64,000 nucleotides of DNA from a virus (taxonomy: Duplodnaviria > Caudoviricetes). The stretch is from positions 9,252-73,251 of the IMG/VR virus record IMGVR_UViG_3300035505_000270; one strand, given 5' to 3'. A model generated the notes under the pieces. It saw only the letters and a list, made by a program, of their open reading frames with translations, was not told the DNA's origin and made no database searches. The position numbers were made by a program, and so were the translations under genes. Positions 1 through 64,000 of the stretch are shown here, piece by piece. The number at the start of each line of letters is the position of its first letter. Within the stretch, counting starts at the first letter, position 1.

Positions 1-1
1 G

Positions 2-376
2 CCTAGAGTTCTTAGTATGTTAATATGGCAGACATGGTTTCAAAAGCCACTTAAAGCTTTATGTGCAAATGTACTAGGTACTAATGAAAAGACTGGCATC
101 TATAAAATAACCAATGTTGAGACGGGCGAGTGCTACATCGGTCAGGCAACGAATACCGCGTCTAGGTGGACAGACCATGCTAAGTGCGGATTGGGCATCG
201 ATACCCCCGCAAATAATAAACTATATAAAGCCATGCAAGAGTATGGTTTATGGTCTTTTTCTTGGGAGCTATTAGAAGAGTGCCCAAGAGAGCAATTAAA
301 TGAAAAAGAAAAATATTATATTGGGTTGTATGATAGTTATAATTTTGGCTATAATTCAACTATAGGGAATAAATAA
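2..376 (+). CDS. GIY-YIG domain protein, 5' truncated by window edge
   Basis: Frame is open from base 2 (PRVLSMLIWQTW...). GIYKITN-x-ECYIGQ, RWxxH and LNEKEKYYI are GIY-YIG motifs. Confidence 0.8.
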   Translation, partial: PRVLSMLIWQTWFQKPLKALCANVLGTNEKTGIYKITNVETGECYIGQATNTASRWTDHAKCGLGIDTPANNKLYKAMQEYGLWSFSWELLEECPREQLNEKEKYYIGLYDSYNFGYNSTIGNK

Positions 377-377
377 A

Positions 378-1052
378 ATGGGAAAAGTAATTATACAAGT
401 AGACACAACAAGACATCCTCTCCAATTAATGGGAAAAGAAGCGGGAGTTTGTTGGGGCGCAGATAGTTCAGATAAAGATAAAAATTACAAGCGCGGACTT
501 AGCTGTTTAGAAAGCGGTCATGGGCGCGTAAGCGAGTTCCCGCAAGTGTATTTAATTTTAAAAGGATATTCCACAAGGGTTATCCGCGAATTGTATACAC
601 ACATAGGCGGAGCACCTACTAGACTACAAGCAAGCACAAGATATCTTGATTATAGTGCTTTTGATTATATCATTCCATCTTCTATTGAGAATAATGATGA
701 AGCAAAAGAAATTTATCAAGATTGCATGGAGCAAATCCAGCGCTCTAGTGTTTTACTTAATAGTATTGGTATACCTAGGGAGGATGTAGCAAATCTTTTG
801 CCTCTTGGTATGACAACAGATGTTGTGATTAGAACTAACCTCCGCCAGTTGATAGATATGTCTCACCAAAGACTTTGTTCAAGAGCCTATTGGGAATTTC
901 GTCAATTAATGAATGATATAATCAACGCATTAAAAGAATATTCTGATGAATGGAAAGTAATTATTGAACAAGAGTTTAAACCTAAATGTGAATTATTTGG
1001 CTATTGTTCTGAGGCTAAGAGTTGTGGTAGAAAACCTAAAAAAGCTACATAA
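378..1052 (+). CDS. thyX: Flavin-dependent thymidylate synthase
   Basis: GHGRVSEF, RELYTH...QASTRY, EDVANLLP, TNLRQL and AYWEFR match the Thy1/ThyX pattern. Confidence 0.85.
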   Translation: MGKVIIQVDTTRHPLQLMGKEAGVCWGADSSDKDKNYKRGLSCLESGHGRVSEFPQVYLILKGYSTRVIRELYTHIGGAPTRLQASTRYLDYSAFDYIIPSSIENNDEAKEIYQDCMEQIQRSSVLLNSIGIPREDVANLLPLGMTTDVVIRTNLRQLIDMSHQRLCSRAYWEFRQLMNDIINALKEYSDEWKVIIEQEFKPKCELFGYCSEAKSCGRKPKKAT

Positions 1053-1061
1053 TAATTTTAT

Positions 1062-1090
1062 TTGATTTTTATAATTTTTTATGTTATAAT
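1062..1090 (+). promoter_or_regulatory. sigmaA/sigma70-like promoter with extended -10
   Basis: TTGATT-N17-TATAAT with TG at -15/-14. Confidence 0.75.
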
Positions 1091-1126
1091 ATAAGTATAA
1101 TAAATAAGGAATGGTAAAAATAAATT

Positions 1127-1498
1127 ATGACTAAAAAAGAAGCTTTTATTAAAATGGTAGAAGAATTACTTAACCCTCTTGACACTACAGAATTAGATAA
1201 AATGGCACTAGAGTATTTTGAAGAATTAAAAAATAGTGCTGCGCCAAAAGAAAAAGTTGAACTTACAGAGAGTGGTGCAAAGATATTAAAGTATATGCAA
1301 GAGAACGAAGCAAATAAGAGTTTTACTTCAAAAGAAATTGCGGAAGGTCTATTTACCTCTTCTCGTTCTGTATCTAGTTCAATGAGAAAATTAATTACTG
1401 AAGGTTTTGTTGAAAAACTTACATTAGAACCAATTACTTACGGTCTAACTGATAAGGGTACTACAAAAGATTTAAGTAATGTAAATATTGAAGAATAA
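1127..1498 (+). CDS. Winged helix-turn-helix DNA-binding protein
   Basis: ILKYMQE...FTSKEIAEGLFTSSRSVSSSMRKLITEGFVEK...YGLTDKG is a wHTH pattern. Confidence 0.7.
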   Translation: MTKKEAFIKMVEELLNPLDTTELDKMALEYFEELKNSAAPKEKVELTESGAKILKYMQENEANKSFTSKEIAEGLFTSSRSVSSSMRKLITEGFVEKLTLEPITYGLTDKGTTKDLSNVNIEE

Positions 1499-1522
1499 TG
1501 TATTTAAGGAGAAAATGTTTTT

Positions 1523-2470
1523 ATGAAGAAAATGATTAACGTAGAAAATATTATAGGTAGAGTTTATCAGCATGAATTAACAGTTAAGACAGTACAGAAT
1601 CAAGCTTCTTCAAATTATGGAAAAGAGTTTATTTCTGGTAATCTTGATATTGCGACAGATGAAGAAGGTTTAAATGTAGTACAGGTTCATTATACTTATG
1701 TTACACCAACTACAAGTAAAGGTGCCGTAAATCAAACTTTCAATGCTTTGAAGAAAATTATTAGTGAAAATAAGACTTGGCTTGAAGTAGGTAAGGATGA
1801 AGCTATTAAAGTTAAAGCTACTCCTTCAATAGATTTAAATGATTTTTATAATAACAACAATGAATTAGTTTCTGCAAAAAGAAATGAAGGTGGCTTCCTT
1901 AATATTGTATCTGACTTAGGAGAGGAAAATAAAAGAAATGAATTTTCTGCAGATATGCTTATTACTTCTGTAAAAACAGTAGAAGCTAATGAAGAAAAAA
2001 ATATTAAAGAAGATTATGTAGTTATTCGTGGTGCTATCTTTAATTTTAAAAAAGCACTTCTTCCAGTAGAATTTACAGTTAGAAATAAAGCTGGTATGAA
2101 TTATTTTGAAAATGCGGGTATCTCTCCTTCAGAACCAATGTTTACTAAGGTATGGGGTAAGATCAATTCCACCACTACTTATATTACAAAGGAAGAAGAT
2201 TCTGCTTTTGGAGAACCTTCAGTTCAGAAGTATCCTAAGAAAACCAAGGAATGGGAAGTAACGGGTTCACCAAGAGTTACTTATGATTATGGTGATGAAA
2301 GTGTACTTACCGCTGATGAAGTGACAAAAGCTATGCAGGATAGAGAAGTTTACCTCGCAGAGGTAAAAAAGAAGGCAGAAGAGTGGAAAGCTCAGGTTGC
2401 AGCAGGCGGTTCTAGTTCTGCGTCAACAGTAACTCCTTCTCAGGTTGCAGCAGGTGGATTTAACTTTTAA
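1523..2470 (+). CDS. Putative single-stranded DNA-binding protein
   Basis: Beta-rich 315 aa protein with a flexible Gly/Ser tail ending in aromatic GGFNF. It lies next to the recombination ATPase in the replication module. Confidence 0.5.
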   Translation: MKKMINVENIIGRVYQHELTVKTVQNQASSNYGKEFISGNLDIATDEEGLNVVQVHYTYVTPTTSKGAVNQTFNALKKIISENKTWLEVGKDEAIKVKATPSIDLNDFYNNNNELVSAKRNEGGFLNIVSDLGEENKRNEFSADMLITSVKTVEANEEKNIKEDYVVIRGAIFNFKKALLPVEFTVRNKAGMNYFENAGISPSEPMFTKVWGKINSTTTYITKEEDSAFGEPSVQKYPKKTKEWEVTGSPRVTYDYGDESVLTADEVTKAMQDREVYLAEVKKKAEEWKAQVAAGGSSSASTVTPSQVAAGGFNF

Positions 2471-2530
2471 TAAATTATAAAGGGGTAACTCCCTTATAAT
2501 AATTAAATTTTAAAATAAGGAGAATTAAAC

Positions 2531-3562
2531 ATGGCTATAGATATTTTTAATGCCCCCCATTCTGTAATCGCTAATGGATTAGAAGGAAAAGTTATTTTAA
2601 TATATGGAGGCAATAACTTAGGAAAATCTTATCAAGCAACTCGTTTTGAGAAACCTTTTGTTGTTGCTTGTGAAATGGGATTAAATGGTATTGATGGTAT
2701 ACCTTATGCTCCAATAACAAGATGGTCTGATTTTAAAAGCGTTATTAAGCAGTTTACAGATCCTAGGTCTAAAGATAAAGCTAAGGAAATGTATCATACT
2801 ATTATTATAGATGAAGTTTATGCTTCTTCAATTTATTGTCAAGATTATGTTTGCTCTACGTATGGAGATGGAGCTTTAACTATGGCAGATGGAGATAGTA
2901 AACATAATCTTTATCAATTATATGAAAAAGAGTATTTTCGTCAAATAAATTTACTGGTTAGCGCAGGTTACACAGTTGTTTTTATTGCACACGAACAGGT
3001 TAATACACAAACAGGTTTTATATCTCCTAAAGGAGATAAACGATGCATGAATCCTATTATTGATAAGTGCGATTATGTAGTGTATTTAAAAAGCAATGGC
3101 GTTGATTCAGAAGGAAGAGTTATAAAATCTTCTGGATATTTGGCTCAGACAAAAGAATTTTTTGCAAGAGCTAGAATAGAATATACGCCTACTTTTATTA
3201 AAGAATTTACAGCTGAGAATTTAGCACAAGCTATTCAAACTGGTATTGACAAAAAGAAAGAAAATGACAATGTTGTTATTGCTACTTTTGCAGAACAACA
3301 AAAATTAAATACTGTTGCAGAATTAGATTTTAATAGTTTAAAAGAAGAATTTGATAGTTTAATAGGCTCAATTCCAGGTTCTAGTGATGGAACTGAAGCA
3401 GAACAAGAACACTTTGGAAAATTTTGGGCACCTAAAATTGTTCAGCTTACAGATAAATATCTTGGAAAGGGTAAAAAAGTAGGAGAATGTAATTCAAATC
3501 AGGTTGAAGCACTCTCTCTTATTGTAGAGGAATTAAAAGAAATTATTAAATTAAATTCATAA
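2531..3562 (+). CDS. AAA-family ATPase (Sak4/AAA_24-like recombination protein)
   Basis: Walker A GGNNLGKS, Walker B IIIDEV, VVFIAHE. Confidence 0.7.
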   Translation: MAIDIFNAPHSVIANGLEGKVILIYGGNNLGKSYQATRFEKPFVVACEMGLNGIDGIPYAPITRWSDFKSVIKQFTDPRSKDKAKEMYHTIIIDEVYASSIYCQDYVCSTYGDGALTMADGDSKHNLYQLYEKEYFRQINLLVSAGYTVVFIAHEQVNTQTGFISPKGDKRCMNPIIDKCDYVVYLKSNGVDSEGRVIKSSGYLAQTKEFFARARIEYTPTFIKEFTAENLAQAIQTGIDKKKENDNVVIATFAEQQKLNTVAELDFNSLKEEFDSLIGSIPGSSDGTEAEQEHFGKFWAPKIVQLTDKYLGKGKKVGECNSNQVEALSLIVEELKEIIKLNS

Positions 3563-3567
3563 TATTG

Positions 3568-3602
3568 TTGGGCAAGGACGTAAAAGTCTTTGTCCAATTT
3601 TT
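3568..3602 (+). terminator. Rho-independent terminator
   Basis: TTGGGCAAGGAC-GTAAAA-GTCTTTGTCCAA stem followed by TTTTT. Confidence 0.7.
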
Positions 3603-3613
3603 AATTATATAGT

Positions 3614-3642
3614 TTGACTTTTAATAAAATTTATGTTATAAT
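3614..3642 (+). promoter_or_regulatory. sigmaA-like promoter
   Basis: TTGACT-N17-TATAAT with extended -10 TG. Confidence 0.8.
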
Positions 3643-3670
3643 ATATATAGAAATTAAAAAGAGGTGTAAT

Positions 3671-4195
3671 ATGGCAACAGCACATTATGTAATCTGTCCT
3701 TATTGCGGTGAGAAGTTTAACCGAGATAAGGAGCCTACAACACAGGTTTCCGCACGTAGATATGCACATAAAAAATGTGCAGAAGAACATGAAAAAAATA
3801 AAAGTCAAGAAGAAAAAGACTTAGAAGCATTAGAAAAATATATCAAGAATTTATTTGATGAAGAATATGTAAATGCAAGAGTGCGGAAGCAATTAAAAGA
3901 ATATAAAGAACAATATAATTTTACGTATAGTGGAATATTAAAAACTTTAATTTATTGGTATGAGGTAAAAGGCAATTCAATAGAGAAAGCTAATGGCGGA
4001 CTGGGGATCGTACCTTATATCTATCAACAAGCTTGCCAATACTATTATGCTTTATATTTAGCGAAATTAGCAAATGAAAATAAAGATATTCAAAACTATC
4101 ATACTAAAGTTAAGGAAGTGGAAATTCCACCTCCGCAACCAAAATTATTTAAAATAAAATTATTTAACTTAGAGGAAGAGGAAGATAATGTCTAA
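3671..4195 (+). CDS. Zn-finger protein, possible helicase loader/replication protein
   Basis: ATG at 3671 follows a GAGGTG RBS. CPYC...HxxC motif. Overlaps the dnaB start. Confidence 0.45.
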   Translation: MATAHYVICPYCGEKFNRDKEPTTQVSARRYAHKKCAEEHEKNKSQEEKDLEALEKYIKNLFDEEYVNARVRKQLKEYKEQYNFTYSGILKTLIYWYEVKGNSIEKANGGLGIVPYIYQQACQYYYALYLAKLANENKDIQNYHTKVKEVEIPPPQPKLFKIKLFNLEEEEDNV

Positions 4196-6842
4196 ATATA
4201 TAGATACAACAGCAATAATAAATGTAATAGGCTCAATTTTTCTTAATCCTTTACTATTGGATAATGAAAAATATAATTTTTATGAAGAAGATTTTCCGCA
4301 AGAGTTTCATAAAATTATTTTTGGTTCTATTTATAATTTACATAATCTTGGGGCTAAAGAAATTACTATTAGCACAATAGAAGATTACTTAGAGCAACGC
4401 CCAAAAAAGATGGCAATTTATAAAGCGAACAAAGGAACTGAATATTTAAATAAACTTGCGGAAGTTACTCAATTAGCTACTTTTGATTATTATTATAGTC
4501 GAATGAAGAAAATGACTTTATTTAGAATGTATCAAAAAATAGGTTTAGACCTCTCTTGGTTGTATGATAATGATAACATTTTAGATACTAAAAAGAAGCA
4601 AACTCAAGAAGAATGGCTAGATAATACTTCATTAGAACAGATTGCGGAAACCATAGATTCTAAGATATCTGCTATTAAAATGAAATATGCAGATGATTAT
4701 AATGAACAATCTGCGCAAGCTGGTGAAAATGTATTAGAGTTAATAGAATCTTTTAAAAAGAATCCAGAGTATGGATATCCAATGTTTGGTCCTCTTATTA
4801 ATACTATCACGCGCGGGGCTCGGTTAAAAAAGTTCTACCTACGTTCGGCCCCCTCGGGCCTCGGCAAAACGAGAGCAATGATAGCGGACGCGTGTAACTT
4901 TGCCTGCAGTGAGTTATATGATTATAAAGAACATAAATGGGTAGAGAATGGTTCTAAAGAACCTACTTTATATATTACAACAGAACAAGAGATAAATGAA
5001 ATTCAAACTATGATGATAGCTTTTATATCAGATGTAGATGAAGAGCATATTTTGACGGGAGAATATTATGAAGGAGAATGGGAGCGCGTGGTAAAAGCTT
5101 CTAATATCTTGCAAAAATCTCCCATTTATATTCAAGAGTTACATGATTTTTCTTTGCAAGATATTGAGAATACATTAAAACGTGGGATTCATGAGCATGG
5201 TGTGCGTTACTTGTGTTTGGATTATCTGCACACAAGTATGAAAATTCTTTCAGAAATATCCTCCAAATCAAAGGTATCCGGTCTCCGCGAGGATAATATT
5301 TTATTTTTAATTAGTGTTAGACTTAAAGATTTAGCTAATGATTATGGAGTGTTTATTCTCTCTTCTACGCAGTTAAATGGTAGGAAAAAGTAACTGCCAA
5401 TAAAACCTTATCCTAGAACTCACTAGGGGTATTTAATAAATTTTTGGACAAAGTTTATTAAATGCTAACGGGGAACTTTAAAGTATATTGTACAGTAAAT
5501 AACTAAATGCAATTTACCATGAGAATCCCGTGTGATGCAATCCATTCGATTTATTATGATATTTTGCATTGTCATAATAAGGAGAAAAATATGATTGGAA
5601 TTTATTTAATAACAAATAATGTAAATGGTAAAGTTTACGTGGGACAAAGTATTAATATTGAAAGAAGATATTCAGAGCATTTAAGATCTGGACAGCCTGA
5701 AAAATATTCTTTAAAAAATAAAAGAGATATTAATACTCCAATACACTTAGCAATGCAGAAATATGGTATAAGTAATTTTTCTTTAAGTATTTTAGAAGAG
5801 TGCTTAAAAGAAGAGTTAGATGATAAAGAAAGATTTTGGATTCATTATTATAATTCAACAAATAAAGAAAAAGGCTATAATATAGGTTTGGGCGGACAAG
5901 AAAGTTTTGCATTAAAAGGAGAAAATCACAGCCAAGCAAAACTTAATCAAAAAGAAGTTAATGAAATAAAAAAACTTTTAAAAGAAACTGATTTAACCCT
6001 AACCGAAATAAATGATAAATTTCCTTTTGTTTCAAAGTCTACTTTATCAATGATTAATCAAGGTAAAATTTGGTCCGAAGAAAATGAGTCATATCCAATA
6101 AGAATTATGTCAGTTGGAATAAAAGGCTCAAAAAATAAAAAAGCTAAATTTACTGATGAGCAAGTTATGGAAATAAGAAAAAAGTATGCAGAAGGTCAAA
6201 CTCCAAATCAACTTTATCCGCAATATAATCACATTGCTACCAATTCTGCTATAAAAGCTATAATTTATGGAGAATCATATAAAAATTTGCCAATTTATAA
6301 AAAGTCAATCAAAAAATGGATTGAGCCATGTATCGACTATCCCCAAAGTCTGAAACAAGCTGGGGAGTAGGGACGCTAGCTGAGATGCGTCTGCATTTTA
6401 GGAAACGAAGTGCATGAGAACCGAAATAGGTTTTAAGTTATAAAAAATTTTATAACTTTAAGAGATAGTCAGTTCCTTATAGAAATGTAAGGATTAAACG
6501 AGTTGGAAGGAAGAGAAAATTCCGGATCAAAACTTGCTTAGAGGCGCCAAAGCAATTGCAGACAAAATTGATATAGGGGCCATTATGCTGAAAGCCACAA
6601 GCGAAGATATAGAATCACTTCAACCAATCCTTGATAGTAAAACTTTTGAAGTTCCCGATATGAAAATATCAATTTATAAAAATAGACGAGGAAAATATAA
6701 TAACCTTTTCTTATGGTGCAAAAGTAATAAAGGTACTTGTAAAATTATTCCTTTATTTGCCACTGATTACAATTATGAATTTATTGAAATGGAAGATACA
6801 AAAATAAATATAAAACCCGCAATTCAAGCAAGTGCTTTTTAA
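4188..6842 (+). CDS. dnaB: Replicative DNA helicase, split by a group I intron (exons 4188-5381 and 6501-6842; 511 aa spliced)
   Basis: Walker A APSGLGKT and CLDYLH. The spliced junction reads SSTQLNG|SWKEEKIPDQNLLRGAKAIADKID in frame. Confidence 0.9.
5382..6500 (+). mobile_element. Group I intron in dnaB (1119 nt)
   Basis: Exon ends in U. P1 is TGGTAG/CTGCCA with a U.G pair. P10 pairs exon-2 AGTT with AACT. P7 is GACTAT(6335)/ATAGTC(6465). Intron ends in G6500. Confidence 0.9.
5591..6370 (+). CDS. Intron-encoded GIY-YIG homing endonuclease
   Basis: AGGAG RBS, then MIGIYLITN...VYVGQS. C-terminal NUMOD/HTH-like repeats (GENHSQAKL, GSKNKKAKFT). The ORF end overlaps the intron P7 region. Confidence 0.85.
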   Translation: MIGIYLITNNVNGKVYVGQSINIERRYSEHLRSGQPEKYSLKNKRDINTPIHLAMQKYGISNFSLSILEECLKEELDDKERFWIHYYNSTNKEKGYNIGLGGQESFALKGENHSQAKLNQKEVNEIKKLLKETDLTLTEINDKFPFVSKSTLSMINQGKIWSEENESYPIRIMSVGIKGSKNKKAKFTDEQVMEIRKKYAEGQTPNQLYPQYNHIATNSAIKAIIYGESYKNLPIYKKSIKKWIEPCIDYPQSLKQAGE

Positions 6843-6852
6843 GGAGGAAACT

Positions 6853-7413
6853 ATGGCATTAAATGTAGGATATTTAACTGCTAAAACAGATAAAGCTTCA
6901 GATGAAGTATACACTCCGCAATATGCAGTTACACCTTTAATAAAACATTTAGATAATTGGTTACATGATGCTAATATTCTAAGTAGAAAGGATATAACTA
7001 TTTGGTGTCCTTTTGATGAAGAAGATAGCTGGTATGTAAAAACATTTAAAGAGGCTGGATATAACGTAATAGCTACGCATATTAATAATGGACAAAATTT
7101 CTTTGAATATGAGCCGGAACATTATGATGTTATTATTTCTAATCCACCTTTTAGTATTAAAGATGATATTTTAAAAAGATTAGATGAATTACATAAGCCT
7201 TATGCGATGCTATTGCCTTTACCTACTTTACAAGGACAAAAGCGATTTGATTATATAAAAGATTGTGAAGTATTAATTTTTGATAAAAGAATTAATTTTT
7301 ATAAAGACAAAGAAATGAAAGAGGTTCAAAAAGGAGTTAGTTTTGCAAGTATTTATATTTGCAAAAATTTTCTTTTTAACACATTAATTTTTGAGAAGCT
7401 AGAAGTAAAATGA
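6853..7413 (+). CDS. Putative N6-adenine DNA methyltransferase (small phage type)
   Basis: DEVYTP, IWCPFD and the catalytic ISNPPFS motif. ATG at 6853 follows AGGAGG. Confidence 0.7.
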   Translation: MALNVGYLTAKTDKASDEVYTPQYAVTPLIKHLDNWLHDANILSRKDITIWCPFDEEDSWYVKTFKEAGYNVIATHINNGQNFFEYEPEHYDVIISNPPFSIKDDILKRLDELHKPYAMLLPLPTLQGQKRFDYIKDCEVLIFDKRINFYKDKEMKEVQKGVSFASIYICKNFLFNTLIFEKLEVK

Positions 7414-8501
7414 AAATAGACAAAGATAAATTAAAAGAAGAATTAACAATAGAACAAATACATGATTTAGTGGCGGAATTGGGCGGGAACCCGCAACCTA
7501 TTAAAGAAAATTATTTCATATCTCAAACGATATGTCATAATAAACCAGGTGAGGGTTCTTATAAGCTTTATTACTACAACAATACACACCTGTTCCGGTG
7601 CTTCACATCATGCGGCGAAACATTTGATATTTTTAGTTTAGTGCAAAAACAAAAATCTATTCAAGAAAATATTGAATGGCCTTTACCAAAAGCTATTGCC
7701 TATGTAGCTTCATATTTTGGTTATGATTTTAATGTTTTTGAACCTTTTGAAGAAGTATCTCTTGAAGATTGGAATTACTTTAAGAACTATAGTAAAATTC
7801 AAGAATCTCAAAATAATGACCAGAAAATAGAGTTAAAATTTTATAATGATAGGATACTTAATTTTTTGCCAAAGCCCAGGATATTACCCTGGGAACAAGA
7901 GGGTATTTCTACAGAAATAATAAAACGTAGAGGGATTTCTTATGATCCCGTTAATGAAGGTATAGTAATTCCGCATTATGATATAAATAATAACTTAGTT
8001 GGAATTAGAGAGCGAACTCTAATAAAAGAAAATGAACAATGGGGTAAGTATCTCCCAGCCAAGCTTAACGGGACACTATACCGCCACCCGCTTTCTTTTA
8101 ATTTATATAATTTAAATAATAGTAAAGATAATATTAAGCTTATTAAAAAAGCTATTATTTTTGAGTCAGAAAAATCAACAATGCTTTATGCGAGTTACTT
8201 TGGAGAGGAAAATGATATTACAGTTGCTTGCTGCGGACAGACAATAATCAGTTATCAACTAGGATTATTAAAATCTGTAGGCGCAGAAGAAATTATTATT
8301 GCTTTTGATAGAGAGGGCGAAAAAGATGATAAAAAGCAATATGTTCAAAAATTTTATAACTATCAGAAAAAATATGGTGCTTTATATAATTTAAGCTTCG
8401 TTTATGATAAAAAAGGAGAATATTTAGACTATAAAGATGCTCCCATTGACAAAGGTAAAGATGTGTTTTTAAAATTATTTAAAGAAAGGATATATTTGTA
8501 A
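7410..8501 (+). CDS. DNA primase (Zn-binding domain + TOPRIM)
   Basis: ICHN...CFTSC zinc site; IFESEKS and IIIAFD TOPRIM motifs. Confidence 0.85.
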   Translation: MKIDKDKLKEELTIEQIHDLVAELGGNPQPIKENYFISQTICHNKPGEGSYKLYYYNNTHLFRCFTSCGETFDIFSLVQKQKSIQENIEWPLPKAIAYVASYFGYDFNVFEPFEEVSLEDWNYFKNYSKIQESQNNDQKIELKFYNDRILNFLPKPRILPWEQEGISTEIIKRRGISYDPVNEGIVIPHYDINNNLVGIRERTLIKENEQWGKYLPAKLNGTLYRHPLSFNLYNLNNSKDNIKLIKKAIIFESEKSTMLYASYFGEENDITVACCGQTIISYQLGLLKSVGAEEIIIAFDREGEKDDKKQYVQKFYNYQKKYGALYNLSFVYDKKGEYLDYKDAPIDKGKDVFLKLFKERIYL

Positions 8502-8502
8502 T

Positions 8503-8739
8503 ATGTTAGTTCAAGATTTTACAACAATTGATATTAAGAAACTTGATAAAGAAATTGATGAATTTAAAACTAAATATAATCGTTTACCTAAATATTTAGT
8601 TATGAGTAAAGATATGAGCACAGACTTGGTGCTAAAGACATTTAATAATTTTGATGGTATAGCAATAAAACGATATAAAGGTATTCCTGTTGCTATTTGT
8701 GATTGCGTTTCATATGGAACAGTAGATTTTATAGAATAA
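8503..8739 (+). CDS. Hypothetical protein
   Basis: 78 aa ORF tightly packed in the operon. Confidence 0.6.
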   Translation: MLVQDFTTIDIKKLDKEIDEFKTKYNRLPKYLVMSKDMSTDLVLKTFNNFDGIAIKRYKGIPVAICDCVSYGTVDFIE

Positions 8740-8756
8740 TTTAAGGTAAAATAAAT

Positions 8757-8945
8757 ATGATAACAATTATTAAAAGAGGAACAAAACATCAAATAACTTG
8801 TAATTCATGTGGAGCGGTGCTAACATATGAAGATGAGGATATTCTCCGAACTAGAACTATAGTTTGTATGGATATTATCAATGATGTAAAATATATTATT
8901 TGTCCTCAATGCAACCAAGAAATACATTTGGAGATAAGTAAATGA
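8757..8945 (+). CDS. Small Zn-ribbon protein
   Basis: CNSC...CPQC; stop overlaps the recJ start. Confidence 0.6.
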   Translation: MITIIKRGTKHQITCNSCGAVLTYEDEDILRTRTIVCMDIINDVKYIICPQCNQEIHLEISK

Positions 8946-10756
8946 AATATAAATTAATTAAAGAGATTAATCCTAATTACTCTGCGTTAGAACAGGTATT
9001 AACCAATAGAGGGATTGAATATAATAATTTGTATCATTATATAAATACAACAGATGCCGATATTAATTCACCTTTAGCTTTTGGTGAAGAAAATATGAAA
9101 AATGCGGCGGCCTCTATTATTACCGCAGTCAAGTATAATTTAAAGGCCTTAATCATTGTAGACAGTGATTGCGACGGTTTTACTTCCGCTGCCCTTCTTA
9201 TTAATTATCTTTATACTTTATTTCCCGCTTGGACTAAACATTATTTAACATGGTATATCCACGAAGGAAAACAGCATGGTTTAAATGATTGTTATGAGCA
9301 AGCCTATACAGATGATTTTAAGTTGGTGATTCTTCCAGATGCAGGTTCTAATGATGTAGAATTTCATCAGAAATTATATGAAAATGGGATTACTACAGTT
9401 TGTTTAGATCATCATATCGTAGATGCAGAAATCACTTGCGGGATTGTAATAAATAATCAAAATAGCGATTATCCTAATAAAGAATTGAGCGGAGTGGGAG
9501 TTACTTGGCAATTATGTAGATATTTAGATAGCCTTTTAAACACTGATTATGCAAATCAATATCTTGACTTGGTAGCTCTTGGCAACACTGCAGATATGCA
9601 ATCTTTGCAATCAATAGAAACAAAACATTTAATAAATAAAGGCTTTGAACCTGAGAATATTCATAATCCTTTTATTTATTATATGTGGCAAAAGAATCAA
9701 TTTAAATTAGGTGACCACATCACATCATGGGGCGCAGCTTTTTATATTGCACCTCTAGTTAATGCTATTGTGCGTAGTGGAACCCAAGAGGAAAAAGAAT
9801 TAATTTTTGAGTCGATGTTAGCTTTTAAGGCTTTTAATTTAATTCCATCTACCAAAAGAGGGCATTTACCAGGAGAACAAGAAAAATTAGTAGAGCAAGC
9901 TGTAAGAACTTGTACCAATGTGAAGAATAGACAATCAAGAGCTCAAGATGCAGGGATGGAACTTTTAGAGAATAAAATTATAGAAGATAATATGCTTGAA
10001 CATAAAGTATTATTATTCTTGCTTGAACCTGGACAAATAGACAAAAATATTGCGGGATTATGCGCAAATAAGGTAGCTTCACTTTATCAAAGACCTTGTG
10101 CTATTCTTACAAGAGTGGAAGAAATTAGTAAGGTAGAGTTTCCTAATAATGATAAAGTAATTGCAGAAATGTATACTAATATATCATATCAAGGTTCTGC
10201 AAGAGGATGTGATATAGTTGGTATTACTAATTTTAAGAGTATCTGCGCGGGAACTGGGTTGACGAGTCTAGCCGCGGGTCATGAAGGAGCCTTCGGGCTA
10301 AACATCCCCGAAGAAAACATAAATAAATTCATTTCCGCAACAGATGAAGCATTAAAAGATATGCCTTCCGAAGCATTATATTATGTTGATTATATTTATA
10401 ATGGAAATAATGTAAATCCTCAAAATATATTAGATATAGCCTCTATGGATTGCTATTGGGGGAAGGATCTATCAGAAAGCATCGTTGCTATTGAGAATTT
10501 AACTATAGTACCGGAAATGGTAACTATTTATAATAAATCAAGTATAACAATTAAAATTCAACTAAATAATAATGTAACTTTAATGTTATTTAATGCAACA
10601 GAAAAAGATTGTGATAAGTTGCAGACAAATAATACAGGCTATGTAAAAATAAATTGTGTAGGCAAATGCCATCTAAATGAATGGAATGGAAATGTGTCTC
10701 CGCAGATTTTTATAACAGAGTATGAAATTGTTGACTCTAGTAAATATTTCTTTTAA
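8942..10756 (+). CDS. recJ: RecJ-like ssDNA exonuclease (DHH family)
   Basis: VDSDCDG, LDHH, GSARG and AGHEGAFG motifs. Confidence 0.9.
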   Translation: MKYKLIKEINPNYSALEQVLTNRGIEYNNLYHYINTTDADINSPLAFGEENMKNAAASIITAVKYNLKALIIVDSDCDGFTSAALLINYLYTLFPAWTKHYLTWYIHEGKQHGLNDCYEQAYTDDFKLVILPDAGSNDVEFHQKLYENGITTVCLDHHIVDAEITCGIVINNQNSDYPNKELSGVGVTWQLCRYLDSLLNTDYANQYLDLVALGNTADMQSLQSIETKHLINKGFEPENIHNPFIYYMWQKNQFKLGDHITSWGAAFYIAPLVNAIVRSGTQEEKELIFESMLAFKAFNLIPSTKRGHLPGEQEKLVEQAVRTCTNVKNRQSRAQDAGMELLENKIIEDNMLEHKVLLFLLEPGQIDKNIAGLCANKVASLYQRPCAILTRVEEISKVEFPNNDKVIAEMYTNISYQGSARGCDIVGITNFKSICAGTGLTSLAAGHEGAFGLNIPEENINKFISATDEALKDMPSEALYYVDYIYNGNNVNPQNILDIASMDCYWGKDLSESIVAIENLTIVPEMVTIYNKSSITIKIQLNNNVTLMLFNATEKDCDKLQTNNTGYVKINCVGKCHLNEWNGNVSPQIFITEYEIVDSSKYFF

Positions 10757-10797
10757 CTGCTTGGAGGGTAAACATCCGACATTCAGATTCAAAATAG

Positions 10798-10825
10798 GGG
10801 TTTGGATTTTTTCAAACCCATTTTT
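10798..10825 (+). terminator. Probable terminator
   Basis: GGGTTTGGA-TTTT-TTCAAACCC stem followed by ATTTTT. Confidence 0.55.
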
Positions 10826-10831
10826 ACTTAT

Positions 10832-10860
10832 TTGATTTTTATATAATTTTGTGATATAAT
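10832..10860 (+). promoter_or_regulatory. sigmaA-like promoter for the helicase gene
   Basis: TTGATT-N17-TATAAT with extended -10 TG. Confidence 0.75.
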
Positions 10861-10897
10861 ATTTATAGAAAAAAAGAAAAGGAGGAAGTAGAACCTG

Positions 10898-12087
10898 ATG
10901 AAATTGACTAAAAAACAAGAAGAAGGTTTGAAAATTGCTATAGCCAGATACAGAAACAATAAAAAGTTTACTGTTATCTCTGGCTATGCCTAAAAGCAGG
11001 AACCGGGAAATCAACTCTAGTTCGTTTTATCATTGAGGCATTGGATGTAGAAGAAAGAAAAGTAGCTTATGCAACATATACAGGTAAAGCAGCAGAAGTA
11101 TTACGCAAAAAGGGTAATCCAAATGCTATGACTTTACATAAATTATTGTATGATAGTTTCCCTCGCCCGGATGGAGGTTTCTATCGCAAACCTAAAGTTT
11201 CATTGGACTTTACTATTGTTGTTGTAGATGAGGTATCAATGGTTCCTACTGAAATGATAGATTTATTATTGAGTTACAATGTTTATGTAATTTTCTTAGG
11301 CGATCCATTTCAGCTAGGCCCGATCTCTAAAAAGGATGATAATCATCTACTAGACAAGCCTCATGTATTCCTATCTGAGATTATGCGCCAAGCTGCAGAA
11401 TCTGAAATTATTCAACTTACTATGAAAATACGTGAAGGTGAAGTCATAGACTATTTTCAAGGGAAAGATATTTTAGTGATTCCTCCTAGTGAATTAGTTA
11501 CTGGGCATATGACTTGGGCAGATCAAATTATTTGCGCTACTAATAGCAAAAGAAGAGCATTAAATGATCAAATGCGCGAACTGCTTGGTTATAGCGGGCT
11601 GCCGCAAACGGGCGAACGCATGATTTGCTTATCTAATTATTGGGAAGATTTATCTGAAGATGGAGAATCTGCACTAGTAAATGGAACAACAGGTATTATT
11701 CAAAATCCTTTTGAAACCTATACTATGGCTCCACAATATATAAAAATGAAAAATCATCGCATGAATATAATTTGTGGAGAGTTTATTACAGAAGATGGAA
11801 CAACTTTTCATTCTGTTGACATGGATAAAAAAATGATACAAACTGGAGAACCTTGTCTTGATTGGAGAGAATCTTATGCTCTTGGTAAATTAAGAAATAA
11901 AATAGGGGATATCATACCTAGGCAGTTTGCGTATGGGTATGCGATTACGGCTCATAAAGCACAAGGCAGCGAATTTGATAAAGTTTTAGTCATAGAAGAG
12001 TCTTTTCCATTTGATAAAATTGAACACGCCCGGTGGCTATACACAGCTGCAACTCGTAGCGCAGAGAAGCTTGTTTTAGTGAGGTAG
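10898..12087 (+). CDS. RecD/Dda-like SF1B helicase with an 8-nt stop-containing insert in Walker A (393 aa if the insert is skipped)
   Basis: AGGAGG RBS and ATG at 10898 give MKLTKKQEEG...VISGYA, then TAA at 10991. The frame of 10999 resumes GTGKST and continues through DEVSM, GDPFQL, AHKAQGSE and WLYTAATR. Confidence 0.85.
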
Positions 12088-12092
12088 TAGAT

Positions 12093-12317
12093 ATGACACA
12101 CGACATACGGAATCCAAAAACAAGAAATGAAGCTAAAAATTTTATGGTATTTTATAAACCAATTTACACTTTAATGAATAATAAAAATACTGATATTAAA
12201 TTAATTGCTGAAATGGATTTATTTAATAATTATATTGAATTTTTAATATGTGATGAGGCAGAAGAAATTTTTTCAATTCTTCTTTTGAAATATGTGAAGC
12301 AGTTGATTTATTTTTGA
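12093..12317 (+). CDS. Hypothetical protein
   Basis: 74 aa ORF directly after the helicase; GAGGT RBS. Confidence 0.5.
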   Translation: MTHDIRNPKTRNEAKNFMVFYKPIYTLMNNKNTDIKLIAEMDLFNNYIEFLICDEAEEIFSILLLKYVKQLIYF

Positions 12318-12397
12318 TGAAGTTGATAAAGAAAATGATAAATAAATTTTTAATTCTAATAAAACTAAATCTATTTTTAGTTAGAAAATTTGAAAAG

Positions 12398-12421
12398 AAA
12401 GAGTGCTTGTCACTCTTTTTT
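12398..12421 (+). terminator. Rho-independent terminator
   Basis: AAAGAGTG-CTTGT-CACTCTTT followed by a T tract. Confidence 0.65.
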
Positions 12422-12448
12422 GACTTTTTATAAAAATTATGTTATAAT
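12420..12448 (+). promoter_or_regulatory. sigmaA-like promoter
   Basis: TTGACT-N17-TATAAT with extended -10 TG. Confidence 0.8.
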
Positions 12449-12480
12449 ATATATAGAAAAGAAAAAGGGGTATAAATAAT

Positions 12481-12768
12481 ATGTATTCCAAAAAAGAACA
12501 GTTATTAAATCTTATCAACAATATAAACGTAGAAAATAAAAACTATTCAAAGTCCTATTGGTGGGGAATTAATAATCCTTATGCTGATGAAATGGAAAGT
12601 TATCCGTATATAAAAAGTATGTTTATATCTGACAATGCTTTTGAAAGAGCATGGATAAATGAATGTTGGGAACTTGTAAATGATAAAATCGGTTTTTGGG
12701 CAGATAATTTAGATTATATTCAAATATTAGAATCCATACTAAGGAGTAAAAATGAATTATCCAGGTAG
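12481..12768 (+). CDS. Hypothetical protein
   Basis: 95 aa ORF overlapping the dnaE start. Confidence 0.6.
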   Translation: MYSKKEQLLNLINNINVENKNYSKSYWWGINNPYADEMESYPYIKSMFISDNAFERAWINECWELVNDKIGFWADNLDYIQILESILRSKNELSR

Positions 12769-15700
12769 TTTACATAATCATACCCAGATGTCGAATTTCA
12801 GGATTCGGGATTGTATTATTAAAGAGGAAGATTTAATTAATAAAGCAATAGAATTAAATCATTCAGTTATAGCAGTTACAGACCATGAAACTATAGCATC
12901 TGCAGTGAGAGTAGAAAAAATATATAATAAAATTAAAGAGAAAAATATTCCATTAAAAGTTATAATGGGTAATGAGATTTATTTATGTAGAGATGGTTTA
13001 AATAATGAAAATTATGTAGCGGGAGAAGATAAATATTATCATTTTATTCTTTTAGCTAAAGATTTGCAAGGCTATCAACAAATTTGTGAATTATCTACTA
13101 GAGCTTGGATGAGAAGTTATGTGAGTAGAGGCTTAAGAAGAGTTCCTACTTATTATCAAGATATAGTAGAAATTATAGGAAAGAAGCCAGGCCATGTTAT
13201 TGGTTCTAGCGCTTGCCTTGGTGGTATGCTTGCAACTCAACTTTTAAAATATAGAGATACTCAAGAGCAAGACACAGATTTATGGAATAAAATCTTAAAT
13301 TGGTGTCAATTAATATGTAACACTTTTGGCGGGAAAGATTATTTTTATTTAGAATTACAGCCTTCTGCTTCAAAAGAGCAAACATATGTAAATAGAAAAT
13401 TAATAGAAATATCTAATTTATTAAATATAGATTATATTATTACTACAGATTCTCATTATTTACAAAAAGAAGATAAAAATATTCATAAAGCTTTTCTTCA
13501 TGCCCAAGATGGAGATAGAGAAGTAGATTCATTTTATGCTACAACTTATTTAATGAACACAGAAGAATTAGAATCTCATTTAGATTTAACAAGAGAGGAA
13601 TTAGATAGGGCTTATAGTAATATTACAAAAATTCAAAATTTATGTGAAGATTATTCTATTTTAAAACCTTTAAAAATTCCTAGTCTTAAATGGAATGATT
13701 ATAGTAATATTTCTTTAACTCAAGAATGGATAGATAAAATTCCTATGTTAGAAACTTTTAATAATTCTTCTTTCGACGGAGATAAAAAATTAGTTAAAGC
13801 AATAATAGTAGGTATTAATAAACATGAAGATTTACAAAATCAAGAAGCTTATAATGAAATTAATAGCAATCTGCAAATGACTTGGGTATCTTCTAACGTA
13901 AATAAAGCACATTGGTCAGCCTATTATCTTAATCTTCAAAAGATTATAGATTTATGTTGGGAAGCAAATTCTATAGTAGGCCCAGGAAGAGGCTCAGGTG
14001 TAGGTTTTATTCTTTTATATTGTTTAGGTATTACACAAATTAATCCTTTAAGAGAAGAAACTAAAACTTATAGTTGGAGATTAACCCATAGGGTTTAAAG
14101 GTCTCCTAGGCATGGTGACATGCCTACAAAAAACCTCGTGAACGCAAGAAAAAGCGGTGTGAAATTATTAAAATTAATTTTGCTAACGGTGGACAGTTTT
14201 AATTAAACTCAATACCGTGCTTTTTTACTTTTCATTGGAAAAACAAGTGAAAGTAAGGAGTGTATCGACTATTCCTGATGAGTGTAAGGAAGTAGAATAG
14301 ATTTTATCACTATTCGAAGCGCGAGGACTCTCCTTTATTTTCTTTTAAACCGAAAGGAGAAAATAAATGGGACATATTTATAAAATTACAAATTTAATTA
14401 ACCAAAAAGTTTACATAGGGCAAACTATTAAAACAGTTGAAAAAAAGATTTCAACAACATAAAAATAATAGTAATAAAGAGTACTTTTCTCAAATTATTT
14501 TATATAAAGCATTTAATAAATATGGTATTAATAACTTTAAATGTGAAGAAATTGAAGAAATTGATAATGAATATTTAAATGAAAGAGAAAAATATTGGAT
14601 AGAATATTATGATAGTTATTTTAATGGTTACAATAGCACCTTGGGCGGAAGAGCTACTCAATTATATAATTGGGATATAGATGATATTATAAAAAATATA
14701 TGAGATTAAAATCTGCTCGGAAGGTAGCATTAGAAATTGGCTGTGATCATTCAACTATAGATAGAATATTGAATGAAAATGGAGTTAAACGATTTACCCC
14801 AGGACAGCAACAATCAAAACCATTAATTATAATAGATAAAGAAAATAACAAACATAATTTTGAAACGACAAGAGAAGCTGCTGAATGGTTAATTAAAAAT
14901 AAATACACAAAAATGATAAATCCTACAATAGTAAGGCAAGAAATATGTAATAGGATTAAAAATAATAAAAAGTATTTAGGTTTGGAAATATTTTATAAAG
15001 GAGAGTAAGAGATAGTCAGCTCCATTGGTGACAATGGAAAAAGTGTTTTGAACCCAGAACGTGTATCTGTTCTTGATATTGATTTTGATATAGAAGGTAG
15101 TAAAAGAGCACAAGTTTTATCAAAATTTAGAGAATTTTATGGTGAAGATAGAGTATCAAATGTAATTACTTTTAGAACAGAAAAAACTAAATCTGCTATA
15201 TTAACTGCAGCAAGAGGCTTAGGTATAGATAATGATGAGGCACAGTATTTAGCAAGTCTCATTCCCGCAGATAGAGGTCAAATAAGAAGTTTATCAGAAG
15301 TATATTATGGTAATCCCGAAAAAGATTTTAAACCAGTTACCGCCTTTGTTCAAGCTATGGATACAGATTACCAAGAACTGTGGCAAGTAGCTCAAAAAAT
15401 AGAAGGGTTAATATGCGGAACAGGTATTCATGCGGGTGGTGTTATCTTCGTGGATGAACCCTTTACCTTATCTACTGGATTAATGCGAGCGCCGGATGGT
15501 ACAATCTGTACTCAATTTGATCTTCATGACGCAGAGGCCGTGAGCCTTATCAAGTATGATGCGCTCTCAGTCGAGGCTATGGATAAACTTCATGTCTGTC
15601 TTGATTTAATTTGCAATTATGGATATGAAACAAGAGAAGCTACTTTACGTGAAACATACGAAAAAATTATAGGTATTTATAAATTAGATAGAACATCTGA

Positions 15701-17579
15701 AGATATGTGGAAAATGGTGTGGGAACATAAAATTTTATCATTATTTCAGATGGAACAGCAAAGTGGTATTCAAGGTATAGCTTTAGCCAAGCCAAAAAGT
15801 GTTAACGACCTTAGTGTTTTAAATTCAGTTATCAGACTAATGGCGCCAGATAAGAATAGCGATACCCCTTTGGTAACTTGGTCTAAATATCGTAAAAATA
15901 TCAATTTGTGGTTAAAAGAAATGCGAAATTATGGATTAAGTCAAGAAGAAATAGATTGGTTATCTAGCCATTCTGCCATTACAGACGGGATCTGTGAGTC
16001 ACAAGAGGGGCTAATGTCATTAGTCCAAGAACCTAGATTAGGCGGAAATACCTTAACTTTTGCAGATAAATGTAGAAAAGGTATTGCAAAAAAGCAAGGT
16101 AAGCTATTCCAAGAATGCGAAGATATATTTTATGAAAACATTAAAAAGAACAATTGTTCAGAAAAATTGGCACATTATGTGTGGGATGTACTGCTTAAAG
16201 TACAGCGTGGATATTCTTTTAATAGATCGCATTGTCTTGCATATTCTTTAGTAGCCTTACAAGAGATGAATTTAGCATATAAATATCCAATTATTTTTTG
16301 GAGTTGTGCTTGTTTAATTAGCAATAGTGGTTCTTTAGAAGATAATGGTACTACTGACTATGCAAAAACTGCAAAAGCACTAGGGGATATTATTTCAAGA
16401 GGAATTAAAGTAACTTTAGTAGATATTAATAAATCTAATTTTAGTTTTGAACCTGATGTAGAGAATAATCAAATCTTGTTTGGTTTAAAAGCATTAAGTG
16501 GTATTAATACAGATGTTATTAATAAAATTATTGCGGGCCGCCCTTATAAAAGTTTTATTGACTTTTTAAATCGTTGTCCATTAAATAAAACCGCTATGAT
16601 TTCTCTTATTAAAGCGGGAAGCTTTGATAACCTTGAGGAGCAATGGGCAAAAGAGTTAAATATTGAACCTAGAGTTTTAATTATGATTTATTATATTTTA
16701 AAAGTTAGTGAGCCTAAGAAAAAATTAACTTTACAAAACTTTAATGGTTTAATACAAAGAAATTTAGTGCCAGAAGATTTAACTTTCACAAAGCGAATAT
16801 ATATATTTAATGATTACTTAAAGAAAAATAAAAAAGTAGGAAAATATTATGTATTTGACGAAGCTTGTGATAGATTTTATTCTCAATTCTTTAATATGGA
16901 ATTATTACAAGTAATTAATGGTTATACTTGTATTTTACAATCTAATTGGGAAAAGATATATCAGAAAGAAATGGATGCGGCCAGGGCTTGGTTGACAAAT
17001 AACCAAGATTCGGTGCTTAAAGAGTTTAATTATCTTTTATTTAAAGAATCTTGGGATAAGTACGCAGAAGGCACTATATCAGCATGGGAAATGGAAGCAT
17101 TATGTTTTTATTATCACGAGCATGAATTAATAAATATTAATACATATAGATACGGAGTGATAGATTTCTTTAACCTACCTGAAGATCCTCAAGTTGATTA
17201 TTTCTTTAAGAGAAATGGAAAAGAAATTCCTATTTATAAGTTATACAAAATCATAGGTACGATAATTAGTAAAGACGATGCTAAATCATCAGTAACTATT
17301 TTAACAACTCGTGGTGTAGTAACAGTAAATTTTACTAAAGAATATTATGCTATGTATAACCGCAGAATATCAGAAATAGAAGCGGATGGTAGCAAAAAAG
17401 TTAAAGAAGAAGGTTGGTTTAAGCGTGGAACCAAGATTATGGTGACGGGCTTCCGCAGAGAAAATCAATTTGTAGCCAAAACCTATCAAAAAACTGAATC
17501 ACATCAATTGTATAAAATTGTACAAGTAAATAATGATACAATGATATTAGAACATAATAGATATGGACAAGGAGAGTAA
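12752..17579 (+). CDS. dnaE: DNA polymerase III alpha-like (family C), split by a group I intron (exons 12752-14081 and 15046-17579; 1287 aa spliced)
   Basis: PHP motifs LHNHT, TDHE and TTDSHY; GPGRGSG. The spliced junction reads SWR|F|LNPERVSVLDIDFD. GIHAGG and YSFNRSH follow. Confidence 0.92.
14082..15045 (+). mobile_element. Group I intron in dnaE (964 nt)
   Basis: P1 is GGAGAT/GTCTCC with a U.G pair. P3 is CCTCGTG/CGCGAGG. P7 is GACTAT(14267)/ATAGTC(15012). Terminal G15045. Confidence 0.9.
14367..15008 (+). pseudogene. Frameshifted GIY-YIG homing endonuclease in the dnaE intron
   Basis: AAGGAG RBS, then MGHIYKITN...VYIGQT. The frame breaks at an A7 run (14440-14446) and again at an A run near 14690-14700. 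Confidence 0.8.
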
Positions 17580-17581
17580 CA

Positions 17582-17875
17582 ATGACAAATGATATTGTAA
17601 ATCATCCAAATCACTATTGCAGAGAAGGGGCTATGGAAACAATTGATGAAATGCTCCTTCTCTTCGGAGAAGAAGAAGTAAAAAGTTTTTGTAAGCTTAA
17701 TGCTTGGAAATATAGAAGCAGGGCTTTGTATAAAAACAAAGAAGAAGATATTGCAAAAAGTGATTGGTATTTAAAAAAATATAAGGAATTGCAAGAAAAC
17801 AATAAAAATAATATTACTATTACTACTCCACACCCAGAGTATATTAGTACTACCCTCCTGGGTAATAATAATTAA
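17582..17875 (+). CDS. DUF3310-like phage protein
   Basis: DIVNHPNHY...ETID...NAWKY...EDIAKSDWYL pattern. Confidence 0.7.
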   Translation: MTNDIVNHPNHYCREGAMETIDEMLLLFGEEEVKSFCKLNAWKYRSRALYKNKEEDIAKSDWYLKKYKELQENNKNNITITTPHPEYISTTLLGNNN

Positions 17876-17897
17876 TTTATATTAGAAAAAATTTATA
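17860..17897 (+). promoter_or_regulatory. Candidate phage-specific promoter motif (GGNYAR-N28-YATA) upstream of nrdD
   Basis: GGGTAA(17860)-N28-TATAATAATT; same spacing as four other upstream sites. Confidence 0.4.
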
Positions 17898-17945
17898 ATA
17901 ATTATAAGCCTTAAAATAATAATGAAATAATTAGGAGGATAATTA

Positions 17946-20900
17946 ATGATAGTAATTAAAAAAAGAGATGGCTCTTTACAGCAATTTAATCAAAATAAAA
18001 TTATAAATGCGGTGCTTGCTGCGTTTAAAGCTGTAGATGGGGAACTTGATGAATATGCTTATACTAAAAGCGGTAATATAGCTAATTTCATTCAAGAGCA
18101 AGTTGAAAATGCAGATCATATTCTCAATGTAGAAGAGATACAAGACTACGTTGAAAAAGGTCTTATGGCAACAAAAAGAAAAAACGTAGCGAGAGCCTAT
18201 ATTACCTATCGTAATGAAAGAACTCGCGCAAGAGGTAATTTAACAGACCATACATTACTAGAATATTTAAGCGGACAGAGTACTTATTGGAATGAAGAAA
18301 ATTCTAATAAAGATGCAAAAGTAGTAACAACTCAACGAGATTATATTGCGGGAATTGCTTCTACAGATATTGCTCGTAGATTTTTATTACCGCAAGACGT
18401 ATGTGAAGCACATGACCAAGGTATAATTCATCAGCATGATATGGATTATATGGCACAGAACGCCTTAACTAATTGCTGTCTAATAAATCTTGATGATATG
18501 TTGCAAAATGGTACTAAAATTAATGGAGTTAGAATAGATCCACAGCATCGAATTGGTACTGCAACTACAGTAGCTACTCAAATCGTAACAGCGGTGGCTA
18601 GTTCACAGTATGGTGGCTCTACTATCACGCTCGCACATTTAGCTCCTTTCGTAAGGTCAAGCTGGAAAGAGCATTATAATAAATATCTTACTCGTGGGTT
18701 AGAGGATAAGCAGTCTCAGCAATTTGCAGACGAAGATTTGGCAAGAGAAGTAAAAGATGCTGTTCAAACTTTTAATTATCAAATTAATTCAATGAGTACA
18801 ACCAATGGACAAGCTCCTTTTCTTTCTGTTGTAATGTGGGTTAGTGAAAACCCAGAATACGAAAAAGAAAATGCTATTCTTATTGAAGAATTTTTAAAAC
18901 AAAGAATTTTAGGAATGAAAAATGAAAAAGGTGTGTATGTAACTCCCGCTTTTCCTAAATTATTATATGTATTAGATGAAAATAATATTAAAGAAAATTC
19001 TAAATATTGGTATTTAACTAAATTAGCAGCGCAATGCACTGCAAAAAGAATGGTTCCTGATTATATTTCAGCTAAGAAAATGCGAGAATATAAGGTTAAC
19101 CGTTTCGGACAGGGCGATGTCTATGGATGCATGGGATGTCGTTCGTTCCTTACGCCAGACCGTTGTACGGAAAATTATGCCAAGGCTCTTAATTATGATC
19201 CTACAAAAGGAAAATATTATGGTCGGTTGACCCGAAAGTTAAGCCGACTTAAAATTGCGTGAACTTAAGAAAAAAAGGTGTGAGCGATATGCTTGCTAAC
19301 GGTGAAAGCCGAAAGGACAATACCGTGCCAAGTCTTAAATATAATAACTAATTAAAAAGGAGTTTTTATATGAAAACAATATCTATACAAGGAATTACAT
19401 ATAAACAATTTAAAGATACAAAATATTATTGTAGCAAAGACGGAAAAATTTATTCAGATTTTTCTCAAAAGATATTAAAACCATTAATAAAAAACATTGG
19501 CAATAAACAATACTATTATATTGATATTAATTTTGGAAATGGACAAAAGCATTATCCTATTCATAAAATTGTATATGAAACATGGATAGGACAAATAGAT
19601 AATAATTTATTTGTCTTGCATAAAGATGACAATAGTCTTAATAATAATATAGATAATTTATATTTAGGAACTCAACAACAGAATATAAAAGATTGCCAAA
19701 ATAATAATCATAGAATAGGTAATACTTGGATTTTAACCGTCTATGACAAAGAAAAAAAAGAAACTGTTACTTTTTGTCCAGCAAAAGAGTTTATAACATA
19801 TAGTGAACATTCTTGTAAAAATGGTGGCATTAAAAGGGTGTTTACTAGAAATTGGTTTAAACAAAGATATGATATTATTGATTATTATTTATGTAAATCC
19901 TTAGATATAAAGAAAGGTGTAACGACTATGGGTGATGAATGTAGCCCAGTAGAGTAGATTTTATCACTACTCGAAGCGCGCAACACTTATAAAAGTGAAG
20001 AGATAGTCTAATTTAAAATTGTTAACATGGGTGTAACTACCATTAATCTTGTAGACCTAGCTTTAAGTTCCAAAGGCAACCTCCGCACATTTTGGAAACT
20101 CTTTGAACAAAGAACTGAATTATGTCACAAAGGACTTCGTGCAAGAATTGATAGATTATTAAAAGTAACTTCAGATGTAGCACCTATACTTTGGCAGGAT
20201 GGCGCCTTTGCACGGCTAAATAAAGGTGAAAGTTTAACTGATTTAATTCATCATGGCTATTCAACTGCAAGTTTAGGCTATGCAGGGTTATATGAGTGTG
20301 TTAAATATATGACAGGTCATTCTCATACTGATGGTGCAGAAGGAGAGAAATTTGGACTTGAAGTTATGCAAGCTTTAAATGATAAATGTAATCAATGGAA
20401 AGAAGCGGAAGATATAGATTATAGTTTATATGGTTCTCCTATTGAATCTACAACATATAAATTTGCGCAGTCCTTAAAGAAAAGATTTGGGGATGATGTT
20501 TTTATTAAGCTCGATGGAAAAGACAGAAACTATATAACTAATAGCTACCATGTCCCAGTTTTTGAAAAGATTTCACCTTTTGATAAATTATCAATAGAAG
20601 CAAAATTCCAAAAACTCAGTCCAGGCGGAGCAATTTCTTATATAGAATGTGCAGATTTAACACAAAATATAAATGCAGTTTTAACTGTAATTCAGTTTAT
20701 TTATGACAATATTATGTATGCGGAATTAAATACAAAATCAGATTATTGCCAAGAGTGTGGTTTCGATGGAGAAATTCTTATTGATGATAATAATGAATGG
20801 TATTGCCCAAATTGCGGAAATCGCAATCACAATACTTTAAATGTAGCAAGACGTACGTGTGGATATATTGGCTCCCATTTTTGGAACTATGGAAGAACAA

Positions 20901-20950
20901 ATGAAATTAAAGATCGATACGTTCATTTAGGTGGAGAAGAAATAGTATGA
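17946..20950 (+). CDS. nrdD: Anaerobic ribonucleoside-triphosphate reductase, split by a group I intron (exons 17946-19227 and 20022-20950; 736 aa spliced)
   Basis: N-terminal ATP cone, MGCRSFL, spliced junction YGR|F|NMGVTTINL, CxxC..CxxC, and glycyl-radical loop RTCGYIG. Confidence 0.93.
19228..20021 (+). mobile_element. Group I intron in nrdD (794 nt)
   Basis: P1 is GTCGGT/GCCGAC with a U.G pair. P10 is TTAAC/GTTAA. P3 is TTGCGTG/CGCGCAA. P7 is GACTAT(19924)/ATAGTC(20003). Terminal G20021. Confidence 0.92.
19370..19957 (+). CDS. Intron-encoded HNH homing endonuclease
   Basis: YYCSKDGKIYS (NUMOD4-like), IHKIVYETW and VLHKDDNSLNNNIDNLYLGT (HNH). The 3' end overlaps the P7 strand. Confidence 0.85.
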   Translation: MKTISIQGITYKQFKDTKYYCSKDGKIYSDFSQKILKPLIKNIGNKQYYYIDINFGNGQKHYPIHKIVYETWIGQIDNNLFVLHKDDNSLNNNIDNLYLGTQQQNIKDCQNNNHRIGNTWILTVYDKEKKETVTFCPAKEFITYSEHSCKNGGIKRVFTRNWFKQRYDIIDYYLCKSLDIKKGVTTMGDECSPVE

Positions 20951-21465
20951 GAATAGCAGGACTAATTAAAAATGATGTAGTAAATGGAATCGGAGTTTGT
21001 GTATCTCTTTTTACCCAAGGATGTCCGCATCACTGCAAGGGTTGCTTTAATCAAGATACTTGGGATTTTAATGGTGGCTATGAATCAGAAGAAATAAAAT
21101 GGGATATTATTAAAGCAATAGGAGAAAATGGTATCATAAGAAATTTCTCTGTTCTAGGCGGGGAGCCTCTCTGCCCAGAGAATAGAGCTGCAGTAAAAGA
21201 TATAATATCTGCAGTGCGAATGGCATATCCGCATATTAAAATCTTCGTATGGACTGGATATACTTTAGCTGAATTGCAAAAGGAAAAAGATAAAGATTTA
21301 GATTGCATTTTTTCTAATATAAATTATTTAATTGATGGACAATTTGTTCAAGAGGAAAAAGATTTATCCTTGTGGTTGCGCGGCAGCCGCAATCAGAATG
21401 TCTATCAAGTAACAGAAGATAAACAATTTGTTAAAATAGATAAAGGAGATAAGGATAATGAGTAA
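20947..21465 (+). CDS. nrdG: Anaerobic RNR activating protein (radical SAM)
   Basis: GCPHHCKGCFN, LGGEPL, IDGQF and RGSRNQ motifs; adjacent to nrdD. Confidence 0.92.
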   Translation: MRIAGLIKNDVVNGIGVCVSLFTQGCPHHCKGCFNQDTWDFNGGYESEEIKWDIIKAIGENGIIRNFSVLGGEPLCPENRAAVKDIISAVRMAYPHIKIFVWTGYTLAELQKEKDKDLDCIFSNINYLIDGQFVQEEKDLSLWLRGSRNQNVYQVTEDKQFVKIDKGDKDNE

Positions 21466-21868
21466 CAATGAATCTAAGGATATAGCTGTAGGTACAATGT
21501 ACCAATTAAATAAAAACTTAGTCATACAGAATGAAAAACCGCTCAAGCCTTTTGAAATTAAAGATAAAATAAAAGAAATAAAAAACTTTTTCAAAACAAG
21601 TAATAATACTTATTTCATGTTATTATGCCATGAACAAAGAGATTATACATTATTTAACTTCTTAGAAAAAGATATTGCTGCCATATCGACAAGTGGAAAT
21701 GACATTCAAGAATGCTTAGAGAATAGAGGTATTATCCTTGGTATTGATTTAACCGAAGATAAAAATGCTTATGAAATCTGGCTAAGTATCAACGATGAAG
21801 CTTTTTGCTATTATCTTTTCCCTTATGACTTAGGTGTCATAGAAATTGGAGGTTCTTATGAGTCGTAA
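21458..21868 (+). CDS. Hypothetical protein
   Basis: 136 aa ORF with an AAGGAG RBS, overlapping its neighbours. Confidence 0.65.
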   Translation: MSNNESKDIAVGTMYQLNKNLVIQNEKPLKPFEIKDKIKEIKNFFKTSNNTYFMLLCHEQRDYTLFNFLEKDIAAISTSGNDIQECLENRGIILGIDLTEDKNAYEIWLSINDEAFCYYLFPYDLGVIEIGGSYES

Positions 21869-22121
21869 AATAGTTGGATTGATTAGACCATTTGATGTGA
21901 AACAAAATTTTTATGTTTATGAAGATGGTAATAAATTAGGAGATACTACTGCTACTATTGATACTCTTAATGATACTATTTTTTCATTAACTGATGAATA
22001 TAATGTTACAAAAGTAGATTTAGTAGGTCCTAAGCAATATATCCGCGGATTGTCAAAAAAACTTCAAGAGGCGGAAATAGCTAAATACAATGAAAATAAA
22101 ATTGAAATTAATATAGTATAG
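21858..22121 (+). CDS. Hypothetical protein
   Basis: GGAGG RBS before ATG 21858. Confidence 0.6.
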   Translation: MSRKIVGLIRPFDVKQNFYVYEDGNKLGDTTATIDTLNDTIFSLTDEYNVTKVDLVGPKQYIRGLSKKLQEAEIAKYNENKIEINIV

Positions 22122-22142
22122 ATTAAAAGGAGATAAAAGGAT

Positions 22143-22400
22143 ATGGGAAAATATTTATTAAAGGTTGAAGAAACTTATAGAGTAGATAATGAAGCAGAAG
22201 CGGCTGCACTTATTGAAGAAGCTAAGAAAGATAATCACTTTGAATTAGCTAAATATACTTCTGTAAAGAGGCAGCGCAAAGTCAAGGGCGAAATCGAAGA
22301 TGAGTGGGTCCGAACCACGCTCACAAAGATTTTTGATGATGAACGTGAACCTATAGGCTCCGCTTCTATTAGCTATAATACTTCAGGAAGTGCATTTTAG
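22143..22400 (+). CDS. Hypothetical protein
   Basis: 85 aa ORF with RBS. Confidence 0.6.
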   Translation: MGKYLLKVEETYRVDNEAEAAALIEEAKKDNHFELAKYTSVKRQRKVKGEIEDEWVRTTLTKIFDDEREPIGSASISYNTSGSAF

Positions 22401-22414
22401 GAGGATTTAACATA

Positions 22415-22852
22415 ATGAAGATGAATATTAAATTAACAGATGATAATGCACATATTCCTTCAAGAGGTAGCAAATATAGCGCAGGTTATGATTTATATGC
22501 CGCTATTGATGAACCTGTAAAAATTAACCCTCATTCTACAGAAAAGATTAGTGCGGGAATCGCTATTGCGCTACCAGAAAATACTTTTGGAGCTATCTTT
22601 GCACGTAGTGGATTGGCTACGAAACAAGGCCTACGTCCAGCGAATTGTGTCGGTGTCATTGATGCAGATTACCGAGGTAGTGTGATTGTACCCTTACATA
22701 ATGATAGCGAAGAGGTAAGAACAATAGAGCCAAAAGAAAGAATTGCTCAATTAGTAGTTTTACCTTTTATCCCAGTTGAATTTAATCTTGTAGAAGATTT
22801 GGATGAAACAGAGCGCGGGAGTGGAGGGTTTGGTTCAACCGGAGTCAATTAA
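22415..22852 (+). CDS. dut: Trimeric dUTPase
   Basis: AGYDL, ARSGLA, GVIDADYRG, RIAQL and RGSGGFGSTG motifs. Confidence 0.95.
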   Translation: MKMNIKLTDDNAHIPSRGSKYSAGYDLYAAIDEPVKINPHSTEKISAGIAIALPENTFGAIFARSGLATKQGLRPANCVGVIDADYRGSVIVPLHNDSEEVRTIEPKERIAQLVVLPFIPVEFNLVEDLDETERGSGGFGSTGVN

Positions 22853-22865
22853 TATTTTAAATATA

Positions 22866-22900
22866 TAAGAGTAACTTTAATTAGTTACTCTTATTTTTTT
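22866..22900 (+). terminator. Rho-independent terminator
   Basis: TAAGAGTAACT-TTAATT-AGTTACTCTTA followed by T7. Confidence 0.75.
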
Positions 22901-22911
22901 ACTAAAACTCC

Positions 22912-22940
22912 TTGACAACTGAAAAATTTTGTGGTATAAT
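22912..22940 (+). promoter_or_regulatory. sigmaA-like promoter
   Basis: Perfect TTGACA-N17-TATAAT with TG. Confidence 0.85.
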
Positions 22941-22966
22941 CTAGGTAAAGTTAAGGAGGCTTATAA

Positions 22967-23449
22967 ATGATTTTAACATTGGATCTTTCTTCTAAATCTA
23001 GCGGTTGGTGCGTTGGAGATGGAAGTAAAATTATAGATTATGGATGTATAACTTCTACAAGTACATCTAATTTAAAAAGAATTATTATCATGCGAGATGG
23101 TATTAAAGAGATTTTAAATAAATATAATATTAAAGAAATTGTAATAGAAGAAGTAAGAACCGATTATAAAAATGCTCATACTTATAAAATATTAACTTGG
23201 CTTCAAGGAGTTATTGCGGTTGCCGCCTATGAGATTAACCCCAAGATCAACATTACCTATATCCAGCCTTCGTCCTGGAGGTCTAAAATAGGAATCCATA
23301 CCGGCCGCAGTATAAAAAGAGAAGAACTCAAAAAAGCAGATATTGAATATGTAAAAAATAAATATGGAATTGAAGCTAATGATGATATTTGTGATGCTAT
23401 TTGTATCTATGATTCTACTTTAATATCAACAGAAGAAAGTGCTTGGTAA
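22967..23449 (+). CDS. RuvC-like Holliday junction resolvase
   Basis: ILTLDLSSKSSGW, IVIEE, PSSWR and DDICDAICI are RNase H-fold acidic motifs. Confidence 0.75.
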   Translation: MILTLDLSSKSSGWCVGDGSKIIDYGCITSTSTSNLKRIIIMRDGIKEILNKYNIKEIVIEEVRTDYKNAHTYKILTWLQGVIAVAAYEINPKINITYIQPSSWRSKIGIHTGRSIKREELKKADIEYVKNKYGIEANDDICDAICIYDSTLISTEESAW

Positions 23450-23457
23450 ACAAAAAT

Positions 23458-23483
23458 GGGAGATAGCTTTTACACTATCTCCC
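23458..23483. terminator. Bidirectional terminator between the convergent arms
   Basis: GGGAGATAG-N8-CTATCTCCC, with A-rich sequence on the left and T-rich sequence on the right. Confidence 0.7.
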
Positions 23484-23488
23484 TAATT

Positions 23489-23728
23489 TTATTTTGTCAC
23501 TTTACTTTCCATGCGCGACTCGTGTTCCATGTAAGGCAGAGTATGATACTCTACTTCTTCTTTTGATTCCATCGCTTTAGATACATGACAGTAATAGATA
23601 GCTTCTTCTATGTCTTTAATCATATCTATTACTTCACCTAACTCAGCGGTATCGACTGTCCTTAGATCGCTCATATGCGCCATCGCCGCATCTATTAAAG
23701 TATTTTTAATATGTCTTAATCTTTCCAT
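23489..23728 (-). CDS. Accessory cassette gene 5: small helical protein
   Basis: TAAGGAGG RBS before ATG 23728; MERLRHIKNTL...ELGEVIDMIKDIEEAIYYC. Confidence 0.65.
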   Translation of the reverse strand: MERLRHIKNTLIDAAMAHMSDLRTVDTAELGEVIDMIKDIEEAIYYCHVSKAMESKEEVEYHTLPYMEHESRMESKVTK

Positions 23729-23738
23729 GCGTTCCTCC

Positions 23739-24161
23739 TTATGCGACTCTTTCAACCAATAAATTTGCATTTTGAATATTAATTGATTGAGTACTAACAT
23801 TTTTTATAGTAATTTGAGAGCAGCATCCCGCAGGAACGTCTATAAATACTGAGCTTGATACATTATTAAATTGACCTACAGTAGTAGTTGTGGATGTCAT
23901 AATTGAACTATCTAAGGCCTCTCCATTTTCAGCTATAGCGATAGAAATTGCTCCTGAAGTACCAGTAGTAGGAATAGCTAAATTTCCATTAAAGGATACT
24001 TTATATCTTGCGCGGGACTGGCGTGTGAGACCGCGCAAGGTCACTAACCCACTGCCGCTTCTATGTAAGATTGAACAATTTCCGCCGATAGGTTCATTGG
24101 TAAATAATATATCTTGATTTGCGGCTACTGTTTGAACAGCGTTTGCTGTATATTCAGCCAT
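23739..24161 (-). CDS. Accessory cassette gene 4: beta-sandwich protein, possibly C1q/BclA-CTD-like
   Basis: 140 aa with alternating beta-strand pattern (RYKVSFNGNLAI, QITIKNVS, ANLLVERVA) and a CC motif. Fold is inferred. Confidence 0.55.
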   Translation of the reverse strand: MAEYTANAVQTVAANQDILFTNEPIGGNCSILHRSGSGLVTLRGLTRQSRARYKVSFNGNLAIPTTGTSGAISIAIAENGEALDSSIMTSTTTTVGQFNNVSSSVFIDVPAGCCSQITIKNVSTQSINIQNANLLVERVA

Positions 24162-24180
24162 TGTTTTTCATCCTCCTTCT

Positions 24181-25014
24181 TTAAACTGCACAATCACATC
24201 CATAGCCTAATCCATAACCGATATAGGGATTAGCTACTTGGTATGCAGGAATTGGAGCAGGTCTTAACTGGTTAACAAGATAATTGTTTTGTGCACATTG
24301 ACTAGCTGCAAATTTAAGATTCTGATTTTCAGCTTGTAAAGTAGAAAGTTTATCTTGAACAAGGAAATCTAAGATACTTCTTGTTGCACAATTCTGATTA
24401 TCAATTATATCTCTTGTTGTGCTCTGGATTGTATTCTTTACGTCGCAAGTGTTGGATGCAATCTGGAACGCAATATCTTTCTGACCGGATTCATTTCGGC
24501 AGCAACAATCTGCCATTTGAGATTGAAGAGCATTGGTATTTTGCATACCAGCTACAACAGTACCATTAATTGCTTGCTGAATTGCATTAGTGTTTTGCAT
24601 ATTTGCAATAGTAGCATTAGTAATCTCTTGCTGGATTGCATTAGTATTTTGATTTAAAGTATTAGTTAAACCATTAAATCCCGCACACATAGTCTGCTGT
24701 CCATCCGCAAATCCATTTAACATTCCAGTATTCATGGCATAGAATCCATCACACAGACCTGACTGAACTCCTCTTACTGAACTTTCAAGCTGATTGAAAT
24801 TCATATCTTGACAAAGGTCTGCTCTTGTCAAAGCGCCTTGCGCCGATGCAGAGTTAGCACCATATCCATTATTACCCCATCCCATAAACATAAATAAGAA
24901 TAAGATAATTATCCACCAAGCGGAACCGCTTCCGCCAAATCCACCGCCATCTTCTCTACTAGCGGCTGCAATATCAGATAAACTATAACCTTCACCTGAA
25001 TTAAACATATACAT
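24181..25014 (-). CDS. Accessory cassette gene 3: membrane-anchored Asn/Gln-rich coiled-coil, Cys-rich protein
   Basis: Gly-flanked hydrophobic segment AWWIIILFLFMFMGWG, repeated NTNAIQQ heptads, CCC and a C-terminal CDC. Confidence 0.65.
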   Translation of the reverse strand: MYMFNSGEGYSLSDIAAASREDGGGFGGSGSAWWIIILFLFMFMGWGNNGYGANSASAQGALTRADLCQDMNFNQLESSVRGVQSGLCDGFYAMNTGMLNGFADGQQTMCAGFNGLTNTLNQNTNAIQQEITNATIANMQNTNAIQQAINGTVVAGMQNTNALQSQMADCCCRNESGQKDIAFQIASNTCDVKNTIQSTTRDIIDNQNCATRSILDFLVQDKLSTLQAENQNLKFAASQCAQNNYLVNQLRPAPIPAYQVANPYIGYGLGYGCDCAV

Positions 25015-25042
25015 TTTCCTCCTGTATAAAATATTTATTTAT

Positions 25043-25288
25043 TTAAAGTCCAAACATACGTTTGAAATCATTAAATTCTTTATCAAAATCTTTTCCTTGC
25101 TCTTTACATAAATTTCGAGCAACTTGCTCTATTTCAGCAGTCTGATTATTTTTTGCTAAATTAAATAAATTAGTAGCAATAGGATTATTTTGAGATTGCT
25201 GTTGTAGTACATTCATAACAAAATTCTGCAGGTTCCCGCATCCTTTTACCATTTGTATAAATTGCATGGGATTTACATTAGAAGCCAT
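25043..25288 (-). CDS. Accessory cassette gene 2: small Gln/Asn-rich helical protein
   Basis: 81 aa, NPMQFIQM...NPIATNL; start overlaps the upstream stop. Confidence 0.65.
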   Translation of the reverse strand: MASNVNPMQFIQMVKGCGNLQNFVMNVLQQQSQNNPIATNLFNLAKNNQTAEIEQVARNLCKEQGKDFDKEFNDFKRMFGL

Positions 25289-25655
25289 TTTTAACTACCT
25301 CTACTTTCTTTGTGTCTTTTGGTTTCAAGAGGGAATCAATTTTATTTTCTAATCCCTCTATTTTTTGTAATAAAATATCATTTAGGTTTTGTGCGGCGGG
25401 CGCTGGCTCGGGGGATGCAGGCTTAAATGTAATAATACTAGTCGTACCATTATTATTCCATGACTTAATATATACTTCACTTAAATCTGCTTTTGGAAAT
25501 ACGCCATACCCGCCTATAGGAACTTCAGTTGCTTTTACAACATCTGCGCTATCAACTATTTTACCATTTAAATATTGCTGTTGTTGTATCTGCGGTTGCT
25601 GTGGCATATAATTATACTGATAACCATTCATATAGCCTGGATTATAATAATTCAT
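25278..25655 (-). CDS. Accessory cassette gene 1
   Basis: Low-complexity Y/N/Q/P N-terminus followed by a compact domain (VFPKADLSEVYIKSW). AGGAGG RBS. Confidence 0.65.
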   Translation of the reverse strand: MNYYNPGYMNGYQYNYMPQQPQIQQQQYLNGKIVDSADVVKATEVPIGGYGVFPKADLSEVYIKSWNNNGTTSIITFKPASPEPAPAAQNLNDILLQKIEGLENKIDSLLKPKDTKKVEVVKNGF

Positions 25656-25705
25656 TTACTTATTAATTCCTCCTTTTATTTCTTTTGTCCTTCTTGACAT
25701 ATTTA

Positions 25706-25743
25706 TATGAAAATTTCTATAAATGGAATTTAATAAGTTGTCC
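25706..25743 (-). promoter_or_regulatory. Candidate late promoter motif for the 5-gene cassette
   Basis: GGACAA-N28-CATATAAATA on the minus strand. Confidence 0.5.
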
Positions 25744-25888
25744 TAAATTTTCATTAAAATTTCTTACCGCATTTAAATTTGGCAGGTAGCTAATTTTATT
25801 TTTAAAGGGATTATAATTTTATCATTAGAAAAGTTTTTTAAGAAAATATCCTAAATAGGATTTAAATAAGACTTGCAAAAATAAAAAA

Positions 25889-25914
25889 TGTGCGTAGAAA
25901 TTAATCTACGCACA
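25889..25914 (-). terminator. Rho-independent terminator ending the tail-fibre operon
   Basis: TGTGCGTAGA-N6-TCTACGCACA followed by a T tract on the minus strand. Confidence 0.75.
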
Positions 25915-25923
25915 ATGTATATA

Positions 25924-26178
25924 TTATTCATTTATTATCCATTTTTTCCACTCTTCATCATCCACTTGAGGAAGAGTAGCTTGTAGTTCAGCGATTTCCG
26001 CCTCTAACTTATTAATTTGAGCTCTATAGCTAGCTCTTATATTTTTTGCCTCTGCATATTCTTCTTCAGAAATAGCGCCTTCCGCATACTTAATGGCTTT
26101 GTAATCACTCATTTCTAAAGCTTGTTTAAGAGCACGAATTTGACAATTATAATTTTCTATTTGTTCATAAGTTTCCAT
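25924..26178 (-). CDS. Small tail-fibre-associated protein
   Basis: LEMSDYKAIKYAEG...RAQINKLE; last gene of the fibre cluster. Confidence 0.5.
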   Translation of the reverse strand: METYEQIENYNCQIRALKQALEMSDYKAIKYAEGAISEEEYAEAKNIRASYRAQINKLEAEIAELQATLPQVDDEEWKKWIINE

Positions 26179-26196
26179 ATTAGACTCCTTTTATCC

Positions 26197-27045
26197 TTAT
26201 ATCATACCACCAATTCTAAAGCAAAGTGGCACACCTAATGAGGTATCGGCTGCTTCATGACAAGCATACCCATTAGCGTGTACACAACATACTGTAGTAT
26301 TATCTCCACTTGCTGGCGTATTAAGCCACCAACTAATAGGAGAACCATTACTCTTTTTTAATCTAGTTCTAGGTCTAAATTTAAACAAAGGATATTGCGT
26401 CTGCTGAACATCTGAGATTTTATCCGTTCCCCAAAGCGCACATCCAAATACCTCACATTCAGTGGGAAGCCACAAATAGCCTGGACTAAAAATACCTGTA
26501 GTTTTTGAATCAATCATATCTTTAGACCTTGCTACTTCTGAATAAATATATTTATTAAGAATTATATGTTGAACTTCATCTGGCAAAAGTGTAGTATATA
26601 TATTATTTAAATCATACCATAAATCTGCTTGTATTATTGGAGTTCCAGTTGCTCCTTGTTTTTGTTGAAATATAGAATCGCGGTTAGTACCTGCAGCACT
26701 CTTACCAGTTGAATCCCACACATAAGTAGAATTTAAACAATTTTTACTTATCCAATCAATATGATGATACAAATTAGCATTATTACCATTACTAGTGTAT
26801 GCATATGAGCCATAATAAGTATCTATCCCCGCAATTTGCATTTCAACTACTTCACCATTATTTAATGTTAAAGACTTCCAATCTCCCACCCTTAAATCAA
26901 GTAAATCATTATTTAAAATTTTTTGTAATAATTCAGTCCAACTATATTCAGTTATCTCTCTACCTTCATACATATCTATTTCAAGGCCAGAATCTTCACC
27001 AAAAGTATATAATTTACCATCTAAGTTTATACTATTAATTATCAT
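26197..27045 (-). CDS. DUF6273-like (C-type-lectin-fold) receptor-binding paralog 4
   Basis: VGDWK, MQIAGIDTY, HHIDWI, LWLPTECEVFG, QYPLF, WWL...GVPLCFRIGG. Confidence 0.7.
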   Translation of the reverse strand: MIINSINLDGKLYTFGEDSGLEIDMYEGREITEYSWTELLQKILNNDLLDLRVGDWKSLTLNNGEVVEMQIAGIDTYYGSYAYTSNGNNANLYHHIDWISKNCLNSTYVWDSTGKSAAGTNRDSIFQQKQGATGTPIIQADLWYDLNNIYTTLLPDEVQHIILNKYIYSEVARSKDMIDSKTTGIFSPGYLWLPTECEVFGCALWGTDKISDVQQTQYPLFKFRPRTRLKKSNGSPISWWLNTPASGDNTTVCCVHANGYACHEAADTSLGVPLCFRIGGMI

Positions 27046-27937
27046 TCCATTCTCCTCCTATTCTAAAGCAAATAAGGAAATTAGAATTACAATCCATGTA
27101 TTTAAGCTTTGTTAAGCTTCCATAATCATCTACATAAAGTATTGCAGTATTTTCCTTTCCATCAGTAGTAGCCAATGGCCATACAAGATTAGTATAACGA
27201 TAACTATCATTCATAAAACTATTAGCTATATGTTTCATTCTACTGCTAGCATTTCTAAAAATAGGGTACTGTATTGTAGAAGCATAACCTGTAGAAGCAT
27301 AATATGCTGCTTCATCAGATAATCTAGGTCTAACGCTTCCAAACACTTCTCCTTCAGTAGGCAGCCATAATTTTCCTATTTCACCGCTATCTAACATTCC
27401 TGCTGGATAGCCAGTTGTCATAGGATTTATTTTAGTAGTAATACAAGATTGTAATTCCTCTGATAAATAATTAAAAAAAGTATTATTTAAATAAGAATAT
27501 ATATTAGATTTTTTAAATGGAGAATATTGAGTATAAGCAGATATAGACGAAAAATCTGTCAATGTCCAGTGCGAATCTTCTGTTCCGGCATAGAGAACAT
27601 CCTTACTAATCCAATCTATATGATGACCTATTTTCCAAAAAGGGTCTCCTCCTACCCATCCATAGCGCATTCCATAATAAGTATCTATTCCCGCAATCTG
27701 CATTTTAATAGTTTTCATAGCATAAAGAACATCATCCCCTCCATCTAAAATAATAGTTTTATAATCACCAATTTGTAAGCCTGAAAAGTCATTATCCAAA
27801 CATTTCTGTTTTAAATCTGACCAAGTAAACTCATTCAATTCTCTTCCTTGTGTAAATAAAGTAGGTTCTTGATGAATATTAGAAGCAATACTATATTCTG
27901 TTCCATTTAAATTTATATTTTTTAAATAATTTGACAT
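27035..27937 (-). CDS. DUF6273-like receptor-binding paralog 3
   Basis: IGDYK, MQIAGIDTY, HHIDWI, LWLPTEGEVFG, QYPIF, CFRIGG. Confidence 0.7.
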   Translation of the reverse strand: MSNYLKNINLNGTEYSIASNIHQEPTLFTQGRELNEFTWSDLKQKCLDNDFSGLQIGDYKTIILDGGDDVLYAMKTIKMQIAGIDTYYGMRYGWVGGDPFWKIGHHIDWISKDVLYAGTEDSHWTLTDFSSISAYTQYSPFKKSNIYSYLNNTFFNYLSEELQSCITTKINPMTTGYPAGMLDSGEIGKLWLPTEGEVFGSVRPRLSDEAAYYASTGYASTIQYPIFRNASSRMKHIANSFMNDSYRYTNLVWPLATTDGKENTAILYVDDYGSLTKLKYMDCNSNFLICFRIGGEWNDN

Positions 27938-27939
27938 AA

Positions 27940-28815
27940 TTATCCCCCTATTCTAAAACAAGGAACTACTAAATATGTATCATGATAAGTAGCTAAACTA
28001 CGGCCAGGGCAACCATACCAATTAATTTGACCACAAAATCCTGTATTATTAAATGCAACGGTTCCTTCTTCTTCGTTATATCCTAATTTTTCACTATAAG
28101 GACTCCCGCACACCACTAAATTTCTTAGCCACCAGCGCTGGTCTATTCCAGTTGCACCATTCTTTTTTACCCTAACTTCCCTACCATAATTCGCAAATAA
28201 AGGATACTGAATAGCAGAAATGGCTGAATAAGGTGCTTCTCCATAATTTATTGAACCGCATATTTCATATTCAGACAAAAGCCAAATCTTACCTAAATCG
28301 CATAATCCATAATCAGAAGTAAGACTTTGACACGCATTAGATTTGCTTGGATATTTTGTATTTTCACGATATTCTAAATAATCTTTTTTATTAATTATTA
28401 CATTTCTAACTTCTGTTGGGAACCAATTATATACTGTATTATTTAAAAACTTATATATATCACTTTCTAAATAAGAATAACCAGGAAACATATAACATGT
28501 ATCATTATCTCCCCATATTTGTAAAGTAGATAACCCATTTTTAGGTACCCAGTCTATGTGATGAGTATATTGCTCACATAATCCATAAAAAGTATCTATT
28601 CCCGCAATCTGCATTACTATTTGTTCATTAGTAGCTAAAGTAACAGTTTTCCAATCTCCTACATGAAGCCCAGAAAAATCATTATCTACACATTTTTGCT
28701 TTAGCTCTGACCAAGTAAATTCATCTAATTCATGACCTCGATATAATGGAGAAGGAGAACTATTAGTAATTCTAAATTTTTCATCATTTAAAGATATATT
28801 TGTTAATTGTGTCAT
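27940..28815 (-). CDS. DUF6273-like receptor-binding paralog 2
   Basis: Start at MTQLTN after an AGGAG RBS. VGDWK, MQIAGIDTF, IWLLSEYEICG, WWLRN, VVPCFRIGG. Confidence 0.7.
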   Translation of the reverse strand: MTQLTNISLNDEKFRITNSSPSPLYRGHELDEFTWSELKQKCVDNDFSGLHVGDWKTVTLATNEQIVMQIAGIDTFYGLCEQYTHHIDWVPKNGLSTLQIWGDNDTCYMFPGYSYLESDIYKFLNNTVYNWFPTEVRNVIINKKDYLEYRENTKYPSKSNACQSLTSDYGLCDLGKIWLLSEYEICGSINYGEAPYSAISAIQYPLFANYGREVRVKKNGATGIDQRWWLRNLVVCGSPYSEKLGYNEEEGTVAFNNTGFCGQINWYGCPGRSLATYHDTYLVVPCFRIGG

Positions 28816-28817
28816 TT

Positions 28818-29711
28818 TTATTCTCCTGAAATTGTAAAACATATTGGATGATAGTTAAATGTATTATAAGAGCTATCTGAAATGTATGGACCTTGACAAG
28901 TAACAAGAATACCATGAGAATCTACTGCGCAAACTTCTGTAGTTGAATTTGCAGCTACAGTTGCTAACCACCATTTTACAGCAGAACCCCCATCTCGAGT
29001 GCTTTTTACTCTAAAAGATGGATTATTTCTAAATATAGGATATTGTACTCCAGTAGTAGAAAATTTTGGAGTTCCCGCAATAGTAGAGCCAAAAACCTCG
29101 TATTCTGTTGGAAGCCACAAATAATTAGCTGCATTATACCAATAGATATTAATTCCATTAGAATTATCTATTGTTATAATACTATTAGCACTATCTCTGC
29201 CGCATCGTCTTTCCATTGGAGCTTCTTTACTACTAAGTACGTTTATAACTTCAGAAGGCAACCCTGAATTATGAAATGTACTATTGCTCCAATAAGTATA
29301 CCTATAAGGATAAGGGTTTCCATTATTATCAATACGAGATGAGCTCCAGGGGCCGGATACCGGTGCTACATTTTTCCCAATCCAATCTATATGATGATAG
29401 TCCATTCCAGAGCCATAATAGGTATCAATACCCGCTATACACATACGATTAGAATAGCCAAAAGTAGTAATAGTTTTATAATCTCCAACTCTAAGACCTG
29501 AAAAATCATTATTTCTACATTTTTGCTTCAAATCTGCCCATGTAAATTCATCTAATTCTCTTCCTTCATATAAAGTAGGCTCTGAATAATTAGAATAACC
29601 ACTTGATTCAATAAATAAAGTGCTATCTGCAACAGAAAATGAAGTGTTACCTCCACTTCCCCCGCTTAAATCATATTCATTATTATCTAAAATTAATTTA
29701 CTAATAGCCAT
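28818..29711 (-). CDS. DUF6273-like receptor-binding paralog 1
   Basis: VGDYK, IAGIDTY, LWLPTEYEVFG, QYPIF, WWLAT, PICFTI. Confidence 0.7.
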   Translation of the reverse strand: MAISKLILDNNEYDLSGGSGGNTSFSVADSTLFIESSGYSNYSEPTLYEGRELDEFTWADLKQKCRNNDFSGLRVGDYKTITTFGYSNRMCIAGIDTYYGSGMDYHHIDWIGKNVAPVSGPWSSSRIDNNGNPYPYRYTYWSNSTFHNSGLPSEVINVLSSKEAPMERRCGRDSANSIITIDNSNGINIYWYNAANYLWLPTEYEVFGSTIAGTPKFSTTGVQYPIFRNNPSFRVKSTRDGGSAVKWWLATVAANSTTEVCAVDSHGILVTCQGPYISDSSYNTFNYHPICFTISGE

Positions 29712-29735
29712 TTCATTTCCCCCCTTAGCTATTTT

Positions 29736-30539
29736 TTAAATATATTTATTATAAAATTCTTTTCCAGCAATTAAACAATTAGTAGTAATTCCGCTAATAT
29801 AAGGATCTAAACTCATTAAATCATTTACTTCATCAAGAGTCCATACTTCAAGAGGAATATCATTATCTATACAAAGTTGAATTTTTTCATCATCACAAAC
29901 TGTATAATTACTATCAAAGAATACATCGCAACCTTTATTGCGTAAACTTAATAAATATCCTACTCTTGTTTCTGTTGGTGCTTGTAAATAACCAATTCTC
30001 GCAGTATTATCTGTATTGCCAATAGTGTTTAAGTAATCGATATTAAATGAAATCCAAGTAACTTTGCCTTGCATTCCGTATTCTTTTACATTTTGTACTA
30101 ACATTTTTAATTGGTCTTTTGTATAAGTTGCATTACTTTTAATTTCAATATAAGGATGTAATCCTAACATTTTACAGCATTTTAAAAATTCTTTAAAATT
30201 AGGTATACGCTCTCCCTCATATATTGAGTTTTTCCAACTACCAAAATCATAAGCTCTAATGTCTTCATAGCTCATTTCACTTACAGTACCAGAACCATTA
30301 GAACATCTGTCAATAGTAGCATCATGAGATAAAACTGGAATACCATCCGCAGTAAAACTTATATCAGTTTCTACATAATTAAAACCTTGAAATTTAGAAA
30401 GGCGGAAGGCGGCGAGTGTATTCTCCGGAGCTACATTACTGTAGCCCCTATGGTTGACACTTTTAAAAGTTTTATCAAAATTAATAGCAACTGGAAAGAT
30501 TGACCTTAAATCATTGTTATAAAAAGTTAAACTATCCAT
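29736..30539 (-). CDS. Glycerophosphodiester phosphodiesterase (GDPD)
   Basis: NHRGYSNVAPENTLAAF, VETDISFTADGIPVLSHD, YIEIK, VWTLD and GITTN motifs. Confidence 0.9.
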   Translation of the reverse strand: MDSLTFYNNDLRSIFPVAINFDKTFKSVNHRGYSNVAPENTLAAFRLSKFQGFNYVETDISFTADGIPVLSHDATIDRCSNGSGTVSEMSYEDIRAYDFGSWKNSIYEGERIPNFKEFLKCCKMLGLHPYIEIKSNATYTKDQLKMLVQNVKEYGMQGKVTWISFNIDYLNTIGNTDNTARIGYLQAPTETRVGYLLSLRNKGCDVFFDSNYTVCDDEKIQLCIDNDIPLEVWTLDEVNDLMSLDPYISGITTNCLIAGKEFYNKYI

Positions 30540-30550
30540 TTAATCTCCCC

Positions 30551-33109
30551 TTATGAATATATTGATACTGACTTAATAGTCATATTGTAGAAGCTATCTG
30601 CATAGCCGCCAAGACATATAGCTGTACGATTCTTATCAAATGCCCTAGATGAAGTATACACTAATTCACCATCTTTATATAAATTAATGTATCCTTTACT
30701 ATCCGAAACAAATTTTAATGTACAATTATCAAAATAATTTGCATCTGTAAGTGTTGAATCTGTTGCCCATGCGCCATTCACATAGAAGCTCCAACATTGA
30801 CTTTGCCATCTGTAAACTAATCCTTCAGATTTATTAGTATCAGTACTATAAATCATAAATGTTCTACCATGAGTGCTAGAGTCAAATTGTCTTGACATTT
30901 CGCCAGTTACAATTTCTAATGTTCTACCTACTCCAAATACATCTGTACCTAAAAGCACATTTTGAGAACCTTTAGCAAAAGATAGACCATCTGAACTAAG
31001 AGTTGCTCCTGTATTAGTTGCAGAGATTCCTGCTACAGTATCTATTAGACTACCTGCTGTAAAATCCCAATTGTAAAGTAAAATACCATGTTCAGTATCA
31101 TCTTCAGAGCTTCCATCAGAATCTTCTATACCTAAATCTTCATCCGTATAATAATCATTTTCATAACCATCTGTTGGAGTTGCTCCAATAGTAAGATTTG
31201 AGAAAAAAGCATTTAAATTTAAAGTAATCAAATCTAAATAAGATAATCCTTTAATACTAAAATCATATTCACCTACGATAGTTAAACCAGAGTTAATTGC
31301 AAAAATTTGACCTAAATCATTAATTTGAATTTGTCTCATTTCTCCCACTGGTGTATAGGAAGTAGCTTCTTTACCTTCCTCGATTTGTAACCATAAACTA
31401 CCATCTAAATATTTAGAATAATCACTCCTATCACTTAATAGCCATAAATAAATATAACCATTTTCGTCAGTTTGCGCGGTAAGCACGCCTCCAGACTCAT
31501 CTACCCCGATACTTAAAGATTGACCGAAGTATACTGTATTTCCGCTTGTGGCTTCGGTAGAGCAAGTATAATAGGTATTAGGCTTGAATTGTAATCTCGT
31601 ACCTCTATATCCCTGGTACGCCCCCTCGGAAACATAAGTTGTAACGTCAAATAAATTACGACTACTGATAGTCAAAACATTAGGAACTGTACCTTCTACG
31701 TATTGAGCATAGCCAGTAGGAGTAGAAGCAATTAGGTTTTTATCACTTGATGAAATCATCACAGAGTCATCGATAAGTGCTCCACTACCGGAGCCACCGC
31801 CTATGATAGTAGCCGTATCTATACTATAGTCATTTATATTATTATTGAAAGTACAATTACATATTGTATTATTCTCAGTTCCGCTGCTTGATTCCCAAAT
31901 ACCTATTGCATTATCTTTAAGACTACAACCAGTAATTGAGATATAAGAAGATTCTTCTTCAATAGCAATACCATATTCTGTATTACCCTCAATAAAACAA
32001 TTTGCAATAGTAGAATTATGTAAATTAGTAATACCTATGCCACGAGCATTATTAGTTGCGGTAACCCCATGAAAAACAAAATCATCATTGTCAATTGTTG
32101 CATATCTAACTCCGCAAAAGCTATTATTATAATAATAACCGCCATAAGTTTTACAATTACTAGAAGCAACAAATTGTAACCCAAAAGTTGAATTTCTACC
32201 AATACAATCTTTAACTACAGCTTCTTTATAGCTATCTACACATATCGCAGCGAAGTTACAATTCCATGCAGTGCATCTTTCTACAAGAGTGGTATAATTA
32301 TCATAATCAGTTCCACCATCCCAGTAATCTGATACCCAAGGTCCGCACACATGAATAGCTTGGAAACAACAATCATGGACTCTAACGTCTTTAATCTCCA
32401 AACCGGCGACCCCGCCAATAATGATACCATTCTGAAATAAATCTGTTATCCATACTTTTGCATTGTCTCTATTACAATCAATTTCACCACCAGAAATAGA
32501 TATGTTATATCCGATACCATAATAAGTTGATTGTCTTTGATCTTCAAATCTAAAAGCTGAATTTAAAGTACAAATAGTCGTAAATTCATATTGAGGTGCT
32601 TGTAAAACTGTAATAGTGTTGTTTTTATCATCTATTGCTGTAACAAAAGTACCAAAAGCATTTTCCCCTTCTGTTACATAGCCAACTTTACCATTCGTGA
32701 AGCCAACTTCCTGACCTACAATTATATTTTTTAATATTTCACCTGTAACCGCAATAGTCGCACTTCCTTTAGTTGTTTTTGAAGGAAGAGTAGCTATATA
32801 TTGATTTGTAAGTTTAATTACTGTATCATAGCACATAACTACTGAAACATTACTGTCTAAGTAAACTACACAAGAGAAGGAGTACTTACCTCCTAAAATA
32901 TAAACTGTTCCTCCTCCTGCGGCAGCTACTTCGTTTATAGCAGCTTGTACTTGTATATTATCAGCTGTTCCATCACAAACATAGTCATTGTCTGCGCTAA
33001 AGCCAACTGTTTTTATATATGTTAATTTTTTTTCAACGATTGTGGTTCCTCCCCCACTCCCGCCAAAATCATAAGTGTTATTATCTAAAATAAGTTTAGT
33101 AATAGCCAT
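30551..33109 (-). CDS. Tail spike/depolymerase-like protein: parallel beta-helix plus C-terminal ConA/LamG-like domain
   Basis: DNIQVQAAINE..GGGTVY opening, repeated xxIxNCxxxxNxxxGI beta-helix rungs, and a C-terminal LLYNWDF...lectin-like domain. Confidence 0.65.
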   Translation of the reverse strand: MAITKLILDNNTYDFGGSGGGTTIVEKKLTYIKTVGFSADNDYVCDGTADNIQVQAAINEVAAAGGGTVYILGGKYSFSCVVYLDSNVSVVMCYDTVIKLTNQYIATLPSKTTKGSATIAVTGEILKNIIVGQEVGFTNGKVGYVTEGENAFGTFVTAIDDKNNTITVLQAPQYEFTTICTLNSAFRFEDQRQSTYYGIGYNISISGGEIDCNRDNAKVWITDLFQNGIIIGGVAGLEIKDVRVHDCCFQAIHVCGPWVSDYWDGGTDYDNYTTLVERCTAWNCNFAAICVDSYKEAVVKDCIGRNSTFGLQFVASSNCKTYGGYYYNNSFCGVRYATIDNDDFVFHGVTATNNARGIGITNLHNSTIANCFIEGNTEYGIAIEEESSYISITGCSLKDNAIGIWESSSGTENNTICNCTFNNNINDYSIDTATIIGGGSGSGALIDDSVMISSSDKNLIASTPTGYAQYVEGTVPNVLTISSRNLFDVTTYVSEGAYQGYRGTRLQFKPNTYYTCSTEATSGNTVYFGQSLSIGVDESGGVLTAQTDENGYIYLWLLSDRSDYSKYLDGSLWLQIEEGKEATSYTPVGEMRQIQINDLGQIFAINSGLTIVGEYDFSIKGLSYLDLITLNLNAFFSNLTIGATPTDGYENDYYTDEDLGIEDSDGSSEDDTEHGILLYNWDFTAGSLIDTVAGISATNTGATLSSDGLSFAKGSQNVLLGTDVFGVGRTLEIVTGEMSRQFDSSTHGRTFMIYSTDTNKSEGLVYRWQSQCWSFYVNGAWATDSTLTDANYFDNCTLKFVSDSKGYINLYKDGELVYTSSRAFDKNRTAICLGGYADSFYNMTIKSVSIYS

Positions 33110-33213
33110 TTTAATCTCCTACTCTTTTACGTCCTTCTCCCCCTTTTTATGTTCCTACCTAATTTCTTTTCCATTAAAGGACTTGTAAAAATATTTTATT
33201 TTATGCCTTCTCC

Positions 33214-33480
33214 TTATTTTACAATACAGTCAATTTCTGCATCTATATTTTCATATTGTTCAAAGTATAGCGAACCTATTTCTATATTGTTAAACTCTAA
33301 TATTCCAGTCTTTCCTATTTCATATTTTTTACCATTAATATTACAAATATGAGTAGGCATAGATAATATTCCTAATTTTTGAACATAGGAAAGACCTGAA
33401 TATTCTTTACGTATTTCTTCCATTAAATCTTGCTTAGCAGAAAAAGGTCCATGCAATTGAACAAATTTTTTATTTGCCAT
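33214..33480 (-). CDS. Hypothetical tail/baseplate protein
   Basis: 88 aa ORF. IGKTGILEF resembles IGRSGIYEL in 34324-34989. Confidence 0.55.
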   Translation of the reverse strand: MANKKFVQLHGPFSAKQDLMEEIRKEYSGLSYVQKLGILSMPTHICNINGKKYEIGKTGILEFNNIEIGSLYFEQYENIDAEIDCIVK

Positions 33481-33493
33481 ACCTTTATACCAC

Positions 33494-34309
33494 CTATTCA
33501 AAGTCTATCCAAGTTAATGCGGAAGCTGTAGTTGCTTGACTTAAATAAGTAGAGTATTTTAGCGCACCAGTATAATCATATGTATCACTAACAAAAATTT
33601 CTGTAGTTGCACTTAAATCACTTGGATAATTATTAATAGTATTTTTTTTATTTAACTCAGCTACATAGGTAGTTTTTCTAATCCCACCTACATAAGTATC
33701 TGTAGTCCTTGGAATATTAAATTGCCATTTATAATAGAATGGATGTTCACTATCCCCTCCTGCTAATTTGGTAACAGAAGCTGTAGATGATGCATCAATA
33801 ATATTAACATTAGCATCAAATACAGTATATGGAAAAGTAAACCCAATATATGCAGTGGTGTCATTTTCATTTTCATCCCTAACAGAACAATAAGAGTATG
33901 TAATTGCAGAATTACTATCCCCAGGTACTAGTCCGCCATTACTAGTCGTTGCTATATATGAACCACTTCCACTAAGAATATCTTCATTATTAGCTTGCGC
34001 GGTGCTTAGTGCGGATGCTACACCAGCTTCATTAGTAACTTCAAGTTGAGGTGCCCTTCCAGATGGTCCTACTATAGTACCTACATAAATAGCTCCACCT
34101 AAACTATTAGTATAATCATAACCTCTACGATAAACGCTACCATTATCTGCATTATTCTTATTTTCAGAATTAATAATTACATATTCATCATAATGAACAG
34201 CTGTATAACTTCCCCCTTGCTTAAAGGCGCTAACCATTTCCGCCTTACTTCCAAAGGATTTTACTAAAACAAAGGAGGCACCTTGTCTGCCTCCATAGAA
34301 GCTTTCCAT
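33494..34309 (-). CDS. Putative tail fibre/baseplate attachment protein
   Basis: MESFYGGRQGASF N-terminus; located in the tail-tip operon. Confidence 0.5.
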   Translation of the reverse strand: MESFYGGRQGASFVLVKSFGSKAEMVSAFKQGGSYTAVHYDEYVIINSENKNNADNGSVYRRGYDYTNSLGGAIYVGTIVGPSGRAPQLEVTNEAGVASALSTAQANNEDILSGSGSYIATTSNGGLVPGDSNSAITYSYCSVRDENENDTTAYIGFTFPYTVFDANVNIIDASSTASVTKLAGGDSEHPFYYKWQFNIPRTTDTYVGGIRKTTYVAELNKKNTINNYPSDLSATTEIFVSDTYDYTGALKYSTYLSQATTASALTWIDFE

Positions 34310-34323
34310 ATTTTAATCCTCCT

Positions 34324-34989
34324 TTAATATTTATAATCTACTATAAAATAGTCAGTTCCATTTTGTGTTACTAAACTATTTTTTAATACAAAACCTAAAT
34401 AATTAATAGCTATATTATTATTATATAATTCATAAATTCCACTTCTGCCAATTTGAATTTCTTCACCATTAACAGTAAATAATAGTCCAGGAGGACCTTG
34501 AATACCTATCTTTTTTAAACTATTAACTCCAATAGCATCTTTTACCACATTAGTAAGTTTTATAAACTTATCAATAGTAATAGTCATAGCTCTTCCATTA
34601 GTAGATTTAAAATCTAAATCACTTCTTTGTAATTCAAATAACATAGAATTATAGGAGTTGTTAGGTTGAAAAATAATTTCAAAAGTTACTGTACCAGTTC
34701 CTATTGGCGCTGTATAGTTACCTATTGTTTCAGTATTATCAGTATCCGAATTATTTTGCAAAATTAATGAAAAATCTTGCACCCCTGAAGTAAGACAACT
34801 AACAGTAAATCTTAAATAATAAACTGTAGAATAGTTAATAGGTTTTGTAAAATTTAAAATTTTATCTGTAAATGTTATACTTGTTAAAGGTATTACTGTT
34901 TTTACAGTAGAAAGACTATAATCAATAGCCGTTTCGTATCCACCAACATCTAAGTCACTCCTACGGAATTGACCAATATTATAGCTCAT
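34324..34989 (-). CDS. Putative baseplate/tail protein
   Basis: Beta-rich 221 aa ORF; LKKIGIQGPPG motif; operon context. Confidence 0.5.
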   Translation of the reverse strand: MSYNIGQFRRSDLDVGGYETAIDYSLSTVKTVIPLTSITFTDKILNFTKPINYSTVYYLRFTVSCLTSGVQDFSLILQNNSDTDNTETIGNYTAPIGTGTVTFEIIFQPNNSYNSMLFELQRSDLDFKSTNGRAMTITIDKFIKLTNVVKDAIGVNSLKKIGIQGPPGLLFTVNGEEIQIGRSGIYELYNNNIAINYLGFVLKNSLVTQNGTDYFIVDYKY

Positions 34990-35007
34990 ATCCTTTTTCC
35001 TCCTTTC

Positions 35008-37035
35008 CTAAATTCGCTCTAATACTCTTGTACATGATAAAGTCATTGTACTAGAAGTATCAAAAGGAATAGAAATACTATTTATCATATAATCTCCATA
35101 AATTCCGCATTGAGAGTCTCTTACTGTAATTCTAGTATTAGGCTCTAAATAGAAAATTGGAATGGAGCTAATTGTAATTGTTTCATTATAACTTGTATAT
35201 TGATATAATAATTCTCTAACAGTATTATAAGCTGAATTTTTAGTTCCGCCTGTAGCAATTGCTTCATAAATCTTAGAATCAACTTGCATATAAGCTTGAC
35301 CTTTATTTTGACATTCAGTTACTAAAGCAGTAGTATCATTTTGTCCACTTTCAATAATTACTAAATCTGGTATATCTGGCTCAAATATACAGTTAATGCT
35401 ATCATCACTTAGCACTTTTGTTCTTCTACCTATGTTAGAAACACTAAGTTCTGAAATTGCAGCAGATGAATCTATAAAGTCTAAATAAAAATCTATATCT
35501 GTTCCATTTAACTCATCTATAAATTTACCATTTTCTACATCATAAAGTTTTGGCCATTCATTACAAAGTTCAGAATAGTAATAATTAGAATCACTTCCTA
35601 AAGGTTCTGCGGCAGCCCCTTGTAAATAGAGCTCGGTCCGCCAATCATCAGTCGTAATATCTTTTTCTGTTATAGGTAAATGAGTATTTTCATCACAAAT
35701 TACTACATATTGTAAATTTGCAGTATCCCATTTATATATTATATTATTTCTATCTTTTGCTTTATAAAATACACCCTCCGTGCCTACCGCAGGAAAGTTT
35801 TGATATTTTTCATAGACCATTGAACATTTAGCTTTGGTTAATCCATCATCTGGATCCGTATAGAAAAATACTTGATACGTATTTCCAATAGCAGGCTTGC
35901 TATCGATAGCCAAATGATATCTAATAGGATAAGTGTATCCTTCAACATCTTCTCTTACCCCCCAAACAACAAAATCATTTTTAATCATATTAAATTGAGG
36001 TGAGTTAGTACAAGAGGTAAACATAGTACAATCATCAAATTGATATACAGATTTGCCTTTACTATAATCCATTAAGTAATCACCGCTACTCATATTTTGT
36101 AATTCAATTGTTGTTTGACTTGTATTTAAATAATTTTTAATTTCTTGAAAAACAAAATTCCCATTTATATCATAAAAATATTCATAATTACCTAAAGTAT
36201 TTTTAATTGTATCAAGAATAGTACATACTGTATTTCCCGCATCTCCTATTAATTCGCCAGGATAAACAAAATCAGTATAGATATATCCTATATCATCACC
36301 ATATTCATATTTATTATAAGTTGAATTAATAGGTTTCGTAGTAGAAGCACTATATTGTGTAGAACCATTATGATATGTTGTAGTAATATATAAAGGATTA
36401 CTACCAATCCATCTCATTGTTTGTTTTACTCTAGTATCAACATCACTAATAATAATTTTACCTAGCTGCTCTCCGCCATAATGATTAACTAACTCTTGAA
36501 TAATCTGATAAATAGTAGTTTTAACTGTAATATATTCACCATTTTCATCAATAGTATCATATTCATGGAAAGTAATAGAGGCGGGAAGGGTGCCCCCGCA
36601 CTCTCCATTCAATAAGCACATTTTATCTTTTAGCTGCAATGAAATATTAACTCCATCGGTAGCATGAGATAAACTAGGTGAAGTAATTACAAATACACCA
36701 AGTGGGAACCAAATCTTTTCAAATTCTGTATAATATTTTGTATTATTAATAAAGCCAATTTCAACTTCAACTTTTTTATTTATAGAAAATATATTATTAA
36801 CATTAGTTAAATCATTTTCTGCCTCAGTCGCTACTAAGGACAAGGTACACGTTCTTCGGATAGTAGAACTAGCATCTAAATTTAGAGTGCCAGAAGTAAC
36901 TTGTCCTTGTATTGACTTTATTGGCTTTTCATCAAAAGTTAAAACTGTGATATTAACATATTGTTCTTTATTTCTTATTTTATCAAACATTTTTAAGAAA
37001 GCAGAGTCTTGTAAATATGGATAATTATATCTCAT
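35008..37035 (-). CDS. Putative baseplate hub/tail-associated protein
   Basis: GQVTSGTLNLD..IRRT at the N-terminus and PIFYLEPNTRITV..GDYMINSISIP at the C-terminus, typical of hub-type tail proteins. Confidence 0.55.
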   Translation of the reverse strand: MRYNYPYLQDSAFLKMFDKIRNKEQYVNITVLTFDEKPIKSIQGQVTSGTLNLDASSTIRRTCTLSLVATEAENDLTNVNNIFSINKKVEVEIGFINNTKYYTEFEKIWFPLGVFVITSPSLSHATDGVNISLQLKDKMCLLNGECGGTLPASITFHEYDTIDENGEYITVKTTIYQIIQELVNHYGGEQLGKIIISDVDTRVKQTMRWIGSNPLYITTTYHNGSTQYSASTTKPINSTYNKYEYGDDIGYIYTDFVYPGELIGDAGNTVCTILDTIKNTLGNYEYFYDINGNFVFQEIKNYLNTSQTTIELQNMSSGDYLMDYSKGKSVYQFDDCTMFTSCTNSPQFNMIKNDFVVWGVREDVEGYTYPIRYHLAIDSKPAIGNTYQVFFYTDPDDGLTKAKCSMVYEKYQNFPAVGTEGVFYKAKDRNNIIYKWDTANLQYVVICDENTHLPITEKDITTDDWRTELYLQGAAAEPLGSDSNYYYSELCNEWPKLYDVENGKFIDELNGTDIDFYLDFIDSSAAISELSVSNIGRRTKVLSDDSINCIFEPDIPDLVIIESGQNDTTALVTECQNKGQAYMQVDSKIYEAIATGGTKNSAYNTVRELLYQYTSYNETITISSIPIFYLEPNTRITVRDSQCGIYGDYMINSISIPFDTSSTMTLSCTRVLERI

Positions 37036-39851
37036 TCTGAATAATACTCTCCTTTCATAGTTTCAACAATGTAATCTACAATAGCAAATACTGGACATTG
37101 AACTATATCATCATCTGAAAATTCATACCATGTTTGATGGTAATAAATATATCGTTGACCGTTAATAGTATAAACACTATTTTTAGCAGGACTAACAATT
37201 TCATCAAAAGAAGTCCAATCTCCCCTAACTTCAAAATATTCAGTATCTCTAACATATTCATTGTCATTTTTAACTATTAATTTATTATCTTCTATTGTAA
37301 AATATTCCGGATTTACTGTAATAATATTTCCATCATCATCAATAGTAATAACTCCATCTTTCAGCACAACCATCTTCTCAATAGGTTTGCCATCTTCTTG
37401 GGCGGAAATAATTTGTAAGATAGCTTCAACAGCAGAATTTAAATGTAAATGAACTCCATGAAAATAAAAACCTGTTAGAATACTATCTTCATCATAGAAT
37501 CTTAATACCCCCGTCGCTCCTATTTCATGTTTAAAGTATTCATCATCATAAGAATCTTTAACATAAATTACTGTACCAGGGTCTGCTTCAATAGTGACTT
37601 CATTAAGAGATGCTAATGTTTGATAATAAGCTTGATATTTAAATAAATATTTTGTATATATATCAGTAAAGCCATTTTCGTCTAATTTAAACATTTTATG
37701 AAGTTGGCCTGCTTTTACATTATAATATATTTTACTATATAACAAACTAGTATTTTCAGTTTGTTCTAATTCTGCAATATAATCAATAGTTACATCAGTA
37801 TCTGTTGGAAATGTAATTGAAGTAACATTTGTGTCATCATCAATTAATTCATAAAATCCTCGCGCACTAACAATAATTGGAGTATTATTAATATTAACAA
37901 TGTATCCTACCGCAGTATCTGAATCTCCAGTTTTGCTCCAAGGTTGCGGAACTCCATTAACCGTTTTTATTAAATAAGGTGCTGAATTAAATTGCAATCT
38001 TACCCAACTAAGATAAGACAAATTTGTTATATATTTTTCTAAAGTAAGATTAGAATATTTATTTCTTATAATATCTATAACATCATCATTTTTTGTAAAA
38101 GTATCAATAACTTGACCTATTTTATTATAATCATAATGTAATTCAGTGCAATAATCACCAATAGTCTGAATACCATACGTGTCATAATTTGCAACAGTAC
38201 AATTATCCATCTCATATGCAGTTGCGCTAAATGAATATAACATTCTTCCCAATGTTTCTTGCGGAGAAAAATTAATATCCATTAATCTTACTATAATATT
38301 ACCCTCTGTATTAGACCTAAATAATTTTAAATCATCTCCATATAGGAAATCCATTATCTTTTCTCTAAACATTCGTTCATAGATATAATCATTATATTCA
38401 GTAATATATCTTTTTTCATCAAATGGAGAATCTGCGGCGGCCGCTACATCTTCATTATATTTTTTATAATAATTATCATACATATCTTGTCCGTAAATTG
38501 ACTCAGGACTTAAAAAGATATGTTCATCATCACAAAAGCTAGTAATTAAACCAGATATTGAAAATGATTTATATTTAACATTTCCATTTCTACGAATAAA
38601 AGGAAATTGTGAACCTATCGTATCAGTTTTAGATTCTATATAATTAGTTTTGAAAGAAGAAATGCTAGGATCGTATTTAACTCTAAACTGCAAGTCTTCT
38701 CTTGTTAAAAACATATCCTCTAGTTCTATTACAATAGGATCTTCAATTATAGTTAAGACCCCTCGGTCACCTTTACTACTTCTTCTTTGTATCCCATACT
38801 TGTACCACACTCCACTTTCTATAGTATAATCATACCATGTATAATCAACAATTGTATTATCAGTAAAAGTTAGTTGTTTTACATCATCCCACAATTTAAA
38901 ATTGCTCTTACTAGAAGTTCTTCTGAAAGTCACATTACCAAAGAAAGGTATAGTATCAGTACTCTTAATGTGTAATTTTACTCTGCCATTATCTACATCC
39001 GCCTCTGCTTCAATAGATAGTTCTAAGGCGTCAAGCAAATTTGGAATAACTGAAAAAGTATATTCAATTGAATTAGAATATTCGTTGTATGTATAATAAG
39101 TTAATTCTAATCTATATTCGGTGCCATCTTCTAATAAATAAGGTAAGGTATAATTAATTTCATTTGGATTATATATTTCAGTAAAAATTTTATCACTATT
39201 AAATACTAATTCATTATTTAAAGTTGAATAAATTTTTACTGTATAATATTTTAAATATTCACTTTCATCTTCATCTTCGAAAGATAAAGTACCAATTAAA
39301 TCTAATATTTCAGTAGTAAAAATAGTAGTCTCTAATGTGGTAGGATCATCTTCAAAACCTTTTAACTCTAAAGTCGGTTTAGAAATGCCTTTAATTAAAC
39401 ATACTGTTGACCACTCTGAAAAATATGTTGAATTTGCATTTAACCAAGAAGCCATACCAGCTTGACTTGCAGGAGTTTCTTGGGCTCCCGCACCAGTAAA
39501 ACGAACCTGAACTTTATAATATTGATTAACTTCAAATTCACCTTGTTTTAAATCTTCAGGATTTATTTCAATATAATATTTTTCATCATTGACTACTGTA
39601 TTATCTATTAAAATATTAGTAACTTTAATATTAGTAGAATAATAAGGCTTGCTTGTATCTTTTGTATCAGGCGAAGTTCTAAAAGCTGATGTATTACTCT
39701 TTTGATAATTGACAATAACTTGTGCATTTTTTATATCTTCATAACTATTATAATTAGATAAGGAGAAATATACTTTGCAAGTTTCATTTCTCACAAATGC
39801 AGGTTGGTACGTACCCACAATAGGTGGGTATAAATTATTTGTTATTGACAT
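37032..39851 (-). CDS. Large tail protein with Ig/FN3-like domains (distal tail-like)
   Basis: Start MSITNNLYPP after an AGGAG RBS. Beta-rich, with DYTIESGVWYKY and FRSNTEGNIIVRL. Confidence 0.5.
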   Translation of the reverse strand: MSITNNLYPPIVGTYQPAFVRNETCKVYFSLSNYNSYEDIKNAQVIVNYQKSNTSAFRTSPDTKDTSKPYYSTNIKVTNILIDNTVVNDEKYYIEINPEDLKQGEFEVNQYYKVQVRFTGAGAQETPASQAGMASWLNANSTYFSEWSTVCLIKGISKPTLELKGFEDDPTTLETTIFTTEILDLIGTLSFEDEDESEYLKYYTVKIYSTLNNELVFNSDKIFTEIYNPNEINYTLPYLLEDGTEYRLELTYYTYNEYSNSIEYTFSVIPNLLDALELSIEAEADVDNGRVKLHIKSTDTIPFFGNVTFRRTSSKSNFKLWDDVKQLTFTDNTIVDYTWYDYTIESGVWYKYGIQRRSSKGDRGVLTIIEDPIVIELEDMFLTREDLQFRVKYDPSISSFKTNYIESKTDTIGSQFPFIRRNGNVKYKSFSISGLITSFCDDEHIFLSPESIYGQDMYDNYYKKYNEDVAAAADSPFDEKRYITEYNDYIYERMFREKIMDFLYGDDLKLFRSNTEGNIIVRLMDINFSPQETLGRMLYSFSATAYEMDNCTVANYDTYGIQTIGDYCTELHYDYNKIGQVIDTFTKNDDVIDIIRNKYSNLTLEKYITNLSYLSWVRLQFNSAPYLIKTVNGVPQPWSKTGDSDTAVGYIVNINNTPIIVSARGFYELIDDDTNVTSITFPTDTDVTIDYIAELEQTENTSLLYSKIYYNVKAGQLHKMFKLDENGFTDIYTKYLFKYQAYYQTLASLNEVTIEADPGTVIYVKDSYDDEYFKHEIGATGVLRFYDEDSILTGFYFHGVHLHLNSAVEAILQIISAQEDGKPIEKMVVLKDGVITIDDDGNIITVNPEYFTIEDNKLIVKNDNEYVRDTEYFEVRGDWTSFDEIVSPAKNSVYTINGQRYIYYHQTWYEFSDDDIVQCPVFAIVDYIVETMKGEYYSE

Positions 39852-39876
39852 ATCATTCTCCTTTTCTCTCTTATTT

Positions 39877-40347
39877 TTATTGCGGCGGTTGCTTAGGAAG
39901 CGCACGTATCTCTTCCATTAAATCTTTAATAAAAGAGTTCCCGCCTTCATCTACGTAATGATTATAACGTCTTTCAATGCAATTTAAACTGTAGTCATCA
40001 ATCCATCCCTTATCATAGCAAAAGGAATGATGTTCTTTTGTTATATAAGATTTGATATCATCTCTATCAGATTCAATTAGCAAATTAATCTTTTGTAGCA
40101 TATCAGACAATTTATCTTCAACAGCAGCTTGCTCTTTTTCAACCTTTTGAAAATTATTATTACATTGATTGATTTGTTCTTGCATAACTGCTAATTTTGT
40201 TTCTTGTTGTGTTTCTTTATTAAAAGTCTTTCTAAGACGTTCTACTGCCCAATCCCAAAATGTAAAAAATCCCTTAATTGCTAAACAAAATATAACTAAA
40301 AAAGTTAAAATCTCTGAAAGAGAATAATTGTTTAGTAAATCTTCCAT
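39877..40347 (-). CDS. Putative holin-like membrane protein
   Basis: Single N-terminal TM helix (EILTFLVIFCLAIKGFFTFW), a coiled coil, and YNHYVDEGGNSF. Function is inferred. Confidence 0.45.
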   Translation of the reverse strand: MEDLLNNYSLSEILTFLVIFCLAIKGFFTFWDWAVERLRKTFNKETQQETKLAVMQEQINQCNNNFQKVEKEQAAVEDKLSDMLQKINLLIESDRDDIKSYITKEHHSFCYDKGWIDDYSLNCIERRYNHYVDEGGNSFIKDLMEEIRALPKQPPQ

Positions 40348-40355
40348 AAAAAAAT

Positions 40356-40431
40356 ACCTCCATTAATAAACAAAAATTCTTTTTCTATAACTTACTAATT
40401 ATTATGAATTTTTGAATTTATTAATGGAGGT
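40356..40431. repeat. Perfect 15-bp inverted repeat covering the RBS of the holin-like gene
   Basis: ACCTCCATTAATAAA (40356-40370) and TTTATTAATGGAGGT (40417-40431), 46 nt apart. Confidence 0.85.
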
Positions 40432-40440
40432 TTTCTGCCC
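40403..40440 (-). promoter_or_regulatory. Candidate late promoter motif for the holin-like gene
   Basis: GGGCAG-N28-CATAATAATTA on the minus strand. Confidence 0.5.
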
Positions 40441-40447
40441 AAGAAAA

Positions 40448-40663
40448 TTATTCTTCTTCTTTATTTGCGGCGGTCTCGCTCTGTGCTTTTTTCTCTACGT
40501 CTTTCTGCGCCTGAGCAATTTCCGCATTAATTTGAGCATAATAAATTCTTTCAATATCTGTTAAGGTATCTTTAAGAATGTAATATAGTACTCCCACATC
40601 TAATCCACTATTCTGAATTAAACCATTTAAACTTTCTTTAAAAAATTGATAATCTTTTACCAT
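40448..40663 (-). CDS. Hypothetical protein
   Basis: 71 aa ORF with an AGGAG RBS. Confidence 0.6.
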   Translation of the reverse strand: MVKDYQFFKESLNGLIQNSGLDVGVLYYILKDTLTDIERIYYAQINAEIAQAQKDVEKKAQSETAANKEEE

Positions 40664-40678
40664 ATTATTTTATCTCCT

Positions 40679-43123
40679 TTATACATTTGTATTTGAATTA
40701 TTATCCAAATATTCTTTAATTTTATTATTTATATAATCTGATAATGTTAAATCACCGATATAAATTTCATTCGCATTTAATTTAATATTACCAGCTGTAT
40801 TATTAATATTTAGTGTTTCAGCATTCTCTGGCGCGGTAATTTCCGATATTGTGCCACCTGTAATTGTACTAGAAGTGATACTACCGCCAGCAATAGTAGG
40901 ATTATTAAAATTAGCAGAATTACTGGATAATACCCAAGAAGAATTGGTATCTCTAATTACTCCTTGTTCTGAATCTAAGATAATATCTTTAGCAGATACT
41001 TGAGTTTCATCATCGCTTAACTTCCATCCGCCTATTGCTTTAGCAGTGTTTGCGGTATTTGCAACAGGAATAGTAATTGTTTTTGCAATAGTCCCGCCTT
41101 TTATAGTTATATTATTGAAAATAGCAGAACCATCACTCTTAATAGTCCATCCCTTTTCTGATTCTATATAATTACCAGAAATAGAACCCTCATTAGATAA
41201 TTTAATAAAACCTCCATTATCTGAGCTTGTTGAAGTTAAAGCATCTTCAGAAATGTTCCAACCCGCAATAGTAGCTTTGTTCTTTGCGGGATCCAAAACA
41301 ATTTCTTTATTTACTCCAAACTCCGCCTTACCAGTTTCCGCATCCAAAAGTATACTACGTTGTCCATTGTGATATCCTACTAGACCAATTTTTTCTGTTT
41401 GAGTATTTTGCTCTGTAACTTTGCCTAAAACTACCCCAGTAAAATTATCTTCTGTATCATCTCCGGCTTCTATAGTAACTGAAAAATCTGCATCAGGATC
41501 GTGCTTATATACTTTAATGCCGGATGAAGTAACTTCTGTAGTTTGTCCTTCTACCTCTGAAGTGTTGGTAAGGGTAATAGAAGCTGTGCCAAAGTATTGT
41601 TCTCGAGTATACCAGCTCTCTCCTCCTATTGCCCCATATACTACGCAACTATAAGTACAATACTTATTAAAATCAATATTTGGTACTTCTAAAGCAGAAG
41701 TAGCTACTTCGTTACGCTCTAATAATGTATAGTTACCAGTATCATCTAACCTAGACCATACCTGTGGATCAGTATACGTACCTTTTGGTGAATTATACCA
41801 ATTACTATTTAAACCTAATAATGTATTTCCCTTATTAAAAGAAAATTGCGAACCTTGTTCTGAATAAATGTAAAAATCATAAAATGAATCATAATTAATT
41901 ATATTTATAATATTATTAATATTTTGATTATTATAAATAGCTGCACATTTAATTCTATTAATTTTAGTTATTAACTGTTGGCTAGTAATATTTAATATAT
42001 TTTTACTAGTTAAACTCCAGGTTGAAAAATGAATGTAATTACTTCCTCTATATTTTCCTATCCAATCATTAATATCCCACCATCCATTCCCACCATATGA
42101 ACTATAACGCTCGTTTCCAACCATAACATCAGGTTGTTCAAAAAACCAATAAAAATCGCAATCATCAGTTATATCTTTTCCATCATAGTAAACTTTTGCT
42201 TGAAGCTGTACAGTTGTTAAATTATCATTCTTGTTTAGGTATGTTCCATCAGGAGTAGAAAATATTAAGCAAGGTTCACTTTTATCATAAGTATTAATTC
42301 CATATAATTTAATATTACTAATCAAAATATCCACTGGACAATTATCACTTTCGCTATTAGCACAGTCTTCTTTACTATTAGGAAAATCTTTTACATAAGC
42401 TTGGATAGAAGATATTTGTTGGAAATCTGTATTATTTAATTCAAAAGTAAACTCTTGAGTAGTAGGATTAATAAAATTGTAAGGAGTTCCACTCATTCGA
42501 GAAGTATCTATTACATATTGCTGACTATAACTAGTAAAATCATTCTTAAAATCCAATGTAAATATTAACCCATAGTCGCCTTGATATTGCTGCTCTTCTT
42601 CTAAATTAGTTTGCACATCAAAAGAAATTAAGATTTTGTCTGTAGATTTTATATATAATTTAACATCTGTTGAATTTATATTTAATAAATTATTACTAGT
42701 ATCATTAACATCATATAAAGTCTTAGTAAAAGTATCTTTATGCCAAGAGCTAAGCCCACAAGACCAGTTGTCATTGACATCGCTAATTACACTTCTACCT
42801 ATTTTTTCTATTATATCTGAACTAACATCTATTGCGGCGGCCGCCCCTAAGCTCGCTACCGGCCCCAATATAGTTTTAATAGTATTCATATTATTTTCTG
42901 GTATTAAAACGTATACGTTGGTTCCGTTTTCTAATACCTCATCTTTAGCTGAATAATAAGCATCAAAAATACCATCTTGATATTTAACTCTATATCTACC
43001 AGTTTTTTCATCTTCGTAGCTTATTACAATCGCTTTTACTGTTCTATCATAACCCGCATCCTCAACAGCTTTATTTACAATAACTTCAATAGCATCGCAA
43101 ATATTATTTTCTATGTTGTTCAT
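40679..43123 (-). CDS. Tail tip/minor tail protein
   Basis: Immediately downstream of the tape measure gene. N-terminal OB-like segment and C-terminal IAGWNI/IGGWKL repeats typical of tail spikes. Confidence 0.5.
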   Translation of the reverse strand: MNNIENNICDAIEVIVNKAVEDAGYDRTVKAIVISYEDEKTGRYRVKYQDGIFDAYYSAKDEVLENGTNVYVLIPENNMNTIKTILGPVASLGAAAAIDVSSDIIEKIGRSVISDVNDNWSCGLSSWHKDTFTKTLYDVNDTSNNLLNINSTDVKLYIKSTDKILISFDVQTNLEEEQQYQGDYGLIFTLDFKNDFTSYSQQYVIDTSRMSGTPYNFINPTTQEFTFELNNTDFQQISSIQAYVKDFPNSKEDCANSESDNCPVDILISNIKLYGINTYDKSEPCLIFSTPDGTYLNKNDNLTTVQLQAKVYYDGKDITDDCDFYWFFEQPDVMVGNERYSSYGGNGWWDINDWIGKYRGSNYIHFSTWSLTSKNILNITSQQLITKINRIKCAAIYNNQNINNIINIINYDSFYDFYIYSEQGSQFSFNKGNTLLGLNSNWYNSPKGTYTDPQVWSRLDDTGNYTLLERNEVATSALEVPNIDFNKYCTYSCVVYGAIGGESWYTREQYFGTASITLTNTSEVEGQTTEVTSSGIKVYKHDPDADFSVTIEAGDDTEDNFTGVVLGKVTEQNTQTEKIGLVGYHNGQRSILLDAETGKAEFGVNKEIVLDPAKNKATIAGWNISEDALTSTSSDNGGFIKLSNEGSISGNYIESEKGWTIKSDGSAIFNNITIKGGTIAKTITIPVANTANTAKAIGGWKLSDDETQVSAKDIILDSEQGVIRDTNSSWVLSSNSANFNNPTIAGGSITSSTITGGTISEITAPENAETLNINNTAGNIKLNANEIYIGDLTLSDYINNKIKEYLDNNSNTNV

Positions 43124-43144
43124 AATTATCTCCTTTTCTCTCTT

Positions 43145-43173
43145 ATTTTATCACAAAATTTTAAAAAAGTCAA
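43145..43173 (-). promoter_or_regulatory. sigmaA-like promoter inside the tail module
   Basis: TTGACT-N17-TAAAAT with TG on the minus strand. Confidence 0.55.
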
Positions 43174-43196
43174 GGGGAGGAATTTATCCTCCCCTT
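43172..43196 (-). terminator. Terminator after the tape measure gene
   Basis: AAGGGGAGG-N7-CCTCCCCTT, followed on the minus strand by GACTTTTTT. Confidence 0.7.
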
Positions 43197-43199
43197 ATT

Positions 43200-46100
43200 T
43201 TATCTTTTATTATTAAATGCTCTTTGTGAAGCAATATTAGTAAGGTTATTAAAAGCGTTCTCAATTTCTTTTGAACTACTTACATTAGGGAATGAAGCTT
43301 CAATATGAACATTTTGTTCAAGAGTATCAGATGTTGCGGAAACCGAGCCTGTAGACGAACTTAATCCAGCCGCCAACGCAAGCAATTTATCTTGAATATT
43401 AGAATTAATGTTACTTAATAAGCTAGACATATCGCGCACAATACCAACTGCCGCAAGCATATTTTCAGTATCAGAGGCATTTAAAACCAATTCCTTTTGA
43501 TGAAGAACAGCTAGTTTACCATCGTCACCCCAAGAACCAGTATATCCGCCTGTATCAAAAGCAGGATAATAACCATACTTGGCCGCCCATAGACGAAGGT
43601 CATCTTCTGAACCAGCCGTATATCTTAAAGTTGTACCCTGATAAGCGCCCCATAATGTTACTCCGCTATTTACTTGTCCTTTTGATTTATTAGTAATTTT
43701 TGCTGAAGTGAGTCCAGGGCCATAACTGGCTCCTACTAAAGTAAAATCATATTTATCTTTATTAGTAGTTTTAAATCTATTATATTCTGAAAGAGCATCT
43801 TTAGCACTTCTATTAGTTCGTGTGCTATACAATTTATTTCCAGTATAATAACGATAAGTTAATTGATCCGGAGAAACAATAACATACATTTTATCTTTAG
43901 TTGTAGTATCAGATGTCTTATCTCCACTGTTTGTTGCCAAAGCTTTAACTGTTTCTGTTGCAGCACTAGCAACATCTTTTAATGTAGATGTGATTTTTGA
44001 GCTAGATGAGGAACCGCTAGAACTAGAGCTAGATGAGGAACCGCTAGAACTAGAGCTAGAATTTCTTGCGGCTGTTGCTGCTTTTTCATTAGTCGCGGTT
44101 ATGTAATCATAGGCAGCAGTTGTAGCCCTTTGAGCAGCTGCCGCCGCACTATTATACTTAGCAATCAGAGTAGTCATATTTGTAATAACTTCTTTTATCT
44201 TTGTTATTTCATCATCATAACTATCTAATAATTCTTGATTATCTTCTAACAAAGCTTCTGTACTATCAACAGTAGAATCAATACCATTACCTATTGCGGT
44301 AAAATCAACATCAGCAGAAGCAGCTACATTATTTAAGCTAGTTTCATAATCTTCTGTTGCATCTTTTACATTGTTAGTAGCCTCAGTTGCAATTTGCTCA
44401 AAACCGCCCTCTCCCGCAATACTTTCTAGCATAGTCGCAACACCAGACGTTACTTGTGGAACAATCTCTTCAGTAATAGCTGTTTTTGTTATATCTGATA
44501 TATTATTCCATACTTCCTCATTCTTTAATGCTAACGAAGCAGCTTGCTTCTTTTCTTCATCAGTCATGTTTTGATATTCTTCTGTGCTAGTACCAATAAA
44601 TGATGTGAATAAAGTTTCATTCTTTAAAATCATTGATACAAAATTCTCATTATCTGTATCATAACTACTCTTCAATGACTGAATAGTAGAATCTTCAAGA
44701 TTAGTCTTAGCTTCTTGGTAATTTTCCCAATAGCGATTAAATTTTTCTGTATATTGAGCATTAATTTCATCTAATTTATCCCAATATGCCTGAGTATTAT
44801 AAGTACCATCCTCATAAGCTTGCTCTGTATAACTTGTGATAGCATCTTGCCATTCTTTATAAGCACTTAATGCGTCATCTAAAGTTTCTTGAACTTGATC
44901 TTTATCTAAATTAAATAAATTATTTTGAGCTTCCGCCAACTCTTCTTGAGCCTTAGAAATACTATCTTCATCAGCTACATACTGATAAGTATAATTACCT
45001 TGGGAATCACGTCTCAGCCTCATAGAAGATTTATTTTGTTGAGCTTCTTCTAAAGCAATTTGCTTAACCGCAATTTCATACATTGCATTTGCTCTATCAA
45101 TATCATACTGAGTTAATTCTTCTTGACTCTCTAAGATATCAAGCTGTTCATTCATTACCGCTTTAAGTTTCTTTTGTGCAGAAACACTATCCGTATTATT
45201 TATAGCATCTATAAATTTACTCTTAACTTCTTGTGTTTTATATATTGCATTAACTGTATCTAAATAAGAATCTGCATTATCATTAATTAAATCCCATTGA
45301 GTTTCTGTAAAATCTAATCCCATACCATTAGTCAATTTATCTGCAATAGCATCAAAAGTCTCATTAATAGCATTTGTATATTTATCAATAATATTTTGAA
45401 TAGAATCTTCTACTAAACTATTTAAATCTGATACTACAGACTCCCATTGCTCTTTCCATTCCGCTAGAACTTCTTCGTTTGTTTCTGCAGCCATCATTTG
45501 TTCAATATAAGCTTTTTCTTTACTCAAGAAAGATAATTGGTTATTATTATTAGTTTCTATCTTATCATAGTAAGTTGACATCTTAGAATATGCTTCATCG
45601 CCATAAATCAATTTAACAACTTTCATGTCATGCTCTAATAAATCGCCAATATATTCATAAGTATCTACCTGGTCATCAAAAGCATCATTAGCTTTTTTAA
45701 TAGTATCAACATAATAATCTTGAATATCATCTATTAAATCATTAAAATCTTCTTGTGATTCTATTAATTTTTCATAATAAGTTTGTAAATCTTCAAGTGC
45801 TTGGCTTCTATCATCGCCATAAATGTCAGACCAACCAGTTTTATCCATCTGCGTAAGTTCTGCAAGAGTGTTATTAACTTGTTCGGTTAATTTTTGAATT
45901 GCGGCAGTGCCCTCGCTATTATAATAGGAGTTCATGTCTTTAAGTTTATAATTAGCTAATCCTACGTAATCATCATCTGCTATATCATCAATGATTTTTT
46001 GTTTAAACTCATTATATTCTCTTTCAGCTTCCGCCATATCTAATCTAATTTCAATTTCCATAGTAAATTTAGAAATATTAATTTCAATTTCTTTATCTAC

Positions 46101-49100
46101 TACTTCTTGAATATCATCTTCAAGGTCTGGAATTGTTTCAGATATTAAGGTATCATAATTTTCAATTTGTTCTACAAAATCTTCATAATCTTCTTTTGCG
46201 GCGTCCACTGTATCCGCGAACTCTTCTTGCTCACTTGCGGACATAGCATTATATTGTTCAATTAAACTATTTACATAATTTAATTTAGTTTGCACTACAG
46301 AAGCATAATTAGCAATATAGCCATCGTCAGTAAAAGTAACTCCTGCGCTTGCTAAGCTAGATTTAATTTCACTAGCTTCTTGTTTAGCTAATGCAATTTT
46401 GGTTTTGTATGCCGCGTTTTGTTGTTGAAGTATATCTAACTGTTCATTTAAATTATCAATTAAATCTTGACCATATAATTTATCTTGCTGATTTTGAAGT
46501 CGCTCTAAGTTAGTTGAAAGTTTTTCAATCTCAAGGTTAATATCATGATATCGGTCTGCTTCATCTTCGAGGTAATCAAGAACCTCTGGATCTTCCTCTT
46601 CATAGGTTCCGCCTAACCCAGCGGCAGCATTTTTAGCTGCATCAGTAGCACTATTAGAACCGCTTAATAAGCTACTTAATTCTGCTGTTAATAAAGCCCT
46701 TGTCTTCTCGTCTGCCTCTAGCTGAGCAACTGCGGAATCAATCTGTTCTAAAACGGCTTGTTTGTTAGTATCAGATAAATTTTTATAAGAATTAGCATCA
46801 AAATTAGAAGTGTAATAAGAAGCGTTTCCTCCAACAGCCGTTCCTCCAAGAACTTGATAATCAACCTCTTCACCATTTATAAATCTTTTCATAATTGAAG
46901 AAACTTTTGATATACGAGTTCCTACAGCGTCTAAATTTGTTAAAACATCATTGGTAAACTCAACATTGGCTTCCATTACAGTATTAATAGCATCTATTTC
47001 TTCATTTGTAGCATTTTCACTTACAGTAGTTTTATAAGTAGCTTCTGCAGCTGCAATTTTTTTGTTAGTTTCACTAGCATTTTGACTTCCTTCAACATAA
47101 GCTTGTAAGTTATCAATTATACTTTGCTGATATACCATATCTGCATCTAATAAAGCAATTTGACTTCTTAACAGTTCAGCTGTTTTTTCAGTATCTCCTT
47201 CAATAACATCAGCATTGCCATTTAATATGGCCGCAACAACATCACTATTTAATTGAATTTGTCCATCTGCTAATACTTCTGCGTTGTCTAAAATAGAAGG
47301 ATATGTAGCTGCCAATACTGAAGCATCCTCTGCTGCAACTAAAAACCCTTCACCAATCATTTCCGCTACAGATTGAATCTGAGTAGCGCCAGATAAAATT
47401 TGGTCAATCGCATTGGAAAAAACATCTATAGTAGTTTGATCTATATTAATATCAATAGTTATTTCATCTTCTAACTCTTTTTTAATTTCAGCCATTCGAT
47501 CTTCAATATAATCAAATGATTCAGTAGGAATATAACCATAATTATCTGCTTCTTTTAAATGTTCTAATTCTGCTTTTAAAGATTCATATTCTTCTTTTAA
47601 TTCAGAAACCTTAGCTAACCTTTCTTCCTCAGCTTCTTGTACATTAGCTTGAGCATCATAATTTTCTAATAATTCTTTATTATTTTCAGCTAATAATTCA
47701 TTTAGCATAGTAATCTGCTCAAGTGGAGTTGAAGCGTCAAAAGCATCCCAATCAATTAAATCTCCAAAAGTATCTTCTAAAGAAGTTCTAGTATCTTCGG
47801 TTAAACCTTCATCTGAGTTAATTTCAGATTGGGCAGTTATAATTGTAGTAATATTAGCTGTGATATTTTCTAAGTCTAAATTATTTTTTAAATTTTCATA
47901 GGTATTTTTTATTGCTTCAAGAGAACTAACTTCATCTAGGTCAATGGTAGCTAATAAATCTAATCCGCCTTCTTCTTCTACTTTTTGTAAAAAGTCTTGA
48001 AGGTCTTTATAACTCATTTCTCTTGTACTTGACCAGTCTTCATTCCAAAATCGTGAGGTAAAAGCATCAATAATAGACTGGTCTTCTGAAGTATCCGATA
48101 AATTATTAAATCCGGATAAAAATTCATCAGCTAAATCATCAAAATATGACGAGGTATATGAACTAACATCATAGCCCGCCGCCTCTAAATCAGATTTCAA
48201 CTGCGCAATATAAGCATCTCTATACTCTTGTAATTCTTGAGTAGTTGTAATTTGTGAAATATCATATTGAGATTGTATTTTTAAGCCCGCTAATTGTAAA
48301 ATCTGGTCTTCCATTTCGCTTCTAGTTTCTTTAACTTCTGTTAAAGTATCAGTAACACCTGTATCACCAAAAATTGCAGTAAATTGCTTATAAGATTCTG
48401 CGCTACCTAAATTACCATCATATTCTTGTGCTATAATATAATTATATAATTCTTGTAAAATTGATACTGCTTCATCTGTTGATATATCGCTGCCAAATTG
48501 TATAACACCACCTTGGAGAATTTCTTCTAAATAAGTATCATAGTCTTCAGATGTGCCACCAGTATGCGATATAAATTCTTGTTCCGTATCAAAAGAAGAA
48601 AAATCTAATTTATCTTTATAATTTTCCATTAGCCAAGACGCTGCTAACTCTAAAACTTCTTGATCGTTATCCCCAAGAGAGAGTCCTGTTTTTATCTTAT
48701 AAGTTAATAAGCCATTATCATTAGATAAACTATTTTTAGAAGCAATATTTACTTTATTAAATAAAACATTTTGACTATCATCAAGAGTATCTTGATTGTT
48801 ATTAATAGCAGTTTGTAGGCTATCTTTTTGAGCCTGAAGAATAGCTGCATCTACATCTTCATATTTTCCTTGTATTTTATCCAAAGCATCCCATTCAATG
48901 CCAAGAGCAGTACATAATTCCTCTGTAGCTGATTTTAAATTATCTTTAGACTCTTGAGTATCATCTAGTGCAGCTGTCATTTCTATATATGATTGGTATA
49001 ATTGTGTAAGATTTTCAGCCTCTTCATTTGTACTGTCAGATACTTCTTTTGTCTTAGTATAGACTTCCTCTTGAAATTCCGCTTGTGCTTCTGCAGCTTT

Positions 49101-52100
49101 TTCACTTGCTTTGGCTACACCATATAAGATTGCTGCAAGAGCCACTAACGCAACTACAACATCTAAAACAGGATTAGCCAGTAATGAAGCATTCCAAACT
49201 TCTTGAGCAGCAGTCTCCTCTTCTGTAGCCTTTAACAACACTTCTTCTGCTGCGGCCTGCCCTGTTATTGCAATAGCTTGTTCTTCTGTTAGACCTATAC
49301 TTATTAATTCTTCTTTAGATTTGGAAGATAAAATCGCAATAGTCTCTTTATCTGTTAAATTAGCCTGTAATTTTAATTCTTTTTTAATTTTTTCAATGGT
49401 TATATTTTTTGTATCTATAGCTTGCTGAGTAAGAGCTATTGAGGTTTCTTTATCTTGGATTGCCAAACTAGCCTCTTCAACCGCTTTGCTTGCTTTTTTA
49501 AGTTGGATATTTGACTTAATACCTAAATTTGTAATATTTAATGTATCTCCCAACTGCTTCATATTAGAAATTACCATTGGTAATGACATTCCAAGACTCA
49601 TGACAACTTGTTCAATCTTATCTACGGTGTCGGCAGTATCATCTTCAATAGTTTGCACTACAGAAGAAACGGAACTCCATACCATTGTTAACGAAGATAT
49701 GGCCGCTGTGGCTGTTTGAACCCGTTGCGCAATATCTTTATTTTGTTTAGCATTTTCTATAGCACCAGAAAATTGATTATCTATATTTGCACTACTGTTT
49801 TGCTTAGACTGAATTTCTTCTACTGCTTTTTTATATTTTTCTACAGCTTCAACCTTTTTTTCCATTTCCGCAGCTGCTTTTTTTTGATTTTTCCATTCTT
49901 GATTAGCCTTATTTACATTATCAGAAGAAAGTTCAACATGTTCTTTTAACAACTCTATATTTTTATTATGAACTATTAATTCTTGTTGTACAATGTTAAC
50001 AATCTTTTGTTGGTCATCTTCAATCTCTTCCCAATCTTTTTTAGATTTATCTTGTTTATTTAATAATTCTTGAAAATCTTCTATAAATAGTAATAATTCT
50101 TCATTTGGAATATCAAAATTATTAACATATTTTTTTACTTCGTCTAAAAAATTTTGTTTACTATCTATTACTGATTGATCAATATTATTTCCTTCTGATT
50201 TAGTATTTTTTGTGCTAGCTTTAGCTTGTTTTATTATTTCATTAGTTTGAACTTCCAGTTCTTTAGTTTGTTTTTGTTTAAGTATTAATTCTTCTTTATC
50301 TGCATCTAATTGTTCTTTTGTTTCATCAAGTTTTTTTCTAGCGAATTCTGTTGCTTCTTCTGTTTCAGATTGTAGCGTTCCAAATATAATATTTAGTTTA
50401 TTTAAATATTCATTTTCTTCTAAATTATTTTTTTCAATACCAGTAGCCTTTTCTACTTCTGCGGCTGCTTGTTTTTGTAATAAAACTGTTTCATATTCAA
50501 GCTGGCCTCTTTTTTGTTGCATTTTTACTAATTCAGAATACTGCTCTTGTGTAATACCCTTTCTAGCTGCTTGAAGCTGTTTAGCATAATTTAATTCAAC
50601 TTCATATTCTTTTTGTATTGCAATATCGTTAGCGGTAATGGTACCTTTTCCTGTAGTAGTTTGCGCTTTATTTACATCTGCAATTTTAGCAGAAATTAAT
50701 TCTAACTGTTTTTCTGCAGTAGCGACATTTTGAGCATATTTTTGAGCATTAGAATTGGCAAGAATAATTGCTTTACTAATTTGTTTATTAAAAATATTAG
50801 CTATGACTGTACCAAAAGCTATAATGGATTTAGTACCACCGCCAAAAGAATCAATAAAGTTATCAAATACTTGAACTAAGTTACTTAATGCATCTATTCC
50901 AGTATTTAATTCATCTTCATCTATTAAACTACCATATAAATCTTGCCATGTTGTTTTTAATTTTTGTAATTTTGCATCTGTTGATTCCATATAAATGTCT
51001 TGTTGTTTTTGTAATGTACCAACAGCATTTGTAGAGGTCTCAACTGCATCTGTATACATACTCCAGTTATCGAATAATGACAAGAGGTTGTTGTACTGCA
51101 TTACTACACTATCTTTCGATAGCCATTTCTGTTGTAGTCTGGACTATACCATACTCTATTGCTAGAGGAGCTATTATAGTCTCTGAGCGTCTTTCTTACG
51201 ACAAACACCTCCAATTAAAACCATGACTTGTACCTTCTCTTATACAAGCCCCAGATATTAAACTTTGACTGATTCCCGTTTCTCTACTAGCTTCATTAGC
51301 AGAATTATAAATTTTAATAAGAATCATTTCTTTATCATACTGACCAACCTGCCTTGCCTTAGAATTTGTTTTAGTGATATAATAACTATGCTTCATATTT
51401 TCACTTTGAGTTGTTAATTCTAAATTTTCTAAGCAATTATTTTGCTTGTTTCCATCAATATGATTAATAATTAAAGTTCTATCTTATAAATTAAAATTAT
51501 TATTAAAAGCTTTATATACTAATCTATGTCCAAGAAAAGTTTTTCTTTTTCCGTCCACTCTTAGCTCATAACGGACATATCCAGTATCTCTTTTTCCGGT
51601 TAAGATTCTATTGGTATTATTGTTACGTATCCTTCCTAAATTAGATGCAGAATACGATGTATTTAGTAAAGGCTTCCATGTTTCATTTTCTAAATTTCCT
51701 TCATAATACATAATAGTATTATAGTTTTTAGATCTTAAACCAGTTTCAATCGCATGAATTGTATTTTCTTGATTAGTTACCTATTCTAAATTTTCTACAT
51801 TATTATTTAATTTATTCCCATCTTTATAATTTACAATATTGCATTCTGCAGATTTTTTTGTATAAAATATTCAGCAACTAATCTATGCGCTCTAAAGCTT
51901 TTTGTTGGTTATTAATTTTTAATATATAATCTAAATAACCATTTTCAGAAACCCTACCTTTATACCAATTATTAGTTTTTTTGATTATATAGTCTTCCAA
52001 AAGAAGAAATAAAATAATCTGTAGGATTTCCTTCATAATAAATTTGTTTTAATTATTCTGACATTTTGATAATCTCCTTTTATTTTTATTTTCTAATATA

Positions 52101-53498
52101 ATTAGAAAATAACCACAGTGTGATTATCTTGTCCTAAGAAATTTCGTTGCGTCTGGTTGCCCAATCCTTAGCGATGTTACCATACCTTGGTCGCTAGCCT
52201 CGCCACTATTATGTCACCACAATAGCTTGGTTGCTAAGGCTCTAAGGGTGTTCCCGCAATTTAAACTCTTTTACAAGCGCCATTACTTAACGCTTACCAG
52301 CCAGGTCAATAGCTAAAGCTTGTTTCTGCGCATCTGACCATACCCCAGAGTTCCATTTATTACCAACTTCTTCAATAACTTCTCCAAGGTCACGCATATT
52401 TCCTTCTACATCTAAAATAGAGACTCCCATTGAATCAAGAGAAGAAGATACATCACCCAATGAAACTCCATATTCATCTTCTCCATCTAGCTCTAAATCT
52501 TCCATACGCGCGAAAATGGTCTTGAGCGCGGTACCTACTGATTCTGGAGCCTCTCTGGTAACAGAGATAATTGTAGACATCATACCATTCAATTGGTCAA
52601 TATCTACACCCATATTACTTGCGGCAGATGCTACTTTACTCATACCGGTAGAAAGTTCTTCTAGGTCTGATGCGGTAGTAGCGGCAACCGCAGCTAATTT
52701 ATCTACGTATAATTCAGTTTCTTCTGCTGTAACTTTATAACCATTCCAAACCGCAGTTAACTCGTCTGATACTTCTTCACCAGTTTGTCCTGTTACGTTT
52801 GCAGCCTTTAAGGTTGTTTCAGTTCTTGCGGCAACCTCTGTGTCGTTAAGGCCTTGCTGGTAATAGATCAAGCTAGCTTCGGTGTAATCTAGCGTGCTGG
52901 CGCCTAATGTTTTTGCTGCGCTATTAGCTTGCTCTGCAAAAGTTTTCATGCTTTCCGCACTTTTATCTGTTACTATACGAATATCGTTTAAAGTGCTATC
53001 TAAATTTTCAGCATAAGATACTGAACTAGATAATGAACTAGTTATTTCCTGAAAGATGGCAGAGGTGATTCCCCATCTAACCGTATTAGCCATTGTAGTA
53101 GCCATTTGGTCTAATAATTTACTAGATTCTTTTATTTGTATATTGGTATTTAAAATGCTAGAACCAATTGCATTAAAGGCTGTCGCGCCTTTAATACCAG
53201 CTTGCTCTAAACTAGATTTAATTTGTTTTATGTCTAATTCAGATTTAATTAACTCTTGATTAAATTTATTAACATTTAATGTTCCTAAATCTACATTATA
53301 GGATTTTTGTAAAATTTCCTGTAAAGAAGAGGCGGTTTTTGCTGCTGCTTGTAAACCAACATTTAACTGTTGGCCTGGCGTAGCTGCGTTAGCTTTGGCT
53401 GAAACAATAATTTTTTCCAAAGCGGTTTGCGCAGTTTTTAAGCCACTAGTATCGGTTGTAAAACCAATTTTAACATTTATATTAGCATTTGATGCCAT
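43200..53498 (-). CDS. Tail tape measure protein, split by a group I intron (exons 53498-52290 and 51098-43200; 3035 aa spliced)
   Basis: TMP core motifs (SVGTALKTIFAR, LGEVIEEVG). The spliced junction reads LAGKR|QYNNLLSLFDNW. Long helical Ala/Glu/Gln-rich body and C-terminal FDTGGYTG..LHQKELVL. Confidence 0.9.
43999..44060. repeat. 27-nt tandem repeat (about 2.3 copies) encoding a poly-Ser linker in the TMP
   Basis: GAGCTAGATGAGGAACCGCTAGAACTA twice, plus GAGCTAGA. Confidence 0.85.
51196..52064 (-). pseudogene. Decayed double NUMOD4-HNH homing endonuclease in the TMP intron
   Basis: AAGGAG RBS and ATG 52064, with TAA at codon 4, several A-run frameshifts, TAG at 51781-51783 and TAA at 51484-51486. 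HNH remnants: NYKDGNKLNNNVENLE and NHIDGNKQNNCLENLE. Confidence 0.85.
52097..52134 (-). promoter_or_regulatory. Candidate late promoter motif for the intron HNH gene
   Basis: GGACAA-N28-TATATTAG, about 30 nt before ATG 52064. Confidence 0.4.
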
Positions 53499-53537
53499 CC
53501 TTCTATCTCCTTTTCATATTTATATATATAAAAAATA

Positions 53538-53572
53538 AAGTCCTTACTACCAATATATGATAGTAAGGACTT
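53538..53572 (-). terminator. Terminator after the 189-aa gene
   Basis: AAGTCCTTACTA-N11-TAGTAAGGACTT followed by a T tract on the minus strand. Confidence 0.75.
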
Positions 53573-53593
53573 ATCAATTAATCTATTTTGACC
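53556..53593 (-). promoter_or_regulatory. Candidate late promoter motif for the tape measure gene
   Basis: GGTCAA-N28-CATATATT. The CATA lies in the terminator loop. Confidence 0.5.
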
Positions 53594-53596
53594 TGC

Positions 53597-54166
53597 TTAT
53601 TCAGTTATACTCGGCTTTGCATATTTAGCCAATGGAATAGGTTTTCCGCCATTAGCAGCTTCCGCAAATTTTATAACTTCTTGATATTTCTCAGGATTAA
53701 AATTATCCACAATTTTCATAGCTTCAGAAGCATTTATAGGTAAATCATTAATGACACCTTTAAGCACTCCCGCAGCAGAAAGATTATATTCATTAATATT
53801 ATCAATAGTTTCAATTATATCACTATATAAACTATTATATTCATCTTCATCTATAACCGTTAATAATTTATCTAAAAAGCCATTACTTGATAATTCATCA
53901 AATAATTTTCCTTCATCCGCTCTATCTTCATCAGTAAAAGATAAATTAGTATATAAATAAACTAAATTTAATAGAAAATACATATTTAATTTAACGGGAT
54001 TATAAATACCATTTTCAAAAGATTTTTGTAATGTAATCATTACTAAATCATATTTTGATTCTATAGGTAAATATTTTAATACTTCTATTGTTTTACCATT
54101 AAAATCAAAAGTAGTAATACTATTATCTATTTTTAAATTTAAATCTGTATAAGATAAATTTCCCAT
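53597..54166 (-). CDS. Hypothetical acidic helical protein (possible tail assembly chaperone)
   Basis: 189 aa; directly upstream of the TMP gene, but with its own sigmaA promoter and terminator. Confidence 0.55.
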   Translation of the reverse strand: MGNLSYTDLNLKIDNSITTFDFNGKTIEVLKYLPIESKYDLVMITLQKSFENGIYNPVKLNMYFLLNLVYLYTNLSFTDEDRADEGKLFDELSSNGFLDKLLTVIDEDEYNSLYSDIIETIDNINEYNLSAAGVLKGVINDLPINASEAMKIVDNFNPEKYQEVIKFAEAANGGKPIPLAKYAKPSITE

Positions 54167-54199
54167 ACCTTTTTCTCCTTTTATTTCTTTCTTATATAT

Positions 54200-54228
54200 A
54201 TTATAACATAAAAATTTTTTCTTGTCAA
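54200..54228 (-). promoter_or_regulatory. sigmaA-like promoter
   Basis: Perfect TTGACA-N17-TATAAT with TG on the minus strand. Confidence 0.85.
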
Positions 54229-54238
54229 GTCAAAATTT

Positions 54239-55756
54239 TTAAGAATTTTTATTTGATAAAATATTTTTTAATCGTTGAGGATAAAATCTTCCATGAATTT
54301 TTAAATTTTTAATTAATTTATTTTGATCTCTACTTCTTTTTTGAGCAGCTATCCAATTGGCTTCTTCAGTTAACGCATTTTGAGTCTTATCAGTAATAGC
54401 CTGCAGCCCTTCAAAAGAAATAACTATAGGATCCTGAGAATTTATATTACTAAATTCGCTAGTACCCGCCCCAGTATTATAGTGCTCTACCGCATTAATA
54501 ATATCCCATATTGAGTACATCTCATTTCCAATAGCTATAAATTGTGCAAAGTCTCCATTAATACCCAAACCAGATAAAAATAAATCAATATTCCTAGCTA
54601 ATATTGCTTGTTTCAAGGCTTGAATGCCTTCGGCATCTTGATTAGCTAAGCCTAATGTATTGTATACATACTCACGTTGATTTACATTATACATTTGGTT
54701 TATCCTATTTAAGGCAGATTCTCTTGTAATTGAGACGCTACTAATACTATTGTCTTTATTTCTTTTATACCACTTTGTGCTAATTCCTAAATTAACATTT
54801 ATAGTGTCCTTCCCCTCTGTTATTTCAAGTCCAGCAAAACTATTATCAACTTTAAATCTAGTATTTCCATTTATCTGAGAATATTTATCAATATATTCAG
54901 CAAGCGCCCCATCGTTTGTAATCTCTACCCCTACTAAATCTTCTTTTCGAGTTGAACGAGCTCCTACTAAAGACTTTGTGATTGCTTCTTTTATAGCTTC
55001 CTCACCTTTAATATAACCATTTACAACGCCTTTACTAATAAAATACTCTCCAACCTGAGTAGAAAATATATTATTAATAAAAGAAGAAGCTGAATTAAAT
55101 TGTAAATCATCTGCTTCTAATCCCGATACTAAACCATTAATACTTTTTATAATAGAAGAAACAGTTTTTGAAGCAATAGGAACTAATTCTGTGTCATTTT
55201 GATAATCATTAATTATTTGTTGTACTTTTGATAAATCAGATAAAGCAGTTATATCAGTTGCAGCTTTCAAAACAGGTGCTAAAATATACCTATCATTATC
55301 CTCTAAAACTGAAGTTGCTTGTTGTATACATTGGAAAAAAGTATTTAAAGATTGTATATTTTTACTATTTAAATAATCTTTCATAGATTTATGGGCATTA
55401 GAAAAAATTTGTGTTAAAGGTATTTCTTTAGTAATATTTTTTTCCAAACTTGCTTTAAGTTTTTCATCAATTGTGCTAACTGCAGACATTATTTCCTCCT
55501 CTGACATAGAATCATTTAAAAAAGTTAAAGCTTCCTTATTATTAATATTTTCTAAATAATGTTTAGCATATCTACTTTTTGCTTCATCATATAAAGCTTC
55601 TTTTTGTTCCATGTAAAGAATTACAGCCGTATCTCTTTTTTTAAAATGCTCAAGATGGCGATGGATATAATAATAATCCATAAAATCAGATTGCTTTTTC
55701 CCAGTTTTTATTGAGTCTTTACCTTCTTGTGTCTTAGGCGTATATCTTATTAACAT
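54239..55756 (-). CDS. Large hypothetical protein
   Basis: 505 aa ORF between the major tail and TMP genes. The FKVD...GISTKWY segment weakly resembles a PD-(D/E)XK-type motif. Confidence 0.6.
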   Translation of the reverse strand: MLIRYTPKTQEGKDSIKTGKKQSDFMDYYYIHRHLEHFKKRDTAVILYMEQKEALYDEAKSRYAKHYLENINNKEALTFLNDSMSEEEIMSAVSTIDEKLKASLEKNITKEIPLTQIFSNAHKSMKDYLNSKNIQSLNTFFQCIQQATSVLEDNDRYILAPVLKAATDITALSDLSKVQQIINDYQNDTELVPIASKTVSSIIKSINGLVSGLEADDLQFNSASSFINNIFSTQVGEYFISKGVVNGYIKGEEAIKEAITKSLVGARSTRKEDLVGVEITNDGALAEYIDKYSQINGNTRFKVDNSFAGLEITEGKDTINVNLGISTKWYKRNKDNSISSVSITRESALNRINQMYNVNQREYVYNTLGLANQDAEGIQALKQAILARNIDLFLSGLGINGDFAQFIAIGNEMYSIWDIINAVEHYNTGAGTSEFSNINSQDPIVISFEGLQAITDKTQNALTEEANWIAAQKRSRDQNKLIKNLKIHGRFYPQRLKNILSNKNS

Positions 55757-55784
55757 AATTAACCACCCTCTATATAAAAAAATA

Positions 55785-55808
55785 AGGGAGGGTAATTAAA
55801 CCCTCCCT
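55785..55808 (-). terminator. Terminator after the major tail gene
   Basis: AGGGAGGGT-N6-ACCCTCCCT followed by a T tract on the minus strand. Confidence 0.75.
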
Positions 55809-55817
55809 CTAATATAT

Positions 55818-56741
55818 TTAGCCTTCAGCTTCTACAGTTGTGTCTGTATGATCATGACCATCCATTACACTATAGCCTTCTGTATCTTCAGCATCCTCGC
55901 CATCTTTAACAATCTGCAATACACAAAGTACTTTCTTAGTCTTGTCAAAGTATGTATAATCTGGGAATGCATCCATTGTGAAAGTAAATGTACTTGGGTC
56001 TCCAGTTGATGCCATACTGAAAGTGAAGTTAGACTGAATCTTAACATTAGGAATTGTAAGATTTGCAGGTAAATCAACACCATCTGATTGACGTCTGAAT
56101 AATGTATCAGCTTCAACATAATAGTATCCAGCAAAGTGATCTGCATCAATCTGAAGCTCATCAACCTTGCTCTGCTCTTTAAGTAAGTAGTAATCAACAA
56201 ATACTGACTGACCAGCTTCAACATCCTTCAAAGCATCTCCAGTAATCTTGCCATCTGCAACAGTAAGTTCACTTTCATCTACATTAAGAACAGTGTCAAT
56301 AGAACCATCTTCTTCAACGGTTGCTACGAAAATTGGATCATCTCCGCTAATCTTATCATTACCAATAGCATCTGTTAAATCAATACTGCCATCTGTGTCT
56401 ACTGTAGTATAAGTAGTTGTATGATAATGAATTGGTCTTGTCTTAGCTTTACTATCCTTACCAAATAATCCAGCTCCAGATAAGATTGCAAAACCAATAG
56501 GAGATAAGAGAGCATCTTCAACTGTAAAGGTGAGTGTCTTCTCTCCTTCCCATGCTATCAGTCTTGTATTACCACGGCCACCCTGAGCATAGACAGTAGT
56601 AGCAGCACCTTCTAAAGTAGAAGTTTTTGCTGTGTCAATGTAAAGAACTGGCTGTCCCTTTTTAAAGACTTTGTTACCAATTCTAACAGTAGACTTAGCC
56701 TTAAATACTATGTTTGCGCATTCACGTACACCAAACTTCAT
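55818..56741 (-). CDS. Major tail (tube) protein
   Basis: Beta-rich 307 aa (YAQGGRGNTRLIAW, TFTVEDAL, GDPSTFTFTMD), followed by a terminator; tail-module position. Confidence 0.7.
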   Translation of the reverse strand: MKFGVRECANIVFKAKSTVRIGNKVFKKGQPVLYIDTAKTSTLEGAATTVYAQGGRGNTRLIAWEGEKTLTFTVEDALLSPIGFAILSGAGLFGKDSKAKTRPIHYHTTTYTTVDTDGSIDLTDAIGNDKISGDDPIFVATVEEDGSIDTVLNVDESELTVADGKITGDALKDVEAGQSVFVDYYLLKEQSKVDELQIDADHFAGYYYVEADTLFRRQSDGVDLPANLTIPNVKIQSNFTFSMASTGDPSTFTFTMDAFPDYTYFDKTKKVLCVLQIVKDGEDAEDTEGYSVMDGHDHTDTTVEAEG

Positions 56742-56783
56742 ATCTATATTTCCTCCTTGTAAAATTTTACATTCAATATAGAA

Positions 56784-57518
56784 TTATGGATGAAGGTCTT
56801 TCATCCAATTATCTACGTCTTTTAAATCTTTGGCTCCCGCCATTTTTGCTTGAACATAAATATCATATTGAGTTTTTAGTTCAAAACGAGTAAATTCATC
56901 AAATAATTGATAAACAGTATATTCTAACAGAGAATTGATATCTTTAGATTCTCCAACTGCAAGTATTGAAATATATCTATTTAAAATAGAAATCTTTTTT
57001 TCTCCCTTGCCCTCTGCAGCTTTTGCGCGGCCACGCTTTAATTTTTCAGCGATTTCCGCTGCGCGCTTACCCATAGGGTTGTATTCACTTTCCGAAGTCC
57101 GCATTTTTAAGCTAAACATCATGGCAATAATTTCTTTAAATGCTTCAAAATTTTGATTATTAATATAATGAACTTCTTCATTTTCTCTTGTTAAAGAGAT
57201 TCCATCATTTTGGAATTGTATTTCATAATTAGGAAACATTAAAGACAGTACTAAAGTTGCACTAATTCTATTTCTTTGTACTGCTGGATTTCTATCTTTC
57301 ATTATTGACATTAATATTTCAAAATTCGTTGTATTCTCTAAACTAGATTTGTCCTCTGTAGATAACATATCTTTGGAAAAGTTTAATAATTCGCAACCTG
57401 TAAAAAAGGCATCTTCACCTATATAAGAAATTTCCTTTATAGTAGGTTGATGAATGGTGATTTGGGCTTGTTGAAAAGGAATATCCGTTCCCGCCAATAG
57501 CATCAAATCATTAACCAT
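56784..57518 (-). CDS. Hypothetical virion morphogenesis protein
   Basis: 244 aa ORF in the neck/tail operon. Confidence 0.55.
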   Translation of the reverse strand: MVNDLMLLAGTDIPFQQAQITIHQPTIKEISYIGEDAFFTGCELLNFSKDMLSTEDKSSLENTTNFEILMSIMKDRNPAVQRNRISATLVLSLMFPNYEIQFQNDGISLTRENEEVHYINNQNFEAFKEIIAMMFSLKMRTSESEYNPMGKRAAEIAEKLKRGRAKAAEGKGEKKISILNRYISILAVGESKDINSLLEYTVYQLFDEFTRFELKTQYDIYVQAKMAGAKDLKDVDNWMKDLHP

Positions 57519-58105
57519 TATTCATCTCTACCAGGAATCTGATCATCAGTTCCATGGACTGCCTGATACATTAAAGTATATCCAGCCAAATCTTCATTTA
57601 AGATTAACTCATTACAGCCCAAAAAATTAAATTGACCAATACCAGTTAATTTAGTATTATTTAATAAACCATCAATATAACCACATATTTTTAATGGTCT
57701 TAATCTATAGTTGCCTATATCCCAATAATCAGTATGACAAATTATATCAAAAGAGACTGTACAGTCTCTAAATTGAGGATTAGTAGTATTCATAGTAAAA
57801 TTATCAAAAGAAACAATAATATAAGATTTTACTTGTTCATGCTCAGGAAACCTAAGTTTAGGCTCCAATCTTATATATCCATCTTCAACCATTTTTGCAA
57901 CGGTCATTTCTTTTAATTTTTCTTGATATTGAGTGCTAGTTGTATTATCAAGACAATCTTTTGCACTAATTACTAATAATCTTTTTAATTCATCACTGTA
58001 AGGACGGCTTTCAACAAAGAGTCTACGCAATATTAATTCAATATCTTTCTCACAAGAAAGAAAGGAAGAATTAAGGGCAGGTAGACGAATCAAATCTTTA
58101 CGCAT
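57518..58105 (-). CDS. Putative tail terminator/completion protein
   Basis: 195 aa; VSFDIICH..W...RPLKI pattern; position between head-closure and tail genes. Confidence 0.5.
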   Translation of the reverse strand: MRKDLIRLPALNSSFLSCEKDIELILRRLFVESRPYSDELKRLLVISAKDCLDNTTSTQYQEKLKEMTVAKMVEDGYIRLEPKLRFPEHEQVKSYIIVSFDNFTMNTTNPQFRDCTVSFDIICHTDYWDIGNYRLRPLKICGYIDGLLNNTKLTGIGQFNFLGCNELILNEDLAGYTLMYQAVHGTDDQIPGRDE

Positions 58106-58123
58106 CCTATACTCCTTTTATCT

Positions 58124-59131
58124 CTATAATGATTTAATCTCAATAGGTAAAGTTATACTTTGTTCCTCATTTTCATAAGTTAAATTAAACTCTCCACTTT
58201 TACCTGTAATTATTTCAATTGTAATTACATCTTTTTCTCTATTTACAAAACGTGCTTTCTTATTATTGCTAATAATCCATTTACCATCTTGTAAACCTTT
58301 TATAGAATATTGTATAATATCATAAGGTTGAACAATAGTAGGACCATCAATATGCGGCAGGCGCTGCTTGTCCGCCTCATCTATAGGCTTATCAGTTTTA
58401 TCCGGCTTTTTAGTAGGCTCTTCTTCAAATTCATTATTATACCATTCACCTAAGCAAACTTCAATAATGCCATCTGCAGAATAAGGATCTACTGTCTTGA
58501 CTTCCCACATTTCATTCCCAATTTTTAATTTTTGAAATCTGTGAAAATAATCTAGTGTTTCTTCATTTTGAGTGATATACATAATTAAAGAATAATTTAA
58601 ATCATTCCAAGTAACACTATCTTTTATATTCCATTGAATTGTGGTTTCAACAGGACCTCTAATGTACACATAATATTCATGTCCATTAATAGTGATGGGT
58701 TCATCTTCACATTTATATACTTCCCCTCTAAAATAGGCATCTTCTTCTAAAAATTTTAAATATACTATCCAATGAGTATCAGTCTCTTTCCATAAAAAAG
58801 TACGACCAGCTTCAATTCTTGTAGGTATTTTGCCGCCATTTGTTTTTCCAATTGGCTCAAACGGAGATACGGTTTTAGTCTCCGCATCATATTCCCCAAT
58901 GCAAATATCTTCATACGGAATAGATAATATTTTACAATCATAATCTGCCTTTTGTTTGTTAGGGTTCATAAGACAGCGAAACATTTTTCCATCTATAACT
59001 GCGGTAGCAGCTTGATAAGAATATAAGAGCGATTTCCGCAAACTATTTAATTTTGCTTGCTGCATTCGACCTTCTTGAGCAACGCCCCCATGATATTCAA
59101 GTCTAGTTTTTAAATTTTCTAATCCTGACAT
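58124..59131 (-). CDS. Putative head-closure/neck protein with a C-terminal Ig-like domain
   Basis: Operon position, beta-rich body, and IDGPTIVQPYD...FNLTY Ig-like tail. The start may be further upstream (59164). Confidence 0.5.
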   Translation of the reverse strand: MSGLENLKTRLEYHGGVAQEGRMQQAKLNSLRKSLLYSYQAATAVIDGKMFRCLMNPNKQKADYDCKILSIPYEDICIGEYDAETKTVSPFEPIGKTNGGKIPTRIEAGRTFLWKETDTHWIVYLKFLEEDAYFRGEVYKCEDEPITINGHEYYVYIRGPVETTIQWNIKDSVTWNDLNYSLIMYITQNEETLDYFHRFQKLKIGNEMWEVKTVDPYSADGIIEVCLGEWYNNEFEEEPTKKPDKTDKPIDEADKQRLPHIDGPTIVQPYDIIQYSIKGLQDGKWIISNNKKARFVNREKDVITIEIITGKSGEFNLTYENEEQSITLPIEIKSL

Positions 59132-59436
59132 TGTTTCGCCATCGCATTTATGAGGCTTAAGCACTCAAATATAGTTCTTCTGAATAAAGTAAAATCATTT
59201 TCTTCAGTAAGAGTAAACAAGCCCTCTAATTTATTTAATAATGGAAATAAAATTTCATGTTGGTCGATTAACAATCTATCCATTCCAGCTAATTCTTCAA
59301 TAATTGTTTCTAGCGGTTTTTCCCAATCTAAGTTTTCTTCTCTTATTGGCAATAGCTTATAAATAAGATTGGTAATCTTTTTTATCTCTTTTGCAACTGC
59401 CACGTTAGATATTTCAGCATTATGTTTTATAAGCAT
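59119..59436 (-). CDS. Hypothetical helical protein
   Basis: 105 aa ORF overlapping its neighbours. Confidence 0.55.
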   Translation of the reverse strand: MLIKHNAEISNVAVAKEIKKITNLIYKLLPIREENLDWEKPLETIIEELAGMDRLLIDQHEILFPLLNKLEGLFTLTEENDFTLFRRTIFECLSLINAMAKQCQD

Positions 59437-61278
59437 GGTGTTTATAAGTCCTTCCTGAAGGATAAGCATCCATTATTAAATCAAAAGTAGAACGCATTCT
59501 ACCATCTTCATTAAGTGCTCTACGTTTATATAATCTTTGCAAATGAAAACCTTTTCTTTCATAGTCTTTTTGTACCGTCAGTATCTTGGACATATGATTC
59601 GCTTGAGATGTGAATTTGAAATCTGCAAAATTTGTTACCTTGAAAGCTTTTTATCTTTCAATTCTTATACTTGTTATTCGTATAAGTTCGGCATATCTTT
59701 TTACCTTTTTGAGGTATTTAGGCTCGTGGGAGTTTATATCTTATGGTAAATTATATTTCTTTTTGATAGTAAAAAAATGTTCTTTTTTTCTAGCTAAAGA
59801 TAAATAATCATTATTATAAAATGCATTACAAATAGTTAAACTATTTTTTACATAATAATTAATTGTATAGATTATATGCACTCTTTCTTGAGAATGAATT
59901 TTTGGTTCATTAATTCCATATTCTTCAAAGAAAAATTTTGTAATATCTTTTAAAAAAGTTTCACTAGCACAAGTAAAGTTTATATTAATCTTTTTTCCTT
60001 TTGGCTCATATAAACTTCCATCTCCATCAAAAAAGCCTCTAATAAAATCTAATTTATATTCATTAGGAAGATTGGGAATATGAGATAATTTAAAAGTTTT
60101 ATTATTTCCAATTCCATAATTTTCTATTTGCTGTCGAAGTTTTTGTGATGAAAATGATAAAGAAACAGCGGGAAAACCTTGATTTTCAAAATGGTATATA
60201 GGTCCATTATATTCAAGTTCTTTAGCTATCCTTTGTAATATTTCTTCATCTTGTTCTTGCAAGGTTATAGTTATTCTGTTTTTAGCACCTTTTGTAATAG
60301 GTAAATATCCATCTGCTGCAATAAAACCTAATAGCCAAGCCCCATTATGACTTTCTAAAACATAATCATCATTAACAGTATACTTTCTTAATTCCGGCAT
60401 TTGTTTTACAAGAGAAGCTTCTTGAAGATTCCGAATATGGATTCCATTGTCTTGTAAAATTGAACGAACTTTATCAAAACTAAAAGGTAAAGATAACTCT
60501 TTAACAATCTTATCCAATCCATAACCTTTTTGATATAATTCAATAATTTGTTTTTGAATTTCTTGAGGAACTTCTGTTTTATAACAACCAACTTTAGCTT
60601 CATTAAAATTTCTAATATGAATATTATTTTCTTGTAAAATTCTTTTTATTATAGTATCTCCAAAATCAAGATGTAATTCCTTCTTAATTTTCATTCTACC
60701 ATAACCTTTATTTACATACAAATCTACTATTTTATCTTGTAGTTCTTGTGGAACTATTATTTTACTCATAAGTTTAATTCTCCTATGCTCTGCGCGTGTC
60801 AAAGCTTTTAAACTAAGACTTCCGCTCTGATTCCCATTTCAGGGTTCCAGTTTTTCCTAAAATTTTCTTTAATATTTCTAATAAAGAGGACCAGACTTGA
60901 TCCGCTATATTTCATTCTTGTATTTTCTACACTGGCTAATTGTTGCCCCATCCATTCAACAACCATATAGGTAGATAGTATATTAATTTCCTCTGCAGTT
61001 AATGTATTATTAAAATAACCGCCATCATAGATAATAGCCTTAACTAGAACATCGTTACTTTCAATCCCACAATATTCTTCCTCTCCAGATATACTACTTA
61101 ATTCATAAGAAGTAATATCAATACGAGGAAATTCAAAATATTGTATAGAAGCAATTAATAAATCCTCTAACATTCTAAAAGTATCAAGCTCGGTTAATTC
61201 CATATACATATCATCTGTGATTTTAGTAAAAAAACTGTCATAAACTTGAGAGAAAGGTGTCTTATTAGTATCTGCCAT
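59420..61278 (-). CDS. Putative head-tail adaptor (neck) protein, split by a group I intron (exons 61278-60900 and 59625-59420; 194 aa spliced)
   Basis: The spliced junction reads ENTRMKYSG|S|DFKFTSQANHM in frame. Exon 2 is missed by the ORF track. The gene lies two genes downstream of the capsid gene. Confidence 0.75.
59626..60899 (-). mobile_element. Group I intron in the neck gene (1274 nt)
   Basis: P1 is GGATCA-AGTC-TGGTCC with a U.G pair at the exon end. P10 is CAGAT/GTCTG. P7 is GCATA(60788-60784)/TATGC(59695-59691), within GCAGAGCATAG and AAGATATGCC. Terminal G59626. Confidence 0.85.
59741..60769 (-). CDS. Intron-encoded LAGLIDADG homing endonuclease
   Basis: AGGAG RBS before ATG 60769. 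Two motifs, WLLGFIAADG and FIRGFFDGDG, preceded by two HTH-like repeats. Confidence 0.88.
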   Translation of the reverse strand: MSKIIVPQELQDKIVDLYVNKGYGRMKIKKELHLDFGDTIIKRILQENNIHIRNFNEAKVGCYKTEVPQEIQKQIIELYQKGYGLDKIVKELSLPFSFDKVRSILQDNGIHIRNLQEASLVKQMPELRKYTVNDDYVLESHNGAWLLGFIAADGYLPITKGAKNRITITLQEQDEEILQRIAKELEYNGPIYHFENQGFPAVSLSFSSQKLRQQIENYGIGNNKTFKLSHIPNLPNEYKLDFIRGFFDGDGSLYEPKGKKININFTCASETFLKDITKFFFEEYGINEPKIHSQERVHIIYTINYYVKNSLTICNAFYNNDYLSLARKKEHFFTIKKKYNLP

Positions 61279-61294
61279 AATACACCTCCTATAA

Positions 61295-61900
61295 TTATTT
61301 TAGTTCAGATACAACTTTATATTTAGGTACAGAAGTTTTTCGCTGCGGAGTTGCAGGTTCGGCGCTTTCAACCACAGTCTCAGATTCTTGACCAGGGATT
61401 GTCGCCTTACGGACCTTTTTAACTTCTTTCTCTTTCTTTTCAGCATCTTCTGCATATTTATTGTTCTTAATTGCATTATCTGGATTGAAACCAGTTTTAT
61501 TAAAAATTAACTCTCTTTTATTCATATCATTAAGTTTAATCTTTACTGCAATAGATTTAACTAAATCAACTACCCCTTTAGGAGCAAATGTAATGCAATC
61601 ATCAAGTTGATCTAAAGAACCATTTACCAAAAGATTTTGAATATCTTCTTCTGTATAATAATACTCCGGCTCTACATCTCCAATCAATTCTGCAACAGCT
61701 TCTTCATTAAACATTACTAAATAATTATTTAATAAATAATCTCCGCCAGTTTGATATGAAAGTTTTCTAAGTTCATCCATAGAAATCTTTTTAGTTTCAC
61801 CTGGAGCAAACTTTCTATGTAGATTCATTTCCGGAATACCATAACCAGTACTTCCATTATTTCTATTCAAAACAGTAATAATTGTGTTATCTTCCAACAT
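61295..61900 (-). CDS. Hypothetical head-module protein
   Basis: 201 aa ORF after the capsid gene, with a basic low-complexity C-terminus. Confidence 0.6.
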   Translation of the reverse strand: MLEDNTIITVLNRNNGSTGYGIPEMNLHRKFAPGETKKISMDELRKLSYQTGGDYLLNNYLVMFNEEAVAELIGDVEPEYYYTEEDIQNLLVNGSLDQLDDCITFAPKGVVDLVKSIAVKIKLNDMNKRELIFNKTGFNPDNAIKNNKYAEDAEKKEKEVKKVRKATIPGQESETVVESAEPATPQRKTSVPKYKVVSELK

Positions 61901-61929
61901 ATTTTTATCTCCTTTTATCTCCAAAAAAG

Positions 61930-61955
61930 CTGGGGATATATTTAAATATCCCCAG
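61930..61955 (-). terminator. Terminator after the major capsid gene
   Basis: CTGGGGATAT-N6-ATATCCCCAG followed by CTTTTTT on the minus strand. Confidence 0.75.
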
Positions 61956-61974
61956 TAGTATTATTTAATTGTAA

Positions 61975-62976
61975 TTATTTTGTAAGACTTGTATTCTGAT
62001 ATACACAAATATCATTAGTAATCAAAGCGCCAACGCCGACTTTCTGATAAATATGTGTAGTTGTTGACCAGTCTTCATTTTGAGTTTCTCTCATGTGAGC
62101 TGTTCCTTCAAAAGCTACCTTTACAGGTTTCTCAGCTCCGCCTGGGATAATCCAAGCATATGAAGGATCAATAACCTTAACAGTATTTGTTTCATCTTCG
62201 TAAGATTGCTGTAATACAACAACTTTATGACCTTTGTAGTTGCCAAGGTAACCATTATTCCATCTAGCATTTCTCATTTCATCTGAAACCCAACCTTCAG
62301 CAGGGAGCATTGTAGCTGCGAAGTCAAAAGTACAATAGATTGTAGCCTGGCCGTAAGAATCAGCAATAGCTAAAAGCTTATCCATTTCTTTTTCTTCAAA
62401 GATTGTGCTTGAATATACATTAGCAGCTTGTAAATTGCTAACTGCACCAATTAAAGCTTTTTCAATTTCAAGATAGATCTTTTCGTCTAATGTTTCAAGC
62501 ACGATATCAAGCACATCAGACATCTGAACTCTACCATCAAGATACTCTTCAAAAGGAATATTAGCAGCACCACCAAATGCGCTTGTAGCTACTTCGTAGC
62601 TCTTTCCATCTAACTTGAATACTTCGTAAGCACCAGCAAGTCCAACTTTTGTAATGAACTGCTTAGCACGTCTACGAGAAGCTTCTGTAATTCTCTGTAC
62701 GAATACTGGCTTATCACCCTGTGCAAAAGTCTTAATTTCTGCAAACTGACCGTACTGTTCAAGTACTTTCTTTGGTAATACATCATTAATAGTTTCTTCC
62801 ATAAGCGCGTATGCTTGCTTAGGATTTTCTTTATGTAATTTATTTAATTCTTGAGCAAAAGTCTCATTTAAAGTTGCGTATGAAAATTTATCTTCGCCCC
62901 ATGAGTAAGCTGTAGGAGCAGAAGGGTTTGCATTAACAACGATTTTTCCTAATGCCAATAACTCTTTATAAGTCAT
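61975..62976 (-). CDS. Major capsid protein
   Basis: 333 aa, highly biased codons, follows the scaffold and decoration genes, ends at a strong terminator; GNYKGHKVVVL HK97-like segment. Confidence 0.75.
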   Translation of the reverse strand: MTYKELLALGKIVVNANPSAPTAYSWGEDKFSYATLNETFAQELNKLHKENPKQAYALMEETINDVLPKKVLEQYGQFAEIKTFAQGDKPVFVQRITEASRRRAKQFITKVGLAGAYEVFKLDGKSYEVATSAFGGAANIPFEEYLDGRVQMSDVLDIVLETLDEKIYLEIEKALIGAVSNLQAANVYSSTIFEEKEMDKLLAIADSYGQATIYCTFDFAATMLPAEGWVSDEMRNARWNNGYLGNYKGHKVVVLQQSYEDETNTVKVIDPSYAWIIPGGAEKPVKVAFEGTAHMRETQNEDWSTTTHIYQKVGVGALITNDICVYQNTSLTK

Positions 62977-62992
62977 AATTTATTTCTCCTCC

Positions 62993-63508
62993 TTATTTTG
63001 TTCTCTGAAGCTTAACAGCTGGTTGACCATCAGGCATTGTGTAAACTTTAACTACAGTAAATTCAATATCTCCTGAACCTGCAGCAAGAAAACCATCAGC
63101 GCCTGGAGTTACAGTATCTCCAACATTAAGGTCGATTCCATCATATTTTTCTCTGAAAGAACCGGCTCCACCAACAGTATTAGTTGTGAAAATATCGCCT
63201 ACATTAGTCTTTACTAATCTTGGTGTCATTTCCTGTTCTGTAAAAGCATCTGCTTTCATTACATAATCTTTGTAAGATTCATCATGGTAATAACCATATA
63301 ACTTAACTTCATTAAATACTAAAAGCCATTCGCCTTCGCCTGTAAAATTTACTTCTCCATTTGCAATATCATACTTTGCAAATTGACCATTTTCTAACTG
63401 CTTAATTTCTTTATTTGCAGGCAACTGCGCATAAATCTGACCAGTATGTGTCATAGATAAATGATTTGGCTCAACCTGGCCAAAACCAACTCTACTAATA
63501 ACAGCCAT
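62993..63508 (-). CDS. Putative capsid decoration/cement protein
   Basis: 171 aa, beta-rich, located between the scaffold and MCP genes. Confidence 0.55.
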   Translation of the reverse strand: MAVISRVGFGQVEPNHLSMTHTGQIYAQLPANKEIKQLENGQFAKYDIANGEVNFTGEGEWLLVFNEVKLYGYYHDESYKDYVMKADAFTEQEMTPRLVKTNVGDIFTTNTVGGAGSFREKYDGIDLNVGDTVTPGADGFLAAGSGDIEFTVVKVYTMPDGQPAVKLQRTK

Positions 63509-63520
63509 TTATATATCCTC

Positions 63521-64000
63521 CTAATTATTCTTATTTTGAACTGAGCGACAAGCCTGTACCCAAGCCGGTACGCTATTGTCTTCTGTTGAGTTTAATGAAT
63601 AAGTTGTAACAGACTGATATTCATTTTTCTGTTCTACTTCGTTATCTTCAAAAGAAACTTTTTTCCTAAAGCAAATTACAGAAAGTTTTTCTTCAATTTG
63701 CTCTAAAGAATATTTTTCTTTATTAGAAACAACTTCTTTCTTATCTTCATCAGATAACATATAGAAGCTATTAATTAAAGCATCTTTCTTTTCATTATCA
63801 ACCTTATTTTTAAATGCTAAAAGACTCTGATAATCTTTTTCCATAGCAGAATATTTCTGCTCTAAAGCGGTGAATTTTTCTTCTAATAAGGAATATTTTT
63901 TATCCTTATCTTCATCATCCTCTTTATCTTCTTCTTTATCTTCATTATAAGAGGTTTCTTGCTCTTTTTCTTCTTCGTCTTTCTTTTCAAACTCAGTAGA
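63521..64000 (-). CDS. Scaffold/prohead-protease C-terminal region, 5' truncated by window edge
   Basis: Frame is open to base 64000. Acidic EDKEED low-complexity stretch, coiled coil and C-terminal VPAWVQA. Confidence 0.6.
   Translation of the reverse strand, partial: STEFEKKDEEEKEQETSYNEDKEEDKEDDEDKDKKYSLLEEKFTALEQKYSAMEKDYQSLLAFKNKVDNEKKDALINSFYMLSDEDKKEVVSNKEKYSLEQIEEKLSVICFRKKVSFEDNEVEQKNEYQSVTTYSLNSTEDNSVPAWVQACRSVQNKNN

Follow-up and report, generated by a model that had tools for sequence, protein, structure and literature searches.

Short inserts in the Walker A motif of a phage helicase family: a probable short counterpart of T4 gene 60 bypassing, linked to HNH endonuclease cassettes

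The interrupted helicase gene

The window analyzed in this study is a 64,000-nt stretch of the IMG/VR record IMGVR_UViG_3300035505_000270 (Caudoviricetes; positions 9,252 to 73,251 of the record), and coordinates given without a locus name refer to it. The window contains a helicase gene that has to be read in two parts. The upstream part, ORF1, occupies positions 10898-10993 of the plus strand. It starts with ATG 10898, comprises 31 codons and ends with GGC TAT GCC TAA (10982-10993), which places a stop codon inside the Walker A motif. The helicase sequence continues in the +2 frame, which is open at 10963-12087 and reads GCA GGA ACC GGG AAA TCA from 10996. Deleting 8 nt (10991-10998 or an equivalent window) joins the two parts into a single protein of 31+362 = 393 residues with GYAGTGKST as its Walker A motif. 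The first start codon in the downstream frame, TTG 11041, is located 3' of Walker A, 14 codons beyond the codon at which reading would resume. The features of the locus are as follows.

10832..10860, plus strand: promoter-like site, TTGATT, 17-nt spacer, TATAAT, TG-extended (consensus match only, 10/12 positions)
10872..11011, plus strand: cassette-derived segment comprising the RBS, the 31 N-terminal codons, the insert and the GTGK codons (its history is unlike that of the rest of the gene)
10879..10889, plus strand: RBS AAAGGAGGAAG, 8 nt 5' of the ATG (the same RBS block is kept in cassette-bearing relatives)
10898..10990, plus strand: ORF1, helicase codons 1-31 (M...VISGYA), with the first half of Walker A at its end (N-terminal dN/dS <1 between insert-bearing lineages)
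10988..10990, plus strand: proposed take-off codon GCC (Ala31)
10991..10993, plus strand: TAA stop, in the A site at take-off (read from the sequence)
10991..10998, plus strand: 8-nt insert TAAAAGCA relative to intact homologs, which read GGN TAY GCN GGN; 10991-10995 would be skipped
10996..10998, plus strand: landing triplet GCA, a synonymous Ala codon directly 5' of the resume codon GGA (assigned by the landing rule of the family)
10999..12087, plus strand: ORF2, 362 codons from GTGKST to a TAG stop, with AAA_30 and UvrD_C_2 (C-terminal dN/dS 0.03-0.3 between insert-bearing genes)

Based on its database matches, the gene is an SF1 Dda/RecD-like helicase, and all of its motifs appear intact once the 8 nt are skipped. 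The downstream part matches the Pfam families AAA_30 (E 4.6e-22), AAA_19 and UvrD_C_2 (E 5.1e-16) and has no other lesion. The best assignment in PHROGs is phrog_325, Dda-like helicase (E 7e-79), and tblastn revealed ~40% identity to the Dda-like helicases of PBS1 and AR9. An earlier note on this DNA, made from the sequence alone, had described a stop-containing 8-nt insert in Walker A whose removal restores GYAGTGKST and 393 residues, a retained sigmaA-like promoter and RBS, helicase motifs free of further lesions, and TTG 11041, which lacks Walker A, as the only alternative start. Our reading agrees on all of these points, with the reservation that the promoter is a match to the consensus only. 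A terminator-like hairpin (9 pairs, then a T run) occupies 10798-10819, between a RecJ-like gene and the helicase promoter, and therefore the helicase appears to form its own transcription unit. We found neither other hop-like ORF junctions nor tRNA genes in the window.

Recurrence and sequence rules of the inserts

A protein-guided scan of IMG/VR returned 38 related helicase loci. Eight of them carried 5, 6 or 8 extra nt at exactly this codon; closer relatives were uninterrupted. Two pattern scans in which the insert positions were left free, together with other searches, gave the final count of 78 distinct insert-bearing helicase loci in IMG/VR. These loci carry 36 different insert sequences (types), all of them after the same Ala codon. 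Among the types, 6 are 5 nt long, 10 are 6 nt, 9 are 7 nt and 11 are 8 nt, and all three frames are present. Inserts of 1-4 nt or 9-30 nt behind GGC TAY GCN were absent from the helicase family; such searches returned only chance matches in unrelated P-loop proteins. Skipping the insert always restores GYAG[TS]GK[ST], and the intact homologs, 21 out of 21, have the unextended motif GYAG[TSV]GK[ST] or GFAGTGKT. The insert of the window is one base off the TGAAAGCA insert shared by two relatives, L048 and L049. Finding one and the same codon interrupted in as many as 78 distinct related genes puts the layout well outside what chance would produce. At the same time, the insert lineages are not independent because the cassette that carries them (see below) has a common origin, and counts of insert types consequently overstate the statistics.

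The inserts follow simple rules at both ends. The first insert triplet is TAA in 26 types, TGA in 6, TAG in 3 and CGG in 1; in other words, 35 of the 36 types begin with a stop codon. The exceptional type, CGGTG, has no stop at the site, and the zero-frame stop follows nine codons downstream. CGG does not occur as a codon in any ORF of the two contigs carrying this type. The last insert triplet is GCN in 18 types, GTN in 9 and ACN in 9, with no others observed. All these triplets, which we refer to as landing triplets, are at most one transition away from the Ala take-off codon GCY, and half of them (GTN, ACN) are only near-cognate. In terms of pairing with tRNA(Ala), GCN can pair fully with the NGC anticodon, GUN would have a G-U pair at the middle position and ACN keeps positions 2 and 3, meaning that each landing class can form at least two pairs with the anticodon. 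The chance expectation for the landing rule is ~0.13-0.19 per type, and the corresponding positions were free in the search patterns. In the 5-nt inserts the landing triplet overlaps the stop codon (TRA-CN, TAG-TN), which forces its first base and makes 5 nt the minimum.

The take-off codon is similarly restricted. In the 78 insert loci it is GCC (43), GCT (34) or GCA (1), i.e. GCY in 77 out of 78 cases. Of the 1118 Ala codons in the window only 98 are GCC, the fewest for any Ala codon, and the phages are AT-rich. It is possible that weak pairing of the take-off codon underlies the preference for GCY, but this is no more than an inference. The earlier note had emphasized an Ala take-off codon matched by an Ala landing codon. 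This description is correct for the window (GCC and GCA); as a rule for the family it does not hold, given that GTN and ACN also serve as landing triplets.

We also looked around the gap for signals of the kind known to stimulate bypassing in T4 gene 60. Folding of 36-58-nt windows upstream of, across and downstream of the gap in 72 insert-bearing and 19 intact loci revealed no stable or conserved hairpin. The minimum free energies of these single-sequence folds (mean z ~-0.2) were the same as for intact genes, and the gap itself, being only 5-8 nt long, cannot hold a hairpin. Nor did we find a nascent peptide that would clearly distinguish insert genes from intact ones. The insert genes share ...GLKIAVAR...IAGYA modestly more than the intact genes share ...GLKIALER...ISGYA, which possibly reflects mere cassette ancestry.

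Maintenance of the interrupted genes

Substitution rates indicate that both halves of the gene are under purifying selection, even between close relatives having inserts of different length. For the C-terminal parts of L042 (7-nt insert) and L047 (8-nt insert), we obtained a dS of 0.25 and a dN of 0.008 (omega 0.03). Between deeper insert-bearing lineages omega of the C-terminal part is 0.1-0.3, and over the 30 N-terminal codons it remains <1. The start codon and the RBS are kept in insert-bearing relatives. In three complete and one 93% complete insert-bearing genomes the interrupted gene is the sole AAA_30 helicase, and the same is true of the window's own, partial record (~53% complete). 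According to the earlier note, a programmed element would be supported by a GCN-stop-short spacer arrangement at the same codon of divergent homologs with low dN/dS on both sides, and contradicted by a singleton whose close relatives are all intact. The 78 loci display the former and exclude the latter.

Many relatives, insert-bearing ones included, have in-frame TAG codons at conserved Gln positions of the helicase (GDPF-TAG-LPP, WAD-TAG-I). Such relatives include L023-L027, L034, L076, L078, L087, L095-L097, L104, L130, L152 and others. The positions of these codons indicate that TAG is recoded as Gln, and this recoding would explain the apparent internal TAG stops. In those TAG=Gln relatives whose inserts are listed, the insert starts with TAA or TGA, not TAG. 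We considered recoding of TAA as an explanation for the inserts themselves and rejected it: TAG is the only stop codon reassigned (to Gln) in the relatives, and in any case the reading frames are not the same.

Association with an HNH endonuclease cassette

The earlier note contained no mention of a link to homing endonucleases. In two insert-bearing relatives, L012 and L021, a gene for an HNH endonuclease of 175-178 aa ends at the helicase start (phrog_2255, E 1e-22; the protein has no Pfam match); in L012 it occupies 1631-2155. A search with this HNH protein identified 12 close loci, and in all 12 the adjacent helicase carries an insert. Overall, the HNH gene is found directly upstream of 23 of the 67 insert loci with enough flanking sequence versus 0 of 19 intact loci (Fisher p = 0.002). 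In L012 (2150-2170), no nucleotide separates the HNH stop codon TAA from the helicase ATG (..GTT TAA ATG..), an arrangement suggesting that the nuclease and the interrupted helicase may be translationally coupled there. A tblastn comparison of the HNH proteins with bases 1-6500 of T4 gave nothing below E 0.4; T4 mobA is itself degenerate.

In the helicase tree the insert is polyphyletic, and 3-4 gains or losses are needed to account for its distribution. Identity profiles point in the same direction. In L021 and L041, the 3' half of the HNH gene and the 31 N-terminal helicase codons are 88-95% identical, while identity is 65-70% just past the insert. The comparison of L012 with its intact sister L008 gives 90-97% identity beyond about +300 nt and increasing divergence as the insert is approached, a profile that indicates a co-conversion tract of ~300 nt.

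The window itself is a mosaic. Between 10872 and 11011 it shares 85% identity with the HNH cassettes of L048/L049, and the best 25 matches of this segment all have an insert. On either side, at 10762-10883 and 11012-12100, it matches another relative, L001, with 95% and 92% identity, respectively. No HNH homolog was found in the window's own record, which is ~53% complete. With a cassette-like segment, L001-like flanks and no HNH gene, the window therefore carries a cassette remnant without the nuclease. Taken with the identity profiles above, this mosaic shows, at the level of sequence comparison, recombination of the kind expected from horizontal spread or co-conversion of the cassette. The earlier note had also entertained a very recent knockout. 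We reject this possibility, as the cassette segment has diverged by ~15% from its nearest relatives and yet the insert has been kept.

Other intervening elements in the window and its relatives

L001 (IMGVR_UViG_3300035520_000887) is the closest helicase relative of the window (94% identity in the C-terminal part). Its N-terminus differs from that of the window, and its P-loop is an intact GYAGSGK. Right after GK, four codons from the hop site, L001 has an intein of ~360 aa with LAGLIDADG motifs (509-1613), which starts with Ala and ends with ...VTHN before T. Two different selfish elements, the HNH cassette and the intein, thus compete for the same P-loop DNA in near-identical phages.

DNA polymerase III alpha (dnaE-like) is encoded in the window (12752-17579) by two ORFs, 12752-14098 and 15048-17579; its PHP motif is intact. 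The gap of ~950 nt between them holds a GIY-YIG-like ORF (14437-14703) and an HTH ORF (14700-15008). A search of window positions 10000-18000 against Rfam returned no match, and no group I intron was detected at the split dnaE, which may represent an unrecognized intron or a fractured gene. In the insert-bearing relative L016, an ORF for a 282-aa HNH_3 + NUMOD4 endonuclease (5897-6745) lies just 3' of a dnaE-like ORF ending at 533 aa; the replication module here encodes a further homing endonuclease of the free-standing kind. In L118 (IMGVR_UViG_3300045988_168855), the insert-bearing helicase has a second interruption at codon ~107, where TAA stands between GDPG and Q and none of the frames of the sequence behind it continues the protein. 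This second interruption may be an intron or another inserted element.

Proposed mechanism

The data on anatomy, recurrence, frame independence, the landing rule, purifying selection, HNH linkage and mosaic history are direct observations. We interpret them with good, though not full, confidence as a remnant of an HNH cassette combined with a short insert that is skipped by hopping of peptidyl-tRNA(Ala). Translation through the gap is inferred and has no bench evidence behind it.

In this interpretation, the 8 nt would be the 3' end of a mobile element. In relatives the element would consist of the HNH gene (175-180 aa), a replacement for the helicase RBS and first 31 codons, and an insert after the Ala between GYA and GTGKST; the window would retain the replacement 5' end and the insert without the HNH gene. 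A ribosome with GCC (Ala31) in its P site is predicted to face TAA, a codon that is slow to be decoded, in its A site. The peptidyl-tRNA(Ala) would then unpair, the mRNA would slide by 8 nt, the tRNA would re-pair with GCA and decoding would resume at GGA. The expected product is the 393-aa helicase with a normal Walker A motif and the junction ...FTVISGYAGTGK. Ribosomes terminating at TAA instead would release a 31-aa peptide; the efficiency of bypass has not been shown. Unprogrammed stop-hops in E. coli are reportedly only ~1% efficient. As for purpose, we infer by analogy with T4 MobA that an insert in the most conserved DNA of the gene would disrupt the target of the endonuclease and so spare the element's own genome, presumably leaving the protein unchanged. 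The cleavage specificity of the HNH protein has not been shown and its target site is unknown.

Two lines of evidence favor hopping in particular. First, the insert lengths cover all three frames, which means that no single frameshift or readthrough event could serve every variant; as far as can be deduced, programmed bypassing is the only single mechanism that would restore the P-loop whichever of the four lengths (5, 6, 7 or 8 nt) the insert has. The strong comparative evidence accordingly supports the programmed bypassing put forward in the earlier note, without proving it. Second, a mere requirement for a small residue before the glycine would admit Ser, Gly or Pro codons, which are never seen, making the landing rule a likely signature of P-site re-pairing by peptidyl-tRNA(Ala).

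We also lean towards a broader proposal, namely that the inserts constitute a second, independent and simpler natural class of programmed bypass. The class would reside in HNH cassettes of phages of gut or rumen-type Firmicutes and would use a self-protecting 5-8-nt scar made of a stop plus a near-cognate triplet.

Alternative explanations

The most serious alternative to bypassing, which we nevertheless consider unlikely, is a mixture of local recoding events: +2 frameshifting for 8-nt inserts, +1 for 7-nt inserts, stop readthrough for 6-nt inserts and -1 frameshifting for 5-nt inserts. The product would have two extra residues, A-x-[A/V/T]-G-T-G-K-S, and would still fit the loose pattern [AG]xxxxGK[ST]. 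Translating the inserts by hand, we found that every insert length can indeed be read in this way with exactly two residues added and with the Ala of GYA at the first P-loop position, and that the triplet preceding GGN would then specify A, V or T, all of them small residues. However, four different mechanisms would have to operate at a single site. A slippery sequence is absent, and tRNA(Ala) would find nothing to re-pair with at +1, +2 or -1. Close relatives switch between 7 and 8 nt under an omega of 0.03, and none of the 21 intact homologs has an extended motif. Moreover, if the protein simply tolerated small residues, codons for Ser, Gly, Pro or Cys would also be expected, whereas only transition neighbors of GCN occur.

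In a second alternative the interrupted genes are dead, and the inserts would be scars left where a hot spot was cleaved by an endonuclease and repaired imprecisely, in phages that can do without this helicase. The site is certainly targeted by selfish elements, as the HNH cassette in many relatives and the intein in L001 illustrate, and no expression data exist. Even so, the probability of this explanation seems very small. The 78 loci, compared up to saturated dS, have no second lesion in the same code (TAG stops being accounted for by TAG=Gln), omega is 0.03-0.3 on both sides of the insert, and the start codon and RBS are retained. The inserts are also non-random in obeying the rules for stop or hungry codons and for landing triplets, and the interrupted gene is the only AAA_30 helicase of complete genomes.

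Equally improbable, in our estimation, is the synthesis of two polypeptides, in which translation would stop and re-initiate near the landing triplet, and the 31-aa and 362-aa products would assemble non-covalently. There is a precedent, as MobA/MobE insertions make split, re-associating proteins (bioRxiv 10.1101/2022.08.31.505936), and the 2-5 nt between the stop and the resume codon resemble the spacing of coupled genes. Yet the resume site, GGN, has no start codon, and the first one in frame in the window comes 14 codons later. In addition, the CGGTG type lacks a stop codon at this position, two polypeptides would have the P-loop itself divided between GYA and GTGK, and the Ala-like landing triplets would be left unexplained.

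Finally, removal of the insert from RNA (by a tiny intron, editing, or cleavage and ligation) and an assembly or sequencing artefact can both be set aside as scarcely credible: the phage does have other intervening elements (the split dnaE with its GIY-YIG ORF, and the intein of a close relative), but neither Rfam hits in 10000-18000 nor a structure signal lend support to the mini-intron or intron remnant considered in the earlier note, we know of no self-splicing RNA of 5-8 nt, and the finding of 36 distinct inserts, spread over contigs of dozens of metagenomes and all obeying codon-level rules, rules out an assembly artefact as a general explanation.

Comparison with known systems

Returning to programmed bypassing as the preferred interpretation, the helicase gap is most likely a short counterpart of the rare bypass of T4 gene 60, with ribosomes hopping over it, although this is deduced from sequences and lacks bench evidence. 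The T4 system has been described by Huang (1988), Bonocora (2011) and Manning and Atkins (bioRxiv 10.1101/2022.08.31.505936). In T4-like phages, the bypass is present in every phage with MobA as well as in several that lost MobA; it blocks self-cleavage by MobA and begins with a stop or hungry codon (bioRxiv 10.1101/2022.08.31.505936).

The two systems have much in common. As in T4 gene 60/MobA, the stretch immediately 3' of an HNH gene is a replacement of the N-terminal coding sequence with a non-coding insert at its end, and the insert is located in a highly conserved part of an essential replication gene. In both cases a stop or hungry codon follows the take-off codon, and take-off and landing sites can pair with the same tRNA. 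The distribution is also alike: the insert is present in every endonuclease-bearing genome, persists after loss of the nuclease and is patchy and recombinant.

There are, however, clear differences. The helicase gap is 5-8 nt compared with 20-50 nt in T4, and the helicase family has neither a take-off stem-loop nor other detectable structure. The target is the P-loop of a Dda/RecD-like helicase, while in T4 it is a topoisomerase, and the interruption has not divided the helicase into two genes. Take-off would involve tRNA(Ala) rather than a tRNA for Gly or Asp, and many of the landing triplets are merely near-cognate. No similarity between the HNH protein and the T4 mobA region could be detected. 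The hosts of the helicase phages are probably low-GC Firmicutes, and the helicase hop, unlike that of T4, has not been demonstrated at the bench.

The layout also resembles the synthetic stop-hops constructed in E. coli (Weiss et al. 1987), in which peptidyl-tRNA passes over a stop to a matched codon a few nucleotides downstream. As in those constructs, the process would be frame independent, and in the 6-nt types 9 nt would specify one amino acid. The synthetic hops were engineered and inefficient, whereas the helicase layout is natural, conserved and located in a gene under selection. According to a review (PMC5009743), no natural in-frame stop-hop is known. Judging by their layout, the 6-nt types are natural counterparts of the synthetic stop-hops; hopping itself is inferred. 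In the translational-bypass literature that we searched, we found no mention of the helicase case.

A further parallel is provided by the byps of Magnusiomyces capitatus mitochondria (Lang 2014; Nosek 2015), which are 27-55 nt long, contain a hairpin and occur at 81 sites in one mitochondrial genome (PMC5009743). They, too, are numerous, short, mobile and non-coding inserts in essential genes, with an unused or stop codon in the A site, but in contrast to the helicase inserts they are not linked to an endonuclease gene. LAGLIDADG inteins in the P-loops of helicases and ATPases are similar in being selfish, in occupying the same conserved P-loop DNA and in leaving the mature protein unchanged. 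Inteins are translated and remove themselves from the protein, whereas the helicase insert would remain untranslated and the nuclease gene is located outside the interrupted gene.

Hosts and implications

The window had no blastn match among cultured phages, and with tblastn identities not exceeding 40% there is no cultured model phage. Only three relatives were found in contigs of metagenome-assembled genomes, in bins of Firmicutes, Clostridium and Oscillospiraceae, and the hosts are probably low-GC Firmicutes.

To our knowledge, bench demonstrations of bypassing that is actually used are essentially confined to T4 gene 60 and the byps of yeast mitochondria, both of which depend on long, structured gaps. 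If the class proposed here is real, it would represent an efficient hop without RNA structure, relying only on weak pairing at the GCY take-off codon, slow decoding in the A site and the ability of tRNA(Ala) to re-pair, and it would include the first natural in-frame stop-hops. The 36 natural variants cover all frames, three stop codons, one hungry codon and both cognate and near-cognate landings, and as such they form a ready-made mutational series on what the ribosome minimally needs for hopping. Gene callers will systematically misannotate such essential genes as truncated or as pseudogenes. For the phages themselves, the helicase inserts would extend the strategy of an endonuclease plus an untranslated immunity insert beyond T4.
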